64,000 nucleotides of DNA, taken from positions 921,453 to 985,452 of the forward strand of contig JAVLKG010000001.1 of NCBI GenBank assembly GCA_032128875.1, given 5' to 3'. Every line of letters begins with the position of its first letter. The stretch's first letter is position 1. The notes beneath the pieces are model-generated. The model was not told the origin of the DNA and did not search any database. It worked only from the letters and a program-made list of their open reading frames with translations. This document shows positions 1 to 64,000 of the stretch, piece by piece. The translations under genes were made by a program, and so were the position numbers. This stretch comes from Candidatus Melainabacteria bacterium 17Bon1m (lineage in GTDB: Bacteria > Cyanobacteriota > Vampirovibrionia > Obscuribacterales > Obscuribacteraceae).

Positions 1-77
1 GCTCCCAGCGCTCCCAGCGCTCCCAGCGCTCCCAGCGCTCCCAGCGCTCCCAGCGCTCCCAGCGCTCCCAGCGCTCC
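1..77. repeat. 9-bp tandem repeat (GCTCCCAGC)n, truncated by window start
   Basis: 8 exact copies at 1-72 plus a partial copy; another copy near 101-109. Confidence 0.95.
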
Positions 78-154
78 GCTGCTATTCCGAGGCTGCCAGC
101 GCTCCCAGCGCTTCGCTCCTACACCGCCCCTCTCCATTTAAGGTGAGAACGTCG

Positions 155-1777
155 ATGTTCAATTCCATCAAGACGAAGTTGTTTGTTATTGCTGTTTGCC
201 TGGCCGCCTCTTCTGCTGCGGCAGCAGAGGAGCAAGCCAACGGTTCATATCAAGGTATAAGTTCTCACCAGCGCGGAAGTTCTCACCCAAGCAGCAGTTC
301 TTACCAGGGAAGAGATTCCTATCAGAACAGAATGGTCAACGCCCCTTCTTTCTCAGAGCAGCAAAAGGAGTTTTTCAATTTTGCAAAACACACGGGACGG
401 GAAGAACGTGCCGAAGCTCTAGAGACTGAGCCCGGGACAGGCAAGACTGCACAGTATGAATCTACTCGTCATTTTGGCAAGATTGAAACACCCGAGTCGC
501 GCAAACTCTTTCCGATAAGAGAGAACACGCCACAAACGAATGCGAAGAAGCCACTCAATAATCAGCCGGTTCCGCACCCGTTTATCCAAAAGCTGTTCAC
601 TGAGTATTCGAATCCGATGCTCAATCACTTTGGTCCGCCACGTTACTCTGTTCCCTTCAGAGTAACACCAGCGCACAATCCAGAACCGCGCGATCTGAAT
701 CCTGCCGCATTCGCTGACCGCCCCTACATGACTGGTGCCCCGCCCAGCGATCTCGTTGGCCACGCTAGTACTCTGGCTGGTGCGCATCGCACTGCAGAAG
801 GCTTGTTGAGTCCTTCTTACCAAACTGCGCAAGCGAAGTTGCAAGCGAAAATGCAGACCATTGCCGAGGGAACTGGCGATGCTGCAGCGCAATGTTTCGA
901 ATGTGCATTGAGTACTTGCAGTGATGTTTTGATTAACGTCGCCAACGAATCTGCCAGTCAGCCACCATCGGCGAGTGGTGAGAAAACGCTGCCCCAAGTT
1001 GCATGGATTGTTCAAAAACTCTACAAGAACGTCTACTTGCCTATGGCGCTGCTCTTCCTGCTGCCGGGCGCGCTTTTGACGCAGATCAAGTCGTTCGTCG
1101 CTATCTATTACAAGTCCGAGCAAGACGAGGATTTGAATAACCCTTTGACTGGCATTCTGCGCGGTGCTGTCGCGATTACTTTGATTCCCGCCGTTCAACT
1201 CGCTGTCAGTTACTCGATTGACGTCGGAAATTCAATGACGCATGAAGTGGAGAAATTGCTGCACACGCAGGAGGTCATCTCCTGGGGACAGAAGCAAACA
1301 ACCGACTCTTACAATGGCAATTCCGCTCAACGTGCCGAGAAGTTGCAATCACAATCAACTTCTGATGCCCTGCGAGAAACTTTGTTCAATGGCCTCGACT
1401 TTTTGCTGGATCACGCTTTTGTTGTACTGCTAGCTTTTCAAACAGTTCTCGTCTGCTATCTGTTTTTGCTCGGACCTATAGCAGCAGCCTTCCTCGCGTG
1501 GCCGGGCAGTATTGGAAAGTTGTTCGCGCCGATTTTTGGAAATTGGATGAATGCACTTTTGCTTTTGACTCTCTGGCGTTTTTGGTGGTGCGCGATTGTT
1601 CTGTGCATGGCTACGCGCTTGTCGTGGATGAGTCAGTCCGGTCAGAGTGGTGGCGAGTGGGAGGATCTGATTTACACCGCCTTTCTAGTGATGCTTGTCT
1701 ATGTTCCTTTTGCCCCTTTTGATTTTCGCCCCGGCGATATGGTCGATCAGTTGTTGCAGAAAGCGCGCGTCAAATAA
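155..1777 (+). CDS. Signal-peptide membrane protein with C-terminal VirB6/TrbL-like polytopic domain
   Basis: ORF 143-1777, ATG 155 precedes a signal peptide; several TM segments; YLFLLGPIAAAFLAWP..F.NW resembles the VirB6/TrbL motif; paralog of next gene. Confidence 0.55.
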   Translation: MFNSIKTKLFVIAVCLAASSAAAAEEQANGSYQGISSHQRGSSHPSSSSYQGRDSYQNRMVNAPSFSEQQKEFFNFAKHTGREERAEALETEPGTGKTAQYESTRHFGKIETPESRKLFPIRENTPQTNAKKPLNNQPVPHPFIQKLFTEYSNPMLNHFGPPRYSVPFRVTPAHNPEPRDLNPAAFADRPYMTGAPPSDLVGHASTLAGAHRTAEGLLSPSYQTAQAKLQAKMQTIAEGTGDAAAQCFECALSTCSDVLINVANESASQPPSASGEKTLPQVAWIVQKLYKNVYLPMALLFLLPGALLTQIKSFVAIYYKSEQDEDLNNPLTGILRGAVAITLIPAVQLAVSYSIDVGNSMTHEVEKLLHTQEVISWGQKQTTDSYNGNSAQRAEKLQSQSTSDALRETLFNGLDFLLDHAFVVLLAFQTVLVCYLFLLGPIAAAFLAWPGSIGKLFAPIFGNWMNALLLLTLWRFWWCAIVLCMATRLSWMSQSGQSGGEWEDLIYTAFLVMLVYVPFAPFDFRPGDMVDQLLQKARVK

Positions 1778-1823
1778 CGACGTCCCAGCAGCACTTCGTC
1801 ACGTTGTTTCCCCTGAGGTTCTA

Positions 1824-4127
1824 ATGAATAAACGTTTGAGCATTGTCTGTCTATCGCTGTTTTTTGCAGCTTTGCCCGCATTTGCTGATTCTCGCAAATC
1901 GTTGTATGAGGAAAACGTTTTTAGACCGGTTGTTGGAGCGTCGAGTGGCAACAAGAATGTGGCGCAAACACCCAACTCTTTCGCATCGAGTGGTGGCAGC
2001 AAATCAGTAGCAAGCACTCCGACAGCATTCGCCTCGAGCGGTAGTGGAACGCAAGTGGCGAGCACTCCGACGGCGTTCGCTTCAAGTGGCGGCGGAACAC
2101 AAGTTGCTAGTACTCCCACGGCATTCGCATCGAGCGGCGGTGGCTCGTCTGCAGAGACTCGTCCCCTTTCAAGTCTGGTGAAAAAAGATCAGCAGCGAGG
2201 TCGTAGTTCGCTCAATGAGATGGCGAAGGAGTTTCTTCTGAAAAACCCCGAAGTCAAATACCTCGGCAAACCGGAATGGGGCGGTAGCGACATTCGCGAC
2301 AAAGATGGCCGCCCTATTCAAGGTTATGTTAACCCCGCACGAGTCAAAGGCGCGTCGCCCCTGGGCACTGTTTTTCCACCGACGCCTGCCAACGCGATGG
2401 GTTGGCAAACCGAAAGCAAAGTAACCGAAGGTATGTACTATCAAATGCTGTCCGGACTCGACGGATTTAATGGCTGGCAAAATTCCGATTTGAAGGAGTT
2501 TTCCCAAAAAATCCAGTCCGGAAATTTGATGGCGAAGACTGTGCAGTATCCGCTGAATGCGGCTGATGAAGCGCGTGCTGATTTCACTGCTCAAATGACT
2601 GCGTTGGGCAATGCTGCCGGCGACGTCGCGAAAGAACAAGCTGCAAGCGCCATCGAATACTGTGCCAAGTACATGGAGAATTTCACTGCTCAGCCTGGAA
2701 GTAAATGGAATCAGATTCGCGATTCGCTCTTCGTCCCGATTGGTTTGCTCCTTTTACTGCCCGGCGCAATACTCTCTCAAATTCGTGCAATGGTCGGGCT
2801 CAACGTGCCGCTGTCGCTGACTCAGACAAATCCGTTTGATGGTTTGCTTCGCTCTGTGATTGCGATTTTCTTGATACCTGCCACATACCTTGTCGTCAAT
2901 TATGCGATTGATTTTTCAAACAGCATCACTTTCACTCTTGCATCGGAATATGTGCGCATCACGTCTTCCGACATGTATCAGGATGCTGTGTGCTCGGAAA
3001 TTCGCGCTTTTCCTGTGCGCGGACCAAAGGAAAATCAGAATGCTGGTGTTGCACAAACCTGGCCACAAGTGGAGACGACTTCAATTCCACGGCTGGAGAA
3101 AAACCTATACCAGAGCAAGACAGACGATCCTTGCTCGGGCACTTATAGTGCACCTGAAAGCAGAACTGATGAGGGCATGCCGCTAGCATCTGTCTTTGGT
3201 CGCTTGTTGGCTTTCGGTGGAAATGCGTTACTCACATCGGCATGGAATGTCCTTTGCGCTTTCCAGATGGCGTATATGCTGTACCTCTTCTGGGTCGGAC
3301 CCGTTGTGGCTGGATTGTGGGTTTGGCCTGTGAAACAGTTTAGAGATGCGTTGCCCAACTGGGTTGAAGGCGTGATTACCTTGGCATTTTGGAGTCTCTT
3401 TTGGAACACGGCAATTTTGCTCATGGCATGCTTCAAGGGCATGGCTGACACTGGCACCGTATATGAAACCGCCCTCAATTTTCTTGCCACCGGTTGCGTC
3501 AAGTATGCCTTTGACTTCGTTGGTCTTATCAAGGCAGCTGGTCAAGAGGCTTCGAAGGCGACCGGTGTCGCTGGAAGCAGTGGACGCCCTGGCGAAGGCG
3601 AGGACTCGGCGCCTGCTGCGGCGCGCAGCGCCGGCGCAAGTCCGTCTCGTGCACCAATTACCTCCAGTACACCGAGCGCATCACCTGCTCCGATTTCTGC
3701 ATCGATTAATGATTCCGAGCCGATCATTGGCGAAGTCGGTTTGCCACTAAGCAGCCCGACGACAAATGTGCAGACGCCTCGCAAGCGCTCCTCTGTAGTA
3801 ATCAGCCCCGTCTTTGCGCCGGAGGAAAATCCCTGGTCTGAGCCAACAAAACCTAGCGGAGCCGAGATGGTGGATTTCAGACCAGAGGCTTTGCCTCCAA
3901 GTGTCACCAATGAAATGCTTGAACCGGAAAATTCTCAACCTTCTGTGACGGTTCCGGACTGGATTTCCGTCAACAATTCACCCGTCAGCGACTTTTATGT
4001 TTCACCACCACCAAGTGAAATTCCCTTCGGGCAAGCTATCTACCGGCAGCCCTCTGAGAGCGATATCTGGTTGGATTCGATGAGCGAATTGAGCAATTAC
4101 GAGCCAGAGAGATTGGCAGCGCTATAA
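1824..4127 (+). CDS. Second VirB6/TrbL-like membrane protein with N-terminal 16-aa repeats and Pro/Ser-rich tail
   Basis: Start MNKRLSIVCLSLFFAALPAFA (signal peptide); shares LLLPGA.L.QI, NP..G.LR, AI.LIPA, AFQ...YLF..GP motifs with upstream gene. Confidence 0.55.
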   Translation: MNKRLSIVCLSLFFAALPAFADSRKSLYEENVFRPVVGASSGNKNVAQTPNSFASSGGSKSVASTPTAFASSGSGTQVASTPTAFASSGGGTQVASTPTAFASSGGGSSAETRPLSSLVKKDQQRGRSSLNEMAKEFLLKNPEVKYLGKPEWGGSDIRDKDGRPIQGYVNPARVKGASPLGTVFPPTPANAMGWQTESKVTEGMYYQMLSGLDGFNGWQNSDLKEFSQKIQSGNLMAKTVQYPLNAADEARADFTAQMTALGNAAGDVAKEQAASAIEYCAKYMENFTAQPGSKWNQIRDSLFVPIGLLLLLPGAILSQIRAMVGLNVPLSLTQTNPFDGLLRSVIAIFLIPATYLVVNYAIDFSNSITFTLASEYVRITSSDMYQDAVCSEIRAFPVRGPKENQNAGVAQTWPQVETTSIPRLEKNLYQSKTDDPCSGTYSAPESRTDEGMPLASVFGRLLAFGGNALLTSAWNVLCAFQMAYMLYLFWVGPVVAGLWVWPVKQFRDALPNWVEGVITLAFWSLFWNTAILLMACFKGMADTGTVYETALNFLATGCVKYAFDFVGLIKAAGQEASKATGVAGSSGRPGEGEDSAPAAARSAGASPSRAPITSSTPSASPAPISASINDSEPIIGEVGLPLSSPTTNVQTPRKRSSVVISPVFAPEENPWSEPTKPSGAEMVDFRPEALPPSVTNEMLEPENSQPSVTVPDWISVNNSPVSDFYVSPPPSEIPFGQAIYRQPSESDIWLDSMSELSNYEPERLAAL
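1959..2150 (+). repeat. 4 x 48-bp coding repeat (VASTPTAFASSGGGTQ-like)
   Basis: Four 16-aa units with many synonymous codon differences. Confidence 0.9.
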
Positions 4128-4134
4128 TTCTTGA

Positions 4135-7100
4135 ATGCCGATTCGCCGAAAGCTTTCAATCTGCCTCTTGCTAAGCATTTTCATGCACGGCTGCGGATTT
4201 GGAAATGCACCAAATACTTCGACGACAAGCCAGACTAGAAGCCCGCAGCCGGCACAAGATACAAACTCTGGTCTATCTCCAATGGCGATGATGCTTCAGC
4301 GACGCTTGAAGCAGTCCTCCAAAGTGGATTCCATGTCCATAAACGAGAGTTTGCAAGAATTGCGATCGATGTCGGCGATTTCTCCTGATAGGCGATTTCT
4401 GAATGCCGTATCGCTCATTCACCAGCTTGCCACCGGGAGTGAGCCAGATGTTCTCGATGTTCAGTTCAAGACTAAGACTTGGAAGGTTGTTTACCAAAAC
4501 CAACCAGTAGGAGATTTGCACGAGCTTCCCACTTTCGAGGAATTGCATAAGTTACTTCTGAATTGGGCGAGCAAGAACAAAAAAACAATTGCAAAGACTG
4601 GCACTATTGACTCTGAACTCGCACGCGTAAAAGACCAAATTGAAACCTCATCTCCCGAGTCTTTGTTTGCTGCTCTGAGCAAACTCGATGAATTGCAGTC
4701 GCGCGGCGAAACGAGTTTGCTCTTGCTCAAATTAAAGACGCGAGCGTTGGCTATTCTCGCGTGGGAAATGCTGGACAACCTGGAAATAGGCGATGAGATC
4801 TTTTCCACAGCGTTAGCTCATCTGGTGTTTGTTGAATCTGCCTATCCTGACGATGTCGCTGAAGAAAAGGCGCTGCTTGCGGATGCTTTGGGTTATGAGG
4901 GAGACGCAAAACGTCTGGCCAAAACTCTTCCTGCGGAAAGCGCTCTTGCCTGTTATTTAAACAACCAAAACGAAAAACTGCGTCAAATAGCTCAGCGTGA
5001 AACGAAAAGCTGTTTCCCAAATTTGCTGTACTTTCGCTCGACGTGCTTAAATCGCGATAAGTCGCGTTGGCGCGAATGGCTGGCTGAAAATTCTGGGTTT
5101 ACCAGTACTAACAGTTTGCCACCTCTTAAATGCACTTACGCGATCGGCGATGAAGCAATAATGATGCCGATTGCGATTCGAATTCTGGGCGATGTAAAGC
5201 TTGCCAGCGAGGGAATAACTTCGGAATTTTCGCTGGGTACTGGCGATTTAGAGTGGCGAAATCTGGCGTTGCGTTTGCCCACTGTTGCCTCCACTCTCAG
5301 CCCTAATCTGCTTGCCGATTTTGAGAAGGGTCTTGCTGGCAGGAAGGAGAAGGGATTAAGTGACTTCGCTGTGCGGTTACGAAGTGCTTTCTATCGCGCG
5401 TATTTCTTTTCTGCAATGGACATCGTCGCCAGGACGACCTTGGCACTTCCGTCTGCGAAGGTTTTCTCTGAGCGCCTGTCAGCGTGTCTGGAATATCAGG
5501 GTAGTGGTCCGTCAGCACAATTAGGTCCTTGGGTGCTTGCTTTGTCATCACCAAATGGCGGCGCAGATGAGGCGATTGAATCGGCGTTTTTAAACCTTAA
5601 TCACTTAGGACCGTCGGCAATGCTTGCTTTGTTGCCGCAGGCAAAAGTCAGCTTGCCCGCTTCAAAGAAATGGTCGAATATTCGAGATCTGTTTTTCGTT
5701 CGCATCGATAGTCGGCCAGAAGTCCGCTTGCATGCAGCGGATTTTGCTGAATTGCCTTTTCTTGATTTGACCGCACACAAGGCACTCGTTGCTAGTGCGC
5801 TTAGAGATGGTGCTGGCGATTCCCTTCAATCTAAGCTCGTGCTTAATCATATGCTTGGGCGCAAACCTGAGATCATGAAACTTTTCAACAACGCTTCGTT
5901 GACTCAGAGGGAAAAGCTGGAGCTGATTTCAATTGTGCGATTAGTCGACAGGGACAGTGTCAAAGATGCTAATCAGATGTATGGAAAGCTGCTTCGCGAA
6001 AATCCGACCTCGTGGGAAGTTGAGAAGTCGTTTATTGAGTTTGTCGCTGATCGCGATAAGAAAGCAGCCATCAGTGAACTGCGCAAATGGAAAGCACGCG
6101 TAACCATTACCAAAAAAGACGGTGCAAAGGTTACACGCGATGCGCTTGCGTTGGACCAGAAGCTGCTTTTGGCTCAATTGCTTTATGAAACGGGCGACAT
6201 AGCAGGTTTGAAGAACGAACTGAAGAGCCTCAAATCCAACTCTTCTCAAAACTATTTGAAGTTGCTTGCATTGAGCGAATTGTCTTCCGGCAATTACGGA
6301 AGTGCGAAAGCCTGGGCTGAAGAGCTGCGTCGCTCCTTTCCCAGAAGTCTTGACTCCATGCTTGTTGAGCTGGAAATCTGTTTGAAGCAAAAGCAGTTTT
6401 TACCGGCTGCAAATCTTCTTCGAGCCGCAATTCCAGCGCCGAGAATTATTTGGAAGGAGAAAATCGGGACGCTCGTGATCTCTAAGCTATCCAATCCTCA
6501 AGATGTTGGTGCTTTTGTAGGCGCACTAGATTCAGTGCAAATTAATTCGGACGATAATCTCGGGCAGATAGCTGCGGCGGCATACAGTGCGGATAAAGCT
6601 GAACTGGCCTTTCAGATTCTTTCCACCGTAAAAACGAATCCGGATGCCATCTACGACATGCTCACATGCCAGTACAGGTATTTAAAGCGCGCAAAAGGGA
6701 AACAGAAAGCTCTGGCGTGGCTGAAAGAACAAATACCGGAAGATAAGCGTGCGGCGGTGGCACCATATGCTTTTTTCAGTGGTCAGGACGAACTTCTCTT
6801 TGAGTTTGCTCCTGCTGAAGACCCGCTTGCTGGTGGCGAGGAAGTCTGGCTTTTACGCGCTGCTTCTGGAGTTTTAAATCCAATTCCTGCAAATTGGCAG
6901 TCGATGGTAAATGCCCATTTTGATGGCAGCAAAGATTTCGACGGCAAACTAGGTTTGTATTTGCTCGGTAAGTTAAATGCCCAGCAATTGTCGACGCTTC
7001 CTCTGACTGCAGCGCAGCGTGCGAAGGCATCATTTTATTTGGCATGGAAACAAATGGCAGAGCCCGGGAATTTCTTGGCTGATACGGAACTTTTGCTTGT

Positions 7101-7293
7101 GTGTCTCGCCACAAATCAGTACGCGCTAAGTGAGTATCAATGGTCGAAAGTGTGGTTGCGTGACATTGCAGCCTCGCTCGCCGGACAGCCTATGATTTAC
7201 AGCGAAGGAGCACTTTCTCGATTGCGTGTCGTTAGTCCGTCACAGCAAGGCGACTGGTCGCAGCAGCGTCGATTCCAATTGTCGAACCGATAG
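4135..7293 (+). CDS. Large putative lipoprotein, helical/TPR-like, unknown function
   Basis: 1052-aa ORF; basic N-terminus, hydrophobic stretch and MHGC lipobox-like motif; 7 bp after previous stop. Confidence 0.65.
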   Translation: MPIRRKLSICLLLSIFMHGCGFGNAPNTSTTSQTRSPQPAQDTNSGLSPMAMMLQRRLKQSSKVDSMSINESLQELRSMSAISPDRRFLNAVSLIHQLATGSEPDVLDVQFKTKTWKVVYQNQPVGDLHELPTFEELHKLLLNWASKNKKTIAKTGTIDSELARVKDQIETSSPESLFAALSKLDELQSRGETSLLLLKLKTRALAILAWEMLDNLEIGDEIFSTALAHLVFVESAYPDDVAEEKALLADALGYEGDAKRLAKTLPAESALACYLNNQNEKLRQIAQRETKSCFPNLLYFRSTCLNRDKSRWREWLAENSGFTSTNSLPPLKCTYAIGDEAIMMPIAIRILGDVKLASEGITSEFSLGTGDLEWRNLALRLPTVASTLSPNLLADFEKGLAGRKEKGLSDFAVRLRSAFYRAYFFSAMDIVARTTLALPSAKVFSERLSACLEYQGSGPSAQLGPWVLALSSPNGGADEAIESAFLNLNHLGPSAMLALLPQAKVSLPASKKWSNIRDLFFVRIDSRPEVRLHAADFAELPFLDLTAHKALVASALRDGAGDSLQSKLVLNHMLGRKPEIMKLFNNASLTQREKLELISIVRLVDRDSVKDANQMYGKLLRENPTSWEVEKSFIEFVADRDKKAAISELRKWKARVTITKKDGAKVTRDALALDQKLLLAQLLYETGDIAGLKNELKSLKSNSSQNYLKLLALSELSSGNYGSAKAWAEELRRSFPRSLDSMLVELEICLKQKQFLPAANLLRAAIPAPRIIWKEKIGTLVISKLSNPQDVGAFVGALDSVQINSDDNLGQIAAAAYSADKAELAFQILSTVKTNPDAIYDMLTCQYRYLKRAKGKQKALAWLKEQIPEDKRAAVAPYAFFSGQDELLFEFAPAEDPLAGGEEVWLLRAASGVLNPIPANWQSMVNAHFDGSKDFDGKLGLYLLGKLNAQQLSTLPLTAAQRAKASFYLAWKQMAEPGNFLADTELLLVCLATNQYALSEYQWSKVWLRDIAASLAGQPMIYSEGALSRLRVVSPSQQGDWSQQRRFQLSNR

Positions 7294-7299
7294 ATGCCT

Positions 7300-9627
7300 T
7301 CAATTCGGCTCGCAGAATTGTCCGCCGCCACTGCAAGAGTTTCCAAAATTCAGTTCTCCCAGTAAGTGATTGAATCCGCTCGAAGGAATGAATACCGCAC
7401 TATCTGTGCAAGTTGCTTCCGGCGAATGTCGCCATGCCCAGCCAGGATAATGGCCGTCTGTATTGGGATCTGTTCTTGGATTCGCAGGTAGTTTTTTGAT
7501 CGGGCCGTTTGGCGGTTCGGAAGAACAATTGACTAGTGTTCCAATTACATTGTATGGTGCTCCGCAGTTCAGCGTGGTTGTGCTTCCTTGCCCATCGGCA
7601 GCGGTATTTTGCACTGTCCATCGTGGCGGGCTAGTGGACATCTTAAAATCTCCACCATCGGCGTACAGATAGAGAGAAGTTTGCATCGGCAAGGTTTGCG
7701 ACTTCAGTAAATTCAAAACTTGATCTCTAGTTGTTCCAGGCTTGATTAGCTGGCAGCGTTTTACAAGCTTATCCGTGACAGTGCCCAAGCCACAAGCTTT
7801 GCTGTCCGGGATGCTGTCAATCATTTGGAGATAGTCATAAGGAGTTTTGACTTGACCGAAATTCCAATTATTTTCAGGTGATGCGTACTTCTTAGTATGG
7901 TCGAAATATTTGATACCACTCTTGGTGGCGGGAGCGGGAACATACGCACAATTGACGCAACCATATCTGGTTGTAAGGACATTCGCTTTGAACTGCTCGA
8001 GGCTTGTGAAACCATTATTGCCTGTATGACCTGAATCTGTGCTGCCATACTGATCGTAGCCTTTTTTGAACGCGTCAAGCATCAGCAGTTCTGGATCGTC
8101 GCTTCTCAAATCTTGTTTGTAGTTGTGCCAGAAAATAAGTTTGTTGGTGTTGCGATCTATCTGCAGAAGCGCGCGCGGACCATTAAGTTCCGAACCATCT
8201 CTATGTCGAATGACCTTCAGCGACTTAGATCTGTCAGGAATGTTCAAACGCCAGAGAAGTGCCTTAATTAGTTCATTCTTGATGCGATTGTAGATGAACC
8301 ATTGGTCTACGTAATTATTCTTCTTAAGAATCTGAGTAGCTTCTCGGTCAAGAGTGTGATACCAATGACCACGATCGCCATCTGTTAAATTGCCGACCCC
8401 GTCTTTTGCCTCGCGTATAACACGATCTACTTCAGATGATGTGAAGAGCGATTCGTCATTGGTTTTATCGAGTTCGCGCTTCAAATCTGCATCTGACATG
8501 CCTGGATTTACATCGAGTGATTTGGTCGATTCTGTTTCATTGCCAGTGCAAAAATAATCGCGTGGTTGCGTGCCGGTGATATAGATACCTTCTCCTGCAA
8601 GTGCATGGCAAAAGATGTCCTTCCCTTGCATTGCCATGCCTTGTGGTTCCGAGGCACGTGGACCATTTTTGATTTCAATGTATCCGTAAGGCATTCCAAG
8701 GCTAGAGCCTTTGTCCAGCGAGCCAACGATGGCACAAGCGACTGCACCAGCAAGTTTTCGCGTTTGGTTGTCTTGCGTTTGTCCTTGCGATTGAAAAGCA
8801 TTTGGCGGCAATGTATTTTGCGGATATGGCGGATTGCCTTGACCAACTGCCACATCATCTTTCTTGTTGTTTTCAAAGGTGAGCGTTTCTACGAGGTGAG
8901 TTCGATCTTTTGGACCGAGCGGTACACCCACGAATGTGAGGGTCTCGCCCGAAACCGGAAGAAAGACAGAAATTGGTTTGTAACCCGCAAAATATTTCTT
9001 CTTGCCTGAAGCACCAGCTGAGACTTCTACCTGTGGAAAGTCCTTTTCTATGTCTGCTGCTTTCAAAACTGTTTCGTCTAAATCAATGTTGGTTGCAGAA
9101 CCACGCTTCATATAACTAACGCCATAGTTAGCCAGACTTATGCGATTTTTGCCGAGCATTTTTGTGTTGTTGGCGTCAGCAAGAAGCTGAAAATGTTTTT
9201 CCATATATTGTTTGTCGGTCAAATTCTTTTGCAAAAACTGACCTACTTCGTTCAGCGCGTTAAAAAGCCTGCGCGCATTTTTTGCAGCGTCTGACGTGTT
9301 TTCTTCTCTCGCCAGCAATGCGACCATTGCTGAGTGCGCCACCAATTGGTTGTAGTTTAGAAGATTGATGTTGTCTGGGTTGCCCAGAATGACAGCAAAG
9401 TTGCTGGCTATGTCTGGATTTTCAAAACTCAGTGCGCTTTTGCTTGGATTGGTCAGCGCATTTTTGGCAAGATTTACGGAGCCGGCGTCGGTTGCATTGG
9501 CGAGTTCTCTACCGCCCCCGAGCATTTTAGTGAAGAGAAAGAATGCGATGCCCAATAGTGCGATCACCAAAACAATGACCGCGATAAACATGAGGACTGC
9601 GCCTCGTTTTCGTCTGTACAAAGGCAT
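7300..9627 (-). CDS. Tad/Flp pilus-associated (TadG-like) protein with prepilin-type N-terminus
   Basis: RRKRG|AVLMFIAVIVLVIALLG class III-like signal, then ELANATDAG motif typical of TadG-like proteins; Cys-rich C-terminus. Confidence 0.55.
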   Translation of the reverse strand: MPLYRRKRGAVLMFIAVIVLVIALLGIAFFLFTKMLGGGRELANATDAGSVNLAKNALTNPSKSALSFENPDIASNFAVILGNPDNINLLNYNQLVAHSAMVALLAREENTSDAAKNARRLFNALNEVGQFLQKNLTDKQYMEKHFQLLADANNTKMLGKNRISLANYGVSYMKRGSATNIDLDETVLKAADIEKDFPQVEVSAGASGKKKYFAGYKPISVFLPVSGETLTFVGVPLGPKDRTHLVETLTFENNKKDDVAVGQGNPPYPQNTLPPNAFQSQGQTQDNQTRKLAGAVACAIVGSLDKGSSLGMPYGYIEIKNGPRASEPQGMAMQGKDIFCHALAGEGIYITGTQPRDYFCTGNETESTKSLDVNPGMSDADLKRELDKTNDESLFTSSEVDRVIREAKDGVGNLTDGDRGHWYHTLDREATQILKKNNYVDQWFIYNRIKNELIKALLWRLNIPDRSKSLKVIRHRDGSELNGPRALLQIDRNTNKLIFWHNYKQDLRSDDPELLMLDAFKKGYDQYGSTDSGHTGNNGFTSLEQFKANVLTTRYGCVNCAYVPAPATKSGIKYFDHTKKYASPENNWNFGQVKTPYDYLQMIDSIPDSKACGLGTVTDKLVKRCQLIKPGTTRDQVLNLLKSQTLPMQTSLYLYADGGDFKMSTSPPRWTVQNTAADGQGSTTTLNCGAPYNVIGTLVNCSSEPPNGPIKKLPANPRTDPNTDGHYPGWAWRHSPEATCTDSAVFIPSSGFNHLLGELNFGNSCSGGGQFCEPN

Positions 9628-9897
9628 GTTCGCGTTTTTTCAAAAGGACGGAAGGACCAAACGGTGGGGCGAAGAATGAAATTAACTCGATTTAATCAAT
9701 TTTAGACTACATCTATATCATTGTCAATTTTGGGGCGTTCGCCAAGCCAAAACCGCACAATTGAACAGTTGAAATTGCGTTGTTTGCTTCCGTCTTCTCA
9801 ACTCCAACCCGTTATTCATTTACGTCATCGTTACCGCGAAAAACTACCTTGTTTTTGCAGTGTGAAAGCTGCTCAATTCAACGATTCTCTGTCTCAG

Positions 9898-10290
9898 ATG
9901 CAGATAAAAATGATCGACTGGCTCGGAACTCGCTACGATCAGGTTCGCCTGCTCGGGCCCACCGATATGGGTGCAGATAACTTGGAGATTAGTGTTTCTG
10001 ATCTCGATGAAGTCAATAAAGTCGCCATGGACGGATACGACTTGAAAAACTTCATCTCAACTACGTTCCAAAATCTGGGCGAGATTCCGAACGGCTTTTT
10101 TATAGCATCAGCAGCTCAAGTTGGAATCGGAACCCTCTTTAAAGTTCCATTCCTTGTGCAAATGGGAACAGCTGGACTAACATTGAGTACCGGAGCAGCT
10201 GGCGTTAAATCGTTGATGGATTCTGCAGAGAATAAAGCTATGCAGAGTGAGCTGGAGTCGATATTGATCGACGATTCTCCTCTGTCCTAG
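9898..10290 (+). CDS. Hypothetical protein (start uncertain)
   Basis: ORF 9721-10290, plausible ATG at 9898; Gly/Ala-rich hydrophobic C-terminal region. Confidence 0.4.
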   Translation: MQIKMIDWLGTRYDQVRLLGPTDMGADNLEISVSDLDEVNKVAMDGYDLKNFISTTFQNLGEIPNGFFIASAAQVGIGTLFKVPFLVQMGTAGLTLSTGAAGVKSLMDSAENKAMQSELESILIDDSPLS

Positions 10291-10318
10291 TTTTACAGTC
10301 TTGCTCGAAGTTAGACCC

Positions 10319-10825
10319 TCATCCTTCGCGCGAGAGGTTTTTTGAAAACATCGGATCGTCGGAATTCACAATCAAAACTGGCTGCGTGCATCTTTCGATA
10401 GTGGCTGGATTCATAAAAACTGCGCCATCTGCATCCTCGATGTGAAAATGAATGGCACAATCGAACCATGGATTTTCTTCTGTTGCTTCGAAATCGTCTA
10501 GCTCGCTTCCGTCATCGAGCGAAATGAACGCAACAAGTGGTGCAAAACGTTTTGATTCTGAATATTTTTCAAAAAGGCGTGCCACCACTCTCAGCGCGTA
10601 ACGAAGAAAGTCGGTTTCGATGCCGAGGTCGAGGAGGCAAACATGGCAGTCCTCCTCTTCATTTACGTCAGCAATTTGGACGTTTAAAGTCTCCTCCGCT
10701 TGCGCCGGAAGCTTGAGCGATTTCCAATCACCGACTGCTTGCCAGTGAGGTTCCATCAATTTGTTCATGTGCATGGGCGGGCTCGTTTGGTTGTGAACCT
10801 TGAATTTAAACAAACACAAGCGCAT
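10319..10825 (-). CDS. Hypothetical acidic protein
   Basis: 168-aa ORF with protein-like composition; start may be downstream. Confidence 0.55.
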   Translation of the reverse strand: MRLCLFKFKVHNQTSPPMHMNKLMEPHWQAVGDWKSLKLPAQAEETLNVQIADVNEEEDCHVCLLDLGIETDFLRYALRVVARLFEKYSESKRFAPLVAFISLDDGSELDDFEATEENPWFDCAIHFHIEDADGAVFMNPATIERCTQPVLIVNSDDPMFSKNLSREG

Positions 10826-10896
10826 AGGATAGCGCTGAAAGAGATCTGCATCAACCAGTTCTCTTTCAGCTTTTTACCCAATACACCAAAACGTAC

Positions 10897-10970
10897 GGGA
10901 GCGGCATGCACATGGGAGCGGCATGCACATGGGATCCGCATGCTCCTGGGAGCGCCGGCGGCTCGCCGGC
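10897..10970. repeat. 17-bp tandem repeat GGGAGCGGCATGCACAT (2 exact, 1 degenerate) plus GC-rich palindrome
   Basis: Units at 10897, 10914, 10931; then GGGAGCGCCGGCGGCTCGCCGGC. Confidence 0.8.
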
Positions 10971-11009
10971 TTAGAGCGTTTATGCTACCACCATACGAAA
11001 TTTGTATTT

Positions 11010-11801
11010 CTAAAGCAGACCCATTTTCGTTAAGAGCGATTCTGTTATCTTCTTTGCGTTTCGTCCGTATGCGTTTTCGTTTGCTCGAACATTTGTTGCA
11101 AAAACGTATGTTTTATCCCCATGTTTTACGGCACCAACAAACCAGCCGAATTTTGCCCCGCTGCTCGTGCCCGTTTTACCGAACAAAGTATTGTTGCCTT
11201 CGGTCTTAAGTTTGATCAGTTTTCTTACATCGCTCATCGATTCTTTTTTGACAGGCAGCTTGTCTTCAAACAATTGCGTCAAGAAATCGACCTGTTCGAC
11301 AGGCGAAACCAATAGCGATCCACCTTTGCCCAACCAGAAATTCGTCAGTCCGCTCGAAATGTCTTCATTGCCGTATTTAAGTGTATGCAAGTAGTTTTGC
11401 ATTCGCTCTTTTCCAATCTTTTCCGCAACCTTTTGAAAGTACCAGACGACAGAATTGGTCATTGCACTCTGCATGTCTTGGTCTTGATTGTGAGTATCGA
11501 TTTCGCGTTTTTTTCCATCCCATTTCATCTTCGAATCGTCTACCTTCATGACGCCCGAATCAATGGCAATCAGCGAATTGACTATCTTGAAAGTTGAGCA
11601 GGGATTCTCGCGCTCTTTGAGCAATTTGTCATTGAAACGAACGGTGGAGCCGTCGCTCAAATCCTTCAATATAAAGGCTCCCGTATAACCTTTGAATTCG
11701 TTAGAAATCTCAGCGTTGGTGAGAGTGGATGGAGTTGCGGACAGTGCCGGAGTAACGGTGGCAAGCGCCAGAATCATAGAGACAGCAAATTTGCGCAGCA
11801 T
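11010..11801 (-). CDS. Class D (OXA-like) serine beta-lactamase or BlaR-sensor-like protein
   Basis: Signal peptide; PCSTFK, SVVW, YGN, FWL and KTG motifs. Confidence 0.85.
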   Translation of the reverse strand: MLRKFAVSMILALATVTPALSATPSTLTNAEISNEFKGYTGAFILKDLSDGSTVRFNDKLLKERENPCSTFKIVNSLIAIDSGVMKVDDSKMKWDGKKREIDTHNQDQDMQSAMTNSVVWYFQKVAEKIGKERMQNYLHTLKYGNEDISSGLTNFWLGKGGSLLVSPVEQVDFLTQLFEDKLPVKKESMSDVRKLIKLKTEGNNTLFGKTGTSSGAKFGWFVGAVKHGDKTYVFATNVRANENAYGRNAKKITESLLTKMGLL

Positions 11802-11997
11802 ATGCTTTCCTCCCGGGCGAATGTGAGTCGAGTTTTCTCATTCTGAGTTGCGGAGGTAAAAACCTATACCGGCGATTTGTTAGGGGCGGTAAGAACTGTG
11901 TTGATTTGTTTCCGGGAACATGTCAGCGCGCCTTTGCGTCTTCCGCTATTCTGGGAACAATGTACATAATACGGATTATGGTCTCGTGGTTTAACAC

Positions 11998-13896
11998 ATG
12001 CACCCCCAAAGCCTGAAGGCTGGACTGTTACCGTCTCTGAAAGCGCGCACCTCTAAGGCGTTGTGCTTTGCGCTTGCCTTTTGTCTGGTTTGTCCTTCGA
12101 TGCCTGTTCTGGCGGCTGAAGATGACGAGGCTGCTCTAGCGCGGGCTGAGAAGATTTTGTTCGGAAATGACAATCAGTCTGGCGATTTTGCCGAACGTTT
12201 GGTTCAAGTCGAAAAACGGATTTTTGGTCGCAAGAAGGGCGGCAGCGATGAGGAGCGGGTCGAACGCATCACATCGACGCTTTTAATTGACCGCAAGAAG
12301 TTGAAGGTTACGAGAAAGCCTGAAGCTAAGCCAGCTGCTGTCGAAGCAAAACAACCTGTAGTTGAAGCAAAGCAATCAGTAGTGGAAACAAAGCAATCTG
12401 TAGTTGAAACAAAGCAGGCTGCTGTTGAAGCCAAACCAGCGGACCCGGTAGCTCAGGCTTCTCCAGATCCGACGCAAGAGTCTTCACCTACTAAACCTGC
12501 GTCAGAAGCTCCGAGCGAGCCTGTTATCGAAGTCTCGAAGGAAGCGTCGAGTTCTGCAAAGGACACCGTTAAGGATATCGCCAAGCAATTTGGTGAGGAA
12601 TTTGCCAAAGATACTAGCTTGCAACCGGAAGCTAAAGTCGCTCATGAGGCGCCAACAAATTCGAAGCCGGCTAAGGGCAATGTTCAAAAAGGCAAAAAGA
12701 AAACCGTTGCAAAACGTGCTGGCAAGCAGCCTGTGACTGCAAGCATTAAAGCTGCAGAGAAAAAGCCGGAAGTCACACTTACTGCCGAGACAGCGGCGCT
12801 TGATGCGAGGAAAGTAGAAAAACGTCCAACGTCCCTTGAAACTCCAGTGACGTATTCGTCTTCTAGCAGCAACCGAATCTCTCGTGTTTCGGCTCCGAAA
12901 GTGAGTCAGGCTACAGCGCTGCTGCGCGAAGGTATGGAAGCGCACCGAAAGGGCGAGGACGCCAAAGCTGAACAGTTGTTCAAGAAAGTGGTCACGCTGG
13001 AGCCCCGCAATCCTGATGGTTACTACAACTTGGGAGCACTCGCCGAGAAGAAGAAAGACTTAGCAGGCGCGCTGATGAGCTATAGAGCAGCTTTGACACT
13101 CACGCCTAATGATCGCGAACTTCAAGACGCTGTTGACTCTGTGGAGTCACAATTGGGTGTCGAAACCTCAGGCTCGCACATGGCTAGAGAGTCCGGTCGA
13201 GCTGGTTCAGGTCACGCTTCACACGGTGGTTCGGGCACACATGCTGCCAACTCTCGGTCGAGTTCTTCACAGTCTTATTCGGCAAGTGAAGGAACGGCAG
13301 GTGCGGACCGTGAAGCTGAAGAAGTGCGTCGTGCCGAGATAAGAGAATACTATGGTCGCTCCAGCGATCGTGAAAACAGCGACCACGAGTACGGCGGTCG
13401 TGAATCCGTGGCACGTCGCGATCCGTTTGAAGGCAGAACACGACCAGATCCTTTTGAAAGTTCTGACCGGTTTGCATCGCAGCCAGGCGCTTATGGGTTT
13501 GGCCACAACCATCGCAGCGCTCACAGCGGACCTCAACCGGCTCCCAGTTATTATCGTGCCAGGGCAAAAACTACCCGCGAGATTCAGGAAGAGAATGCGC
13601 CTTACGCTGACGTAAACGATCCGGATGCGCCCATGTTGACGGTCGGGTCTCCGCCGCCTCCTGTTGCAAACGCCAATCAACCGCAGCCTTTCCAGCTCCA
13701 AACGCAGCGCAATCAGGCTGCCGCGCAAGCTGCCCAGAGGAAAGGACCGAGTGCTGCTGGAATTGCCACACGGGCATTGCTTGGAGTTGCGCTCTCTGTC
13801 GGTACCAGTTATGCGCTACGATCCACTGGGATGCACTGCCCCGTTTGTAGAATCGGCGGTGGCGGTGGAGCGCTGCGGGGGCTGTTGAGGTTTTAG
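11998..13896 (+). CDS. Secreted TPR-containing protein with low-complexity regions
   Basis: Signal peptide; TPRs (DGYYNLGALAE..DLAGAL.SY..AL.L.P.D); 5 x 7-aa VEAKQ repeats at ~12337-12441. Confidence 0.75.
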   Translation: MHPQSLKAGLLPSLKARTSKALCFALAFCLVCPSMPVLAAEDDEAALARAEKILFGNDNQSGDFAERLVQVEKRIFGRKKGGSDEERVERITSTLLIDRKKLKVTRKPEAKPAAVEAKQPVVEAKQSVVETKQSVVETKQAAVEAKPADPVAQASPDPTQESSPTKPASEAPSEPVIEVSKEASSSAKDTVKDIAKQFGEEFAKDTSLQPEAKVAHEAPTNSKPAKGNVQKGKKKTVAKRAGKQPVTASIKAAEKKPEVTLTAETAALDARKVEKRPTSLETPVTYSSSSSNRISRVSAPKVSQATALLREGMEAHRKGEDAKAEQLFKKVVTLEPRNPDGYYNLGALAEKKKDLAGALMSYRAALTLTPNDRELQDAVDSVESQLGVETSGSHMARESGRAGSGHASHGGSGTHAANSRSSSSQSYSASEGTAGADREAEEVRRAEIREYYGRSSDRENSDHEYGGRESVARRDPFEGRTRPDPFESSDRFASQPGAYGFGHNHRSAHSGPQPAPSYYRARAKTTREIQEENAPYADVNDPDAPMLTVGSPPPPVANANQPQPFQLQTQRNQAAAQAAQRKGPSAAGIATRALLGVALSVGTSYALRSTGMHCPVCRIGGGGGALRGLLRF

Positions 13897-13900
13897 TTAG

Positions 13901-14365
13901 TTGCAAAACCGCTTGATTCGGGCAACTTCTGTAATTGTCGTGTTTCTCATCGCCTTTTGCGCGCTGATGGGAAGCGCCGCTTGGGCTGATGATTCGCTGA
14001 GAATAGAACGTCCTAAGAGAACAGAGACTGCGCCTTCTTCGAAGCCAGCGGACACTGGCGCTGACGCGTGCTGCGGAACTGCTGCTTGCGGTAGTCCGGT
14101 GTGCACGGACAAAGAACTTGAAGAGAATATCTCGCTGGTCAGCGCCCTGCCTGCAGAAGGGCTGTTCGCCCGCTGGCGAAATGAGTTCGTCAACCCGACG
14201 ATGTGCCCGATTCGCTTATGCCATGGCAGCTGTGCACGCACTTCGATGGGCTGCAAGAACATCAAGACGATGATTGATTCACTTCTGGATGCCTATATCC
14301 CTGAAGAGCAACCGATTCAGGCTGTTCTAAATTTCAGATGCTGCGCTGGCTTTTCGGATGACTAG
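13901..14365 (+). CDS. Cys-rich secreted hypothetical protein
   Basis: TTG start 4 bp after upstream stop; signal peptide; 11 Cys. Confidence 0.55.
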   Translation: MQNRLIRATSVIVVFLIAFCALMGSAAWADDSLRIERPKRTETAPSSKPADTGADACCGTAACGSPVCTDKELEENISLVSALPAEGLFARWRNEFVNPTMCPIRLCHGSCARTSMGCKNIKTMIDSLLDAYIPEEQPIQAVLNFRCCAGFSDD

Positions 14366-14452
14366 TTGTTTGTATGGAGGCTGCATCAATGCCGCCCGTC
14401 AAAGGGAAGCCGCCGGCGCACCAATGGCATCAGTTCCGTTTGCACAAAGGCT

Positions 14453-14866
14453 TCAGTCCCGCCCACGCGCTTTGTCGAAGACTTTTAATGTCGCTGCGAA
14501 CCCGCCCGTCAACATACTTATGATCATCATCGTTAATCCGCCCAAAATTGGGGGCAAGACTCCGTGAATGGACAGGTGATCAGGAGCCACAACAGCAACC
14601 AGCTCAAGGGCTAAGGCTGGAAACACCCAGAATCCAAAAATCCAGAGAGGGATAAGTATAAGGAGCGCTAACCCAAGCGTGGTAATGGTCCACACCGTTG
14701 CAAGCATCATCGCCGCGGCCTCAACCACCCATAAGAGGAATGCAAAAATGATTGCCAATATGGCAGCATCGATAAAGCCACCTTTGAATTGAATCCCCGG
14801 AAGAGCCGGAAGCAAATACATAAAGGTGAGAGCTGTAGCTGCGGTCTTAAGCAGAAATTTGAACAT
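14453..14866 (-). CDS. Phage-holin-family (DUF360-like) 4-TM membrane protein
   Basis: LPGIQF.GG...AAI.A and TITTLGL motifs; four hydrophobic segments. Confidence 0.7.
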   Translation of the reverse strand: MFKFLLKTAATALTFMYLLPALPGIQFKGGFIDAAILAIIFAFLLWVVEAAAMMLATVWTITTLGLALLILIPLWIFGFWVFPALALELVAVVAPDHLSIHGVLPPILGGLTMMIISMLTGGFAATLKVFDKARGRD

Positions 14867-14932
14867 AATGAGGCGAAGTCGCCGGAAACCCTCAGTAAGC
14901 GAAACCAGGAGTACCTGTACGGATTGTAGCTC

Positions 14933-16957
14933 ATGTCGCAGTCGATTCTACTAATTGAAGACAGTCGCGCCCAGCTCAAAGCTGTGAGTGCGATTTTGCG
15001 CACAGAGGACTTTCAAATCTCCAGCGCGGCTTCGTTGCGTGAGGCATTGGCTTGTCTGGACTATACGAGTTTTGACTGCATTCTTTTAGACTTGTCGTTG
15101 CCTGATTCAGACGGGCTCGACACTCTTCGCGGCGTTCGCTCGAAAGCACGCAGCGCACCGCTGATTGTTCTTACTTCGACGGATGACCCTGTGCAAGTTG
15201 CTGAAGCGTTGCGCGAAGGCGCGCAGGACTATTTGATCAAAGGACGCATCGATGGCGAGCTGTTAAAACGTGCAATTCGCTACGGTATTGATCGCGCGCG
15301 TACACAAGAAATGGTGCGGCAAAGCGAAGAAAAATTTCGATTGCTTGTCGAAAGCGCAAGAGACTATGCGATTTTCATGCTTGATACTGAGGGAAACATT
15401 CTCACTTGGAGCGCAGGAGCAGAACGAATAACTGGCTATTCCGGAGATGAAATTCTGGGTAAAAACCTTTCGATTTTCTATCCCCAATCGGCCGTAGAAC
15501 GTGGTGAGCCGCAACATGGATTGCGCGAGGCGGTATTGAAAGGGCGTTACGAAGATGAAGGTTGGAGAAAGCGAAAAGACGGCACGCGTTACTGGGTGAA
15601 TTTCATCAACACACCTTTGTTTGATCAGGAGGGCAACCTCAGAGGATACGCCCGGATTGCGCGTGATACGACCGAAAAAAGAATCGCCGAAGAAACTTTG
15701 CGCCAGAAAATTGTTCTCGAACAAAAGATGGTGCTTGTCGATCTTTTGCAGTCTGTCACCATTGCAATCAATCTTGCTCCAACTGTTGAAGATGCTGTTG
15801 CCACGCTGCTCAAGGAAGTTTGCACTCACACGAAGTGGTCTGTTGGATGCGGAAATATTGTCGACACGGAATCGAAAGGAGAGTGTCAGGTTTCTAAAGT
15901 ATGGTACTTCCCTGAAGGTTTCAAAATTAGTGCGGATGATTCTGTTTTGCGCGAAAGACTTATATCGGGAGTGGGCATTGCCGGTAAGTCCTGGGCATCT
16001 GGTGCTCCTGTTTGGCTTGACGATATCGGCACCGATGACTCTGCGTTGTGCGTTTGGTTGAGTAAGCATAAAGGGCTCAAGAGTGGGCTTGCTGTCCCAG
16101 TCTATGAAGGCATGCGCTTGTTTGCCATTGTCGAATTCTTTGCTGCTGCCGGTGAAAAACCAGACGCACCATTCCTTGAAGTGATGGCAAACATTGGAAA
16201 GCAATTGACTGCAATCGTTGAGCGAAAACGGCTTGAACAGATGCTTGCCAAAGAGATGCAAAATCTCTCGCGCTCAAATGCTGAATTGCAAGAGTTTGCC
16301 AAAATTGCAGCGCACGATCTGCAAGAACCTCTCAAGTCTGTACAAGGTTTCGTAGATCTTTTAAAACGCAGGTATTCAGACCAACTGGGAGATGACGGAA
16401 AACGCTTTATAGCTTTTATCGATGATGCTGTCGTGAGAATGGAAGAGTTGATTCGCGGCGTCTTAAGCCACTCGAAAATTCGCTCTCAGGATAAACGTTT
16501 TGAACGTACGGATCTAAACGAAGTCATTCAGAAGGTGAAAGACAATCTAAGCGTTAGCATCGAGCAAACCGGGGCAATTATTAAATGCGACGACTTGCCG
16601 GTGGTTGTGGCCGATTCGTTGCAGATGGTGCAACTCTTCCAGAATCTGATAGCCAATGCTATGAAATTTCGCGATCCGGAGACGACGCCGGAAATTTATA
16701 TCAGTTGGCGAAATCAGGGCGGCGATTATCAATTTTCCGTCAAGGATAATGGAATCGGAATGGATAGTCGGTATCTCAACAAGATTTTTGGTATGTTTAG
16801 TCGCCTTAACGCCAAGACTGAATACCCGGGTACTGGGATCGGTCTTGCCATTTGCAAGAAGATTGTCGAACATCATGGAGGGGTTATCTGGGCCGAGTCC
16901 CAACTGGGCAAGGGATCGGAGATGTGCTTTTTGTTGCCGGATGAATCTAGGAGATAG
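14933..16957 (+). CDS. Hybrid sensor histidine kinase REC-PAS-GAF-HisKA-HATPase
   Basis: ILLDLSLPD receiver; DYAIFMLD..G PAS; AAHDLQEPL H-box; NLIANA, DNGIG and GTGIGLAIC boxes. Confidence 0.92.
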   Translation: MSQSILLIEDSRAQLKAVSAILRTEDFQISSAASLREALACLDYTSFDCILLDLSLPDSDGLDTLRGVRSKARSAPLIVLTSTDDPVQVAEALREGAQDYLIKGRIDGELLKRAIRYGIDRARTQEMVRQSEEKFRLLVESARDYAIFMLDTEGNILTWSAGAERITGYSGDEILGKNLSIFYPQSAVERGEPQHGLREAVLKGRYEDEGWRKRKDGTRYWVNFINTPLFDQEGNLRGYARIARDTTEKRIAEETLRQKIVLEQKMVLVDLLQSVTIAINLAPTVEDAVATLLKEVCTHTKWSVGCGNIVDTESKGECQVSKVWYFPEGFKISADDSVLRERLISGVGIAGKSWASGAPVWLDDIGTDDSALCVWLSKHKGLKSGLAVPVYEGMRLFAIVEFFAAAGEKPDAPFLEVMANIGKQLTAIVERKRLEQMLAKEMQNLSRSNAELQEFAKIAAHDLQEPLKSVQGFVDLLKRRYSDQLGDDGKRFIAFIDDAVVRMEELIRGVLSHSKIRSQDKRFERTDLNEVIQKVKDNLSVSIEQTGAIIKCDDLPVVVADSLQMVQLFQNLIANAMKFRDPETTPEIYISWRNQGGDYQFSVKDNGIGMDSRYLNKIFGMFSRLNAKTEYPGTGIGLAICKKIVEHHGGVIWAESQLGKGSEMCFLLPDESRR

Positions 16958-16960
16958 CTT

Positions 16961-17368
16961 GTGAAAAATCCCGTTGAAATTTTGCTGGTTGAAGACAGCC
17001 CTGGCGACATTGCCTTGACTGAGGAGGCCTTGAAGGAAAGTGGACTGCAGAATACCTTGACTATCGTCACGGATGGCGAACAGGCTATCGAATACCTGAG
17101 TAAGCGCGGTAAATACAAGGATGCCGGGAGCCCTGACCTTATTCTTCTTGACTTGAACATGCCAAAGAAGAGCGGGCACGAGGTTTTGGAAGTAATTAAG
17201 GATAATCCCAAGCTGGAAGAGATACCGGTGGTCGTTTTGACCGTGTCTGAGGCAGAAGAGGACATAGCTAGAGCGCTCGGGCTGAAGATGAACTACTACC
17301 TGAACAAACCCGTTAATGTTCAAAAGCTCGCTCCGATCTTGACGACCATCATCGAGCTTTGGAACTAA
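16961..17368 (+). CDS. Single-domain response regulator (Rcp1-like)
   Basis: ILLVEDSPGD, PDLILLDLNMPKK.G, IPVVVLT.S, KP. Confidence 0.9.
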   Translation: MKNPVEILLVEDSPGDIALTEEALKESGLQNTLTIVTDGEQAIEYLSKRGKYKDAGSPDLILLDLNMPKKSGHEVLEVIKDNPKLEEIPVVVLTVSEAEEDIARALGLKMNYYLNKPVNVQKLAPILTTIIELWN

Positions 17369-17370
17369 TC

Positions 17371-17530
17371 CGTGGGGGCGTGTTGCACGCGCCCTTTTTC
17401 CGTGATTATCGTGGGGGCGCGTTGCACGCGTCCTTTTTCCGTCATTATCGTGGGGGCGCGTTGCACGCGCCCTTTTTCTGTAGGGGCAGTGGCACGCGTC
17501 GCCCGCGGGCGGCATGTATGCCGCGCCTCT
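17371..17530. repeat. REP-like cluster: 3 x 39-bp palindromic units plus GTAG-type REP
   Basis: CGTGGGGGCG(C/T)GTTGCACGCG(C/T)CC at 17371, 17410, 17449. Confidence 0.9.
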
Positions 17531-17652
17531 TGAGGAAATAGTCGCAGTGTGCGGCTTCCATGGCGTTTTTAGGGTTTTTGCCTCCGGGAACGAAAGATTT
17601 TCAACGTCGTCGGTTTATTATGTTTACCGGTTGGCGCTGAATTGAGGTTGTT

Positions 17653-18843
17653 TTGACCCGGCGACGTTCTTCAATCGTCTTATCCGTCGTTTCACTTGTG
17701 GTTTGTGCAACCAGTGTTTCGTTTCACTCTAGTGCTGTTCTAGCGCAGAGTTCTTCAACGACCGCCTCTATGCCGGCTGTGGCTCCGTCTTTCTCAGGTC
17801 GCCCGTCGCAATCTAATCAATCAATGGGTGCGAACAGCGCTCGTAGGAATGCAGGAAAAACTTTAGATAGCCGTGCTGAAAACGGCGACGACAACTCTGC
17901 TGAAAGCGTTGGACGCAGCACGATGATGATGAAGGTAAAGCCTTCGACATTGCAGGGCAATGCTGTGCGCGAGGGCATCACGGGCGGTGGCGCAGACAAA
18001 CCCTTGCTTCAGGGCAACGTTCTAAGAGAAACAGCTCCAGATGATGCTTTCGCCGCTGCAGGTGTGACGAAGACCGATATCATGATTAAGAAACCAAAGC
18101 CCGCTCGCGTGGAGAAAGATGTCTACCGTGCTTGGGTCGGCAAAGCTCATCCGCAGTTTTCTTTGAAAGCCGACTCGATCGATCCGATTGAGATTGTTGA
18201 AGTAAAAGGGCAATGGGACAAAGCCGACCGAACATTGAAGAATCTCGGATTTCCTCACACAACAATCGGCGCCGGACAACTAAATCAGACTGGACTGGAG
18301 AGAACGAAGGTCCTGGTCATTAATTGTGCGGGCACATTGGATAGGCGTTCATTGCAAGGCATCAGAGATTTTGTTGCGCGAGGCGGTTATCTCCTGACCA
18401 CTGATTGGGCGCTCGATAACATGCTCAAGCAGACGTTTCCCGGTTTCGTTGAATGGAACAAAGGCAAGAGCAAAGGCAACGTGGTCGATGCTCAAGTAGT
18501 TTTGCCGGAGAAAGAGTTTTTTCAAGGAACAGTTTCGAATGCCAGCTGGAAACTCGATGAGGAAAGCCAGACACTGCGTGTGCTGAGACCTGATGCCGTG
18601 AAAGTGCTTGCTGTTAGTCGGGAATTGGCGAAGCTAGACCCGGACAGGCAGGGGATTCTTGCCGTGACCTTTGGATTTGGGCGAGGTAAAGTCCTGCATC
18701 TTGTCGGGCACTTTGACAATAACTCACTGCCGTTTTTGCCCCTTCACTTACCGGATCCTGCTCCTGTCATCGGCATTGGACTTCGTCAAGCGATGTCCGC
18801 GAATTTTGTAATTTCTGGTTTGGAACGCAACATCGCGCGTTAA
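17653..18843 (+). CDS. Secreted protein with C-terminal class I glutamine-amidotransferase-like domain
   Basis: Signal peptide; VLVINC, FV.RGGYL.TTDWA, FG.G.V motifs. Confidence 0.6.
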   Translation: MTRRRSSIVLSVVSLVVCATSVSFHSSAVLAQSSSTTASMPAVAPSFSGRPSQSNQSMGANSARRNAGKTLDSRAENGDDNSAESVGRSTMMMKVKPSTLQGNAVREGITGGGADKPLLQGNVLRETAPDDAFAAAGVTKTDIMIKKPKPARVEKDVYRAWVGKAHPQFSLKADSIDPIEIVEVKGQWDKADRTLKNLGFPHTTIGAGQLNQTGLERTKVLVINCAGTLDRRSLQGIRDFVARGGYLLTTDWALDNMLKQTFPGFVEWNKGKSKGNVVDAQVVLPEKEFFQGTVSNASWKLDEESQTLRVLRPDAVKVLAVSRELAKLDPDRQGILAVTFGFGRGKVLHLVGHFDNNSLPFLPLHLPDPAPVIGIGLRQAMSANFVISGLERNIAR

Positions 18844-18985
18844 GCTCGAGACTGGGCGACCCAAGCCTTTTCATCTTTTGACAAGCCTGTCTCTGGTAAT
18901 ATTCCGGGTTTAGGAAACCCCGGTTAAGAAATTCGCGCAAAATAAATCACGTAGACGCAAATCTATTCAGGCACAGGCACTTACG

Positions 18986-20176
18986 ATGACGAACAAGGTC
19001 CCTTTGTTTGGTGAACTTCTGGTCCAGCTGGGCTTTCTCAGTCCTGATGACCTGGAAGCTTCTATCAGAGAAGCTGTGCAACTTAGCTTGCCGCTTGGTC
19101 GGTCGCTGGTTTTATCCAACAAGGTCAGTGAGTCCGATGTCAATTTGACTGTGGCTCTGCAGTCAATGATGAAGATTTGGGATCTGCCGTTGGCGAAAGC
19201 GAAGATGGCGGTTCCACTCGCACGCAAAGAAGGTTTGTCCATTGCTGATGCTCTGGCACGATTGGGTTGGCGTACGCGTGCTCACAATACGCCGTCACCG
19301 AGTAGTTTGGGCGGCTTGCTTGTTGATTCTGGGCTTGTCACAAATGAGCAACTTGAAGAAGCTCAGCACGAGGGCTACAACTCCAATCTTCCTCTCGGGC
19401 GTGTTTTGATCCTCAAAGGTATAGTATCGCATTCGGTGCTGGCGAAAGTACTGGAAGTCCAACGAATGATCCGTGACGGCAATCTAACGTATGTGAGTGG
19501 TGCTAAAGAGTTGCGCAATCAAGCGTCTGCTGCACAGGGTTTGAAAATTAATCCAAAGCATAAGAGCGGGTCTTTTCAAAAACGGTCTATTCGGCTTGGT
19601 GAGTTTCTCATGCTTGCAGGTGTTCTTACTGAGAGCGACCTGATGAATGCGCTTGAGCTTGGACTAGAACGCCAATTAACCGTCGGTTCTGCACTGTTAG
19701 AGCTGGGTCTGCTTACTGAAAGTGTGCTTGAAGTAGCGCTGGTTCTGCAAGGAAAGATTCTCGGTGGCGATATTGAGCTACAGACAGGTGTGCGCGACTT
19801 AAGAAAAGCGGCTGGTTTGTCTGAACTACCTGAAGAGCACGAGGCCAGTCCCGAACAGCGAGTCGTCATAGGCGAACTGCTCAGGAAGTGCGGTTTGGTA
19901 GACGAAACTCAAATCAATAAGGCGATCGAGCTTACAGCAAGATATCCCTCTTTGATTGGAAAAATGCTCGTTGTTGCCGGTGCAATCGACGAAGCTACAT
20001 TGCTGGCTGCGCTAAGATGCCAATTCCTCATACGTCACAGAGCCATCACAGTTGTCGATGGCGTTCGTGCGCTGCAGCATGCAGCCAACAACGAAATTTC
20101 TCTCGATGACTCACTCGATGAATTGAGAATCAATGTTCCGTACAAGCTACGTCGTGATGTCCGTCTTCCCGGGTAG
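18986..20176 (+). CDS. Protein with four tandem MshEN-like modules
   Basis: Repeated xLGxxLxxxGxxxxxxL..(P)LGxxL motifs, e.g. RLGEFLMLAGVLTESDLMNALE. Confidence 0.7.
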   Translation: MTNKVPLFGELLVQLGFLSPDDLEASIREAVQLSLPLGRSLVLSNKVSESDVNLTVALQSMMKIWDLPLAKAKMAVPLARKEGLSIADALARLGWRTRAHNTPSPSSLGGLLVDSGLVTNEQLEEAQHEGYNSNLPLGRVLILKGIVSHSVLAKVLEVQRMIRDGNLTYVSGAKELRNQASAAQGLKINPKHKSGSFQKRSIRLGEFLMLAGVLTESDLMNALELGLERQLTVGSALLELGLLTESVLEVALVLQGKILGGDIELQTGVRDLRKAAGLSELPEEHEASPEQRVVIGELLRKCGLVDETQINKAIELTARYPSLIGKMLVVAGAIDEATLLAALRCQFLIRHRAITVVDGVRALQHAANNEISLDDSLDELRINVPYKLRRDVRLPG

Positions 20177-20256
20177 TTGGATTTTGGCTTTATTCATTTC
20201 AGAATCCCAACTTCCTTAGCTGATCTGCAAAACCCAGATGTTAGGTTTATATTTGC

Positions 20257-20308
20257 TGTAGGGGGACATTAATGCCGCCCGCGGGCGAGGCTTGGCGTCG
20301 CTCCTACA
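20257..20308. repeat. GTAG-type REP doublet
   Basis: TGTAGGGG...ATGCCGCCCGCGGGCG...GGCGTCGCTCCTACA; matches 60646-60729. Confidence 0.8.
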
Positions 20309-20335
20309 ATAATTTGGATACCACGTTTATCGCAG

Positions 20336-20367
20336 AAAAAAGCAGCACCATATTCGGTGCTGCTTTT
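20336..20367. terminator. Bidirectional intrinsic terminator
   Basis: AAAAAAGCAGCACC-ATATTC-GGTGCTGCTTTT between convergent genes. Confidence 0.85.
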
Positions 20368-20500
20368 CAATAAAGCACGACCAGCGAGCTGTGCACTGAA
20401 AGAATGCTAGGCCCGCTACTTATGAGGGGCGGCGTTGTGCCTTATCCACAATCCCGCTAGTCGTGTTGAACTCTGTTAAAAGTTTGCCCAACAAGATTTG
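20336..20500 (-). ncRNA. Candidate structured ncRNA of unknown family
   Basis: ~18-bp stem closing 20376-20465 with G-U wobbles on the minus strand; possible 5' hairpin; ends in a terminator. Confidence 0.35.
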
Positions 20501-20578
20501 TGCAGTACCATAAAAACTGCTGTGTTGCGAAAATGTAATCAAAGTCGCATCGGGAGGCGGTTAATTGTGGTCACGCTG

Positions 20579-21127
20579 CTATTTCATCGCAGTCCAACTG
20601 CCGGAGCGCTTCCACGTTTGACCAAACGCGCCTGTGTTGGCTTTGAGTAATTCCGCCTCTTCCTTGCGATTGGTTTCGTAAAGAAGACGAGCATAGCTAG
20701 CGAGCAAATTCACTAAATCAGGATGGTTTTCGGGCAAGTGCTGCTGCTTTATGGCGAGTGCCTGCTTATAAAAGCGCTCCGCATCCTCATGCTTCTTCCA
20801 TGAGTGATAGAGCATTGCCAGATTGTTAGCGATAACCGCGACGTCCATGTGGTCAGCGCCAAGCGTGGTTTCATAAATTCTGAGCAGCCGGCGGCACATT
20901 GGCGCAGCCATGGCGTATTTGCTTTGCGCCCAATATATTTCCGACAAGCCTTCGAGCGAGATTACGAGCTGCTGGCTGTGTTCTCCAAGCGTCTCCGCTT
21001 CCTCTAATGAACTGAGCCAGCTCAATTCTGACTGGACGAGCTGACCTGTGAGATGGGCTTGCTGTCCGGCGGTTTTATAGATTTCCCACCGTTTTCTGGC
21101 TTCTCTTTGACGATCAGTTTCCTGCAC
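20579..21127 (-). CDS. TPR protein (kinesin-light-chain-type repeats)
   Basis: LGADHMDVA...NNLAMLY..AERFYKQAL..ENHPD. Confidence 0.85.
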   Translation of the reverse strand: MQETDRQREARKRWEIYKTAGQQAHLTGQLVQSELSWLSSLEEAETLGEHSQQLVISLEGLSEIYWAQSKYAMAAPMCRRLLRIYETTLGADHMDVAVIANNLAMLYHSWKKHEDAERFYKQALAIKQQHLPENHPDLVNLLASYARLLYETNRKEEAELLKANTGAFGQTWKRSGSWTAMK

Positions 21128-21292
21128 CGGAAATTACCTCTATGCGCTCCCGCGTGACGATTAATGATTATCGTCGGCTTCTCGAATAATTGGAAGTAGT
21201 GAGCAAAACAATTTATGCCATAACCGCGAATAACATTAATTGAACACGAACTGTCTGATGTTAAACATAACCCGGAAGCTGTTGCGATAAAG

Positions 21293-21321
21293 AAGCGGGG
21301 GCGCTGTTGCACCCCCGTTTG
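21293..21321 (-). terminator. Probable intrinsic terminator of TPR gene
   Basis: Minus strand AAACGGGGGTGC-AACA-GCGCCCCCGCTT followed by CTTT. Confidence 0.6.
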
Positions 21322-21336
21322 CTTGCATTATTTGAG

Positions 21337-22500
21337 TTACTGGGGCTTGAGCGTTTCGGACGAATCTTTCAAGCCAGTTTTATTAGCGTCTTGCAGGAAG
21401 GTTTCTTCGAAATAACGATCTGGATTTTTGGGATCGTTTTCGAATTTGATGTCCTTTGGAAGCGTTGGGTCAAAGAATTGCGCACGTTTGATGTCTTCGT
21501 GTGCAAGCACTGACTTGCCGAGTTTGTGCCACAGGAAGGCTCTGCAGAGATAGAAGTTGCCCTGGTTAGGATCTAATCTCAAGGCGTCTTCGAGGCTGGC
21601 CATCGCTTCGCCATCTGAGCCCAGTTGCATGAGAGCTTTGGCTCGGTGGTAGTAGAGCTGAGCACTGGTTGGATCTTGCTTGAGCGCGTCGTTGTAGTCT
21701 TCCAACGCTTCTTTTGCATTTTTCAACTTGAAGTATTCATGACCACGCTTCTTGAGCAATTCACTGTTTGTCGGGTCTAGTGCCAAAGCTTTGTCGTAGT
21801 CTTTGAGCGCATCTTCCGGTTTTTGCAGCCCGCTGAATGCAGAACCGCGATTGATGTATGCGGTGCCGTAATCCGGTGCAATTTGAATAGCGAAATTGTA
21901 GTCTTTGAGTGCTGCGTCATTGTTGCCTGCATCAATATACGCATCAGCGCGCTTTGTCAAAATTTCTGCATCTTTAGGTGCTGCGGAAAGAGCTTTGTTG
22001 TATTGAGCGAGGGCGAGATCGATTTGCCCTTGTGCCCTCAGCGAATCACCCATTCCTGCATAAGCTCTCGCAAGTTTTGGATCGAGGTTGATTGCCTTTT
22101 CGAAGTCTTTGACTGCACTGACGTGATCGTTGAGTTTGACTTCTGCAGAGCCTTTCCACAGATAATACTCAGCATTGTCGTCGTCGTATTTCGCAGCTTC
22201 GCCGAAATCGTTGGCAGCTAATTTGTACTGTTTGAGAGCAAAGAAACATTGTCCACGCAGGTTGTAAGCCTTGGCATTGGTCTCTTGCAAACCAATCGCT
22301 TCGTCGAAGGATTTGATTGCATCGTTGTAGTTTTTTGCTTGCATCGATTGAACAGCTTTTTCATAAGCGGGATTTTGCACCTCATCAGCAGTGGCTATTG
22401 AGGGAGCAAAACCGATTGCTGTTGTAACCACCAAGCCGAGAGTAAAACTCAAAGCCAGCTTTTTATAGCTTCTCATTTGGCTAGTTGCCATGCTCAACAT
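21337..22500 (-). CDS. Secreted multi-TPR protein
   Basis: Signal peptide; about 8 TPR repeats (AY..RG...ALKDYDKAL.LDP). Confidence 0.9.
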   Translation of the reverse strand: MLSMATSQMRSYKKLALSFTLGLVVTTAIGFAPSIATADEVQNPAYEKAVQSMQAKNYNDAIKSFDEAIGLQETNAKAYNLRGQCFFALKQYKLAANDFGEAAKYDDDNAEYYLWKGSAEVKLNDHVSAVKDFEKAINLDPKLARAYAGMGDSLRAQGQIDLALAQYNKALSAAPKDAEILTKRADAYIDAGNNDAALKDYNFAIQIAPDYGTAYINRGSAFSGLQKPEDALKDYDKALALDPTNSELLKKRGHEYFKLKNAKEALEDYNDALKQDPTSAQLYYHRAKALMQLGSDGEAMASLEDALRLDPNQGNFYLCRAFLWHKLGKSVLAHEDIKRAQFFDPTLPKDIKFENDPKNPDRYFEETFLQDANKTGLKDSSETLKPQ

Positions 22501-22570
22501 GAGCTCTTTCCTCCATTATTGGGACTACCCAGATAGTCCACAGATGAGTGCACATTATACAGGCGCAATG

Positions 22571-23038
22571 TCAATGGCAGACATTGGCTCCGCGTTTTTG
22601 TAAATATCGCTGGTGATATTCCTCCGCGGGATAAAACTTGGCAGCCGCCGTAACCTCGGTGGCTATTGGCGCGCGAAACTTGCCTGATTTGCCAAGTTCT
22701 TCAATTTTTTCTTTTGCGGTCTTTTCTTGCTCGGGCGAATAGAAGAACACTACGGTTCTGTATTGTTTGCCGACATCCGGACCTTGTCTATTGAGTTGGG
22801 TCGGATCATGGATGGTGAAAAACTTGTCGAGTAGCTGCTCGTAAGAAATTACTGCCGGATCGAATTCGATGAGAATCACTTCTGCGTGACCGGTGCGGTC
22901 TGTGCAAACTTGCTCATATGTCGGGTTGTCGGTGGCACCGCCACTGTAACCAACTTTTGTATCTTTGACGCCTTCCAAAGTACGGAAAGCTTCTTCCACT
23001 CCCCAGAAGCATCCGGCACCAAACATTGCTTTTTCCAT
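22571..23038 (-). CDS. msrA: Peptide-methionine (S)-S-oxide reductase
   Basis: GCFWG, TGHAE, HDPTQLNRQGPD.G.QYR, AEEYHQ.Y. Confidence 0.97.
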   Translation of the reverse strand: MEKAMFGAGCFWGVEEAFRTLEGVKDTKVGYSGGATDNPTYEQVCTDRTGHAEVILIEFDPAVISYEQLLDKFFTIHDPTQLNRQGPDVGKQYRTVVFFYSPEQEKTAKEKIEELGKSGKFRAPIATEVTAAAKFYPAEEYHQRYLQKRGANVCH

Positions 23039-23099
23039 TTCGCTTTCCTCTTCTTTGAGCTATTGAACGCGTTTCCGTGAGTCGCATAGCGCGTTCTTA

Positions 23100-24119
23100 C
23101 TACGATGCGCCTGTTTTTGCAGGTGTTCGATTCATGTCGGAATTTGATTTCAACTCTAAGTGACCTCCGAATTTGAAACGCATTGCTGATAGCAAGCGCT
23201 CTCCAAATGGTTGTTGCAGTCTGGAGCGGAATCGAGTGTACAAAGCCGCCGATAGAACTTCAGCCGGAACCGCCTGTTCGATTGCCGCTTGAATCGTCCA
23301 TCTTCCTTCTCCGGAGTCTTGAACAAAACCGGTGTAGTTAGACAATTCTTGATCTTCGGACAAAGCCATAGAAGTCAAATCTAGAAGCCACGAACCAACT
23401 ACAGATCCGCGTCTCCACACTTCAGCGACGTCGGCGACGTTGATGTCGTAGCGAATATCTTCAGGTAATTCTTCAGAGTCTGCACTCGCCAAAATACTGA
23501 AGCCTTCTGCGTATGCTTGCATCAAGCCGTACTCAATTCCGTTGTGCACCATTTTCACATAATGACCGGCACCTACAGGACCAGCATGAATGTAGCCGTT
23601 CTCTGCTGAGTTTTTGTTATTTTCGCGTCCAGGCGTCACCGGAATGTCACCCTCACCGGGTGCCAGCGTTGCGAAGATTGGTTCTAGTCTTTGAAAGACC
23701 GGCTTTTCTGCACCGACCATCAAGCAGTAGCCGCGATCTTTACCCCATACTCCGCCGCTGGTTCCACAGTCTGCAAAGGTGATGCCTTTTTCTTTGAGCA
23801 TGTGAGCGCGTCGAACATCATCTTTGAAGTATGAGTTGCCACCGTCGATGATTGTGTCTCCGGCTTCCAGAAGCTCAGAGAGTTCTTGAATTGCATCTTC
23901 TGTAATTTTTCCAGATGGAACCATCACCCAGACAGCGCGTGGTTTGGCCAGCTTCGAGACGAGATCTTTATAACTCGATGCAGCAGTAGCACCCTCTTTC
24001 TCGAGCTCTTTACCCGGCTCCGGATTGCGATCGTACACGACGCAATCATGACCACCCGCCATCAGCCGACGAACCATGTTGGCGCCCATTCGACCTAAGC
24101 CGACCATTCCTAATTGCAT
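23100..24119 (-). CDS. gnd: 6-phosphogluconate dehydrogenase, decarboxylating (short-chain type)
   Basis: [43 protein letters not shown]; start at 24119 because the upstream extension is REP-derived. Confidence 0.95.
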
Positions 24120-24132
24120 TGCTTTTTCCTTC

Positions 24133-24268
24133 TGTAGGGTCGACGCCATGCATCGACCGTTTCTTTTCTGTAAGGGCGACGCCATGCATCGACCGTTTCT
24201 TTTCTGTAAGGGCGACGCCATGCATCGCCCGTTTTTTCTGTAAGGTCGACGCCATGCGCCGCTCCTAC
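24133..24268. repeat. Four tandem REP-like units (34-36 bp) between tal-pgi and gnd
   Basis: TGTA(G/A)GG(T/G)CGACGCCATGC at 24133, 24169, 24205, 24239. Confidence 0.92.
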
Positions 24269-24273
24269 GGGGT

Positions 24274-27147
24274 TTACTTCAGAGCTTCCTTAACTGCAGC
24301 AGTTAAGGTCTTCAGACCTTTTGCGACATCCTTGCTGAGATGAATGCGCAAAGCTCTTCTGCCTCTGTCGTTTAGCACTTTGAGATCGCCGCGAGCTTGA
24401 GCTGCCTTGACGACACCGAAGGTATACTTCTGCTGAGGTACCGGTAATTCTTCGGTATCATCGGCGGTGACCTGAAGGAACACGCCGCTATTGGGTCCGC
24501 CTTTGTAGGCTTGACCTGTCGAATGCAAGAAGCGTGGTCCAAAACCAAGGCAAGTTGCGACTTTCTTTGTGTCTCTAACTGCCAATCTTGCCTCTTGCAG
24601 CTCATCTTCATGAGCTTTCGTCATCTCGATGTAAGCAAGCAATGCCACATAATCATTTGCTTTTACACGTGAGAGATGTGATTTGAGAATAGATGCGAGT
24701 GTTTTGGTTGCGCCCGCACCTGCTTCAATTTCCTTTGTGTTTTTATCGTCAGCAAAGAGCTTGATACCCTCCGCTTCGAAGAATGGTTTTTCTTCGGGCA
24801 GGCTGCCGGACTTCTCATATGCTTCTGTAAGTTCGCGGGTCGCAACCTTACTGGCTTCGACGTCCGGTTGGTTGAAAGCGTTGATGCCGATAACAGCACC
24901 TGCTACGGCAGTGGCGATTTCCCATCGGAAGAATTCCTGACCGAGATTGTAGATGTCGGTAACAGTAATTCTCACAACCGGATGACCAGCCTTCTGTAAC
25001 GCTTCAATCGCTTTGTCTTGCTTTTCATCAGGAGATGATTCCAGCCGCAAGTAAGCAAACAGGCGGTCTTTGCCGTATGTCTCTGACGATGCGAGCGGCT
25101 CACGGTCGACAGGAATAATTCCTTTGCCGACTTTACCTGTGGATTCTGCGATTAATTGCTCGAGCCAGGCGCCCAGGTCATAGATCTTCGGCGAAGTCAC
25201 TAAGGTGATTTTGTCGCGTCCGGCTTTCGCTGCTTCGCCCATGATGATGCCCAGTACAGCTCCAGGATTTTCCTCCACCGGAACAGTCGCCGCACATGCG
25301 TGAGCCATTTCTCTTGCATTATCGAGGAATTTTGCAACGTCAAGTCCCATCACCGCAGCTGGTACCATGCCGAAATGAGACAGTGCTGAATAACGTCCAC
25401 CAATTCCCGGCAGTCCGAGGAAAATGTGGCGGAACTTTTCTTTCTCAGCCAGCGCTTGCAGTTTTGAGCCTGGGTCTGTCACTGCAATCCAGTGCTGACC
25501 AGCTTTATCTGCACCGACTGCTTCAACAGTCTTCTGCCAGAAGTATTGTTCGAAGATGTTCGGCTCGAGTGTTGTGCCTGATTTCGATGAAACAATAAAG
25601 ATAGTTTGTTTTACATCAATCGCTTTCTCTGCTGACTTCACTTGTTGTGGATCGGTCGAATCGAGAACATGAAGTTCGGGATAACCAGCTTCTTTAGGGA
25701 AAGTATTGCGCAGAACATCAGGGCAAAGGCTCGAACCACCCATACCCAAAAGCAAAGCGTATTTGAATTTCGCATCCTTGATCTCTTGCGCAAGCTTTTT
25801 CAAATTCTCAATGTGAGCGAGCTGGTCGTTAATGATGTTCAGCCAGTCGAGCCATTTGCTTTCTTCATCACCTGTCCAAAGTGAAGCGTCTCGCGACCAG
25901 AGCTTTTTGGTGTTATCCAATGTTTGCCAGTCGATAATTGCTTTTTCAACTGTCGGCTTCAAATCGCTCGGCAGTTCATACTTGAAATTATCGATCAAGG
26001 ACTTTTTTTCGGTAGCCCTCGCTTTCTCAACAGCGTCAAGTAGTTTTTTGAACGCATCTGCAAAAAGGTCGACACCTTGTTCAACCAATTTGTCTGTGAC
26101 TTCCTTCATTGAAATCTTCGATTTTTCGAGGTTTTCCATGACGGCATTGGCTTCTGGAAGTTCAGTTTCGAGCGTGCTCTTCACCACACCGTGATCTCTA
26201 AATGCATCGAATGTGCTCGGTGGAATGGTGTTGACTGTGTCTTTTCCGATCAATTCATCGACGTAGATGCAATCGGGGAATGCCGGGTTCTTTGTGCTGG
26301 TACTTGCCCAGAGCAGGCGTTGCGTTTGAGCGCCGCTCTTTTCGAGTTCTGTCCAGCGTGTATCTTTGATGATGTTCAGATATTTTTGATACGCTTGCTT
26401 TGCGTTGGCGATTGCCACTTTGCCGAGGACTTTGTTGAGCAAGGCTTTTTCTTCGCCTTGTGCTGTTTTCAATTTGTCTTCGATCATGCTGTCGATAAGA
26501 GTGTCGATGCGGCTGACGAAAAAGCTTGCTACGCTGGCTACGCTGTGCAAATCGCCGCCCGATTTTTTGAACTTTTCCAGACCGTCGATGTATGCCCAAT
26601 GGACTGCTTCGTAAGCTTCCTGCGAGAAGAGCAATGTGACATTGATGTTGATGCCTTCGCCGATCAATTCTTTGATTGCAGGAATACCTGCCTTGGTCGC
26701 CGGTACTTTGATCATTACGTTTGGACGGTTAACCCATTTCCACAGGCGCTTTGCTTCGTCGATGGTGCCCTGTGTGTCATTGGCGAGGAAGGGCGAAACT
26801 TCCATACTCACATAGCCGTCGCGCTTTTGCGTTTTCTCGTAAACCGGCTTGAGAATATCCGCAGCTTTTTGAATGTCTTCGACAGCGATGTGCTCATAGA
26901 TGTCCATTGCTTTGAGCTTGCTGTCTTTCTTCAATTCAGCGAGTTGGTCTGCATAATCATTGCTGCCAGCGATTGCCTTTTCGAAGATTGCTGGATTGGA
27001 AGTCATGCCCTTGAGACCGTCTTCTTCGACCAAGCGCTTGAGTTCACCACTGTTCAACAGGCTGCGACGAATATAATCGAGCCAGACGGATTGCCCGTGT
27101 GACGAGAGTTCGCGCAATGGATTGACTACCTGTTTGGCTGTGTTCAT
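24274..27147 (-). CDS. tal-pgi: Bifunctional transaldolase / glucose-6-phosphate isomerase
   Basis: [38 protein letters not shown] (Tal); [32 protein letters not shown] (PGI); AGGAG RBS before 27147. Confidence 0.95.
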
Positions 27148-27703
27148 TTTCTCTCTCCTGTGAGCAGCTGATTGTCCTGGCTTTTTGAACATTTAGCGCG
27201 CTGGGCGGCTTTTCCCTACTTATATAGGTGGTTGCAAAGCGGCTCTCTTGAATGGCACGGCGATACCGCGGGAAGCGGCAGCCCTTGCCATCGCGGGACA
27301 TCGCTAAATTCCCTGGCGTCAGAACGGACCAAAGATATCAGAAACTCATCCTTTATATGTCAAAGTTTAATCTATAAGTGACGAGCGTAAAGTTGGTGGT
27401 TCTGGGTCGAACCGCAGCGCGCGTATTGTCTTTTTCAATTGTGCGAAAGCGTGATGCTGTGCGCGCTGATGAGTGCACCACCAATGGTGACTGTTTTGCA
27501 ATCGGCCAAAAAACTCAATTGCAGGTTTATGTATGAATTCTGGGAGCGTGGATTAGTAATTAGTGGAAGTTAAAAAAATTGAGGTACTATGTTTTGGTAC
27601 CGGTGACCCGGGAATAAATCTGAGGCCAAGACAATTGCCTCGTTGGAAGTCAATAGAGGGTTCGGGGTAGCAATACCAAAAGTCTGGCTCGTGGAGGAGC
27701 AAC

Positions 27704-27856
27704 ATGGAGATATTTCAAGATCCGCTCGTTCTGGTATGCGTTCTCGCCATGCCATTGGTAATTATCGGTTTGGCTAAAGCCTGGAAGCGTCTTAAGGACA
27801 AGAAGGCTGAAGCTGCTGCTGCGTCAGGCGGCGGTGGAGCAGATTCGAACGGCTAG
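27704..27856 (+). CDS. Small single-pass membrane protein (50 aa), absent from the ORF track
   Basis: GGAGGAG RBS; MEIFQDPLVLVCVLAMPLVIIGLAKAWKRLKDKKAEAAAASGGGGADSNG*. Confidence 0.7.
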   Translation: MEIFQDPLVLVCVLAMPLVIIGLAKAWKRLKDKKAEAAAASGGGGADSNG

Positions 27857-28156
27857 TGCATCGTAGCTGACGTAAGGTTGGCGCAATTCATTATTAAGGC
27901 GGGGCGTCGTCAGCTCCGTCTTGCTGTTTGATCGGGAATATCGCTCAATCCGGCCTTCAGAACCCTCTGAAATTCATATTTATATGTCGCTGCCAAAATT
28001 TTTGTTTTGGCGGCGATTTTCTTTGAACTTTTTTTGGCGAACTTACGTCTATACAGTTGTAAGCAAAAAAATGGCTGCGCCGAAGTTTGGAAAGCTCCAC
28101 CGTGGATGCCTTTTCCAGTCGGTGAGCTTGTAGTGTGATTATGGAGTAATTGCATC

Positions 28157-28720
28157 ATGAATTTCAGGAAACTTTTCGTTCTTTCAGTCAGCTCTCTTTC
28201 CCTGGTGGCACCTGCGTTTGCAGACACCCAAGTCGGAGCTGTTGAACAGACTGTCGCTAAGACAAACATCTCGGAAAATGTGGGTGGTAAAGGCAAAATG
28301 TGCGGCGCCGGTCATCATCGCGGTTTCAAAGGCGGACTCGATCTAACTGATGCGCAGAAAGAAAAACTCTACGCAATGAAAAACACATTGAAGGATAGTG
28401 TTGGACCCAAGAAGCTTGAATTGAGTAAAGCCAATCGTGAGCTCAAAGACCTGCTCACCAAGCCCTCGATCGACCGTGCAGCGATCTTGAGCACGCAAGG
28501 CAAAATCAATGATTTGAAAGCTTCCATCTCCAATATGATGATTGCATTTAGAGCTGATTTTGCAGAAACACTGACGCCAGAGCAAAGACAAAAGCTGCGC
28601 TTCGCGCCGTCCTTCGGTGGTCACCGTCACTTCCGTCACGGTGGACCAGGACATGGAGGACCTCGTGGGCCCAGACCGACTGCTGAAGTAGCACCAGCTC
28701 CAGCAGCTCCTGTTAGCTAA
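28157..28720 (+). CDS. Spy/CpxP-family periplasmic chaperone-like protein
   Basis: Signal peptide; LDLTDAQ and LTPEQR (LTxxQ) motifs. Confidence 0.85.
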   Translation: MNFRKLFVLSVSSLSLVAPAFADTQVGAVEQTVAKTNISENVGGKGKMCGAGHHRGFKGGLDLTDAQKEKLYAMKNTLKDSVGPKKLELSKANRELKDLLTKPSIDRAAILSTQGKINDLKASISNMMIAFRADFAETLTPEQRQKLRFAPSFGGHRHFRHGGPGHGGPRGPRPTAEVAPAPAAPVS

Positions 28721-28728
28721 CGGCGCAG

Positions 28729-28814
28729 CAATCGCAAGAGCGGTGTCTTGCCGCTCTGCGATTGATTCTAAAGCGGGGCGATCCTTTGCGTTTGCAGGGG
28801 GTCGCCTCTCGCTT
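28729..28814. terminator. Two long hairpins between convergent genes
   Basis: Inverted repeats at 28729-28764 and 28771-28814. Confidence 0.6.
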
Positions 28815-30125
28815 CTATCTCGAATGCGTTCTGAAAAATTGCCAGAGCGTTTCTGAGGCGTTTATATCCTGACTGATTTTTCCAGCAAAACCCGAAGACG
28901 CATATGGCAAGCCGCCCGGCCAGGTGTGCCCGCCATTTTCTATGCGATAGAGAATTACTTCTCGACCAGACGATCCGTAGGCCTCACGCCTGACACGCGT
29001 GCCATCGCGCGGATCTTTATCTGGTTCGTTAGTAATGTTTGCGTGTGCAGCTCCGACCTGGTTGTGCGCACACCAAAACTCAATCATCTCAGGCACCGGC
29101 ATCAGACCGCCATAACGAGCGAGTGCGCTGTCAACGCCACCGAATTTGTTGGCCCCTACCAATTCCACGAGTTCATTCAGCTCTCCATTTGCTGTGCTGG
29201 CGCCTGATGATCCCCAAGAGATCAGAGGATCGCTCGTGCCGAGAAAAAACATCACCGGCATTGGTTTGTTGGAGTGGCAGCCATTTGCCGCTTGTTGCAT
29301 AATCGTTGAGCCGACCACACCAATCGCCGCAATGCGTTCTGGAATGGCGCATGCGAGCATTTGTGAGAAGTAGCCGCCGTTACTGATTCCGCAGGCGTAG
29401 ACTCTTCTTTTGTCGATGCTGACTGTGTTTGCAATCTTATCGATGACCTTGCAGACATACCCGACGTCATCGACACCGCGTCCGGACTGCCCGGTGTCCC
29501 AGCATTTATCGATCCCATCCCCGTAGATGACAGCGAAATTGTTCCGGTCGGCGACTGGGTTAAATTGGCTCAAAAACATCATCAGTGAGCCGTTCAAGCT
29601 CAAGCCGTGGAAGACCAATACTACAGGCATATTCTTTAGTGTCTTGTATCCCGGCGGCAGATGGCATTGAAAGGTTCTGTTCATGCCGTCGATGCTAACG
29701 GTGTCTTGATACGTATAACCTTTCGTCGTGTCGCCTTTTGGCGTCACCCCCAAGTATCTCTGGCCTGCATTTTGAATCTGTCTGCCTTGCTGCGCTCGCT
29801 GACTTTGAAGGGTTTGAACTCCTTGCTGCCCTTGTCCTTGTGGCGCCTGGCTTTGCTGCGCCTGCGTACTCCCCGGGTGCTTTCTCTCCTCTTCTTCCTG
29901 CATTTGACGCATGTAAGCCCGTCTGGCGTATTCGCCTGGTCTATAGCCGGGAGGGCGCGCATATGGACTTCTGTAGTAATTGGTTGTCGGAAACGGCTGA
30001 GAGCTTTGATTGCCAGCGCCGGAAGGGTTTTGGGCGGACGATTGGGCGCTCGAACCTGTCTGCAGGAGCAGGTTTAGCGGAATTGCCGCGGACAACATCA
30101 AGGTGAGAACATTTGCCAGTTTCAA
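28815..30125 (-). CDS. Secreted LpqC / PHB-depolymerase-family alpha/beta hydrolase
   Basis: VLVFHG, DDVGY, GISNGG nucleophile motif, GTSD, GGHTWPG; Q-rich N-terminus. Confidence 0.85.
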   Translation of the reverse strand: MKLANVLTLMLSAAIPLNLLLQTGSSAQSSAQNPSGAGNQSSQPFPTTNYYRSPYARPPGYRPGEYARRAYMRQMQEEEERKHPGSTQAQQSQAPQGQGQQGVQTLQSQRAQQGRQIQNAGQRYLGVTPKGDTTKGYTYQDTVSIDGMNRTFQCHLPPGYKTLKNMPVVLVFHGLSLNGSLMMFLSQFNPVADRNNFAVIYGDGIDKCWDTGQSGRGVDDVGYVCKVIDKIANTVSIDKRRVYACGISNGGYFSQMLACAIPERIAAIGVVGSTIMQQAANGCHSNKPMPVMFFLGTSDPLISWGSSGASTANGELNELVELVGANKFGGVDSALARYGGLMPVPEMIEFWCAHNQVGAAHANITNEPDKDPRDGTRVRREAYGSSGREVILYRIENGGHTWPGGLPYASSGFAGKISQDINASETLWQFFRTHSR

Positions 30126-30284
30126 GCGTCAGAAGGCTCATTACGCAAAGGTAAGCAGTAAATTCTATGTTCCACGCGATTGCTTTCTCTTACTCCTTTG
30201 CATAACGAATAAACACTCCTGCACGCGGGTAAGCAAAGTGCAGAGAAGTTCTTACACAACTGCATCTTTAGCTGGGGACGAGTA

Positions 30285-31181
30285 ATGCTGAAAACCACAA
30301 TATTTGCATCGACCATGGCAGTCCTTCTTGCTGCTTCAATAGCGATGCCATCAGACGCCGAGCCCAATGCAAAGAAAAAGCAGCAACAACAGTTACTGAA
30401 GCAACAAAAGTTGCAGCAGAAGCAGCAACAGCAACAAGAACTTCAAGCGCAACAAGGCGCTTACGACAATAGCAGCGGCAGCAACTCAGGTGGCGGTTCG
30501 AACAGCGGTGATTCGGCAGGAAGAAGTATGTCGATGTTCAAAGCCGGCAATACCACCCTGCCGGCGGGCACATATGCCATGACCAATGTCAGCAATGGTG
30601 CGGCATTTGTCGTAATTGTCGATGATAGCGGCGACATGCGCGCGCAAGATGCCCGGGCAATGAATCTTATTGACGAAAAGAATGCGCCCAAGGCGGCTAA
30701 AAATCGCAAGAATGGCGGATACGGCGGCAATTCCGGAAATGACCAAAATTATGATTCCGGAAACAACTACAACAATTCCAATAATGGCTATGACGGAAAT
30801 GACGGCGGTTATCGCACGAATAATTCGTCTGGCGGCTCTTCCAGCAATTTAGGACCCAACGGACTCTTGCCGCCGCAACCAACGCCTGCCTCCGCTGTTT
30901 TGCCGACGCAAAATTCGAGTGGTCATCCACTTTTGCAAGGCGCGACGCCCGGCAGTGTTTATGCGCCTGGGCAGCCATCGGGCGGTGGTTTACTTCCTAG
31001 CCTTTTGACAGGGCAGAATCCTCTTGGGCAGCAGAATTCGATGATGCCTGGGCAACCCGGACCTGGCGGCATACAAGGGAAAATTCAGTCAGAGCTGCAA
31101 CGTCAGCTAAACAAGCAACTTCTGAAGTATGGCAGCGGAAATCTAGAACAGCAGGTTCGCAAGATGATCAACAAGTTCTGA
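30285..31181 (+). CDS. Secreted low-complexity (Q/N/G-rich) hypothetical protein
   Basis: Signal peptide; poly-Q and N/G-rich tracts. Confidence 0.7.
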   Translation: MLKTTIFASTMAVLLAASIAMPSDAEPNAKKKQQQQLLKQQKLQQKQQQQQELQAQQGAYDNSSGSNSGGGSNSGDSAGRSMSMFKAGNTTLPAGTYAMTNVSNGAAFVVIVDDSGDMRAQDARAMNLIDEKNAPKAAKNRKNGGYGGNSGNDQNYDSGNNYNNSNNGYDGNDGGYRTNNSSGGSSSNLGPNGLLPPQPTPASAVLPTQNSSGHPLLQGATPGSVYAPGQPSGGGLLPSLLTGQNPLGQQNSMMPGQPGPGGIQGKIQSELQRQLNKQLLKYGSGNLEQQVRKMINKF

Positions 31182-31314
31182 GCTGGCTAAATTTGGGCAA
31201 TCAATAAAATCTGGTGACACTTTTGTTGTGTTGCCACAATGCCTGCGCACTATTTGATAAATTTGAACCTTGCATTTTGCAAGGAAACTAGTTTGCCGAA
31301 CGCGCGGAGCGGAA

Positions 31315-32226
31315 ATGACGAAAGAAACCAAGTCAAAGAAAGTTTGGGCAACAGCAGAGTTTGAAACTTCAACTGATCGCGAAGACATTTGCAGTTGGTT
31401 GATGATTCAGTGCGGCGCGACAGGCTGTCAGATTGAGCCTCTCGACGACAAGAATATAAAAATCGTCGCGTCATTTGAAAAAGAGAATTTCACAGAAACC
31501 GAACTGAAGAATCTCCGCGCTTGCTTTGAAGAGTATTACTTGGGTGAGTGTCTACAAACCCTCAAAATAGTGGCTCTTGAAGAACAGGATTGGTTGACGA
31601 AATGGAAAGAAGGGTTCCACCCATTCGATATCGGCGAGAAACTACAAGTTTGCCCCTCCTGGTGGATGGATAAAGAGAGCGAGTTAAGTCCTTCTCGCAA
31701 GCACCTTTTCATAGATCCTGGTATGGCATTTGGGACAGGTTTGCATGCCACCACTCGCTATTGCCTCGGTGCAATTGAAAAAATCGAAGAACCCGGTGAT
31801 GTTGTCGATGTTGGCTCTGGTAGCGGTATTCTCGCTATTGCGGTTGCGCTCTTGAATGATAAGGCAAACATCACGGCAGTCGAAATCGACGCAATTGCTG
31901 TCGAGAATTCTTGCTACAACTTCAAGCTAAACGGTGTGGACAAGCGCATTGAGATGTTGACCGGCGAGTTGGAGCTTGTCGCTGACAGAAAGTTCGACAC
32001 AATTCTTTCCAATCTCACATGCGAAGACAACATGGCTCTATTGCCTGAATACTCGAAGATTCTCAAGCCTAATGGACGAGTTATCTGCGCAGGAATACTT
32101 TTGGAGAAACTTGAGCGACTTTTGCCCGTCATAGAGAACACTGGTTTTGCGATAGTCGATAAGGACACGTCAAACGGCTGGGCAGGCATTACCCTGATGC
32201 AAAAAACAGGCGCCTGCGCCAACTAG
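31315..32226 (+). CDS. prmA: Ribosomal protein L11 methyltransferase
   Basis: EQDW...WK, IDPGMAFGTG.H.TT, DVGSGSGILAI. Confidence 0.93.
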   Translation: MTKETKSKKVWATAEFETSTDREDICSWLMIQCGATGCQIEPLDDKNIKIVASFEKENFTETELKNLRACFEEYYLGECLQTLKIVALEEQDWLTKWKEGFHPFDIGEKLQVCPSWWMDKESELSPSRKHLFIDPGMAFGTGLHATTRYCLGAIEKIEEPGDVVDVGSGSGILAIAVALLNDKANITAVEIDAIAVENSCYNFKLNGVDKRIEMLTGELELVADRKFDTILSNLTCEDNMALLPEYSKILKPNGRVICAGILLEKLERLLPVIENTGFAIVDKDTSNGWAGITLMQKTGACAN

Positions 32227-32406
32227 TGGACTAAGCGGCGAATAAGCCAGCCAGTAAGGGTTTCCCAAGCTAATGGAAACCTTTATTTTGGGGGAAAGGC
32301 GCCAGGACGCTGCTATACTAAGATTTAGATTCCCAACTTTGCCCGTCCGGGCGGAGTTTTGCACCCTGAAAATTGAATAGACGAAGCATCTGCCAAACAC
32401 CCACAT

Positions 32407-32805
32407 GGGGGCGTTTAGATTCGACAGGGTTGTTGGGTCGTAGGCTGCAGGTCGAGGTCGCTTGGATCCTCGTTAAAAGCTGAGCAAAACAACAAACGCC
32501 AATGTAATCAGCGTTGATTTCTCCGCGAAGCGCGCTCTGCGCGCTGCCTAAAACTAACCTTTTAGAAGCGGAACTCGATAGTTTCTTGACTACCCGAAAC
32601 TAAAGGGTCAAACCACGGTGGTTGCCGCAGCACGAAGTTAGCGGTTAGTAGTGCTGCCTAAGACATAATCGCGAACCCGGGTAGCCGTTCAGGCTTCCTG
32701 CAGCGGGCTGAGCAATCAGCGACTGTAGAAATTTCTGAACTAAACTTGTAGACGCTTGCCTCTCGGCTTCTTTGGACGCGAGTGCGATTCTCGCCGCCTC
32801 CACCA
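32407..32805 (+). ncRNA. ssrA: tmRNA; tag peptide ANVISVDFSAKRALRAA* at 32498-32551
   Basis: 5' GGGGGCG pairs with 3' CGCCTCC-A-CCA including G3-U; GATTCGAC motif; T-arm GCGAG-TGCGATT-CTCGC; tag ends in AA. Confidence 0.97.
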
Positions 32806-32844
32806 TTTTCTATTTCAGATGCTTTTGTAGGGTCGACGCCATGC
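32787..32844 (+). repeat. attL direct repeat (58 bp)
   Basis: ATTCTCGCCGCCTCCACCATTTTCTATTTCAGATGCTTTTGTAGGGTCGACGCCATGC. Confidence 0.92.
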
Positions 32845-33017
32845 GTCGACCGCTTTTGCGCGGTTTCGAGCATTCTCAATAAGGAGAATGTGCGCAGGTT
32901 TGGCTCCTTTGTGGCCCGTCAATTTTTTTTTGGAACTGAAATCATCCGGTTTTCGCTTGGAATTTTGGGTGACGTAAAATGTCATCTGAAGCAACCAAAC
33001 AGATTTAGTAAAGCGTC

Positions 33018-33704
33018 GTGCCATCAACATCGATCAGACTTGTTTTTTCGAATCAGCGGATAGATCCAGCTCGAATCTCTGACGTTCTGGGCATGCAGCC
33101 GTCGCGGAAAGATCTTTCGTCAGACGATCAGAGACGCGGTTTTCCTTTTTGGGAACTGTCCTCGGATGAAGCCAACAAAGTAGAAGCGCAATTGCCGATT
33201 TGGATCGCCTTTTTGGAAAAGGTGCATATGCAGTTGAGAGCACTGAGTACTGAAGACCTGGGCGGTTATCTCGACGTGCGCGTGTACGAAGATAATTTCT
33301 ATGTTGAAGATCAACTGCTATCGCGGTTAGGCGCTTCCGGTATTGGAATAAGTGTTTGGTTCAATCCGCCGGAGCAAATGGAGTGGAAAGAACCTGAACA
33401 CTCATCCACTCTAATAATTCCTGAGCCAAACGGATTCTATTGCCAGCTTGATGAAGATCACTTTTTCAAATGGCTGCAAGACATTGAAGGTGTCAAGGAA
33501 GTGCGTGGACATTCTACTGGTTTGACTGTCTATTTGTCTGTCAGTGTTCTCTCTGATGCCTCTTTGCGCGATTTGATTGGACTTCTTTATCGATATGATC
33601 TTCCGATGGCGTTTTTGCGTTCGCAGCTCACTCCGAAAAACGCGCACTGGTTCAATGATCCGGAAAAGTTTTGGTATGAGAAGATTTTTGCAGAGGGTGC
33701 GTGA
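33018..33704 (+). CDS. Two-domain hypothetical protein (DUF4279-like N-terminus plus domain shared with 46102-46860)
   Basis: IDPARISDVLGMQPS; C-terminal FYCQLDEDHFF domain. Confidence 0.7.
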   Translation: MPSTSIRLVFSNQRIDPARISDVLGMQPSRKDLSSDDQRRGFPFWELSSDEANKVEAQLPIWIAFLEKVHMQLRALSTEDLGGYLDVRVYEDNFYVEDQLLSRLGASGIGISVWFNPPEQMEWKEPEHSSTLIIPEPNGFYCQLDEDHFFKWLQDIEGVKEVRGHSTGLTVYLSVSVLSDASLRDLIGLLYRYDLPMAFLRSQLTPKNAHWFNDPEKFWYEKIFAEGA

Positions 33705-34456
33705 TGCCAGAACGACATCCAATTTCAATCAAATCTTCGTCATTGACGTATCAGCCTTACGAGTTCTCGGGCGAATCTGGCTTGAGATTTTGGTTGTGGC
33801 GAGTTGAAATTGACGGAAAGTTGTTCTCGAAATCGATGTCTCCGTTTCGAGCGTCCGACGACAGAGTAGAACGATATGCTTGCGGTTACTGTGGTGTTGC
33901 AGGCGATGGCATGGTTTTTTACGATGTTCGCCGCTTGGGAGACCGAGTGATCTGGATTTATGAGGAGCTCTTAGAGGACTCTGGGAGAATCCAGGAGTTT
34001 GAGAACCTGCCGGAACTCTATGTGTTTGATGGCGCTGAGTACGAGAAAGAACTCGGCGCTGGGAGCGTTGCCGAATTGCCAGGCTTGACGATTACTGAGA
34101 TGCGAGCATTGCTACTCCGCTATCTTCCTCCAGCAGCACTTGCGTTGTATGTCAATCCAGAAAGCCCTGATGATCCGCGTGGATGCGCATTATTGCAGCA
34201 GGTTCATCGTGCGCTATCTGAGGATGGAGAAATAACTCCAGTATCCGGATGTCCAGGGGATCATATTGAAATAAGTATAGGACTGGATTTGCCGGGGGTG
34301 CCAGAGTGTCGCTGGTTTGTCGGAAAGAACGAGACAGGGGTGTGCGCGATGTTCGTCGCATTTCCACAGCTGCCATGTTGGATTGGTGGACAACAAGTTA
34401 CCGCAGCCTTTGATACGCGCAGTATCGCGCGGTTGCTGATACACAACGAGAGCTAA
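33701..34456 (+). CDS. Hypothetical protein with CxxC
   Basis: GTGA overlap with upstream stop; ACGYCG. Confidence 0.65.
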   Translation: MMPERHPISIKSSSLTYQPYEFSGESGLRFWLWRVEIDGKLFSKSMSPFRASDDRVERYACGYCGVAGDGMVFYDVRRLGDRVIWIYEELLEDSGRIQEFENLPELYVFDGAEYEKELGAGSVAELPGLTITEMRALLLRYLPPAALALYVNPESPDDPRGCALLQQVHRALSEDGEITPVSGCPGDHIEISIGLDLPGVPECRWFVGKNETGVCAMFVAFPQLPCWIGGQQVTAAFDTRSIARLLIHNES

Positions 34457-34482
34457 CTTGGACTGACTCCCTTTTGCATTGC

Positions 34483-34604
34483 TCATGACTTTGCCAACCG
34501 CCGAAGGGAGGGCTCGAGCAGTTTCTCCATACGAGCCGAATTTTCCGTCAGGTATCTTTGATGAATTTTGCGTAGTGCTTGAACGTCGTTTGTAGAGTTG
34601 AGTT
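34483..34604 (-). pseudogene. Probable C-terminal stub of a tyrosine integrase
   Basis: (N)STLQTTFKHYAKFIKD then, after a frameshift, LTENSARMEKLL; resembles the GHS....F.HYA.FI catalytic-Tyr segment. Confidence 0.45.
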
Positions 34605-34797
34605 GCTGTATTTCCCCGCAGTGTCGAGCAAACGATACAATCCGGTCACCATCGATTTTTGCAATCGAATTGAGGCGCAAGGAAAAAGTAAAATGGTGGC
34701 ACTCGGCGTTGAAATGCGCAAGCTATTGCACATAATCTATGGGGTCCTCAAGGCGGAAAAAACATTCAATGCAAAATTGCAGGTCCTCAATGCTTGA
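34603..34797 (+). pseudogene. IS110-family transposase C-terminal fragment
   Basis: LYFPAV..RYNP...RI..QGK.KMVALG..MRKLLHIIYGVLK...F. Confidence 0.8.
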
Positions 34798-34876
34798 CTA
34801 TCCGACTGACCAGTGTAGGTTTAGCAGCCTGCCGGTAAAATAGGACTTTGTAGATCGTGTTTTCGGAATACCTCAA

Positions 34877-35407
34877 TTGTCAGATGAACTTGCACGCCTG
34901 CAAAAGCTTTTAGAAACCGGGCAGCGTCTCTCTCTGCAAGGCTCTTATGAGCGTCGTGCAGCAGACAAAAAAGCAATGCCATATCTGCTTAATTGTAGGA
35001 CTGGATTGCGAAAATATGTGCGAGAACACCCTGACACAGTAGACGCCTGGTACGCACTTTCATTGGCGGAGGAATGCCTGCTAAATTTTCCTGCTGCGCG
35101 ACAATCCCTCGAGCAATATCTTGCACTAGGTGGAGAAAGGAGCAAGAAATTGCTCAAAAGGCTTGCCAATCTAAAGCAGTATGAGAAGAAGTGGTCGGAG
35201 CTGATGCTAAATCCGGTGCAACTTGAAAGTCTGGGTGTTTTTCTTGAACGCGAACTCGCAAAGTCAAACTGTGATCATTCAAATCGGCTGACCGAAGCTT
35301 GGCTCACAGATCACCTCAAGACCAAGCCGGCTCTTATACTCGAAGCGCTTAAGAGATATGGCGGTTACTGCGACTGCGAGGTGCTGCTTAATGTTGTTGC
35401 TGGATAG
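34877..35407 (+). CDS. DUF2695-like domain protein
   Basis: CDHS..LT.AWL ... GGYCDCEVLLN. Confidence 0.75.
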   Translation: MSDELARLQKLLETGQRLSLQGSYERRAADKKAMPYLLNCRTGLRKYVREHPDTVDAWYALSLAEECLLNFPAARQSLEQYLALGGERSKKLLKRLANLKQYEKKWSELMLNPVQLESLGVFLERELAKSNCDHSNRLTEAWLTDHLKTKPALILEALKRYGGYCDCEVLLNVVAG

Positions 35408-35564
35408 TTGGCCCAAGTGCAGAAATCATAACGGCACCAGGTTTGATTGTAATTGAAGACATGAGAAGGATGTAGTCATGCGATATTTCGGACGTTTAGT
35501 ATATTGACGTTATTTTACCAAAGCCTGAGAAAGGCTCGCTATCAGGTAACAGCTCATTCTCATT

Positions 35565-36461
35565 TCAGTTCAAGATTTCCAGCAACTGTTCAATTACATG
35601 ACTTACGTCTCGTTGCCGAAGAATCCTAGACTCTTTTGTCGCTTCTTCATTACTCTCGCCCAGTTCGAACTTCGCGACGGCTACTGGACCGTCCTTTTGA
35701 TAGCCTTCCACCTTCTCATCTCGTGCGAATCGTTTACGCAATACGTCTAACGCCGAGCGAACTGTTTCCGCGTGCTTGCCGTCCAACTCTTTTCGAAACT
35801 GCTCTTTAGCGGCAGTTACTCCGCCGGGTGCGTGTTCAAGGCAGTAGAGTAAATCATGCGCGTCCTTGCGTTCATTGCGCTGATCAAAAGCAAATGCTTT
35901 CAGGCAAGTGAACGAAACCAGATTCGCAAATCTTACTTTTTCAGTTGCGACACCGTTACCACCCAAGAGTTCAGCTTGAATCTCTTTGATCGCGTGCAGA
36001 TCAAAAACCATTGATGAGTGTGGAACATTCAATGCCGAAATTGTCTTCTCCGTTGGTAGTGCTTCTACTTTTCCGCCACCCAACTCCTCCGATTCGGAAA
36101 TGAGCTCAAGAATAACTGTGACATCGGCCTCGGTCTTGGTTTTCCAGCGCCAAGAGAGTTTTTTGCCAGCTTCATTCTCAGCGCGTTCGAACTCCATCTT
36201 TTTCAGATTCTCTTCAAGCGTGTGATAGGCCTCAGTATTAGCCAGAATCTGCAAGTCGATTACAATATCTACGTCCTGAGTACCAGCATGTGGAGGCACG
36301 CCCTCTCCGCTTGCATCGACTAAGTATCTTGGCGTCAGTCCGCCGATTAAATACACCGAATCCTTCCATGGACCTAGTCCTCGTAACAGCGTCACGAGAA
36401 CACGCTCGCAGTCGAGCGTGTATTCTTCATCGTACCCGTCGAAAGTCTTTGGCTTCGGCAT
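35565..36461 (-). CDS. AbiEii/MenT-like nucleotidyltransferase (putative toxin)
   Basis: YLIGGL, GTQDVD, LKAFA and KDAHD motifs; ATG overlaps upstream stop (TAATG). Confidence 0.75.
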   Translation of the reverse strand: MPKPKTFDGYDEEYTLDCERVLVTLLRGLGPWKDSVYLIGGLTPRYLVDASGEGVPPHAGTQDVDIVIDLQILANTEAYHTLEENLKKMEFERAENEAGKKLSWRWKTKTEADVTVILELISESEELGGGKVEALPTEKTISALNVPHSSMVFDLHAIKEIQAELLGGNGVATEKVRFANLVSFTCLKAFAFDQRNERKDAHDLLYCLEHAPGGVTAAKEQFRKELDGKHAETVRSALDVLRKRFARDEKVEGYQKDGPVAVAKFELGESNEEATKESRILRQRDVSHVIEQLLEILN

Positions 36462-37534
36462 TAGAAACCAATCCTCTCGTTTCGGAGATGTTCTGCCATC
36501 TCCATGGAACGTCCCTCGCCGTGCATCAAGTCCAGATACACCTGTACAGGACTTGCCAGCCAAATGTTGTCGATTTCATTTCGAAAGAGCAATCCGCCAT
36601 GTGCATCGGTTTCGATGATTCCGAGATTGGATCCTTCAACTACCGGTCGTGCCCCTAATTTAGAAATTGCATCTTGCGATTCAGGGGATTTGATCATCCT
36701 TAGCCGGATCTGCGAAATACTGGACAGAAATGGTGCATAGCGCTGTGCTGCGTATTCATAACTGACTGCGTACGCTATGTTGTTTTTTTTGCCAAACTGT
36801 TCGCCGATTCGTTGCATCAAGCCATCAGCTTTTACTCCAGGCACGTAATAGCGGTCCATTGCTGGTGATGGACGCTCCCTCACTTCTTTTGCCCATGCGT
36901 CGAGCAATGCGGTAGGCTGAGATAGTTGTCGCTCCTTTCTCGGTCCCTTTCCTTGCAATGATATCCAGTCCTGCCGCTCCAACTCTGAAAAAACTTCTGA
37001 TACCGTAGCTGGTGACACCATAGCTACTTCTGCGAGTTCATGAACCCCAAACCAACGCTCATGATGGACAAGAATCGCGTGGATTACTTGAGCCCGCCGT
37101 CCGGAAAACAGGGATCGAACGGCCCTTTCAAATGGCTTTGCTGACGGTCTCTCTAAATAACAGTACGCACCCGGCGCAGGCAGGTACAAACTGCCGCCGC
37201 TTTCAAAATATCCAATCTGCTCTGCTTGCAATTGCGCCTTCGCTCCAGGAGAAAGGTATTCTGCAATCATCACAAGAACGATGTCCTTGTGCGAAGGCAG
37301 CGCCTCCTCCGCTCGACGTAGTTGCCAGATCGCTTGCTGCACATCGCGCGGGTAGCCTGCTCTCTTTGCTTCCACAAGCAAGGTTAGTTCTTTGCCCGCT
37401 ACCTTTAAGTCGATTTTCGCATCAGCTGGTAGAGGCCGCTCTACTTCCAATTTTGCACGTACTTCTGGAAGTGCCTCAAGGCTCTTGAGAAACTCATGAA
37501 TCAATTGCTGCTCGTACTGTAGACCTTCCATCAT
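36461..37534 (-). CDS. AbiEi-like (DUF2186-type) antitoxin / transcriptional regulator
   Basis: HTH (VHELAEVAMVSPATVS), LLDAW, ASPVQVYLDL..GR..E.AEHLR. Confidence 0.75.
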   Translation of the reverse strand: MMEGLQYEQQLIHEFLKSLEALPEVRAKLEVERPLPADAKIDLKVAGKELTLLVEAKRAGYPRDVQQAIWQLRRAEEALPSHKDIVLVMIAEYLSPGAKAQLQAEQIGYFESGGSLYLPAPGAYCYLERPSAKPFERAVRSLFSGRRAQVIHAILVHHERWFGVHELAEVAMVSPATVSEVFSELERQDWISLQGKGPRKERQLSQPTALLDAWAKEVRERPSPAMDRYYVPGVKADGLMQRIGEQFGKKNNIAYAVSYEYAAQRYAPFLSSISQIRLRMIKSPESQDAISKLGARPVVEGSNLGIIETDAHGGLLFRNEIDNIWLASPVQVYLDLMHGEGRSMEMAEHLRNERIGF

Positions 37535-37548
37535 ATTCGCCGTATAGC

Positions 37549-37628
37549 CCATATTTACTGTACAGTAAATATGGCAAATTTGCAAGAAAATTCGCCATAG
37601 CGCTTATATTCGCTGTACAGTAAATATA
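37549..37628. promoter_or_regulatory. Two inverted-repeat operators upstream of the toxin-antitoxin operon
   Basis: Perfect 26-bp palindrome CCATATTTACTGTACAGTAAATATGG (37549-37574); imperfect copy TATATTCGCTGTACAGTAAATATA (37605-37628). Confidence 0.8.
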
Positions 37629-37855
37629 GGGAAAAGCGCAAATAACGCTACTGGAGAAGGATACGTGCCAATGCAAGCAGGATAAGCAGCCAAACCTACC
37701 CCAAAATTCCTTCAAAAGCTGTGGCCCATTTTGTGACCCCTCATGTGTCCATTTAGGACCATTAGCGCCGCTTCGCGCAAGCGACAAAAATCCCGAAAGC
37801 CGCACCATCAACCAAAATCAATTGACGAGTCTTAATGAGAATGGCTGCCCAGGCT

Positions 37856-37912
37856 ATTCTCGCCGCCTCCACCATTTTCATTTCAGATGCTTTTGTGGGG
37901 GCGACGCCATGC
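37856..37912 (+). repeat. attR direct repeat (57 bp; displaced tmRNA 3' end)
   Basis: Matches 32787-32844 with 1 indel and 2 substitutions. Confidence 0.92.
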
Positions 37913-37995
37913 AAAGATCGCCGGAACAAAATCGGCGATCAAAGCCTTGTACCTAGCTTGTGCATAAAGCCCTAAAGCATTAGGTATCATCACGC

Positions 37996-38805
37996 CTATT
38001 GCAGCTTCGTCCAGTACGCTCGCGTATATGCCATGTTCAAGCCGAGCTTTTCTTTGTTTCGCTGGCTTACGGTTGCGAAATACGTTCTGCTAAATATGAA
38101 TTCAACGTTGGCTCGCTTTGCGGCATTGATGCGCGCTCGATCTATCGCTGATTGTCCGCCTCTTCCACGAAATTGCGGTGGAGTTGCGGACACGGCGAGA
38201 AAACCAACTTCGTTGAAACAATACAATATGCCGCATGAAACTGCTTCATCTCCGTCATAAGCAAGAACAAGAGAGAACCCTGGCAAATTGATCCATTCCT
38301 CAACGGAGGATGCCAGAGTTTCCGGAAGCTCCGCTGGCGGTATTGTCCAGCCAGCGATCAGAAGTTTCTTGAATGTATTAAGTTCGCCTCGCCCGCGGAC
38401 CTCGCTTATTCTAAGTTTGGGTTGCTCCTCAGTTACATTCTCTGCATAATTGACTAATACAGGCAGAAAGTCAGTCTGTGAATAGGCGCGAGCGTATAAC
38501 GCTGCGCTCAAATCGTGATTCAGCGCACCAGGACTGATCTCGATATGTCGGTGCCCGTCCGCAAACTCTTGGTCCAAAATTGTGCTGGTGTGCGCAACGT
38601 CGCATTCCGTGGAAATGATCATGCGATTGAACAGAGGGTCTTTAACACTCGACGAAATGTATGCATATAGACCGGTCTTCTCTATCAAATTGCATACCTT
38701 GCTTCCCAAAACTTGATTGGTGGCATTTGCGACACCAGAGAAGAACGCATGTTCTGCTTGGTCTAAGCGCGCAATGACTTTTGCGTCGAGATGCAGTCGT
38801 TTCAT
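37996..38805 (-). CDS. GNAT-family N-acetyltransferase
   Basis: AT.PQFRGRGGQSA motif A; SQRN.EKLG. Confidence 0.8.
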   Translation of the reverse strand: MKRLHLDAKVIARLDQAEHAFFSGVANATNQVLGSKVCNLIEKTGLYAYISSSVKDPLFNRMIISTECDVAHTSTILDQEFADGHRHIEISPGALNHDLSAALYARAYSQTDFLPVLVNYAENVTEEQPKLRISEVRGRGELNTFKKLLIAGWTIPPAELPETLASSVEEWINLPGFSLVLAYDGDEAVSCGILYCFNEVGFLAVSATPPQFRGRGGQSAIDRARINAAKRANVEFIFSRTYFATVSQRNKEKLGLNMAYTRAYWTKLQ

Positions 38806-39764
38806 TAGTTTGCAGGAATCACCTTTGCTTTTGCCTTCAACTTTTGCAGCGCAGGTGATGCTGCAAGGACGTACAGCATATCCAACCCTAGCGTGGCACC
38901 GAGAATGGCTGTGATGGTTGAAGGATCATACGGCGGCGATACCTCTACCACATCACAGCCTACAACGTTCATCCCTGCCAGTCCCCATAGAATTTCCCGT
39001 TGCATTGCGGAGGTGATACCACCAGGAAGAGGCGTTCCCGTGCCGGGCGCATAGGCGGGGTCCATTCCATCGACATCGAGCGAGACATAACATGGATTAT
39101 CGCCGACGATGCTGCGAATCTTTTGCACGATCTCTTTGCTCTTCATCTCAAGACACTCGTGCGATGTCATCACATTAAACTTAGTATCCCCGGGGATGAG
39201 CGTACGAATACCAATCTGTACTGACGTTAGAGGATCAATGAGTCCTTCTTTGGCAGCGTAGATGAACATGCTGCCGTGGTTTAGAAATGGCCCATCATGA
39301 GTGTCTGTGTGTGCATCGAAGTGAATGAGTGATAGCTTCCCATGCGTTTTTGCGTGCGCCTTCACCGCAGGGTAAGCCACGAGGTGGTCTCCACCAAGTC
39401 CGAGAGTTCCGATTCCTAGCGCTGACATTTCGCTAACGTTTTCTTCGACATTGAGCAACATCTCTTCAGTCTGTCCGGGATAAAACACAATGTCACCGTA
39501 ATCGATGATGCTGTGTCGATCGCGCAAGTCATAATCGAAGGGCCAATGCGGACTTGCTAGTCCGACATAAACTGATTGCTCGCGAATTGCGCGCGGACCG
39601 TACCGTGCTCCTGGACGGTTGAAGATTTCGCAGTCGAATGGAACGCCATAAACAGCGAAATCCACATTCTCAAGTGATTGAGTATACGGCGCTCGCCAGA
39701 ACGTCACCAAACCCTGATAAGGTATGCGGCCCGCAAGTTTGTCTCGGCTTAGAACGCCTGCCAT
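38805..39764 (-). CDS. speB: Agmatinase (ureohydrolase family)
   Basis: GVPFD, RPGARYGP, GGDH, DAHTD, SLDVD..DP..APGTGTP.PGG, DVVEVSP. Confidence 0.88.
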   Translation of the reverse strand: MAGVLSRDKLAGRIPYQGLVTFWRAPYTQSLENVDFAVYGVPFDCEIFNRPGARYGPRAIREQSVYVGLASPHWPFDYDLRDRHSIIDYGDIVFYPGQTEEMLLNVEENVSEMSALGIGTLGLGGDHLVAYPAVKAHAKTHGKLSLIHFDAHTDTHDGPFLNHGSMFIYAAKEGLIDPLTSVQIGIRTLIPGDTKFNVMTSHECLEMKSKEIVQKIRSIVGDNPCYVSLDVDGMDPAYAPGTGTPLPGGITSAMQREILWGLAGMNVVGCDVVEVSPPYDPSTITAILGATLGLDMLYVLAASPALQKLKAKAKVIPAN

Positions 39765-39962
39765 GCTGTGTCCTTCCCTCGGTTGACGGCACGAATTTTA
39801 GCACGAAGGAACATGCTTCTGATGAGACAAACAAGATGACGAGTTGCAGAGCCAGTTTGTCTAATATTGCTAAAGGCAAGTGAGGACCTTTTGCGGCCAG
39901 TCAGAATATTTTGGGGAAACGAAATCGAAGAGTTGACAGAACTAAGGCGAGCTCGGCGGCAA

Positions 39963-42707
39963 TCACGAAGAGATGTTCACCTTCCCTTGATATTTGAATA
40001 TCTCACTTTTGCCGCCCTTCAAGAGCGTTTCCGCATCCATCTGGGCAAATAACTGCATGAGTCTAGCCACGATTCCCGTCCATCCTGTTTGATGACTGGC
40101 GCCTAGACCAGCGCCATTGTCTCCATGGAAATATTCATAGAAGAGAATGTAATCGCGCCAGTGAGGATCTTCCTGGAATTTTTTCGTGCCACCGAATACG
40201 GGGCGCTGTCCCTGCGATGAACGAAGAAATATCCCGGACAGCCGGTTAGATAGTTCTCGAGCCACATCGAACAAGTTCAACCAGTTGTTTGAGCCGGTCG
40301 GAAACTCTACCTTAAAACTGTCACCATAATAGGCAAAATACTGCAGCAATGCTCGAATGATCATTGCGTTCACAGGGAACCAAATTGGACCACGCCAATT
40401 CGAATTTCCACCAAACAACCCGCTATTCGACTCAGCCGGCAAATAGTCGACACGAAACTCTTGCCCTGCTACATGCGCAACGAAAGGATGATCTGCATGG
40501 TAGCGCGAAAGTGATCGTATGCCGAAGGGGCTCAAGAACTCATTTTCATCTAGAAGTTTTGTCAGGATACGGCGCAGCCGCTCTTCATTGACGAGAGCTA
40601 AGATGCCTCGGTCGCCAACTCCCAGGTGGTCTGGACCGGTTTTGTGTACTGTTTCCAGTATTTCTGGCACCTGGCGTAAGCGTTCACGTATGTGCATGGT
40701 CGCGTTAGGAATCTGCTCGCGCTGGAAGGGCTCGATGACACTGACCGCACACAGGGGTAAAAGCCCAACCAAGGAACGAACTTTCAAGAGAGTAGATTTG
40801 CCGCTAGGCAGACGCAAAAGGTCATAATAGAACCCGTCTTGCTCGTCCCACATTCCAACGTCGTCTTGCCGGTTGACCGCGGCGGCAATCCAGATGAAGT
40901 GTTCACTATATTTGGTGGCAAATTCTTCATACACTGGGTCGTGACTAGAAAGTTCAATTGCGATCTCCAACATGTTTTGGCAAAACAACGCCATCCATGC
41001 AGTGCCATCTGCTTGCTCCAGATTACCTCCCGTTGGTAGAGGCGCGCTTCGATCGAAAACGCTTATGTTGTCTAGACCTAAGAAGCCTCCGTCAAAAACA
41101 TTCTTGCCGAAACGATCCTTGCGATTGACCCACCAGGCAAAATTCGAATTCAGCTTGCCAAATACTTTTCTTAGAAACTGTAAGTCACCTGCCCCTCGTT
41201 GCTGCTTCTCGGTGTTATACAGAAACAGGGCTGCCCAGGCGTGCACCGGAGGGTTCACGTCACCGAAGTTCCATTCGTAGGCTGGTATTTGTCCGTTTGG
41301 GTGCAAGTAAGCTGTGTTCAACATGAGAATCAATTGTTGCTTGGCAAATTCAATGTCAACCATGCCCAGTGCAAGTGTGTGAAACGCCAGGTCCCAGGCT
41401 GCATACCAGGGATACTCCCATTTGTCAGGCATTGAGACGACATCGTCGTTGATCATATGGAACCATTCTTTGTTGCGAATACTTGGTCCTTTGCCTTTGA
41501 TTGGATCGTAGCCGTGTTCTTTTAGCCATTCGAAACCGTTAAAGTTGTAATACTGCTTGCTCCAAAGCATGCCAGCCAGTGCCTGTCTCATGACTCTAGC
41601 TTCGTCCTTCGAAAATGCTTTGGGCGTAATAGATTCATAAAACTCGGCGGCTTCATTAGTCCTCAGTGAAAATACTTCTTCAAATTGATTTCCAAAGGCA
41701 CCATCGGATGGCAGCTTCTGAGGCTGCAGGTCGGTCAGGCGCAAGCGCAAGGTGCAGCTAGCTCCTGCTGGCACATTTAGCTGATAGTGCGGAGACACTT
41801 TCGTGCCGGTTTTCTCTGGGTTGATAGCGTCCTTCCGGTCTTGAGTTAGATAGTTGTTGATACCGTCTTTGGTGTATGGTGTCGTATTCGGTTGCCCAAT
41901 AATCCGCAGTCGATTGGTCTCATTGTTCGTGAACAGCAGAGGTACATCGCCTTCTGCGTACAGGTAGCGCTCTCCTAGTTTCCATTGGAATGCTTCTACG
42001 GCGGTGGTGCCGTTGCTTGCAGGCAATGCTTTGAGAACAGGCTTGTCTGCATCTTTCTTTTGAGACCATGTGTTTCGAAACCACAAAGTGGGAAGCACAT
42101 GCAGCGCCGCATCTTCATTGCCTCGATTGTAGATGCTAATCTTGATCAGAATGTCTTCCGGAGCCGCTTTTGCATACTCCACAAAGACATCGAAATAACG
42201 ATCGTCGTTGAACACCCCCGTATCGATGAGCTCGTACTCGAAATCCGTGCGGTTTCTATACCGATTGGCTGCGACAATCTGGTCATAGGGAAAAGCCTGC
42301 TGTGGATACTTGTACAGATATTTCATGTAAGAGTGCGTGGGTGTACTATCCAAATAGAAATAGTATTCCTTCACGTCCTCGCCATGGTTACCCTCGCCGT
42401 TGGTTAGACCAAATAGCCGCTCTTTGATGATTGGATCTTTGCCATTCCACAAAGCCAGAGAAAAACACAAGGTCTGCTTGTCGTCAGAGAAACCAGCCAG
42501 ACCGTCTTCTCCCCAGCGATAAGCCCTAGAACGCGCATGATCGTGAGGAAAGGATTCCCAGGCATTGCCTGATTCGCTGTAGTCTTCGCGAACGGTTCCC
42601 CATTGTCGTTCACTCAAATATGGTCCCCACCTCTTCCACGCGATCTTTTCGTCCCTCTCGGACTTCAGGCGCTGTGTTTCAGGGTTGCTCATGTGCAGGG
42701 GCCTCAT
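39963..42707 (-). CDS. MGH1-like / GH63 glucosidase
   Basis: WGPYLSERQWGTVREDYS, MPDKWEYPW, FLGLDNI, EYFHGD.G.GLGASHQTGWT. Confidence 0.9.
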   Translation of the reverse strand: MRPLHMSNPETQRLKSERDEKIAWKRWGPYLSERQWGTVREDYSESGNAWESFPHDHARSRAYRWGEDGLAGFSDDKQTLCFSLALWNGKDPIIKERLFGLTNGEGNHGEDVKEYYFYLDSTPTHSYMKYLYKYPQQAFPYDQIVAANRYRNRTDFEYELIDTGVFNDDRYFDVFVEYAKAAPEDILIKISIYNRGNEDAALHVLPTLWFRNTWSQKKDADKPVLKALPASNGTTAVEAFQWKLGERYLYAEGDVPLLFTNNETNRLRIIGQPNTTPYTKDGINNYLTQDRKDAINPEKTGTKVSPHYQLNVPAGASCTLRLRLTDLQPQKLPSDGAFGNQFEEVFSLRTNEAAEFYESITPKAFSKDEARVMRQALAGMLWSKQYYNFNGFEWLKEHGYDPIKGKGPSIRNKEWFHMINDDVVSMPDKWEYPWYAAWDLAFHTLALGMVDIEFAKQQLILMLNTAYLHPNGQIPAYEWNFGDVNPPVHAWAALFLYNTEKQQRGAGDLQFLRKVFGKLNSNFAWWVNRKDRFGKNVFDGGFLGLDNISVFDRSAPLPTGGNLEQADGTAWMALFCQNMLEIAIELSSHDPVYEEFATKYSEHFIWIAAAVNRQDDVGMWDEQDGFYYDLLRLPSGKSTLLKVRSLVGLLPLCAVSVIEPFQREQIPNATMHIRERLRQVPEILETVHKTGPDHLGVGDRGILALVNEERLRRILTKLLDENEFLSPFGIRSLSRYHADHPFVAHVAGQEFRVDYLPAESNSGLFGGNSNWRGPIWFPVNAMIIRALLQYFAYYGDSFKVEFPTGSNNWLNLFDVARELSNRLSGIFLRSSQGQRPVFGGTKKFQEDPHWRDYILFYEYFHGDNGAGLGASHQTGWTGIVARLMQLFAQMDAETLLKGGKSEIFKYQGKVNISS

Positions 42708-42889
42708 ACGGTTGGCTATCTAGTCTTAGATACCAATATGTTCTCGTCCTCCGCATCCCTGCGTATCGTCCGTGAGATTGTATTTGATGGCGTGGACCCA
42801 CAGTCAGACGCACATAAAGCTGCATTTTCCTATCATCTGATCGGACGATCGTGGGATAGATGAATGCTTCAATGCCAATGCCTTAATTG

Positions 42890-43456
42890 TCATGACAGTG
42901 TCATCATCAACAGGCCGTAGGGAGCTAGACCCTTTCGCGCTTCCTTCAGATCGAAACGCTCGGCATCAAAGCTTGGCAGTGTCGAACCGACCAAAGTTAA
43001 CTGTCTTACGAGACGCAGATAGCCAGGCACACCGCCACAGTCTTCAGGTGGGCAGGCACGCGCACCGGCGATGCAATCTGGGTAGAAACCCTTGGGAGCT
43101 GGTGGCAGGATGGCTTCAATCTCTAGTTCATGCCGCCAATCATCGCCGAAATCGTAGATGTACAAGAACTTGTCGCCTACTTGCAGATCAAAGAACTTGA
43201 GCTTGGATTTTGTGCCGCGTTCGCTGATGAGTGCACGGTCACCGTTTCCGTCGGGATCGCCATATCGCTTACCGGCGATTTCAAATTCATGCAAATGGCA
43301 GTTCTGCCAGCCGAACGCGCCCTGTATGCACTCGTGAACCTGTTCGAGCTTGATATTTCCTGGTAGCAAGAAACGGCGCCAAATCGCTGGCGTTATTCCG
43401 AGCAATGTTACTCGCACTTGAAAGACAACGGCACCGGGCTTGATTGTAGGAGACAA
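42890..43456 (-). CDS. Plasmid pRiA4b ORF-3 family protein
   Basis: IWRR, GW...HLHEF, YDFGDDW.H, CPPEDCGG. Confidence 0.9.
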   Translation of the reverse strand: MSPTIKPGAVVFQVRVTLLGITPAIWRRFLLPGNIKLEQVHECIQGAFGWQNCHLHEFEIAGKRYGDPDGNGDRALISERGTKSKLKFFDLQVGDKFLYIYDFGDDWRHELEIEAILPPAPKGFYPDCIAGARACPPEDCGGVPGYLRLVRQLTLVGSTLPSFDAERFDLKEARKGLAPYGLLMMTLS

Positions 43457-43594
43457 TGAGAATACCTCTCTAAAAGTTCACTGTTCGGCGCGCCCACCAT
43501 TTCTTTACTACGATTGAGCCTGCGAACTTGATTCTAGGATTAGTTACTTTGAACAATTCATCCAGTTAATCGCTGCAATGACTGTTCTCATCAA

Positions 43595-45937
43595 CTATTC
43601 CTCACCGACGCTGTTTTCCAAGAATACTATCGCCTGTTTTTTCAGTCTTTCGTATGCAGCCATTACATTGCTGCACAATTCACTGACTTTTTCCCAATCC
43701 GCATCGATTCCTTCTTTGTTCAGCACTTTGCTTTCTGCGTGGAGTTCTCCCGCTCGCAGACTGCCACATGAGCCTACCAGTTTATGCGAAATTGCTAAAA
43801 CTTCTTTTCGATCTTTATTGCCTAGTGCCGCCTGCAACTCTTGCATGTCGATATTGGTACAGTCAATCACGTTAGTAACCAATTTGCGCGCAGCAGCAAC
43901 CCCGAACATCCTAATCATCCAGTCGATATCAATGGGATTGCAGCTGTCTGCTCTTGTGGCGCTGCCAACTTTGTGCGAAGAGTCCATTGTCGATTCGGCT
44001 TGGTCTTTAGACTGTGGTGCGATAATTTTCGCCTGCAGTGTATTTTTCGCCATCTCTTTAGATAGTGTCTTAACCTTAGCTGGCGCTGGAAACTCATTAG
44101 TGTCGTTTGTCTTGCTCTCAGCCAATGGCAGCCATCGACTAAGCACCTCGGCAAGGTTTTTCAACTCGATCGGCTTAGTGACGTAGTCATCCATTCCGGC
44201 CGTCATGCACTCGTCCTTGTCGCCTTGCATCGCATTCGCGGTCATAGCGATGATTGGTATTCGCTCGGTTGAATCCGCTTCAAGTCTGCGAATTTCCGAT
44301 GCAGCCTCGAACCCGTCCATCTCTGGCATCTGACAATCCATCAAAATCGCGGCAAATTTGTTTGCTTTTATTGCATCGACTGCTTCTAGTCCGTTTGTGA
44401 CCAGATGTGCAAGTATTCCTAATTCTTGCAGTTGCAATTCTGCCAGCATTCGATTTGCAGAATGATCGTCTGCAATTAGAACCAATGCAGGTTTGAACGT
44501 GCTCAATTTTGTTTGTGCAGAGCTTGACGCGCCATCTGAATCAGCTTTTGATGTTGCAATTTGAAAAGGTAAGGTAAACCAAAATTTTGACCCTTTCCCT
44601 TTTTCACTTTCAACTCCAATTTGTCCGCCCATAAGCTCCACGAGTTGTTTGCAGATGCTGAGCCCGAGCCCCGTGCCACCATATTTGCGAGTTGTGGAAC
44701 CGTCAGCTTGTACGAAGGCTTGAAACAATTTGCCGATCTCTTCTGCATTAAGTCCAACGCCCTGATCTGAAACATTGAATTGGACCACTGTCGCGCCATT
44801 TGTTTCTTGCGTCGTACAGAAAACTTCAAGAGTGATAGTACCTTCGCTCGAGAATTTGACAGCATTGCTCAGGAGATTGATTAGAATTTGCCTAAGGCGC
44901 TCAGGATCACCATTGACTCGCTGAGGGACCTGGGCATCAACCTTTCTCACTAAGCGCAGCCCTTTTGCATGGCATTGGGCCGTCACTAGGTGCGTGACAC
45001 TTTCAAGAACTTTGGCGACATCGAAATCAATCATCTCGATCGACATCTTGCCTGCTTCGATTTTTGAGAAGTCGAGAATGTCGTTGATCAAGGAAAGCAA
45101 GCCTCTGCCTGCATCTCGAATATTTTCTAAAAAATTTCGATTTTCTCCATCGATATTTCTTCGAAGCAAAATTTCTGTGAACCCAATGATTGCATTAAGT
45201 GGTGTTCGAATTTCGTGGCTCATGTTCGCTAGAAATTCACTCTTGAGACGAGCTGCTTCCTCTACTTTTTGATTCTTCAGCTCTAACTCTTTGCCAGCGA
45301 ATTCTAGCTCGAGGAGCGCGGTCTCCAGCTGGGTGTTGCGAATTTCTAGTTCTTCCGTTCTTTCAGTTAAAGCTTCTTCCAACTTCTTGCGTCGTTCGAT
45401 TTCGAGCTGTTGTGCTAACGCACCGCCAAGCAAGCCAGCCATCAACTGCAGCGTGGTTACATCTTCTGTTGAGAATGCCTTCGTCTTGTTGGAAAGAACC
45501 TTCAACACTCCGACCGGCTCGCTGCTCATCATCAGCGGTACCAAGATCATTGAAGCCGCGCCTACCCTTTTGCAGGCAGCGAGATCGACTCGCGGATCAT
45601 TGGATGTGTCGTCGGAGCGCTTTATCTCGCGATCACGTAAGCAAAGACCTGTGAGGCTGTTAGCCATGGACAGTCGCACGCCGACATATGGGGCAACCGA
45701 CCCGCTGGTTGCCTTATAAACGATCTCGGTGCCTTCGACTATTTCGACGACACATCCTGTCGCAGGAGTGAGCTGAAGCATGCGCTCCACAACTTTGTCC
45801 ATGAATGCCTGTAGGTCAAACCCGGCAAGTGCCAACTCTGACTGGGTTTCGATAATCTGCTTCAGGTGCTCGGGAGACTGGCGATGGTCCGAAGAAGTGC
45901 TTGGCTCGTTTTTATCAGTTTTCTGCTCGGAATCCAT
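43595..45937 (-). CDS. Hybrid histidine kinase GAF-HisKA-HATPase-REC-Hpt
   Basis: [38 protein letters not shown]. Confidence 0.93.
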
Positions 45938-46101
45938 GTTTCAAAGACCAGATGGCGCGAAATTCGATTATAGCCGTGAGCGCAGCCTAATCCAAGCTTT
46001 AGAGGGTAAAGTGGCGGTAACAGGGAAGTAAGACTAAGTAGAGCTGAAGTCATTTCCTGACGTAAAATGTGACCTCCCTTCTTCCCTTTAAGTAGGCGAA
46101 C

Positions 46102-46860
46102 ATGACTTCGAGAGATCCAGAGCGCAAATCTTCGATAACGTTTCACGAACCCATGCAGTTCTACTGCCAGCTTGACGAAGATCACTTTTTCGAATGGCTA
46201 AAGCAGATTGATGGAGTAGTTGAATTTCGTGGAAACCTAACAGAATTGATGGTTTCCTTGTCGGTGTCATACCTCACTGAGCCTGCGTTGCGAGATTTAA
46301 TTGGATTGTTGTACCGGTATAACTTACCGATGGGAGCATTGCAATCTCAGCTTACGCCGGAAAACGAGCATTGGTTTAAGAATCGGGAGGCCTATTGGTA
46401 TGCGGCTGTTTTCGAACGCGGACGAACGCTCCATGACCAGTCACTCTTACTGGATATTGTTTGGGAAGATGACTACATGATCGAAATTGAGTGTGCAGTT
46501 CGTTCAGGTTCGTGGTCTGCTCAATCGCGTGCATACGCACAACGGCCACAACTCGCTGAGTTTTCCACTAACCTCAAAGAATTCGCAAAGCGGTGTGAAG
46601 GAGCTGCAGTTTTTCAGGTTGGAGCTGCGAATGCTGGTTCAATAAAACTTAGTTTCTACTCCTACGACAAGTCAAAGCATATAGCTTGCTTTGTAGAGTT
46701 GAGCGCTGCTGCTGCTACGAACTTTCCGAGAGCGGAAGAAATATCACGCTCCTCCTTTGAGGTCCACACCGAAGCTAGCTTTGTCGATTTATTTACTAAA
46801 AGTTTGGACTCTGTTGCGAGCGGGCTTCATAATGAAGCAACTCTCCGCCTCGTATTGTGA
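46102..46860 (+). CDS. Two-domain hypothetical protein (N-terminal domain shared with 33018-33704)
   Basis: FYCQLDEDHFF domain at the N-terminus; AAGGG/AGG purine tract upstream is weak, so start rests on the ORF. Confidence 0.7.
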   Translation: MTSRDPERKSSITFHEPMQFYCQLDEDHFFEWLKQIDGVVEFRGNLTELMVSLSVSYLTEPALRDLIGLLYRYNLPMGALQSQLTPENEHWFKNREAYWYAAVFERGRTLHDQSLLLDIVWEDDYMIEIECAVRSGSWSAQSRAYAQRPQLAEFSTNLKEFAKRCEGAAVFQVGAANAGSIKLSFYSYDKSKHIACFVELSAAAATNFPRAEEISRSSFEVHTEASFVDLFTKSLDSVASGLHNEATLRLVL

Positions 46861-46941
46861 TTTATGCTATAGATTTCAAATGAAGAGATTTGGGAATTCT
46901 TGCGGGCTGTAAACCTTAGGATCTTGGAGTAAAGCGAACAA

Positions 46942-47661
46942 GTGGCCGACGATTGGTGCCAAAAGCTAGTACGAAAACTCCGATCTATTGTCGGTGGTTC
47001 AACATTTGACGAAGCGAGCAAGCGAGAAAATGCGTCTGTCGTGAATATTCAAATGACGTTTGATTTGACTCGCCCGACCAATCCAAATTTAGGGCTGCCT
47101 CCTCATGCAGTGCCTGGGCTGTCCACGATTAAAGAGTTGGTTCGCAAGCTGAAGTACAAGACAGTAGATGAGTTGGTTGGATTGAAGGTTGAACTCAGTT
47201 CTTTGGAGCGTGTAGAAGAAGAGCTCCGAATCATCATTCAAGAACATGGCATACAGCTTGATGAAACCGTTAGCAATTCGGGCGTGTTCGTCTTTTTAAA
47301 GTATGGATTTTTGGATATTGAATTTGCTGTACGGAATACTGCACTAGTGCCAGAGGTTCAGCGAGTGCGCTTTCTGAAAGAAATGGGATTCTTGCCTGAT
47401 AAAGAGTTTGTAGATGACTCAATTTTTCATGATGCCGGACTTGGATTTTTAGAGGAAATGCTAGAAGAAGCCCGGGAGGGCAAGCTGTTGTTCAAAATCA
47501 AGTTAGATAGCGTTGGTAGTTATAGAGGAGCGCACGGTGTTTCTGAGGAGAAGTTGCTGAAAGAAAGTCCAGCTCAGTATTTTCCCTGCGAATTCATTGT
47601 GCGAGATGCATGTCTCACGAATTGTGGATTGATCTGGCTCAACAAGCACTTTTATCTTTGA
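46942..47661 (+). CDS. Hypothetical protein (start uncertain)
   Basis: 239-aa ORF. Confidence 0.55.
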   Translation: MADDWCQKLVRKLRSIVGGSTFDEASKRENASVVNIQMTFDLTRPTNPNLGLPPHAVPGLSTIKELVRKLKYKTVDELVGLKVELSSLERVEEELRIIIQEHGIQLDETVSNSGVFVFLKYGFLDIEFAVRNTALVPEVQRVRFLKEMGFLPDKEFVDDSIFHDAGLGFLEEMLEEAREGKLLFKIKLDSVGSYRGAHGVSEEKLLKESPAQYFPCEFIVRDACLTNCGLIWLNKHFYL

Positions 47662-47705
47662 TCTAACAGATGGCGTTGCTGTAGTTCCGTTTAGAGGCGT
47701 GCGAG

Positions 47706-48143
47706 TCAAAGCAACTCTTCTGCCAGTGCGACGATGATTCCCGCGGGACCTCGCACGTAGCAGAGTTTGTACATGTTCTCGTATTTAACGAGTTTTCCGA
47801 TAAGTTCCGCTCCGTGTGCACGCAAGCGCTCCAGCGTATCGTCGAGATCGTCGACTGCAAACATAATTTGTCGAAGACCTAACGTGTTCGGTGGAGCAAT
47901 AGCCGGAACTACCTCAATCAATTCTGGACTGCGAAACTTCGTCAGTTCAACCTTTGAATTTCCATCGGGAGTCCGCATCATCGTGATGTCGACTTTGACG
48001 CCTTCGAGGCCGTTGAGTTGATCCACCCATTTGCCTTCGACCGGCATCGATCCCTCAAGCTCCATTCCAAGCGTGGTGAAGAATGCAACCGCTGCCGGAA
48101 GATCGTCGACGATTACGCTGACATGGTCCATTCTTTTGATCAT
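47706..48143 (-). CDS. VOC / glyoxalase family protein
   Basis: DHVSVIV.DL..A.AFF..LG, VELTKF, FAVDDLD, YVRGP.GI. Confidence 0.9.
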   Translation of the reverse strand: MIKRMDHVSVIVDDLPAAVAFFTTLGMELEGSMPVEGKWVDQLNGLEGVKVDITMMRTPDGNSKVELTKFRSPELIEVVPAIAPPNTLGLRQIMFAVDDLDDTLERLRAHGAELIGKLVKYENMYKLCYVRGPAGIIVALAEELL

Positions 48144-48216
48144 CGAGTTGCTTCCATTCCTTTATAGGAAAAATTCTAGTTGGAAAAGTCGCGAAAAGAC
48201 TTTTACCACACGTTGC

Positions 48217-49452
48217 TTAATCTGAATTGGACTCAGGCGGAGCCCAGTATATTCGTTCTTGCGCAAAGTATTTTCCTGTGGGTGCGCCCCATAGCTTTAA
48301 CAATGGCTTGGTTCCATCTTTAGCAAAGGGAACAACAACAGCCAAACCTTCGGAGAAATCGCCACCGTACGCATACTGTGGCGAAACCACAACATCACCC
48401 TTTGAATTTATGTATCCTACCTTTCCATTAAGAGTAAAAGCTGCAAGTCCCTCTGAAAAATCTCTATAGTCTTCGGATACTGGCTTAACGACAATATGAC
48501 CCTTACGGTCAAGATAGCCATGCTTAAATCCTTCATCTATCACGCTTGTTCCGTATGCAAAGGTGGTCTCACTTTTGTACTTCTCTGTTTCGCTAGAGAA
48601 AGAGCATAATCCCTCGGAGAAACGGTTCGCGATGTGGGGCAGGGTCAGAGCAGTCTCATCTGCCGTATTAACAAAGGTCGCCTTTGATTTTCCGATGGAG
48701 TCTTTGGACGCTTTGTGGGCAAGCCCTTCGAAAAACTGCGTGCGGACATCGTCTCCCAAACTAATTTTCCAATCTCCCTTCTTGTCGATGTAGCCATACG
48801 TCGCTTGCTTAGGCGAAACTTGAAGACCAGCGACCACAAGCGCACAGCCTTCTGAGAACGCGTTCAAGTTTTGCCACCAAACATTTGGAATCGATGCCGC
48901 GAGCTTTCCCGTTACGTCGATCTGCGGTTCTCCTGTGTGATCAATGTATTGAAATCTTTGACCTTCAGCCAGTACTAGTGCAAGACCGTCTGAGAATGAG
49001 TCACCGCCAAGAAAAGTCGGTGCAATAACCCACTTTCCGCTTTTGTCAACATATCCATGGCACGCTCCTTTTCCTTTTTCGACCTTTGTGCTGACGGCGG
49101 CTAAGCCCTCTGAAAATGGGTAAGCGCTGTAGGCTGAAATGGAGAATTTTGTTTTCCCCGAGTGGTCTATGTATCGAAAAGATTGGACATCATAGTCATC
49201 GCGATACTCATCGCAAACTAGCGCGAGACCTTCGTGGAAGCTGTCTCCATAATATCCAACACCGTCAAGCGCTTTCTTTCCTGTTTTGTCAATGTAAAAA
49301 TAGTTGATTGGCTCACTTGCAATTGGGCGGGCGGAATAGGTCGAACAGCCCGTTATTGCAATGGCCAAAAACACTGATGACAGTGATTGGAGGAACCAAG
49401 TGAGGCGACGTCTTACTTGCCGAGACAATTTCGCCTTCATCATTATTTGCAT
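48217..49452 (-). CDS. WG-repeat (KWG-Leptospira-like) putative lipoprotein
   Basis: Repeated FSEGLA..GYID..G; ITGC lipobox-like motif. Confidence 0.85.
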   Translation of the reverse strand: MQIMMKAKLSRQVRRRLTWFLQSLSSVFLAIAITGCSTYSARPIASEPINYFYIDKTGKKALDGVGYYGDSFHEGLALVCDEYRDDYDVQSFRYIDHSGKTKFSISAYSAYPFSEGLAAVSTKVEKGKGACHGYVDKSGKWVIAPTFLGGDSFSDGLALVLAEGQRFQYIDHTGEPQIDVTGKLAASIPNVWWQNLNAFSEGCALVVAGLQVSPKQATYGYIDKKGDWKISLGDDVRTQFFEGLAHKASKDSIGKSKATFVNTADETALTLPHIANRFSEGLCSFSSETEKYKSETTFAYGTSVIDEGFKHGYLDRKGHIVVKPVSEDYRDFSEGLAAFTLNGKVGYINSKGDVVVSPQYAYGGDFSEGLAVVVPFAKDGTKPLLKLWGAPTGKYFAQERIYWAPPESNSD

Positions 49453-49453
49453 A

Positions 49454-49770
49454 TCAAAATTCTTCCAAATCTTTAGTCCACTCTTCTAAGAATTTACGCA
49501 AATCACTTCGCTCCGCGATTCGTTCAAGAGATGGAAAACCAGCAAAGCGAAAACAAAGGCGCAGATAGTCAACGAAGTAAGAGCCTTCCATCCATTTTCT
49601 TCTAGCCTTGTGGCTAGGCGGTTTGCGTTGCGTGCCACTCGCTTCATGGTTTCTGTAGCGACAAGCCAGGCTTCCTCTCGTTGTCCATCGGTCAGCTGCT
49701 CTGAGACGCGAAGTTCGTTCCAAACTGCATGGTACTCACCATTCATATAGCGATCAAATAAGGTTGGCAT
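49454..49770 (-). pseudogene. Frameshifted, probably internally deleted gene
   Basis: MPTLFDRY..GEY..VW.EL..VA.ETM.RV..N..L joined out of frame to FVDYLR..F.FAGFP near 49580. Confidence 0.55.
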
Positions 49771-49789
49771 TCTTTGGGATAAACCTCTC

Positions 49790-50122
49790 TCAATTCCGCA
49801 GAAAATCAATTACAAACACGTCTTCGACGAAGGGTAACAACAAGTCCACGAACTTCTTGTGCTCGGGATGCACTAAGTATTCATCGCGGGCTGTACCATC
49901 TTTGAAGGTTATGAGGAAGCAGTGAGTGAAACCTTTTGCAAGGTTTTCTGGGCTAACATTCGTGCCCCACTCGAGATCGGATACTTGCGAAATCATCGAG
50001 CGTAGCGCGCTAAACTCTTGCTCAACCTGGGCAATTTGCGCGACTGTCGTGCTCTGCTTGAACTTGAGAATAACAATGTGTCGCAACTGGTTCTGCATCT
50101 CTGCTTTGATGTTTGTGTCCAT
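49790..50122 (-). CDS. Dabb (stress-responsive A/B barrel) protein
   Basis: RHIVILKFK, WGTNVSPE..KGFTH, YL.HPEH. Confidence 0.9.
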   Translation of the reverse strand: MDTNIKAEMQNQLRHIVILKFKQSTTVAQIAQVEQEFSALRSMISQVSDLEWGTNVSPENLAKGFTHCFLITFKDGTARDEYLVHPEHKKFVDLLLPFVEDVFVIDFLRN

Positions 50123-50159
50123 TTGATCTTCGAGTTTGATTTGACTGACTTGTGTACGT

Positions 50160-50741
50160 CTACGACTTCTTCGAATTCAATGCTTTGGCCTTTTTGAAAA
50201 GCTCGTTGCATTCGGACTCCAAAACTCCGCCTATAATCGCACACTTGCCATATCGTGATGCATCAATAACTGTCTGTGCTCTGATGTCGATCTGTCCGAA
50301 GTCACATGATTGCAGAAATGGAATTGAGCTGCCGTAGACAACAAGCGGCATCTTTGTCCAGATGATCGCAGACTGGCACATCGGACACGATTCGCCGGTT
50401 GTATAAAGTGCCATCTCACTCCAGTTGAAGCCGGTGTCAGTATCTGGGCAATTGTGCAACGCCGTCATCTCGCCATGCCATATTGGATTTTTCTCGACGC
50501 GCACCCAGCCTTCCGACATCACTTTCTTCGTTTTGATGTTTATTACTATTGCGCCGAAAGGACAATTCGGCACTTTGTGTGCTTGCTCTATCGCAAGTCG
50601 CATGAATTTCTCGTGATCGAGATCTTTCAATTCGCTAGGTAGAACGCTTTTGGCAGCTAACACCGGAGATTCGACGTTTGCTGCTACAAGCGCAGCGGCT
50701 CCCGACAGCAAAACAGTGCGCCGGCTGATTTTGTTTTCCAT
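50160..50741 (-). CDS. Zn-dependent nucleoside/nucleobase deaminase with Tat signal
   Basis: SRRTVLL twin-Arg signal; PFGAIV, HGE, LYTT.ESCPMC. Confidence 0.85.
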   Translation of the reverse strand: MENKISRRTVLLSGAAALVAANVESPVLAAKSVLPSELKDLDHEKFMRLAIEQAHKVPNCPFGAIVINIKTKKVMSEGWVRVEKNPIWHGEMTALHNCPDTDTGFNWSEMALYTTGESCPMCQSAIIWTKMPLVVYGSSIPFLQSCDFGQIDIRAQTVIDASRYGKCAIIGGVLESECNELFKKAKALNSKKS

Positions 50742-50769
50742 ATTCGCCTACCCGTGAATGAAACGTTGC

Positions 50770-51309
50770 TTACTTGATTCCATCTTTTACGCGGTTGTTT
50801 CGAAGTGTCTTGAGTATGCTCAAAAGATTGTCGTCCGGTGCCTTGAATCCGTCATAGTGGAAATTAACAAATTGAGCTTTGCCCGTTTTCCATGCGACTT
50901 CTGGAATAATGCGCGTGTGATCTGCTCTATTGCCACCACTGCCATCAACTTGCACCAAATAGTTGTGGTTTTTCTTCGTCACTTTGCTGGCGATGTATTT
51001 TGCATGCGGCTCGGCATTAGTGTTTAGGAAAGGATCAAAATCCAATCCGACCACTTCATCCTTAGACTTTTGCGACGCCGCATAATCGTCATTGAGTTGC
51101 TTCAGCAATTCCGGGCTGAAGGAAGACGCTTTGTCTTTGCAGGCACGGTCCGAGCGAGGATTTGTCAAATACCACTTGTAGAAGGATTGGACAAAAGTTC
51201 TGCTGTCTTTTTCGATACCGCTCGCATCACCCGCTTGGGCGCTCGCACAAGACGCGGGATAAATAATCGCAGCCATTAACGCTGCAACCACCCAGCGATC
51301 AATAAGCAT
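50770..51309 (-). CDS. Secreted DUF3828 (YbjP/YqhG)-like protein
   Basis: Signal peptide; FYKWY, GLDFDPF. Confidence 0.65.
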   Translation of the reverse strand: MLIDRWVVAALMAAIIYPASCASAQAGDASGIEKDSRTFVQSFYKWYLTNPRSDRACKDKASSFSPELLKQLNDDYAASQKSKDEVVGLDFDPFLNTNAEPHAKYIASKVTKKNHNYLVQVDGSGGNRADHTRIIPEVAWKTGKAQFVNFHYDGFKAPDDNLLSILKTLRNNRVKDGIK

Positions 51310-51343
51310 AATCTTCCTCCATGAGTTCGATGATTTTAACCTA

Positions 51344-51721
51344 TCAAAGCGTTCCATCCGCATCAAATTCTAGTGCCTTCAGTAAATAGGCTTTGAGTGG
51401 TTTGTCGATCAAATAGCCGACTTCTTCTCGTTTAAAAGATTTCCTGGCTACGTCCATCGCATCAGCAAACGCGTCCTTTACTGTTCCACTGTCGTAATCG
51501 CCGCGGCCGAGCCACATCAATGCCATGAGTTCAATTACCTGTTCGTCTGACAATGAATTCAAAACATCAAGCAAGGTTCGCTTTGGCGCTTCAGCATCTT
51601 GTTGTATTTGATTTGTCACCAACTGTTTAAACATCAAGCGCTCCGTATTTCGAGACTGATCGGAGAGCTTGATGATCTCGAGCACAATGTCTGAATTTAG
51701 AGATTTAGCGAGTTCTAGCAT
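51344..51721 (-). CDS. DUF3775-like protein
   Basis: ELMALMWLGRGD; YL..KPL..YL. Confidence 0.75.
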   Translation of the reverse strand: MLELAKSLNSDIVLEIIKLSDQSRNTERLMFKQLVTNQIQQDAEAPKRTLLDVLNSLSDEQVIELMALMWLGRGDYDSGTVKDAFADAMDVARKSFKREEVGYLIDKPLKAYLLKALEFDADGTL

Positions 51722-51723
51722 TC

Positions 51724-52155
51724 TTATTCTCTTGGTGGCATCCGATCGAGGAACGATTGCAAAATAACAACAGCCGCTTCCATGTCTATCAAATCTCTGT
51801 TCTTTCCTGTTTGAATTCCGCGTTCTACAAGTCGTTCTGTAGCTGTGAACGAGCTCAGACGTTCGTCTTCAAAATGCACTTCCAAGCCTGTTTCGCGCAT
51901 GAGTTTTTTCGCAAACGATCTGACTTTCGCTGCTTGTTCTCCTTCGGTGCCATCCATGTTTTTTGGCAAACCGACCACGATTGCAGCAGCCTCGCTCTGT
52001 TCTACAAGTTTGCAGATGCGAGCAACATCCAACTTTGAGTTTTTGCGATGAACGGTTTCCACTGGCGATACCAGCATTCCTGTCGCATCGGAAACCGCAA
52101 CTCCGATCCTTTTGTCGCCAACATCGAGCGCTAGTAAACGAGGGCGTTCAATCAT
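51724..52155 (-). CDS. ruvX: RuvX/YqgF pre-16S rRNA nuclease / resolvase-like protein
   Basis: LALDVGDKRIGVAVSD, VVGLP..MDG, DERLSS, D..AA.VILQ. Confidence 0.93.
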   Translation of the reverse strand: MIERPRLLALDVGDKRIGVAVSDATGMLVSPVETVHRKNSKLDVARICKLVEQSEAAAIVVGLPKNMDGTEGEQAAKVRSFAKKLMRETGLEVHFEDERLSSFTATERLVERGIQTGKNRDLIDMEAAVVILQSFLDRMPPRE

Positions 52156-52212
52156 CTTAATTCAGAGAAATAAATGGGGCTCAAACTCGGCTCTTTCATT
52201 CGAACATGTAAT

Positions 52213-52860
52213 TTAGTGAGACCATTCAGAAGGTGCGTATCGACGAAGTTTGCGCACAAACGATGGATCAACCATGCACACTCCGTTCGCACAGTTGCTT
52301 GAAGCAACCGTGCTGAGTAAATTCTTGTCTTCCGGCATCAACGGCAGAACAAGCAGTCCAGTTTGCAAAATACGTGTCGAGCTGTTGCTCGTTGCCGATA
52401 CAATTGCATCCAAAACTTGTGCTGCGATACCCGGGTCGAGCCAGACGGTGCCCAGTCGCACGCTGCAAATCGCCATCTCCAGCCCGGTGTGATTACCGTG
52501 TAAAACATAACCGTCAGCACCTGCTTCCATTGCGGCAAAAATCGCTTCTGGTGTGTTATTTGCGGTGGAAACTATCACGCGCACTTTGGGATACGATTTT
52601 TTGATCTCTTTGGTTAGTTCGATGCCGTCGACACCTTTTGCGGAAAGATCAAGCAAGATGACATCAACACTACGCGTTACAAGGTGCTGCAACGTCTCGG
52701 TCGCATTCGAGGTAACATCGGCGATTTCAATGCTCAGAGCTTTCGACAAATACGCAACCATTTCGTGACTGCTTTCGTCGTCGCTCTTCATGATTAAAAC
52801 TTGAATCGGCGCAGGTGTTGCCATTGGTTCCGGTCTTCCTTTTTGATAAGTATAGACCAT
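52213..52860 (-). CDS. Atypical NarL-like receiver-domain protein lacking an HTH
   Basis: DVILLDL, DGIELT, AGADGYVLH; C-terminal CANGVC. Confidence 0.75.
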   Translation of the reverse strand: MVYTYQKGRPEPMATPAPIQVLIMKSDDESSHEMVAYLSKALSIEIADVTSNATETLQHLVTRSVDVILLDLSAKGVDGIELTKEIKKSYPKVRVIVSTANNTPEAIFAAMEAGADGYVLHGNHTGLEMAICSVRLGTVWLDPGIAAQVLDAIVSATSNSSTRILQTGLLVLPLMPEDKNLLSTVASSNCANGVCMVDPSFVRKLRRYAPSEWSH

Positions 52861-52911
52861 AGCCTTTTTATTACGAAATCTCTTCTCAAAAATGCCGTAC
52901 TAGCCCATCAT

Positions 52912-53349
52912 TTATGTGCTGGCCGCTTCGAATTGAATATCATTCTCTTCCAGCCATTCTTTTGCGACCTTGTTCATTTGTTCTGTTTCAAAGGCGAACC
53001 ACTCTTTTTCAACATCAGGAAAATTCAACAGTGCATCTTTGAAGTTACGAAACGGTTTTTTCCCGTTTAGCGCTCTGAAAAGAGCGTCTTGCACATTTGC
53101 ACGTTCTAGTGATTCGGCGAATTCTTCCATGAATTCAAACCTTTCGTGGGAGGGCATTGGCTCAATGGGTATAAAGCGCTCGGAGTCGGCAACCTTATCG
53201 AGTTTGTTTTGCAGTTCGTCGCCTGAATCCGTGTATTCACTGACTAAGACAATTTCACCTGTTTGTTTGTCTAAGAAAAACTCGCCGAAGCCTTCTTGGC
53301 TATCTAATGCCATCTTCAACTCTTCGAGATCCACGATAATCTTATTCAT
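52912..53349 (-). CDS. UPF0158 family protein
   Basis: FLD..TGEI, MEEF, L..AL.GKKPFRNFKD.L, W..F. Confidence 0.88.
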   Translation of the reverse strand: MNKIIVDLEELKMALDSQEGFGEFFLDKQTGEIVLVSEYTDSGDELQNKLDKVADSERFIPIEPMPSHERFEFMEEFAESLERANVQDALFRALNGKKPFRNFKDALLNFPDVEKEWFAFETEQMNKVAKEWLEENDIQFEAAST

Positions 53350-53418
53350 GAATTACTCCGCGCAAATAGATGCATTTTACTTTCAAAGCGTAACTCATAA
53401 TAGAGACTTAGGGTTGTA

Positions 53419-54477
53419 ATGGATCTTCTGAGAAAGTTATCAATCGAGCTCCCCATCATTCAGGCTCCAATGGCTGGCGTTTCGACGTCGGCAATGGCAG
53501 CTGCGGTTTCGAATGCCGGTGCGCTTGGCTCAATCGGTGTCGGTGCTGTGGATGCCAATGGCGCGCGTGAGATGATTCTCGCAACCAAGCAACTCACGCA
53601 AAAGCCATTCAACGTGAATGTGTTTTGCCACAAGCCGGCAGTTGCAAATGCTCGGCGCGAGAGCGCGTGGCTTTCTCGGTTGACGCCAGAGTTTGCAAAG
53701 TTTGGCGTGCAACCTCCGACCAGGTTGAAAGAGATTTACAAGAGTTTTGTCGAAGATGATGAGATGTTGGATCTTTTTTTGGAAACACGTCCCAAGGTTG
53801 TGAGTTTTCACTTTGGTCTGCCGTCGCAGATTAAAATTGATCGACTGAAAGACGCTGGAATCGTGCTATTTGGTTCTGCGACAAATTTGGATGAAGCGAA
53901 ACAGTTGGTTGACGCCGGAATAGATGCAGTGGTGGCACAGGGATATGAGGCGGGTGGTCATCGCGGAATGTTTGAACCTTCACTTCGCGATGATTGTCTT
54001 GGCTCTGCTGTTCTGACGCATTTGCTCGCATGCAATCTCGAAGTGCCAGTAATAGCGGCTGGCGGTATCATGGATGGTGCTGCCATCGCAGCGTTTCTCA
54101 AGCTTGGCGCCATTGCCTGTCAGCTCGGAACCGCATTTATTGACTGTCCCGAGTCATCAGCAGACAAATATTTCCGTGCCACCCTGCACTCCGACGCTGC
54201 CTCTCACACAGTGATGACGCCGGTAATTTCAGGACGCCCAGCAAGATGTCTGGCTAACTCATTTACAGCTCTTGGGCGAAAAATTGATCCGTCAGAAATC
54301 CCGGACTATCCAATTGCTTACGATGCAGGGAAGAGTCTGAATGCTGCTGCAAAGAATGCCGGGGACGGCAGCTATGGTGCGCAATGGGCGGGTCAAGGCG
54401 CGCCTCTGGCACGCAGCATGCCTGCAGCTGAACTGATTGCCCAACTCCAAAGAGAAATCGAAGTGGCTACGAAATAA
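53419..54477 (+). CDS. Nitronate monooxygenase family flavoprotein
   Basis: PIIQAPMAG, VSFHFG, QG.EAGGHRG, AAGGIMDG, QLGTAF. Confidence 0.92.
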   Translation: MDLLRKLSIELPIIQAPMAGVSTSAMAAAVSNAGALGSIGVGAVDANGAREMILATKQLTQKPFNVNVFCHKPAVANARRESAWLSRLTPEFAKFGVQPPTRLKEIYKSFVEDDEMLDLFLETRPKVVSFHFGLPSQIKIDRLKDAGIVLFGSATNLDEAKQLVDAGIDAVVAQGYEAGGHRGMFEPSLRDDCLGSAVLTHLLACNLEVPVIAAGGIMDGAAIAAFLKLGAIACQLGTAFIDCPESSADKYFRATLHSDAASHTVMTPVISGRPARCLANSFTALGRKIDPSEIPDYPIAYDAGKSLNAAAKNAGDGSYGAQWAGQGAPLARSMPAAELIAQLQREIEVATK

Positions 54478-54946
54478 GGACCACTTCGTTTTCCGTAATT
54501 GGCATCTTGCGTTCGTTAAACGAAGCTTTTGAAATCTGTCGTTGGTCTTTGACCTCGGCGTCCACCCAGTGGCAAAGAAGGTACATCTTGTCGACTTTTC
54601 CTAATAGATTAACGAGCATCAGTTTTATGTCGGCTCTAAAAGACTCTTGGCTTTGCGGCTGTTCTTCATTTAGCGCGCGCTCAATCTTAGTGTCTGACCA
54701 CCCCTTCTTTTTGTATTTCGCTCGTTTTCTCGCCTGTTCCTTTTCGGTGTCTATGATGTCGCGATTTCCAGTGTAAAGGGCACATGAGCAACCATTGCTG
54801 GTCACTGTAAATGTGACAAAGTCAGCAGGAATGTGTTTGGAGAGTTCTTGAGCGCCATCTTGAGAGATATGAAGTTCGCGCACGGGAAAAGCATCAATTG
54901 CAGATGCTTGATCCCGGTGAACAGCCAGTTCCAAAAAATGACACAC
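54467..54946 (-). CDS. Hypothetical protein with CxC motif
   Basis: MCHF..; GCSCALY; KYKKKGWS..KIERAL. Confidence 0.65.
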   Translation of the reverse strand: MCHFLELAVHRDQASAIDAFPVRELHISQDGAQELSKHIPADFVTFTVTSNGCSCALYTGNRDIIDTEKEQARKRAKYKKKGWSDTKIERALNEEQPQSQESFRADIKLMLVNLLGKVDKMYLLCHWVDAEVKDQRQISKASFNERKMPITENEVVLIS

Positions 54947-55121
54947 TTACGTTCCCTCGGCTATGTACAGAATATTGTCGCGTAAGTTTAAGCAGAATGA
55001 TTCGGACTGGGAACCTTTTTTCCGAGGGATAGCGTCCAATACAAAATACCTTGAATAGTTCCACAGTGTTGTACCCCTCGCGCTGTTCTGTGTCGTTTGC
55101 GCGTTCAATAGGAAAGTTGAA

Positions 55122-56162
55122 ATGAACCAGCGCAAATGGAAAGGGCTCGTTTGCTCGTCTACGTGTCTATTCCTCCCACTGGCTATTTTGCCGCAAGTAA
55201 ACGAAGACGGCGAGATAACAACAATCGCCTCATGGTACGGTCCCGGGTTTCACGGGCGTAAAACTGCGTCTGGCGAACGATTTAACCAGAATGCACTTAC
55301 TGCTGCGAGCCGCACCCTGCCATTCGGCACGAAAGTTAAGGTTCGCAATCCCAAGAATGGGAAGACCTGCACAGTCACTATTAATGACCGTGGACCCTAT
55401 GTGAAAGGCCGCGGTATTGATCTGTCCCGTGCTGCCGCGCAAAGCTTGGGCATCGGCGGAATAGCGCGAGTTTGCTATTCGACCGTTCCGAAGTATGAGC
55501 CGAAGCCAGACCTTGATAGAGAGGAAACACCAAAAGCCCCTGGCGTAGCCACTGAACTGGAGGTGGTTGCGGCGACTGGGATGACTGAATCAGTCGAGAA
55601 ACCGATGGTAGTTGCTGTCGTGCAGCCACCTGCGAAGGTTGAATCGCGGCAAGAAGCCGAGCCATATCATGAGCAAATAGCATCCCTGAGGAGTCAGTTG
55701 CGTTCGCCTGAAAGAGAGGATCTAGCGAAGGCCCATGAGTCTCAGACAGCGATGTTGCGGGCATCACAGTTTATTGAAGCACCGCAATTTGGGGATTTGC
55801 TGCCGGCAGCACAGAGCGGTCAATTGCGCACTGCGTCTGAACCTAAGAGAACGACAGCGCATATCGTAAGAGCGAAGCGGTTGGTTTTAAAACCAAAATC
55901 TTTCGTCGCAAAGTTACCTGTTAAGCTAGGGGTAACTAAGATGTCTGCAAGACCCGGAGTTGCGAAACAAGTTGCCGCTAAGAAGCAGGGCGCAAGAACA
56001 ATTGCATACTCCCGCTCAGCTAAGAAAAACACGCGCACTAAGAGAGGACAGTACATTGCCCATCGCCGCTATAAATCCAAGTTCGGCAGATCTATGGATA
56101 AGCTCACGGCGAGAGCATCGCATTTGTATAAAGGTTTAAAGGGCATCTTCGCGATGCTGTAA
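55122..56162 (+). CDS. rlpA: RlpA-family septal ring lytic transglycosylase domain protein with basic tail
   Basis: ASWYG..FHG.KTASGE.F, TAA.RTLPFGT, INDRGP, IDLS. Confidence 0.85.
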
Positions 56163-56331
56163 TTAGCGATGCTGTAATTGAGCGTTTACCCAAAGCCCCG
56201 CAATAAGTGAGAGCAGTACATCTGCACAAAGGCAGTACATCAGCACTAAAGCAGTACAGCGGAACTTTCGTTCCGCTGCACCACTTCTTCCCTCAAACTT
56301 GTTCGCCCGGCTAATTTCCGTTTGAATCGGA

Positions 56332-57177
56332 TTACTTTTGTACCTTGGTGTATTTACCTTGGGCGTCGATGTTATGTGCTTCAACAGTGCCGTTTGGCGC
56401 GTGCCACTCGGTGTAGGTGGGCTTGCCGGTGCTTGGGCTGTAGTTCCAGGTGCGCATCCCCTTTTCGCCGTTGACGCCGTGACGCTTTTCGCTGTAAACC
56501 TTGTCTCCGTTGGAGTTGTACTTCACTGTCTCTTTTGTGTTGTCGTTGTTGACGAAGTCTTCTTGGCGAATTTTTCCGGTGCTTGAGTCATAAGTCTTGT
56601 GCACAGTGCCCTTGGAGGTGGTCTCGTCGGCGGACTTTTCGTGACCAGTCTTGGGGTCGAAATCGATGTGGCGTTCTCCAGATGAAGTTTTCTCGTCATG
56701 TGAAACACGCTTTCCGGTGGTTTTGTCATAGGTGTATGTGTCAGAGTCATAGCTGACGCGAATATCACCACTGTTGCCAACGCGGACTGTTTGGTCAAAA
56801 TTGCGAATTACGTTGCCTTTTTCATCTCTCTCTGTAATTTCGACTCCGGTAGATGTTTCATACGATTCTTTGATATTGGAAGACTTCACTTCAAGTCTGG
56901 TTTTGCCTTTTTGATCCAGTTCGTAGTGGTCAGTAAATTCGCCATTGCCTGACTTCATGGTTTTTTCGACCGATTTCAAATCACCACTGTCATAGAATTC
57001 AAGCTTGGGCAGGTCTGCGTTCGGATGCTGCTTCATGTCCCAAGCGATTTGTTTTGCGACTGCGAGTCTGTCGTCCGCGCTTAGATTTTGCAGCTCTTTC
57101 GCTAGATTCTCAGGAAGTGTGCCGCCTTCTGCATGTTTCTCAAATTGCTTAGCTGTTGCTACAACATCGATACCCAT
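56332..57177 (-). CDS. Hypothetical protein with ~22-aa beta-hairpin (YD-like) repeats
   Basis: GGAGA RBS before MGIDVV; TYDKTTGK, DFDPKTGH, TYDSSTGK, YNSNGD, YSPSTGK. Confidence 0.7.
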   Translation of the reverse strand: MGIDVVATAKQFEKHAEGGTLPENLAKELQNLSADDRLAVAKQIAWDMKQHPNADLPKLEFYDSGDLKSVEKTMKSGNGEFTDHYELDQKGKTRLEVKSSNIKESYETSTGVEITERDEKGNVIRNFDQTVRVGNSGDIRVSYDSDTYTYDKTTGKRVSHDEKTSSGERHIDFDPKTGHEKSADETTSKGTVHKTYDSSTGKIRQEDFVNNDNTKETVKYNSNGDKVYSEKRHGVNGEKGMRTWNYSPSTGKPTYTEWHAPNGTVEAHNIDAQGKYTKVQK

Positions 57178-57409
57178 CGTAGAATCTCCCAATTGCGCGC
57201 CAGTTGCGCTTGCCGGTAACTGAGTGCAATTTACCGGGGAGTTGTATCCAATCTGTTTATCCGCCAAAATATTTTGGCTAAGTTCGAGAAGCCTGAATAT
57301 ATGAAGCTTTTAGCGTTTCTCTAAGAGCTTTTCCAAGCAAAACTGCCCTGGTGTATCGAAATTGAGCCAGAAACAGTAGCCCTTGAGCAGTAACAATAGC
57401 TCTTGAGTC

Positions 57410-58192
57410 TTATTTCTTCTGTGCACCTTTACGCTCAACGTCGAGATCCTTCAGCACCATTGAGCGTAGTTCTTCATAAGCAGGTTTCTTTGGGGTCATA
57501 GTAATCAGCCATTGCCCGGATTCGTTGAATCCGTCGATTGAGTACATGTGGTCCTGTGGACCGATCTGTTTTAGCTCGCGAGCGATTTGAGTATCTGATT
57601 CGATTTCGCCAAGCGTGTAGCGCCTGAAAAGAGTGTCTGGCGAGTTTTTCATTGAGATGCGAAAGGTCATCATGACGCCGAGTTTTCCCTCTGGCTTGAA
57701 GTATTCGAGCGCCATAATTTTTTTATCGCCGCTCGAGAATTGTTCGCACACCAAAAATTTCTGCTCAACTTTGCCGTCTTTGTTGAGTGCAAAAACCTTT
57801 TCACGCGCTTCATCGCGCTCTTTTGTGAGGTTCAACGTCTGTGCGCATTGAACAATCTTCGCCCATGCACGCCAATTATCTGGCTCGACTTTTGATAAGC
57901 GTCGCCACCAGTCGAGAGACTCTTTGGGAAGTTCCAGCATCTGGTAAAGCTGGGCGGTATTGCTAACTTCCACGACCATTGCGTTATGGTCGCTGCTGGT
58001 TTTGTCCCATTCTGTTTGAAAAATCGCTGCCGCTTTGTCTAGTTTTGCCCGGTCATTGGACTCTAGAGCTTCGTTCAGCAATATTTTGCCAGTCTGATAT
58101 TGAGATTCGCTATCGGCTGCTTGGGTTGGGGGTACCAACACTAGAGATGTAAACAGAAGAAATGTCAGAGCTCGCCTGAACATCACAACCAC
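57410..58192 (-). CDS. Secreted TPR-like hypothetical protein
   Basis: Signal peptide; helical repeats (EPDNWRAWAKIVQ). Confidence 0.65.
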   Translation of the reverse strand: MVVMFRRALTFLLFTSLVLVPPTQAADSESQYQTGKILLNEALESNDRAKLDKAAAIFQTEWDKTSSDHNAMVVEVSNTAQLYQMLELPKESLDWWRRLSKVEPDNWRAWAKIVQCAQTLNLTKERDEAREKVFALNKDGKVEQKFLVCEQFSSGDKKIMALEYFKPEGKLGVMMTFRISMKNSPDTLFRRYTLGEIESDTQIARELKQIGPQDHMYSIDGFNESGQWLITMTPKKPAYEELRSMVLKDLDVERKGAQKK

Positions 58193-58201
58193 CTAGTCAG
58201 C

Positions 58202-58423
58202 TTATGGGTTTTCGCCCTTATACTGCGCTGGTTCCATGATTCGCTTGTCGCCGATTTCAATCATTAACTCGGCGATGCAATAGGTGTTTTCAATAAGTGC
58301 CGTGAACTGCTTACGCATTCTGTCATCGCTCAGGAATGCATCTCCATGCCTCATATTCGGCACTTTGAGCTCCTCCGAGACAATAATTGCAGCCATAATA
58401 TGGCGCATTGCGTATATATCCAT
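58202..58423 (-). CDS. Small hypothetical protein, paralog of 58609-58830
   Basis: AAGGAG RBS; 38/55 identity to its neighbour. Confidence 0.8.
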   Translation of the reverse strand: MDIYAMRHIMAAIIVSEELKVPNMRHGDAFLSDDRMRKQFTALIENTYCIAELMIEIGDKRIMEPAQYKGENP

Positions 58424-58608
58424 CTGTGCTTTCTCCTTGACCGGCAGGATGTGCTTGGGAAAGCATACTCCAAAACAAGGTTAAAATCAGTCCCTGCCAC
58501 GCATGTTTCTCCGAACTTCTGACGAGTTCCAAGAGGGATACACAATGCCGCGCGATACCGATTTTTCTCATTGGCTCCATATGCGGTGCCAACAGTCTGG
58601 TTCTTAAA

Positions 58609-58830
58609 CTAAAATCCTGGTTTCCAAACGCCGTCAGCCACCCGCTTATCGCCGAGTTCTAACATCAGATCGGCGATGCAATATGCGTTTTCGATTAGCG
58701 GCGTGAACTGTCTGCGCAGCCTGTCGCTTTGCGAATAGGCGTCGTCCATACGCATGTTGGGACCTTTGATTTCTTCCGAAGCGATCCATGCGGCCATGAT
58801 ATGTCGCACGTAGTATTTGTTGGCGTCCAT
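58609..58830 (-). CDS. Small hypothetical protein, paralog of 58202-58423
   Basis: Shared RHIMAA, PNMR, QFT.LIEN.YCIA and GDKR motifs. Confidence 0.8.
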   Translation of the reverse strand: MDANKYYVRHIMAAWIASEEIKGPNMRMDDAYSQSDRLRRQFTPLIENAYCIADLMLELGDKRVADGVWKPGF

Positions 58831-58963
58831 TTTGAAACTACCCGGTTGAGTTAGGACTGGAACCAGCGCACATCATATCAGGGCAGAACAATTTGGAGAA
58901 TGGTTTCGCAAGACAATGCCACCCTGTGAAGAGTGCACCACCTTGCGAATAGACCGTTTAGCC

Positions 58964-59440
58964 CTAGTATTTGTCCAATTCTTTCGCCAGGGTTTCGAGC
59001 ATCGCTTGTGTACCTTCTTTGCGACCTGGAGCTTGATCGCAGCCATCGAAGAAAACGCCCTGCTCCGTGTGAATTAGCTTGGTGCCTTCTTTTGCCGTAA
59101 TCAACTCGGTCGTCACTTGAGAGGATGAAACTCGCTTGCCCCCAAAATCCATCGTGTAGACCACAACAATGCGACTGTTCTGGACGATGTCTTGATAACG
59201 GACTTCCGTAACGATTGGTTCTCCGCCTTTGAAATTAAATTCCCATGTTTCAACTTGACCCACGCGGAAATTCATTTCGAATTTCTTGATTTCAAAACCC
59301 TCTTCCTCCGCACCAAACCAGCGACGTTTCTTATCCGGATCGGAAAAAGCAGCGAAGACCTTTTCCGGTTTGTGAGGATAAACACGTTCGAGCACAAACA
59401 TATCGTGCGTAGCAGTGCGGTTTTGAGTTTGATTTGTCAT
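58964..59440 (-). CDS. SRPBCC / AHSA1-like protein
   Basis: ERVY...PEKVFAAFSDP..K.RWF, YQDIV...RIV..Y, GTKL.HTEQ. Confidence 0.88.
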   Translation of the reverse strand: MTNQTQNRTATHDMFVLERVYPHKPEKVFAAFSDPDKKRRWFGAEEEGFEIKKFEMNFRVGQVETWEFNFKGGEPIVTEVRYQDIVQNSRIVVVYTMDFGGKRVSSSQVTTELITAKEGTKLIHTEQGVFFDGCDQAPGRKEGTQAMLETLAKELDKY

Positions 59441-59461
59441 CGTTTGCCTCTATATTGATGG

Positions 59462-59518
59462 TTAAGTAGTTGCTTAAGTATATACAGGACATGCGAGAAC
59501 AGTCAAGTAACTGCTTAA
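59462..59518 (-). promoter_or_regulatory. Sigma70-like promoter with two palindromic operators upstream of the SRPBCC gene
   Basis: Minus strand TTGACT-N18-TATACT (59506-59477); T(T/C)AAGTA-N2-TGCTTAA at 59462 and 59503. Confidence 0.7.
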
Positions 59519-59608
59519 GTAATGCTGTGCGCCAACTGGCGCGGGTTTTAGCGATTTCTACTTGCGAGGCATACTATAATCTAAGTCTGTGTCCCGGAGT
59601 CCGTTTCT

Positions 59609-60643
59609 TTGACTGAATCAGCCGTACAAGATCAGCGCAAATTCACATGGCTGCCAAAGCTGGAGTTTTTGAATCCGCTCGGCTACGAAGTGCAGTTCAT
59701 TATTCTTGGCGGCATGGTGTTGTACTTGCCTGCCATTTTGATACTAGGCGAACCAGGACTCAGCAAAGAAACAGTTGCCTGGAACTTTTGGATCAATACG
59801 CTGGCGACGGCGCCTCACACATCCGCGACTTACGTGCGGCTGCAGCGCAAGATTGGCGAGGGCAAAGTCCACTGGATTTTTGGATGGCCTGCTTTTTTAG
59901 CTACCTGGGCGATTTTGATTGGTTTTTGGGCTGCAGGGCAATTTATTCTCGGAATAACCATTGCTGCGATGTGGCAGTCATTTCACTATTTGCGCCAGAT
60001 GTACGGCGTCAATCGAATTTTTTCTCGCAAGAATGAAGAGAGCGAGCTGTCGAGAAAGCTGAATTTCTGGGCTTATCATTTGGCTGTTCCACTGTTTGTT
60101 TTCGGTCGTTCCGACATGCTCTGGCACATTTGGAACGGCAAACCATCAAGCACCTTTGCACCCATGAATGTGCCTGACCTGGTCATGGTTGCCTTTGGTT
60201 TTCTTGCATACTGCGGATTTTTACTTGGTGTAATCAGCGAATATTCAAAGGCGAAAAACAATAGAGTCTACAACCCGGTTGGGTTGGTGATGCTGGTTTT
60301 GTACTTCGCCGTTCACTATTTCGGATTTCTATCCGTTGAGTATTACGTTCGCGGATTTTTGTTTATCTCGATCTATCACGCAATTCAATACGTCGCAATG
60401 GTCTATTACTTAGAACGCGATGGCAGAACTGAGAAGTTGACCGAGAAGCTTATGAAAGGTCCGATCTTCTTGGCGTTTCCAATTTTCTGGGCGCTGTTGG
60501 TCGGCATTGGTTATTTGATCAATCAAAGCGCCGTCAAAGTCGATTTGTTTTGGACTCAGTTTTCTTTGATTGTTTTGAACAATTGGTCCGTGCATCACTA
60601 TGTTGTTGATACAGTGTTGTGGACGCGCAAAGCCGGAAAATAA
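59609..60643 (+). CDS. Polytopic membrane protein with His motifs
   Basis: Multiple TM segments; PHT..T, FHYLRQ.YG, YHAIQY, HHY..D..LW. Confidence 0.75.
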   Translation: MTESAVQDQRKFTWLPKLEFLNPLGYEVQFIILGGMVLYLPAILILGEPGLSKETVAWNFWINTLATAPHTSATYVRLQRKIGEGKVHWIFGWPAFLATWAILIGFWAAGQFILGITIAAMWQSFHYLRQMYGVNRIFSRKNEESELSRKLNFWAYHLAVPLFVFGRSDMLWHIWNGKPSSTFAPMNVPDLVMVAFGFLAYCGFLLGVISEYSKAKNNRVYNPVGLVMLVLYFAVHYFGFLSVEYYVRGFLFISIYHAIQYVAMVYYLERDGRTEKLTEKLMKGPIFLAFPIFWALLVGIGYLINQSAVKVDLFWTQFSLIVLNNWSVHHYVVDTVLWTRKAGK

Positions 60644-60645
60644 AT

Positions 60646-60729
60646 CGTGGTGGCGCATTGCATGCGCCAGTTTTTGTAGAGGGGCGGCATACATGCCGCC
60701 CGCGGGCGATGCATGGCGTCGCCCCTACG
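60646..60729. repeat. REP-like cluster
   Basis: GGCGCATTGCATGCGCC and GTAG..GGGCGGCATACATGCCGCCCGCGGGCGATGCATGGCGTCGCCCCTAC. Confidence 0.88.
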
Positions 60730-60764
60730 CGTCTTTCAAAAGAGTGGACGACCTCGCCCGAAAC

Positions 60765-63700
60765 TCAACTCGACCAGCTTTTTAGTTTCTTCGCTGTGAT
60801 GCCTGCCTTCTTCATCGCGTCGGCAATCTCTGGAGCTTCTTTGTTTTCGAGCATCCATTTGGCGATTTTGTAGCGCTGCCATCCGTCACGCTCCTCTGCG
60901 AGTTTTAGCAATTCGCCAGCAAACATCATCGGCATATCGTCAAAGTCGTTGAGCAGACCGCCACCAATGTCTTGGTTCGGATGTGAGAAGCACTTCGATA
61001 TCAATGGAATGCATTCGGCTACTGATGCGTGTTTTGCTAGAGCGCGCATGAGCCATAAAAACTCGGATGGAAGATATTCTCCGCCCTCTATGGCGGGAAG
61101 ATCTTTCAACTTTTTCTCAACGACTTGCGCTAGGACAGCAGCAACATTTTTCGTGCGGTGTTGCCACAGCCATGCTGATGGTGGTCCAAAGTTGATGGCG
61201 TTATCGGCTAGCATGAGACGAGCAATTTTGAGTGAAACATCTTCCAGCTCTTCGTTTTTTGAATTGGACTCGATGGTTTCGAACTGTATGTCCAAACCTT
61301 CCTCAGCCAACGTTTTCCAAATGATTGGCCATTCGATAGGCATCTGTTGTTCAAACGCCACTCCACGTTTTTCAAATGCTGCCTCGGCTGCTTCCCGAAC
61401 GTCAATGTTCGACGATTTCAAATAATGCTTTATTGAGTTGATGTCCAGTTGCGGAAACTTACCGACTGTTTCGCAATCGATGATACGGAACTGATTCCAC
61501 AAGTCACCTCCGTATGTATAAAGCTGTCGAGCTTCTGCAAGTGCCCTTTCGATTGGTTCGGGTTTGACCAGCTTCGGATCCGCAGCGTAAAGAGCATGAG
61601 CTGCTCGGTAATACATTAGCGTGACAGAATTATTGTCGTCAGCTGGGTTTCGGAATGTGTTGGTGACAAACGATTTTCTGTCTGCGGGTTTTAGTTTTGG
61701 TGCTAACGCTTCAATTGCGTAAAGTGCTGCAATCTGGCTGGGCGTGTCATTGCCGAGCATCGAAGAAATCTGCGGAAGAAGGTTTGTTTCGCCCCAAGCC
61801 ACAAGCGCATTTAAAGAAGCAACTGCTACTTTCTCTTCGTAATTTTTGAGCGAATGAACCAAGAGCTTTTGCAATGTCTTGCGAACAGTTTCTTCGTGTT
61901 CGCTTCTTTTCTGGTCTGCCTCCGCGAGCTTCCCTATCGCTTCTGCCGCAGTCGTAAGGCATTCGATCCAAGGAATGGTAGCGAGCCTCGCATCAAAGTC
62001 TTGTTTGTCTTTGAGTTCCTCGAAATACTCATCGATTACCTTGCAAATCGGAATTACTGCACTTTGCGATTTTAATTGCTCTAACAATTTGATTGATAGA
62101 GCTTGCTTGAAGTGATATTCCTCATGAGTTTTCAGTTGTTTCAAGCAGCACTCTTCAAGCCGTTTGTCTAAAGCTCCTGGGGTACGTCCGATTGCTATGA
62201 GGAGATTTGCTGTTCTCAGATATGTCTCAGAATGAACGGCACCCCAAATGAACGGTTGCAAAACTTCACTGCCATTCTGCCCTAACCAAATACCAACGCC
62301 GAACGCTTCTTCCTCCGCGTCTACTTCGTCGCGGCGAAACTCGTAGTTGCGCACGAAGTCTAAACATCGCCACTGAAGTTCATTGCCAGGCAATGTGCGC
62401 GCTGCTGCTTCATACTTTTCCATGGCACCACTATCAGTGACATTTTTCCACGCGTTGTCGATAAGAACGTCGAGACCTTGTTTTGCAAGAGACCCTGCTT
62501 CTTCAGAAAGAGCTTCTAAGCGTTCTGTCTCTGCTGCTGTGGTTTCTTCCTCTTCTTGCTCGCGTTCTTCTGCGCGTTCGGGGATGAGGTCGAGTTTTAA
62601 AAACTCTTCGCGCACTGCATGAATGTCTTTTATTGCGTTGCCAATTTCTTTGCGCCCGCCCTCTAACTCTTCGAGAAACTCTACTAGGTCGCGAACGATG
62701 CGCGCCTTGTGGTTGCGAAATAGGTCACAGCACTCCTTGAGTTTGTCAATTTGCTTAAACCAGAAAAGTCTCCAAAGTAAATAGAGAGCGGTCGACGTGA
62801 TCCTCGTGTTGCCTGATTCTTTGAGTGAATTGTAAGTTTCTTCGGTTAACGGTTTATTCCAGCCGGCACGAAAAGTTTCTCTGATGTCATTCCAATTGCG
62901 GCGGCTGTCTTCATTCAACAATTCTACAATCCACTGCGCGCGCCAGAATGGACCTGTTATTGCATACTTCGGATCGAGCTCGCATTCGAAATCGCTCCTC
63001 ACCATTTCTACGGAGTCTTCAGAATCATCATCATCACCATCATCGGCGAGGGTAGCATCAGTTTGCTCGTGTACTGCATCACCTTCATAGTTGATAGCAT
63101 CTTCCAATCCGTCGCTTGCGCACCAGCCGACGTAGCACTTTCCAGCGAGTTTTCTCCAGGACTTCTTCGCTGTCTTGACTGAAATCCGCTCCTGCTCATA
63201 CGCTGCTGCCAGCGCGACGCGATATGCGAATTCGCTGATTGAGAGGGACAAAACCTCGTCAACATAATGCGTGTCGTGGCTCCAAAGAAAGATTCCGTTA
63301 GGTTTTGGTTCTTCCTTTTGATGCTGAAAAAGCGTTGCATAGACGTGGTCGCTGTCGCCGAAGTAGCCTATCTTCACCGCGCCCATGAAAGCTACGCCGA
63401 TTTCCTCTGAGCAGTTGTCCCAAGGATGGGCGATCAGTTTGTGCCACATGTTCTTTTCGAACATTCGGCTGCTTGTGCATGGTTTAAATCCGCTGCCGCC
63501 TTCAACTGCGCGGTTAACGAAGTCGTCTATTTCTCGGTTTTGAACACCCCAGAGTTCTCTCAGTGCGAGCGGGTCTTCCTCTGTTGAAATATCTTCTTGA
63601 TCGTTTAACCGTAAGCGAATTTCCGCAGCGTGTGTTTCGATGAAAGTTGATGGATCTGCTTGCTCGAAAAATTCATCAAGATCATAGGCACCTTCAAGTG

Positions 63701-64000
63701 GTCTGCCGTCTGATGTGCACTCTGTCCCGTCTTTGAGAAACCAGTGTCTGTTTTCTTCAGACCAATTTGCAGTGCTGTCGAATTCGTAACGCCAAACCGG
63801 ATGCGATGCCGGAAAATTCTCTTCAGTCTCATTGTCGCTATTGAAATATACGAAATGACCATGGCGACTGCCGTGCTTCCATTCGCCGCGCGAGGCAAGT
63901 GTCCCATCGTTGTGGTAACGCTCGAGAGTGCCATGCTGGCGCCCTTCAGAATCAAAGCTTGCAATACACACGAGAGTACCGTCTTCGCGCCAGTATCGCC
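60765..64000 (-). CDS. Large protein with MORN-variant (YwqK-like) N-terminus, possible SMI1/KNR4-like segment and helical repeats; 5' end outside the window
   Basis: Frame open to the window edge (RYWREDGTL...); RYHNDGTLASRGEWKHGSRHG. Confidence 0.7.
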   Translation of the reverse strand, partial: RYWREDGTLVCIASFDSEGRQHGTLERYHNDGTLASRGEWKHGSRHGHFVYFNSDNETEENFPASHPVWRYEFDSTANWSEENRHWFLKDGTECTSDGRPLEGAYDLDEFFEQADPSTFIETHAAEIRLRLNDQEDISTEEDPLALRELWGVQNREIDDFVNRAVEGGSGFKPCTSSRMFEKNMWHKLIAHPWDNCSEEIGVAFMGAVKIGYFGDSDHVYATLFQHQKEEPKPNGIFLWSHDTHYVDEVLSLSISEFAYRVALAAAYEQERISVKTAKKSWRKLAGKCYVGWCASDGLEDAINYEGDAVHEQTDATLADDGDDDDSEDSVEMVRSDFECELDPKYAITGPFWRAQWIVELLNEDSRRNWNDIRETFRAGWNKPLTEETYNSLKESGNTRITSTALYLLWRLFWFKQIDKLKECCDLFRNHKARIVRDLVEFLEELEGGRKEIGNAIKDIHAVREEFLKLDLIPERAEEREQEEEETTAAETERLEALSEEAGSLAKQGLDVLIDNAWKNVTDSGAMEKYEAAARTLPGNELQWRCLDFVRNYEFRRDEVDAEEEAFGVGIWLGQNGSEVLQPFIWGAVHSETYLRTANLLIAIGRTPGALDKRLEECCLKQLKTHEEYHFKQALSIKLLEQLKSQSAVIPICKVIDEYFEELKDKQDFDARLATIPWIECLTTAAEAIGKLAEADQKRSEHEETVRKTLQKLLVHSLKNYEEKVAVASLNALVAWGETNLLPQISSMLGNDTPSQIAALYAIEALAPKLKPADRKSFVTNTFRNPADDNNSVTLMYYRAAHALYAADPKLVKPEPIERALAEARQLYTYGGDLWNQFRIIDCETVGKFPQLDINSIKHYLKSSNIDVREAAEAAFEKRGVAFEQQMPIEWPIIWKTLAEEGLDIQFETIESNSKNEELEDVSLKIARLMLADNAINFGPPSAWLWQHRTKNVAAVLAQVVEKKLKDLPAIEGGEYLPSEFLWLMRALAKHASVAECIPLISKCFSHPNQDIGGGLLNDFDDMPMMFAGELLKLAEERDGWQRYKIAKWMLENKEAPEIADAMKKAGITAKKLKSWSS

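Follow-up and report, generated by a model that had tools for sequence, protein, structure and literature searches.

A probable remnant of a tyrosine-integrase island at the tmRNA gene of an Obscuribacterales bacterium

Introduction

The gene encoding tmRNA (ssrA) is described as a frequent site of integration (PMC3146451; PMC11915505). In our study, a 64-kb stretch of DNA (the window) from an uncultured non-photosynthetic cyanobacterial relative of the order Obscuribacterales was found to carry the 3' end of ssrA twice, and the start-to-start spacing of the two copies was 5069 nucleotides. An initial annotation of the window had described the interval as an island of about 5.1 kb in the tmRNA gene with intact att sites and no intact integrase. 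The locus raises the question of what kind of element lies in this interval and whether it is still able to move. We examined the window together with at least 123 loci of relatives, of which 79 of 123 were with flanks (loci are designated by L numbers).

Results

Target gene and direct repeat

The tmRNA gene was complete (Rfam RF00023; 119.5 bits, gathering score 47; model positions 1–374 of 374). ARAGORN made no tRNA or tmRNA call over the window, and Rfam was needed to find the gene. The ssrA of the window shared 99.2% identity with the L056 gene and 95.5% with the L027 gene. The 19-mer ATTCTCGCCGCCTCCACCA is the terminal stretch of the gene, from the T-loop ATT through CCA. It was present exactly two times in the window, at 32787–32805 and 37856–37874, even when three mismatches were permitted, and two matches were found in 0 of 100 shuffles. 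The pairwise alignment and the repeat finder showed 24 exact nucleotides followed by a 1-nucleotide indel, 17 exact nucleotides, and two substitutions, up to positions 32844 and 37912; the duplication at 37856–37912 with one indel and two substitutions, as initially annotated, was reproduced exactly. Weaker similarity extended to 32853 and 37921, for about 40–48 nucleotides past the 19-mer in total.

The interval thus adjoins the ssrA 3' terminus and is closed on its far side by a directly repeated copy of this terminus, the arrangement of an integrated island (Table 1). The two-copy layout was also found in four other independent assemblies (L027, L056, L074/L075, and L120/L121). GC content and skew did not set the interval apart from the surrounding window; GC ranged from 0.46 to 0.51 inside and from 0.46 to 0.56 outside.

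Table 1. Features of the ssrA-associated interval (positions are those of the window).
Feature	Position	Strand	Basis
tmRNA gene (ssrA), integration target	32407..32805	+	Rfam RF00023
attL: ssrA 3' end (T-loop ATT to CCA) and ~48 nt; exact 24-nt core at 32787-32810	32787..32853	+	repeat finder, alignment, shuffles
P' arm, conserved island-side flank of attL	32806..32990	+	similarity among relatives; 12-sequence alignment
228-aa ORF, weakly similar to DUF4279 (FdL-Imm5 immunity family)	33018..33704	+	Pfam E 0.0036, 18 bits vs cut-off 25
ORF of 251 aa, no family match	33701..34456	+	Pfam, NCBIfam, PADLOC
Tyrosine-integrase 3' remnant, ~last 40 codons, catalytic-Tyr region	~34481..34604	-	tblastn, blastn
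3' stub of an IS110-family transposase gene (last 65 codons)	34600..34794	+	tblastn vs L056; NCBIfam NF033542
ORF of 176 aa, DUF2695 C-terminal domain, weak TPR-like N-terminal part	34877..35407	+	PF10905 E 4.8e-17, 62 bits
AbiEii-like nucleotidyltransferase, putative toxin, 298 aa from ATG at 36461	35565..36461	-	motifs I-IV
AbiEi-like regulator, putative antitoxin, 374 aa, HTH and AbiEi_2-like C-terminal domain	36461..37585	-	Pfam, below cut-off
Two palindromes upstream of the regulator gene	37549..37628		37549-37574 perfect, 26 nt; 37605-37628 imperfect
P arm, conserved island-side flank of attR	37693..37855	+	88-91% identity in five relatives
attR: displaced ssrA 3'-end copy and downstream sequence	37856..37921	+	repeat finder, alignment, shuffles

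Related islands and empty sites

The relatives contained the same conserved arms beside the core, with different cargo. Similarity to the P' arm was found beside ssrA or the core in at least 16 other contigs, and similarity to the P arm in at least nine, full-length in at least five. The P arm was 88–91% identical over 148–163 nucleotides in L027, L038, L053, L056, and L121, whereas the adjoining chromosomal stretch was only 77–79% identical to the same relatives. Integrase homologues were present in at least seven contigs, every one transcribed toward ssrA. Intact integrases of 380, 390, and 383 amino acids were found in L056, L016, and L005, respectively; in L027, L011, and L006 the gene was broken or truncated, and L008 was too short for judging. 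The domains of these proteins were Phage_integrase and SAM-like. Judged by sequence similarity, the 5.07-kb interval is a member of an Obscuribacterales family of ssrA-specific tyrosine-integrase islands.

L090 was found to represent the precisely unoccupied site of the island that is split over L016 and L053. Its nucleotides 297–619 were 98.5% identical to the ssrA of L016, its nucleotides 1–322 were 96% identical to the flank of L053, and the two matches overlapped solely in the 26-nucleotide core. The annotated island of about 5.1 kb in the tmRNA gene is thus supported by the window, by the relatives with the same arms and a tyrosine integrase, and by this empty site. The empty site that the initial annotation asked for, a direct junction of ssrA with the GNAT gene, was not found among the loci listed; the unoccupied site found is that of another island of the family (L090 against L016 and L053). 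The GNAT-like and agmatinase proteins of the right flank gave no tblastn match among the 123 loci listed, and a PDB sequence search with the GNAT-like protein gave zero matches. L068 was considered as a syntenic empty site and rejected; its homologue of the 914-aa glycoside hydrolase lies 2.3 kb from ssrA, but its strand relative to ssrA is reversed and an unrelated 489-aa ORF intervenes. The contig of L056 ends 181 nucleotides past its attR. Housekeeping-type genes directly followed ssrA in L035, L015, L007, and L051.

The arrangement of islands differed among the relatives. The P arm, the core, and a partial P' arm were contiguous in L038, which may be a tandem junction, and also at the start of L071. 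L074/L075 contained a second islet without integrase between exact cores. The AbiE-like cassette was located directly after the core in L053 and after ssrA itself in L050 and L090, which shows that it does not belong to a single island backbone.

Arm repeats

Each arm was found to contain a pair of GTGGCCC repeats. In the P' arm, the copy at 32911–32917 was intact and the copy at about 32898–32907 was degenerate, with two substitutions and a 1-nucleotide deletion that were all private to the window in the 12-sequence alignment. The P arm contained an intact copy at 37721–37727 and a mutated copy, GTGACCC, at 37733–37739. Two of the four repeats were thus mutated in the window only, at otherwise constant positions, and one remained intact in each arm; this clustering of changes in the repeats was spotted post hoc. 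The initially reported intactness of the att sites accordingly holds for the core only.

The number of private changes in the P arm (164 columns) was 5 in the window vs. 13 in L056, and in the P' arm (155 columns) it was 4 vs. 6. Decay of the arms is not general, since overall the arms of the window have not diverged further than the arms of the integrase-bearing relatives. The paired GTGGCCC repeats are candidate arm sites of the integrase.

Integrase and IS110 remnants

Pfam showed no recombinase domain in 109 six-frame pieces of the island (E ≤ 1), in 10 local ORFs, or in another 48 ORFs elsewhere in the window. When the integrases of L027, L056, and L006 were used as queries, tblastn detected the 3' remnant with E values from 2.5e-6 to 9e-5. 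The convincing portion of the match was ...STLQTTFKHYA.FIKD, with an in-frame stop at 34548–34550, and blastn showed 75–81% identity to the 3' ends of the integrase genes in L011 and L016. An intact integrase of its own is therefore lacking in the window and is present in the islands of L056, L016, and L005. The absence of an intact integrase had been annotated correctly, and the stub of about 40 codons had been missed. The intact gene, a nonsense mutation, an N-terminal truncation, and the ~40-codon stub were found side by side in the relatives and the window.

The second stub was 63% identical at the amino acid level to residues 265–329 of the intact L056 transposase (E 3e-23) and matched positions 285–341 of 343 of the NCBIfam model NF033542 (E 2.4e-4). 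A complete IS110 element contains a DEDD transposase of about 330 amino acids and both element ends; only residues ~265–329 are left here. The integrase and IS110 stubs abut tail-to-tail at about 34600, and the order in L056, int(<-) o143(->) IS110(->), agrees with the directions in which the two stubs point. Both stubs were overlooked by the six-frame Pfam scan and surfaced only through tblastn with the proteins of relatives.

AbiE-like pair

The regulator gene of the pair comes first, and its TAA stop shares one base, 36461, with the ATG of the nucleotidyltransferase gene. In AbiE, a type IV toxin-antitoxin and abortive infection system, the regulator gene is likewise described to precede and overlap a gene for a DNA-polymerase-beta-type nucleotidyltransferase, with motifs I–IV in the protein and paired palindromes upstream of the operon (PMC3985639). 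The motifs given there are hG[G/S]...DhD (I/II), KLxAaxxR (III), and +DxxD (IV). All four motifs were found in the window protein; an alignment of 20 sequences contained invariant G40 G41, D63 D65, K188 A191 R195, and K199 D200 D203. Motif III has A instead of L at its second position, and motifs I and II stand 21 residues apart, vs. x15 in PMC3985639. We found 2397 homologues of the nucleotidyltransferase, and the best 120 of the 2397 were mostly 298 amino acids long.

The window pair differs from AbiE in its Pfam scores, which were below the curated cut-offs for both proteins. The nucleotidyltransferase scored 14.0–14.4 bits with AbiEii (PF08843, cut-off 22.5), and AbiEii matched 4 of 20 homologues at E ≤ 0.1 (best 6e-6). 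The PADLOC AbiEii model gave E 0.0018 with this protein, PADLOC matches being weak throughout. The regulator scored 17.6 bits with AbiEi_2 (PF09952, E 0.005, cut-off 21), contained HTH_Crp_2 (E 4.6e-4), and carries about 150 extra N-terminal residues compared with AbiE. Its amino acid identity to the homologues in L050 and L053 was 85–86%. AlphaFold2 gave a poor model of the nucleotidyltransferase, with a mean pLDDT of 48. A PDB sequence search gave zero matches with the nucleotidyltransferase and, with the regulator, nothing beyond a small winged-helix protein (4ham_A, E 2.4e-4).

The two palindromes likely form the operator of the operon, by analogy with the abiE promoter, in which paired inverted repeats are described (PMC3985639; PMC7319586). 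From its motifs and gene order, the pair is probably an addiction or abortive-infection module, and a toxin-antitoxin activity may be expected of it. The toxin-antitoxin pair of the initial annotation has thus gained the AbiEii motifs and the operon layout, with Pfam scores under the cut-off.

Other cargo ORFs

DUF4279, the domain weakly matched by the 228-aa ORF, is described as FdL-Imm5 (PMC9424270). A homologue with 70% amino acid identity adjoins the P' arm in L040, where it is fused to a sub-threshold WapI-like domain; the homologues in L011 and L016 correspond to the C-terminal half. An Atlas search with this ORF gave no usable result. The immunity-like genes proposed earlier come down to this one sub-threshold match and the fused homologue of L040. 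The 251-aa ORF had no match in Pfam, NCBIfam, or PADLOC, and Atlas yielded unnamed clusters only; its first 31 amino acids were present in L085, immediately after the P' arm.

Discussion

We consider the interval to be a decayed remnant of an integrative genomic island of the Obscuribacterales ssrA tyrosine-integrase family, with a probability of roughly 0.8. The ancestral island would have inserted through its tyrosine integrase into the end of ssrA, from the T-loop to CCA. On integration, the 3' end of the tmRNA would have been rebuilt from the island copy (attL), and the native end would have been displaced 5.07 kb downstream (attR). A later single deletion may have taken out roughly codons 1–337 of the integrase gene, the spacer, and roughly codons 1–264 of the IS110 transposase gene; starting from an arrangement like that of L056, it would have left the two tail-to-tail stubs. 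The IS110 stub is only 63% identical to the L056 copy, so the shared neighbourhood of integrase and IS110 could reflect two independent insertions and the history could comprise more than one event. What is left would be cargo, namely the AbiE-like pair, the DUF2695 protein, and two small ORFs. Because the deletion would have removed most of the integrase gene, excision driven by the island itself should no longer be possible, and our verdict is that the island is a relic unable to move on its own. Islands without integrase are common in tmRNA genes, and loss of the integrase is an ordinary stage of decay.

That there is no island, and that the second copy is an assembly artefact, a chance match, or a local duplication of the ssrA end, is hardly credible. 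An artefact or chance duplication is refuted, since an indel and substitutions distinguish the two copies, the shuffles never gave two matches, and the architecture with homologous arms recurs in the four independent assemblies. The origin by fusion of two tandem islands through deletion is doubtful; it bears on nothing but the history and does not conflict with a decayed island. The left half would consist of the P' arm, the 228- and 251-aa ORFs, and the integrase tail, and the right half of the IS110 tail, the DUF2695 gene, the AbiE-like pair, and the P arm, a division that we hold equally doubtful. The tandem or accreted layouts of L038 and L071 and the AbiE-like cassette, which is not bound to one backbone, are consistent with such a fusion. 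The window, however, contains no third, internal copy of the core even at three mismatches, and integrase and IS110 are adjacent inside the single island of L056, so that one island suffices.

It is unlikely, less probable than the fusion, that the interval is a cis-mobilisable element, whose attL and attR still serve for excision and movement through an integrase supplied by a sibling island elsewhere in the genome or by an incoming element. The interval does have att flanks without an encoded recombinase, with the caveat that two of the four arm repeats are mutated. The core is exact at both ends, the P arm resembles the arms of integrase-bearing islands more closely than the neighbouring chromosome does, each arm keeps one intact GTGGCCC, and the L074/L075 islet shows a second case without integrase. 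Tandem and integrase-less ssrA islands of Dehalococcoides are interpreted in this way in PMC3146451. Against it stand the lack of an integrase in the 64-kb window and the changes in the arm repeats, private to the window at otherwise constant positions. A maintained cassette of this kind, in a previously undescribed Obscuribacterales family with the GTGGCCC pairs as arm sites, an integrase supplied in trans by a sibling, and accretion and deletion exchanging cargo (the AbiE-like pair, for example) among islands and the flank of ssrA, is improbable to the same degree. The decayed island therefore remains the preferred reading.

Tyrosine-integrase islands and prophages that target tmRNA genes share with this family the ssrA 3'-end target from the T-loop, the distal direct repeat, varied cargo, and an integrase gene beside attL, which is seen here in the relatives; the window differs in that about 40 integrase codons are left. 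The ssrA islands of Dehalococcoides are similar in the insertion at the T-loop and in the conserved sequence adjoining the direct repeats (PMC3146451). In that account, several islands stand in tandem, and some without integration genes are read as cis-mobilisable or fixed. The Dehalococcoides islands are described with a serine recombinase (DsiB, CcrB-like) and a six-gene integration module (PMC3146451), whereas the Obscuribacterales family contains a tyrosine integrase. Among the papers listed, we found no such island described for Obscuribacterales.

ARAGORN misses the tmRNA of the Obscuribacterales lineage, so that ssrA islands there would escape island finders that start from predicted tRNA or tmRNA genes. 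The paired GTGGCCC repeats offer a concrete and testable candidate for the arm sites. Our study describes a family of ssrA-specific islands from an uncultured lineage that has received little study; in this family, the arms, the core, the cognate integrase, and the empty site can all be read from the sequence and several stages of decay are visible side by side.

Duplicated tmRNA 3′ end

The last 19 nucleotides of the tmRNA, from the T-loop ATT to the CCA end, were found in two exact copies, which were the only matches in 64 kb even when up to three mismatches were permitted; two matches were found in 0 of 100 shuffles. The copies, 5069 nt apart, contained 24 identical nucleotides, a 1-nt indel, 17 identical nucleotides and two substitutions, ending at 32844 and 37912, with fainter similarity up to 32853 and 37921. 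Pairwise alignment and the repeat finder thus agreed exactly with the initial annotation, which had reported this duplication with one indel and two substitutions, and the repeat as an artefact was excluded. ARAGORN made no call anywhere in the 64-kb window, including the tmRNA gene recovered by Rfam. The T-loop was TGCGATT in the window and in 11 of 11 relatives in the P′-arm alignment, and a putative tag reading frame, read by eye, ended in ALRAA.

Features of the ssrA island and its neighborhood
Feature	Position	Strand	Evidence
tmRNA gene (ssrA)	32407-32805	+	Rfam, complete, 119.5 bits (gathering score 47)
Putative tag reading frame	~32499-32552		read by eye
19-nt core, two copies	32787-32805; 37856-37874		exact at both island ends
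P′ arm	32806-32990		conserved in relatives
Integrase tail, catalytic-tyrosine region	convincing from ~34604 leftward	-	tblastn, E 2.5e-6 to 9e-5
IS110 transposase tail	34600-34794	+	63% identity to L056 transposase residues 265-329, E 3e-23
AbiEii-like nucleotidyltransferase, 298 aa	35565-36461	-	Pfam AbiEii, 14 bits (cut-off 22.5)
AbiEi-like regulator	36461-37585	-	HTH; sub-threshold AbiEi_2, 17.6 bits (threshold 21)
Two palindromes, upstream of regulator gene	37549-37574; 37605-37628
P arm	37693-37855		conserved in relatives
Transaldolase/phosphoglucose isomerase ORF, 972 aa	24274-27192	-	both domains in a single reading frame
Q/N/G/S-rich protein, 298 aa	30285-31181	+	weak glycine-rich-protein match
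PRiA4_ORF3-like protein	42890-43456	-	PF07929, E 9e-50

Island arms in related genomes

The 19-mer scan, with one genome per species, gave at least 123 loci, 79 of them with flanks of up to 10 kb; the source genome was not among the loci, and L080-L123 were taken as ~600 nt each, without interiors. Among the matches listed, the nearest relatives were genomes assembled from metagenomes and titled Obscuribacterales, Melainabacteria or "Cyanobacteria bacterium". The identity of ssrA to the window was 99.4% in L085, 99.2% in L055/L056, 95.5% in L027 and 94.7% in L089; L056 also shared collinear upstream genes and a PrmA of 91% protein identity. The island cargo varied among the relatives, yet the sequence just inside each end was conserved. 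The P′ arm (inside attL) was present directly after ssrA or a core copy in at least 16 other contigs, and the P arm (inside attR) ahead of a core copy in at least nine, with 88-91% identity over 148-163 nt in at least five of these. Islands with two cores, among the matches listed, were 3.2 kb (L074/L075), 5.7 kb (L120/L121), 5.9 kb (L027) and 6.8 kb (L056) long.

The 3.2-kb islet (L074 9997-13264, on the contig shared with L075) was a second integrase-less islet at ssrA. It lay between two exact 26-nt cores, contained a P arm of only 54 nt and no P′ arm, and its ORFs included DUF695 and SF0329 family proteins. In L038 (2429-2702, a 4-kb contig) and L071 (1-207, a contig start), P arm, core and partial P′ arm were contiguous, which could fit either a circular form with an attP-like junction or two islands joined in tandem. 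L011 and L007, titled Planktothrix sp. and Drouetiella sp., contained the PrmA-ssrA arrangement of Obscuribacterales, and L011 also carried island arms and a truncated integrase with 82% identity to that of L056; these titles may stem from a problem of binning or labelling.

Across the family, each arm had two GTGGCCC repeats at a distance of 12 nt, the consensus being ...TGTGGCCCCTTTTGTGGCCCG... for P′ and ...TGTGGCCCATTTTGTGGCCCC... for P; these repeats would be arm-type integrase sites. Exact GTGGCCC was found only twice in the 64-kb window, once per arm; the other copy in P′ contained two substitutions and a 1-nt deletion, and that in P was GTGACCC. The att sites, annotated initially as intact, were therefore intact in the core and partly altered in the arms. 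The repeats accounted for 4 of the 9 private arm-column changes of the window. Its P arm (164 columns) had 5 private changes, compared with 13 in the integrase-bearing L056, and its P′ arm (155 columns) had 4, compared with 6. Apart from these repeats, the window arms were no more diverged than those of the relatives. Since the pattern was spotted post hoc, it lends modest support to a decay of the att sites.

Integrase and empty site of the family

A protein of 380 aa, encoded in the L056 island by a gene transcribed toward ssrA, combined the Phage_integrase, SAM-like and central integrase domains. Homologues were found by tblastn in at least seven contigs. The ORF was intact in L056, L016 (390 aa) and L005 (383 aa, 59% identical); the single in-frame alignment in L027 fell into two ORFs (243 and 125 aa), implying an internal stop, and L011 and L006 had lost approximately the first 146 residues. 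The L008 homologue was on an 853-nt contig, too short to classify as intact or broken.

L016 and L053 were two contig ends of the same genome, the former carrying ssrA, core, P′ arm and intact integrase (attL side) and the latter P arm, core and flank (attR side). In L090, from a different genome, nucleotides 297-619 were 98.5% identical to the L016 ssrA and 1-322 were 96% identical to the L053 flank. Because the two matches (L016 9701-10023 and L053 9704-10022) shared only the 26-nt core on L090 1-619, L090 is a precise unoccupied site of this island, and the family a discrete insertion into ssrA. The remoter relatives L035, L015, L007 and L051 contained housekeeping-type genes immediately 3′ of ssrA.

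Integrase and transposase stubs in the window

Searches of 109 stop-to-stop island pieces (E<=1), 10 local ORFs and 48 other window ORFs yielded no recombinase domain. The initial claim of no intact integrase thus held, but integrase sequence was not wholly gone, as tblastn with proteins of relatives recovered two stubs in the island. The integrase stub (...STLQTTFKHYA.FIKD) had an in-frame stop at 34548-34550, and at the nucleotide level it resembled the 3′ ends of the L011 and L016 integrase genes as far as 34481. The tblastn alignment right of 34604 was rejected as integrase, being the IS110 stub read in reverse. The latter matched positions 285-341 of 343 in NCBIfam NF033542; the L056 transposase was intact (329 aa).

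Cargo and neighboring genes

The regulator and nucleotidyltransferase genes, in which the TAA stop of the former and the ATG of the latter have one base in common, are arranged as in AbiE. The 298-aa nucleotidyltransferase had 2397 database relatives, some named "antitoxin" and, among the matches listed, a few with PF08843. G40 G41, D63 D65, K188/A191/R195 and K199 D200 D203 were invariant in the 20-relative alignment and fit AbiEii motifs I-IV as defined in PMC3985639. The Pfam AbiEii family was matched by 4 of 20 relatives at E<=0.1. Paired upstream palindromes are the arrangement described for AbiEi autoregulation (PMC3985639; PMC7319586). The toxin-antitoxin pair proposed earlier is hence favored by layout and motifs, against sub-threshold scores for both Pfam families. 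The cassette (35565-37668) was 85-87% identical at the nucleotide level in three other genomes (L050 7815-9915; L053 7757-9846; L090 2-143), where it directly followed the core, outside the att-bounded element, whereas in the window it was inside; it is thus mobile between ssrA-proximal contexts. Protein relatives with ~70% identity were found in Betaproteobacteria, one record being titled Caballeronia plasmid.

A 176-aa ORF contained a clear DUF2695 domain. The suggested immunity-like genes rest on a 228-aa ORF with a sub-threshold match to DUF4279, described as immunity family FdL-Imm5 (PMC9424270), and on its L040 homologue, a fusion with a WapI-like immunity domain that also scored sub-threshold; the 251-aa ORF gave no assignable family in family and profile searches. 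In the right flank, the "GNAT" gene matched Acetyltransf_1 at E 0.022 only, followed by an agmatinase gene. The Q/N/G/S-rich protein, encoded between the esterase gene and prmA, had 67% amino acid identity in L056 and 44% in L027, and its glycine-rich-protein match was the sole one in Pfam. The PRiA4_ORF3-like gene adjoins a GH63-like hydrolase gene; in L025 such a domain was fused to TPR repeats near ssrA.

Origin and mobility of the island

The interval is best read, with a probability of about 0.8, as an island of a tyrosine-integrase family targeting the T-loop-to-CCA segment of ssrA, which is now self-immobile because its integrase gene was deleted. In window orientation, the order in L056 was attL, P′, integrase (leftward), o143 (rightward), IS110 transposase (rightward), more cargo, P and attR. 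One deletion, ~2.8 kb by arithmetic in L056 coordinates and with end points near codon 337 of the integrase and codon 264 of the transposase, would give the tail-to-tail junction exactly as found in the window. The 63% identity of the two IS110 copies indicates different elements, so independent IS110 insertions or additional events are possible instead of a single deletion. Mobilization in trans is an unlikely reading, conceivable since the core is intact along with half of the arm repeats, and the view covers a 64-kb window of the genome. A fusion history from tandem islands would be compatible with both the immobile and the trans-mobilized state.

Islands that integrate at ssrA, accrete in tandem or lack an integrase are well documented, among others in Dehalococcoides, where the account in PMC3146451 involves a serine recombinase, in contrast to the tyrosine integrase here; our literature search, in the sources it covered, turned up no account of islands at ssrA for Obscuribacterales or Melainabacteria. 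Retention of the self-immobile island may be owed to, or merely run alongside, the putative AbiE-like addiction or defence module.
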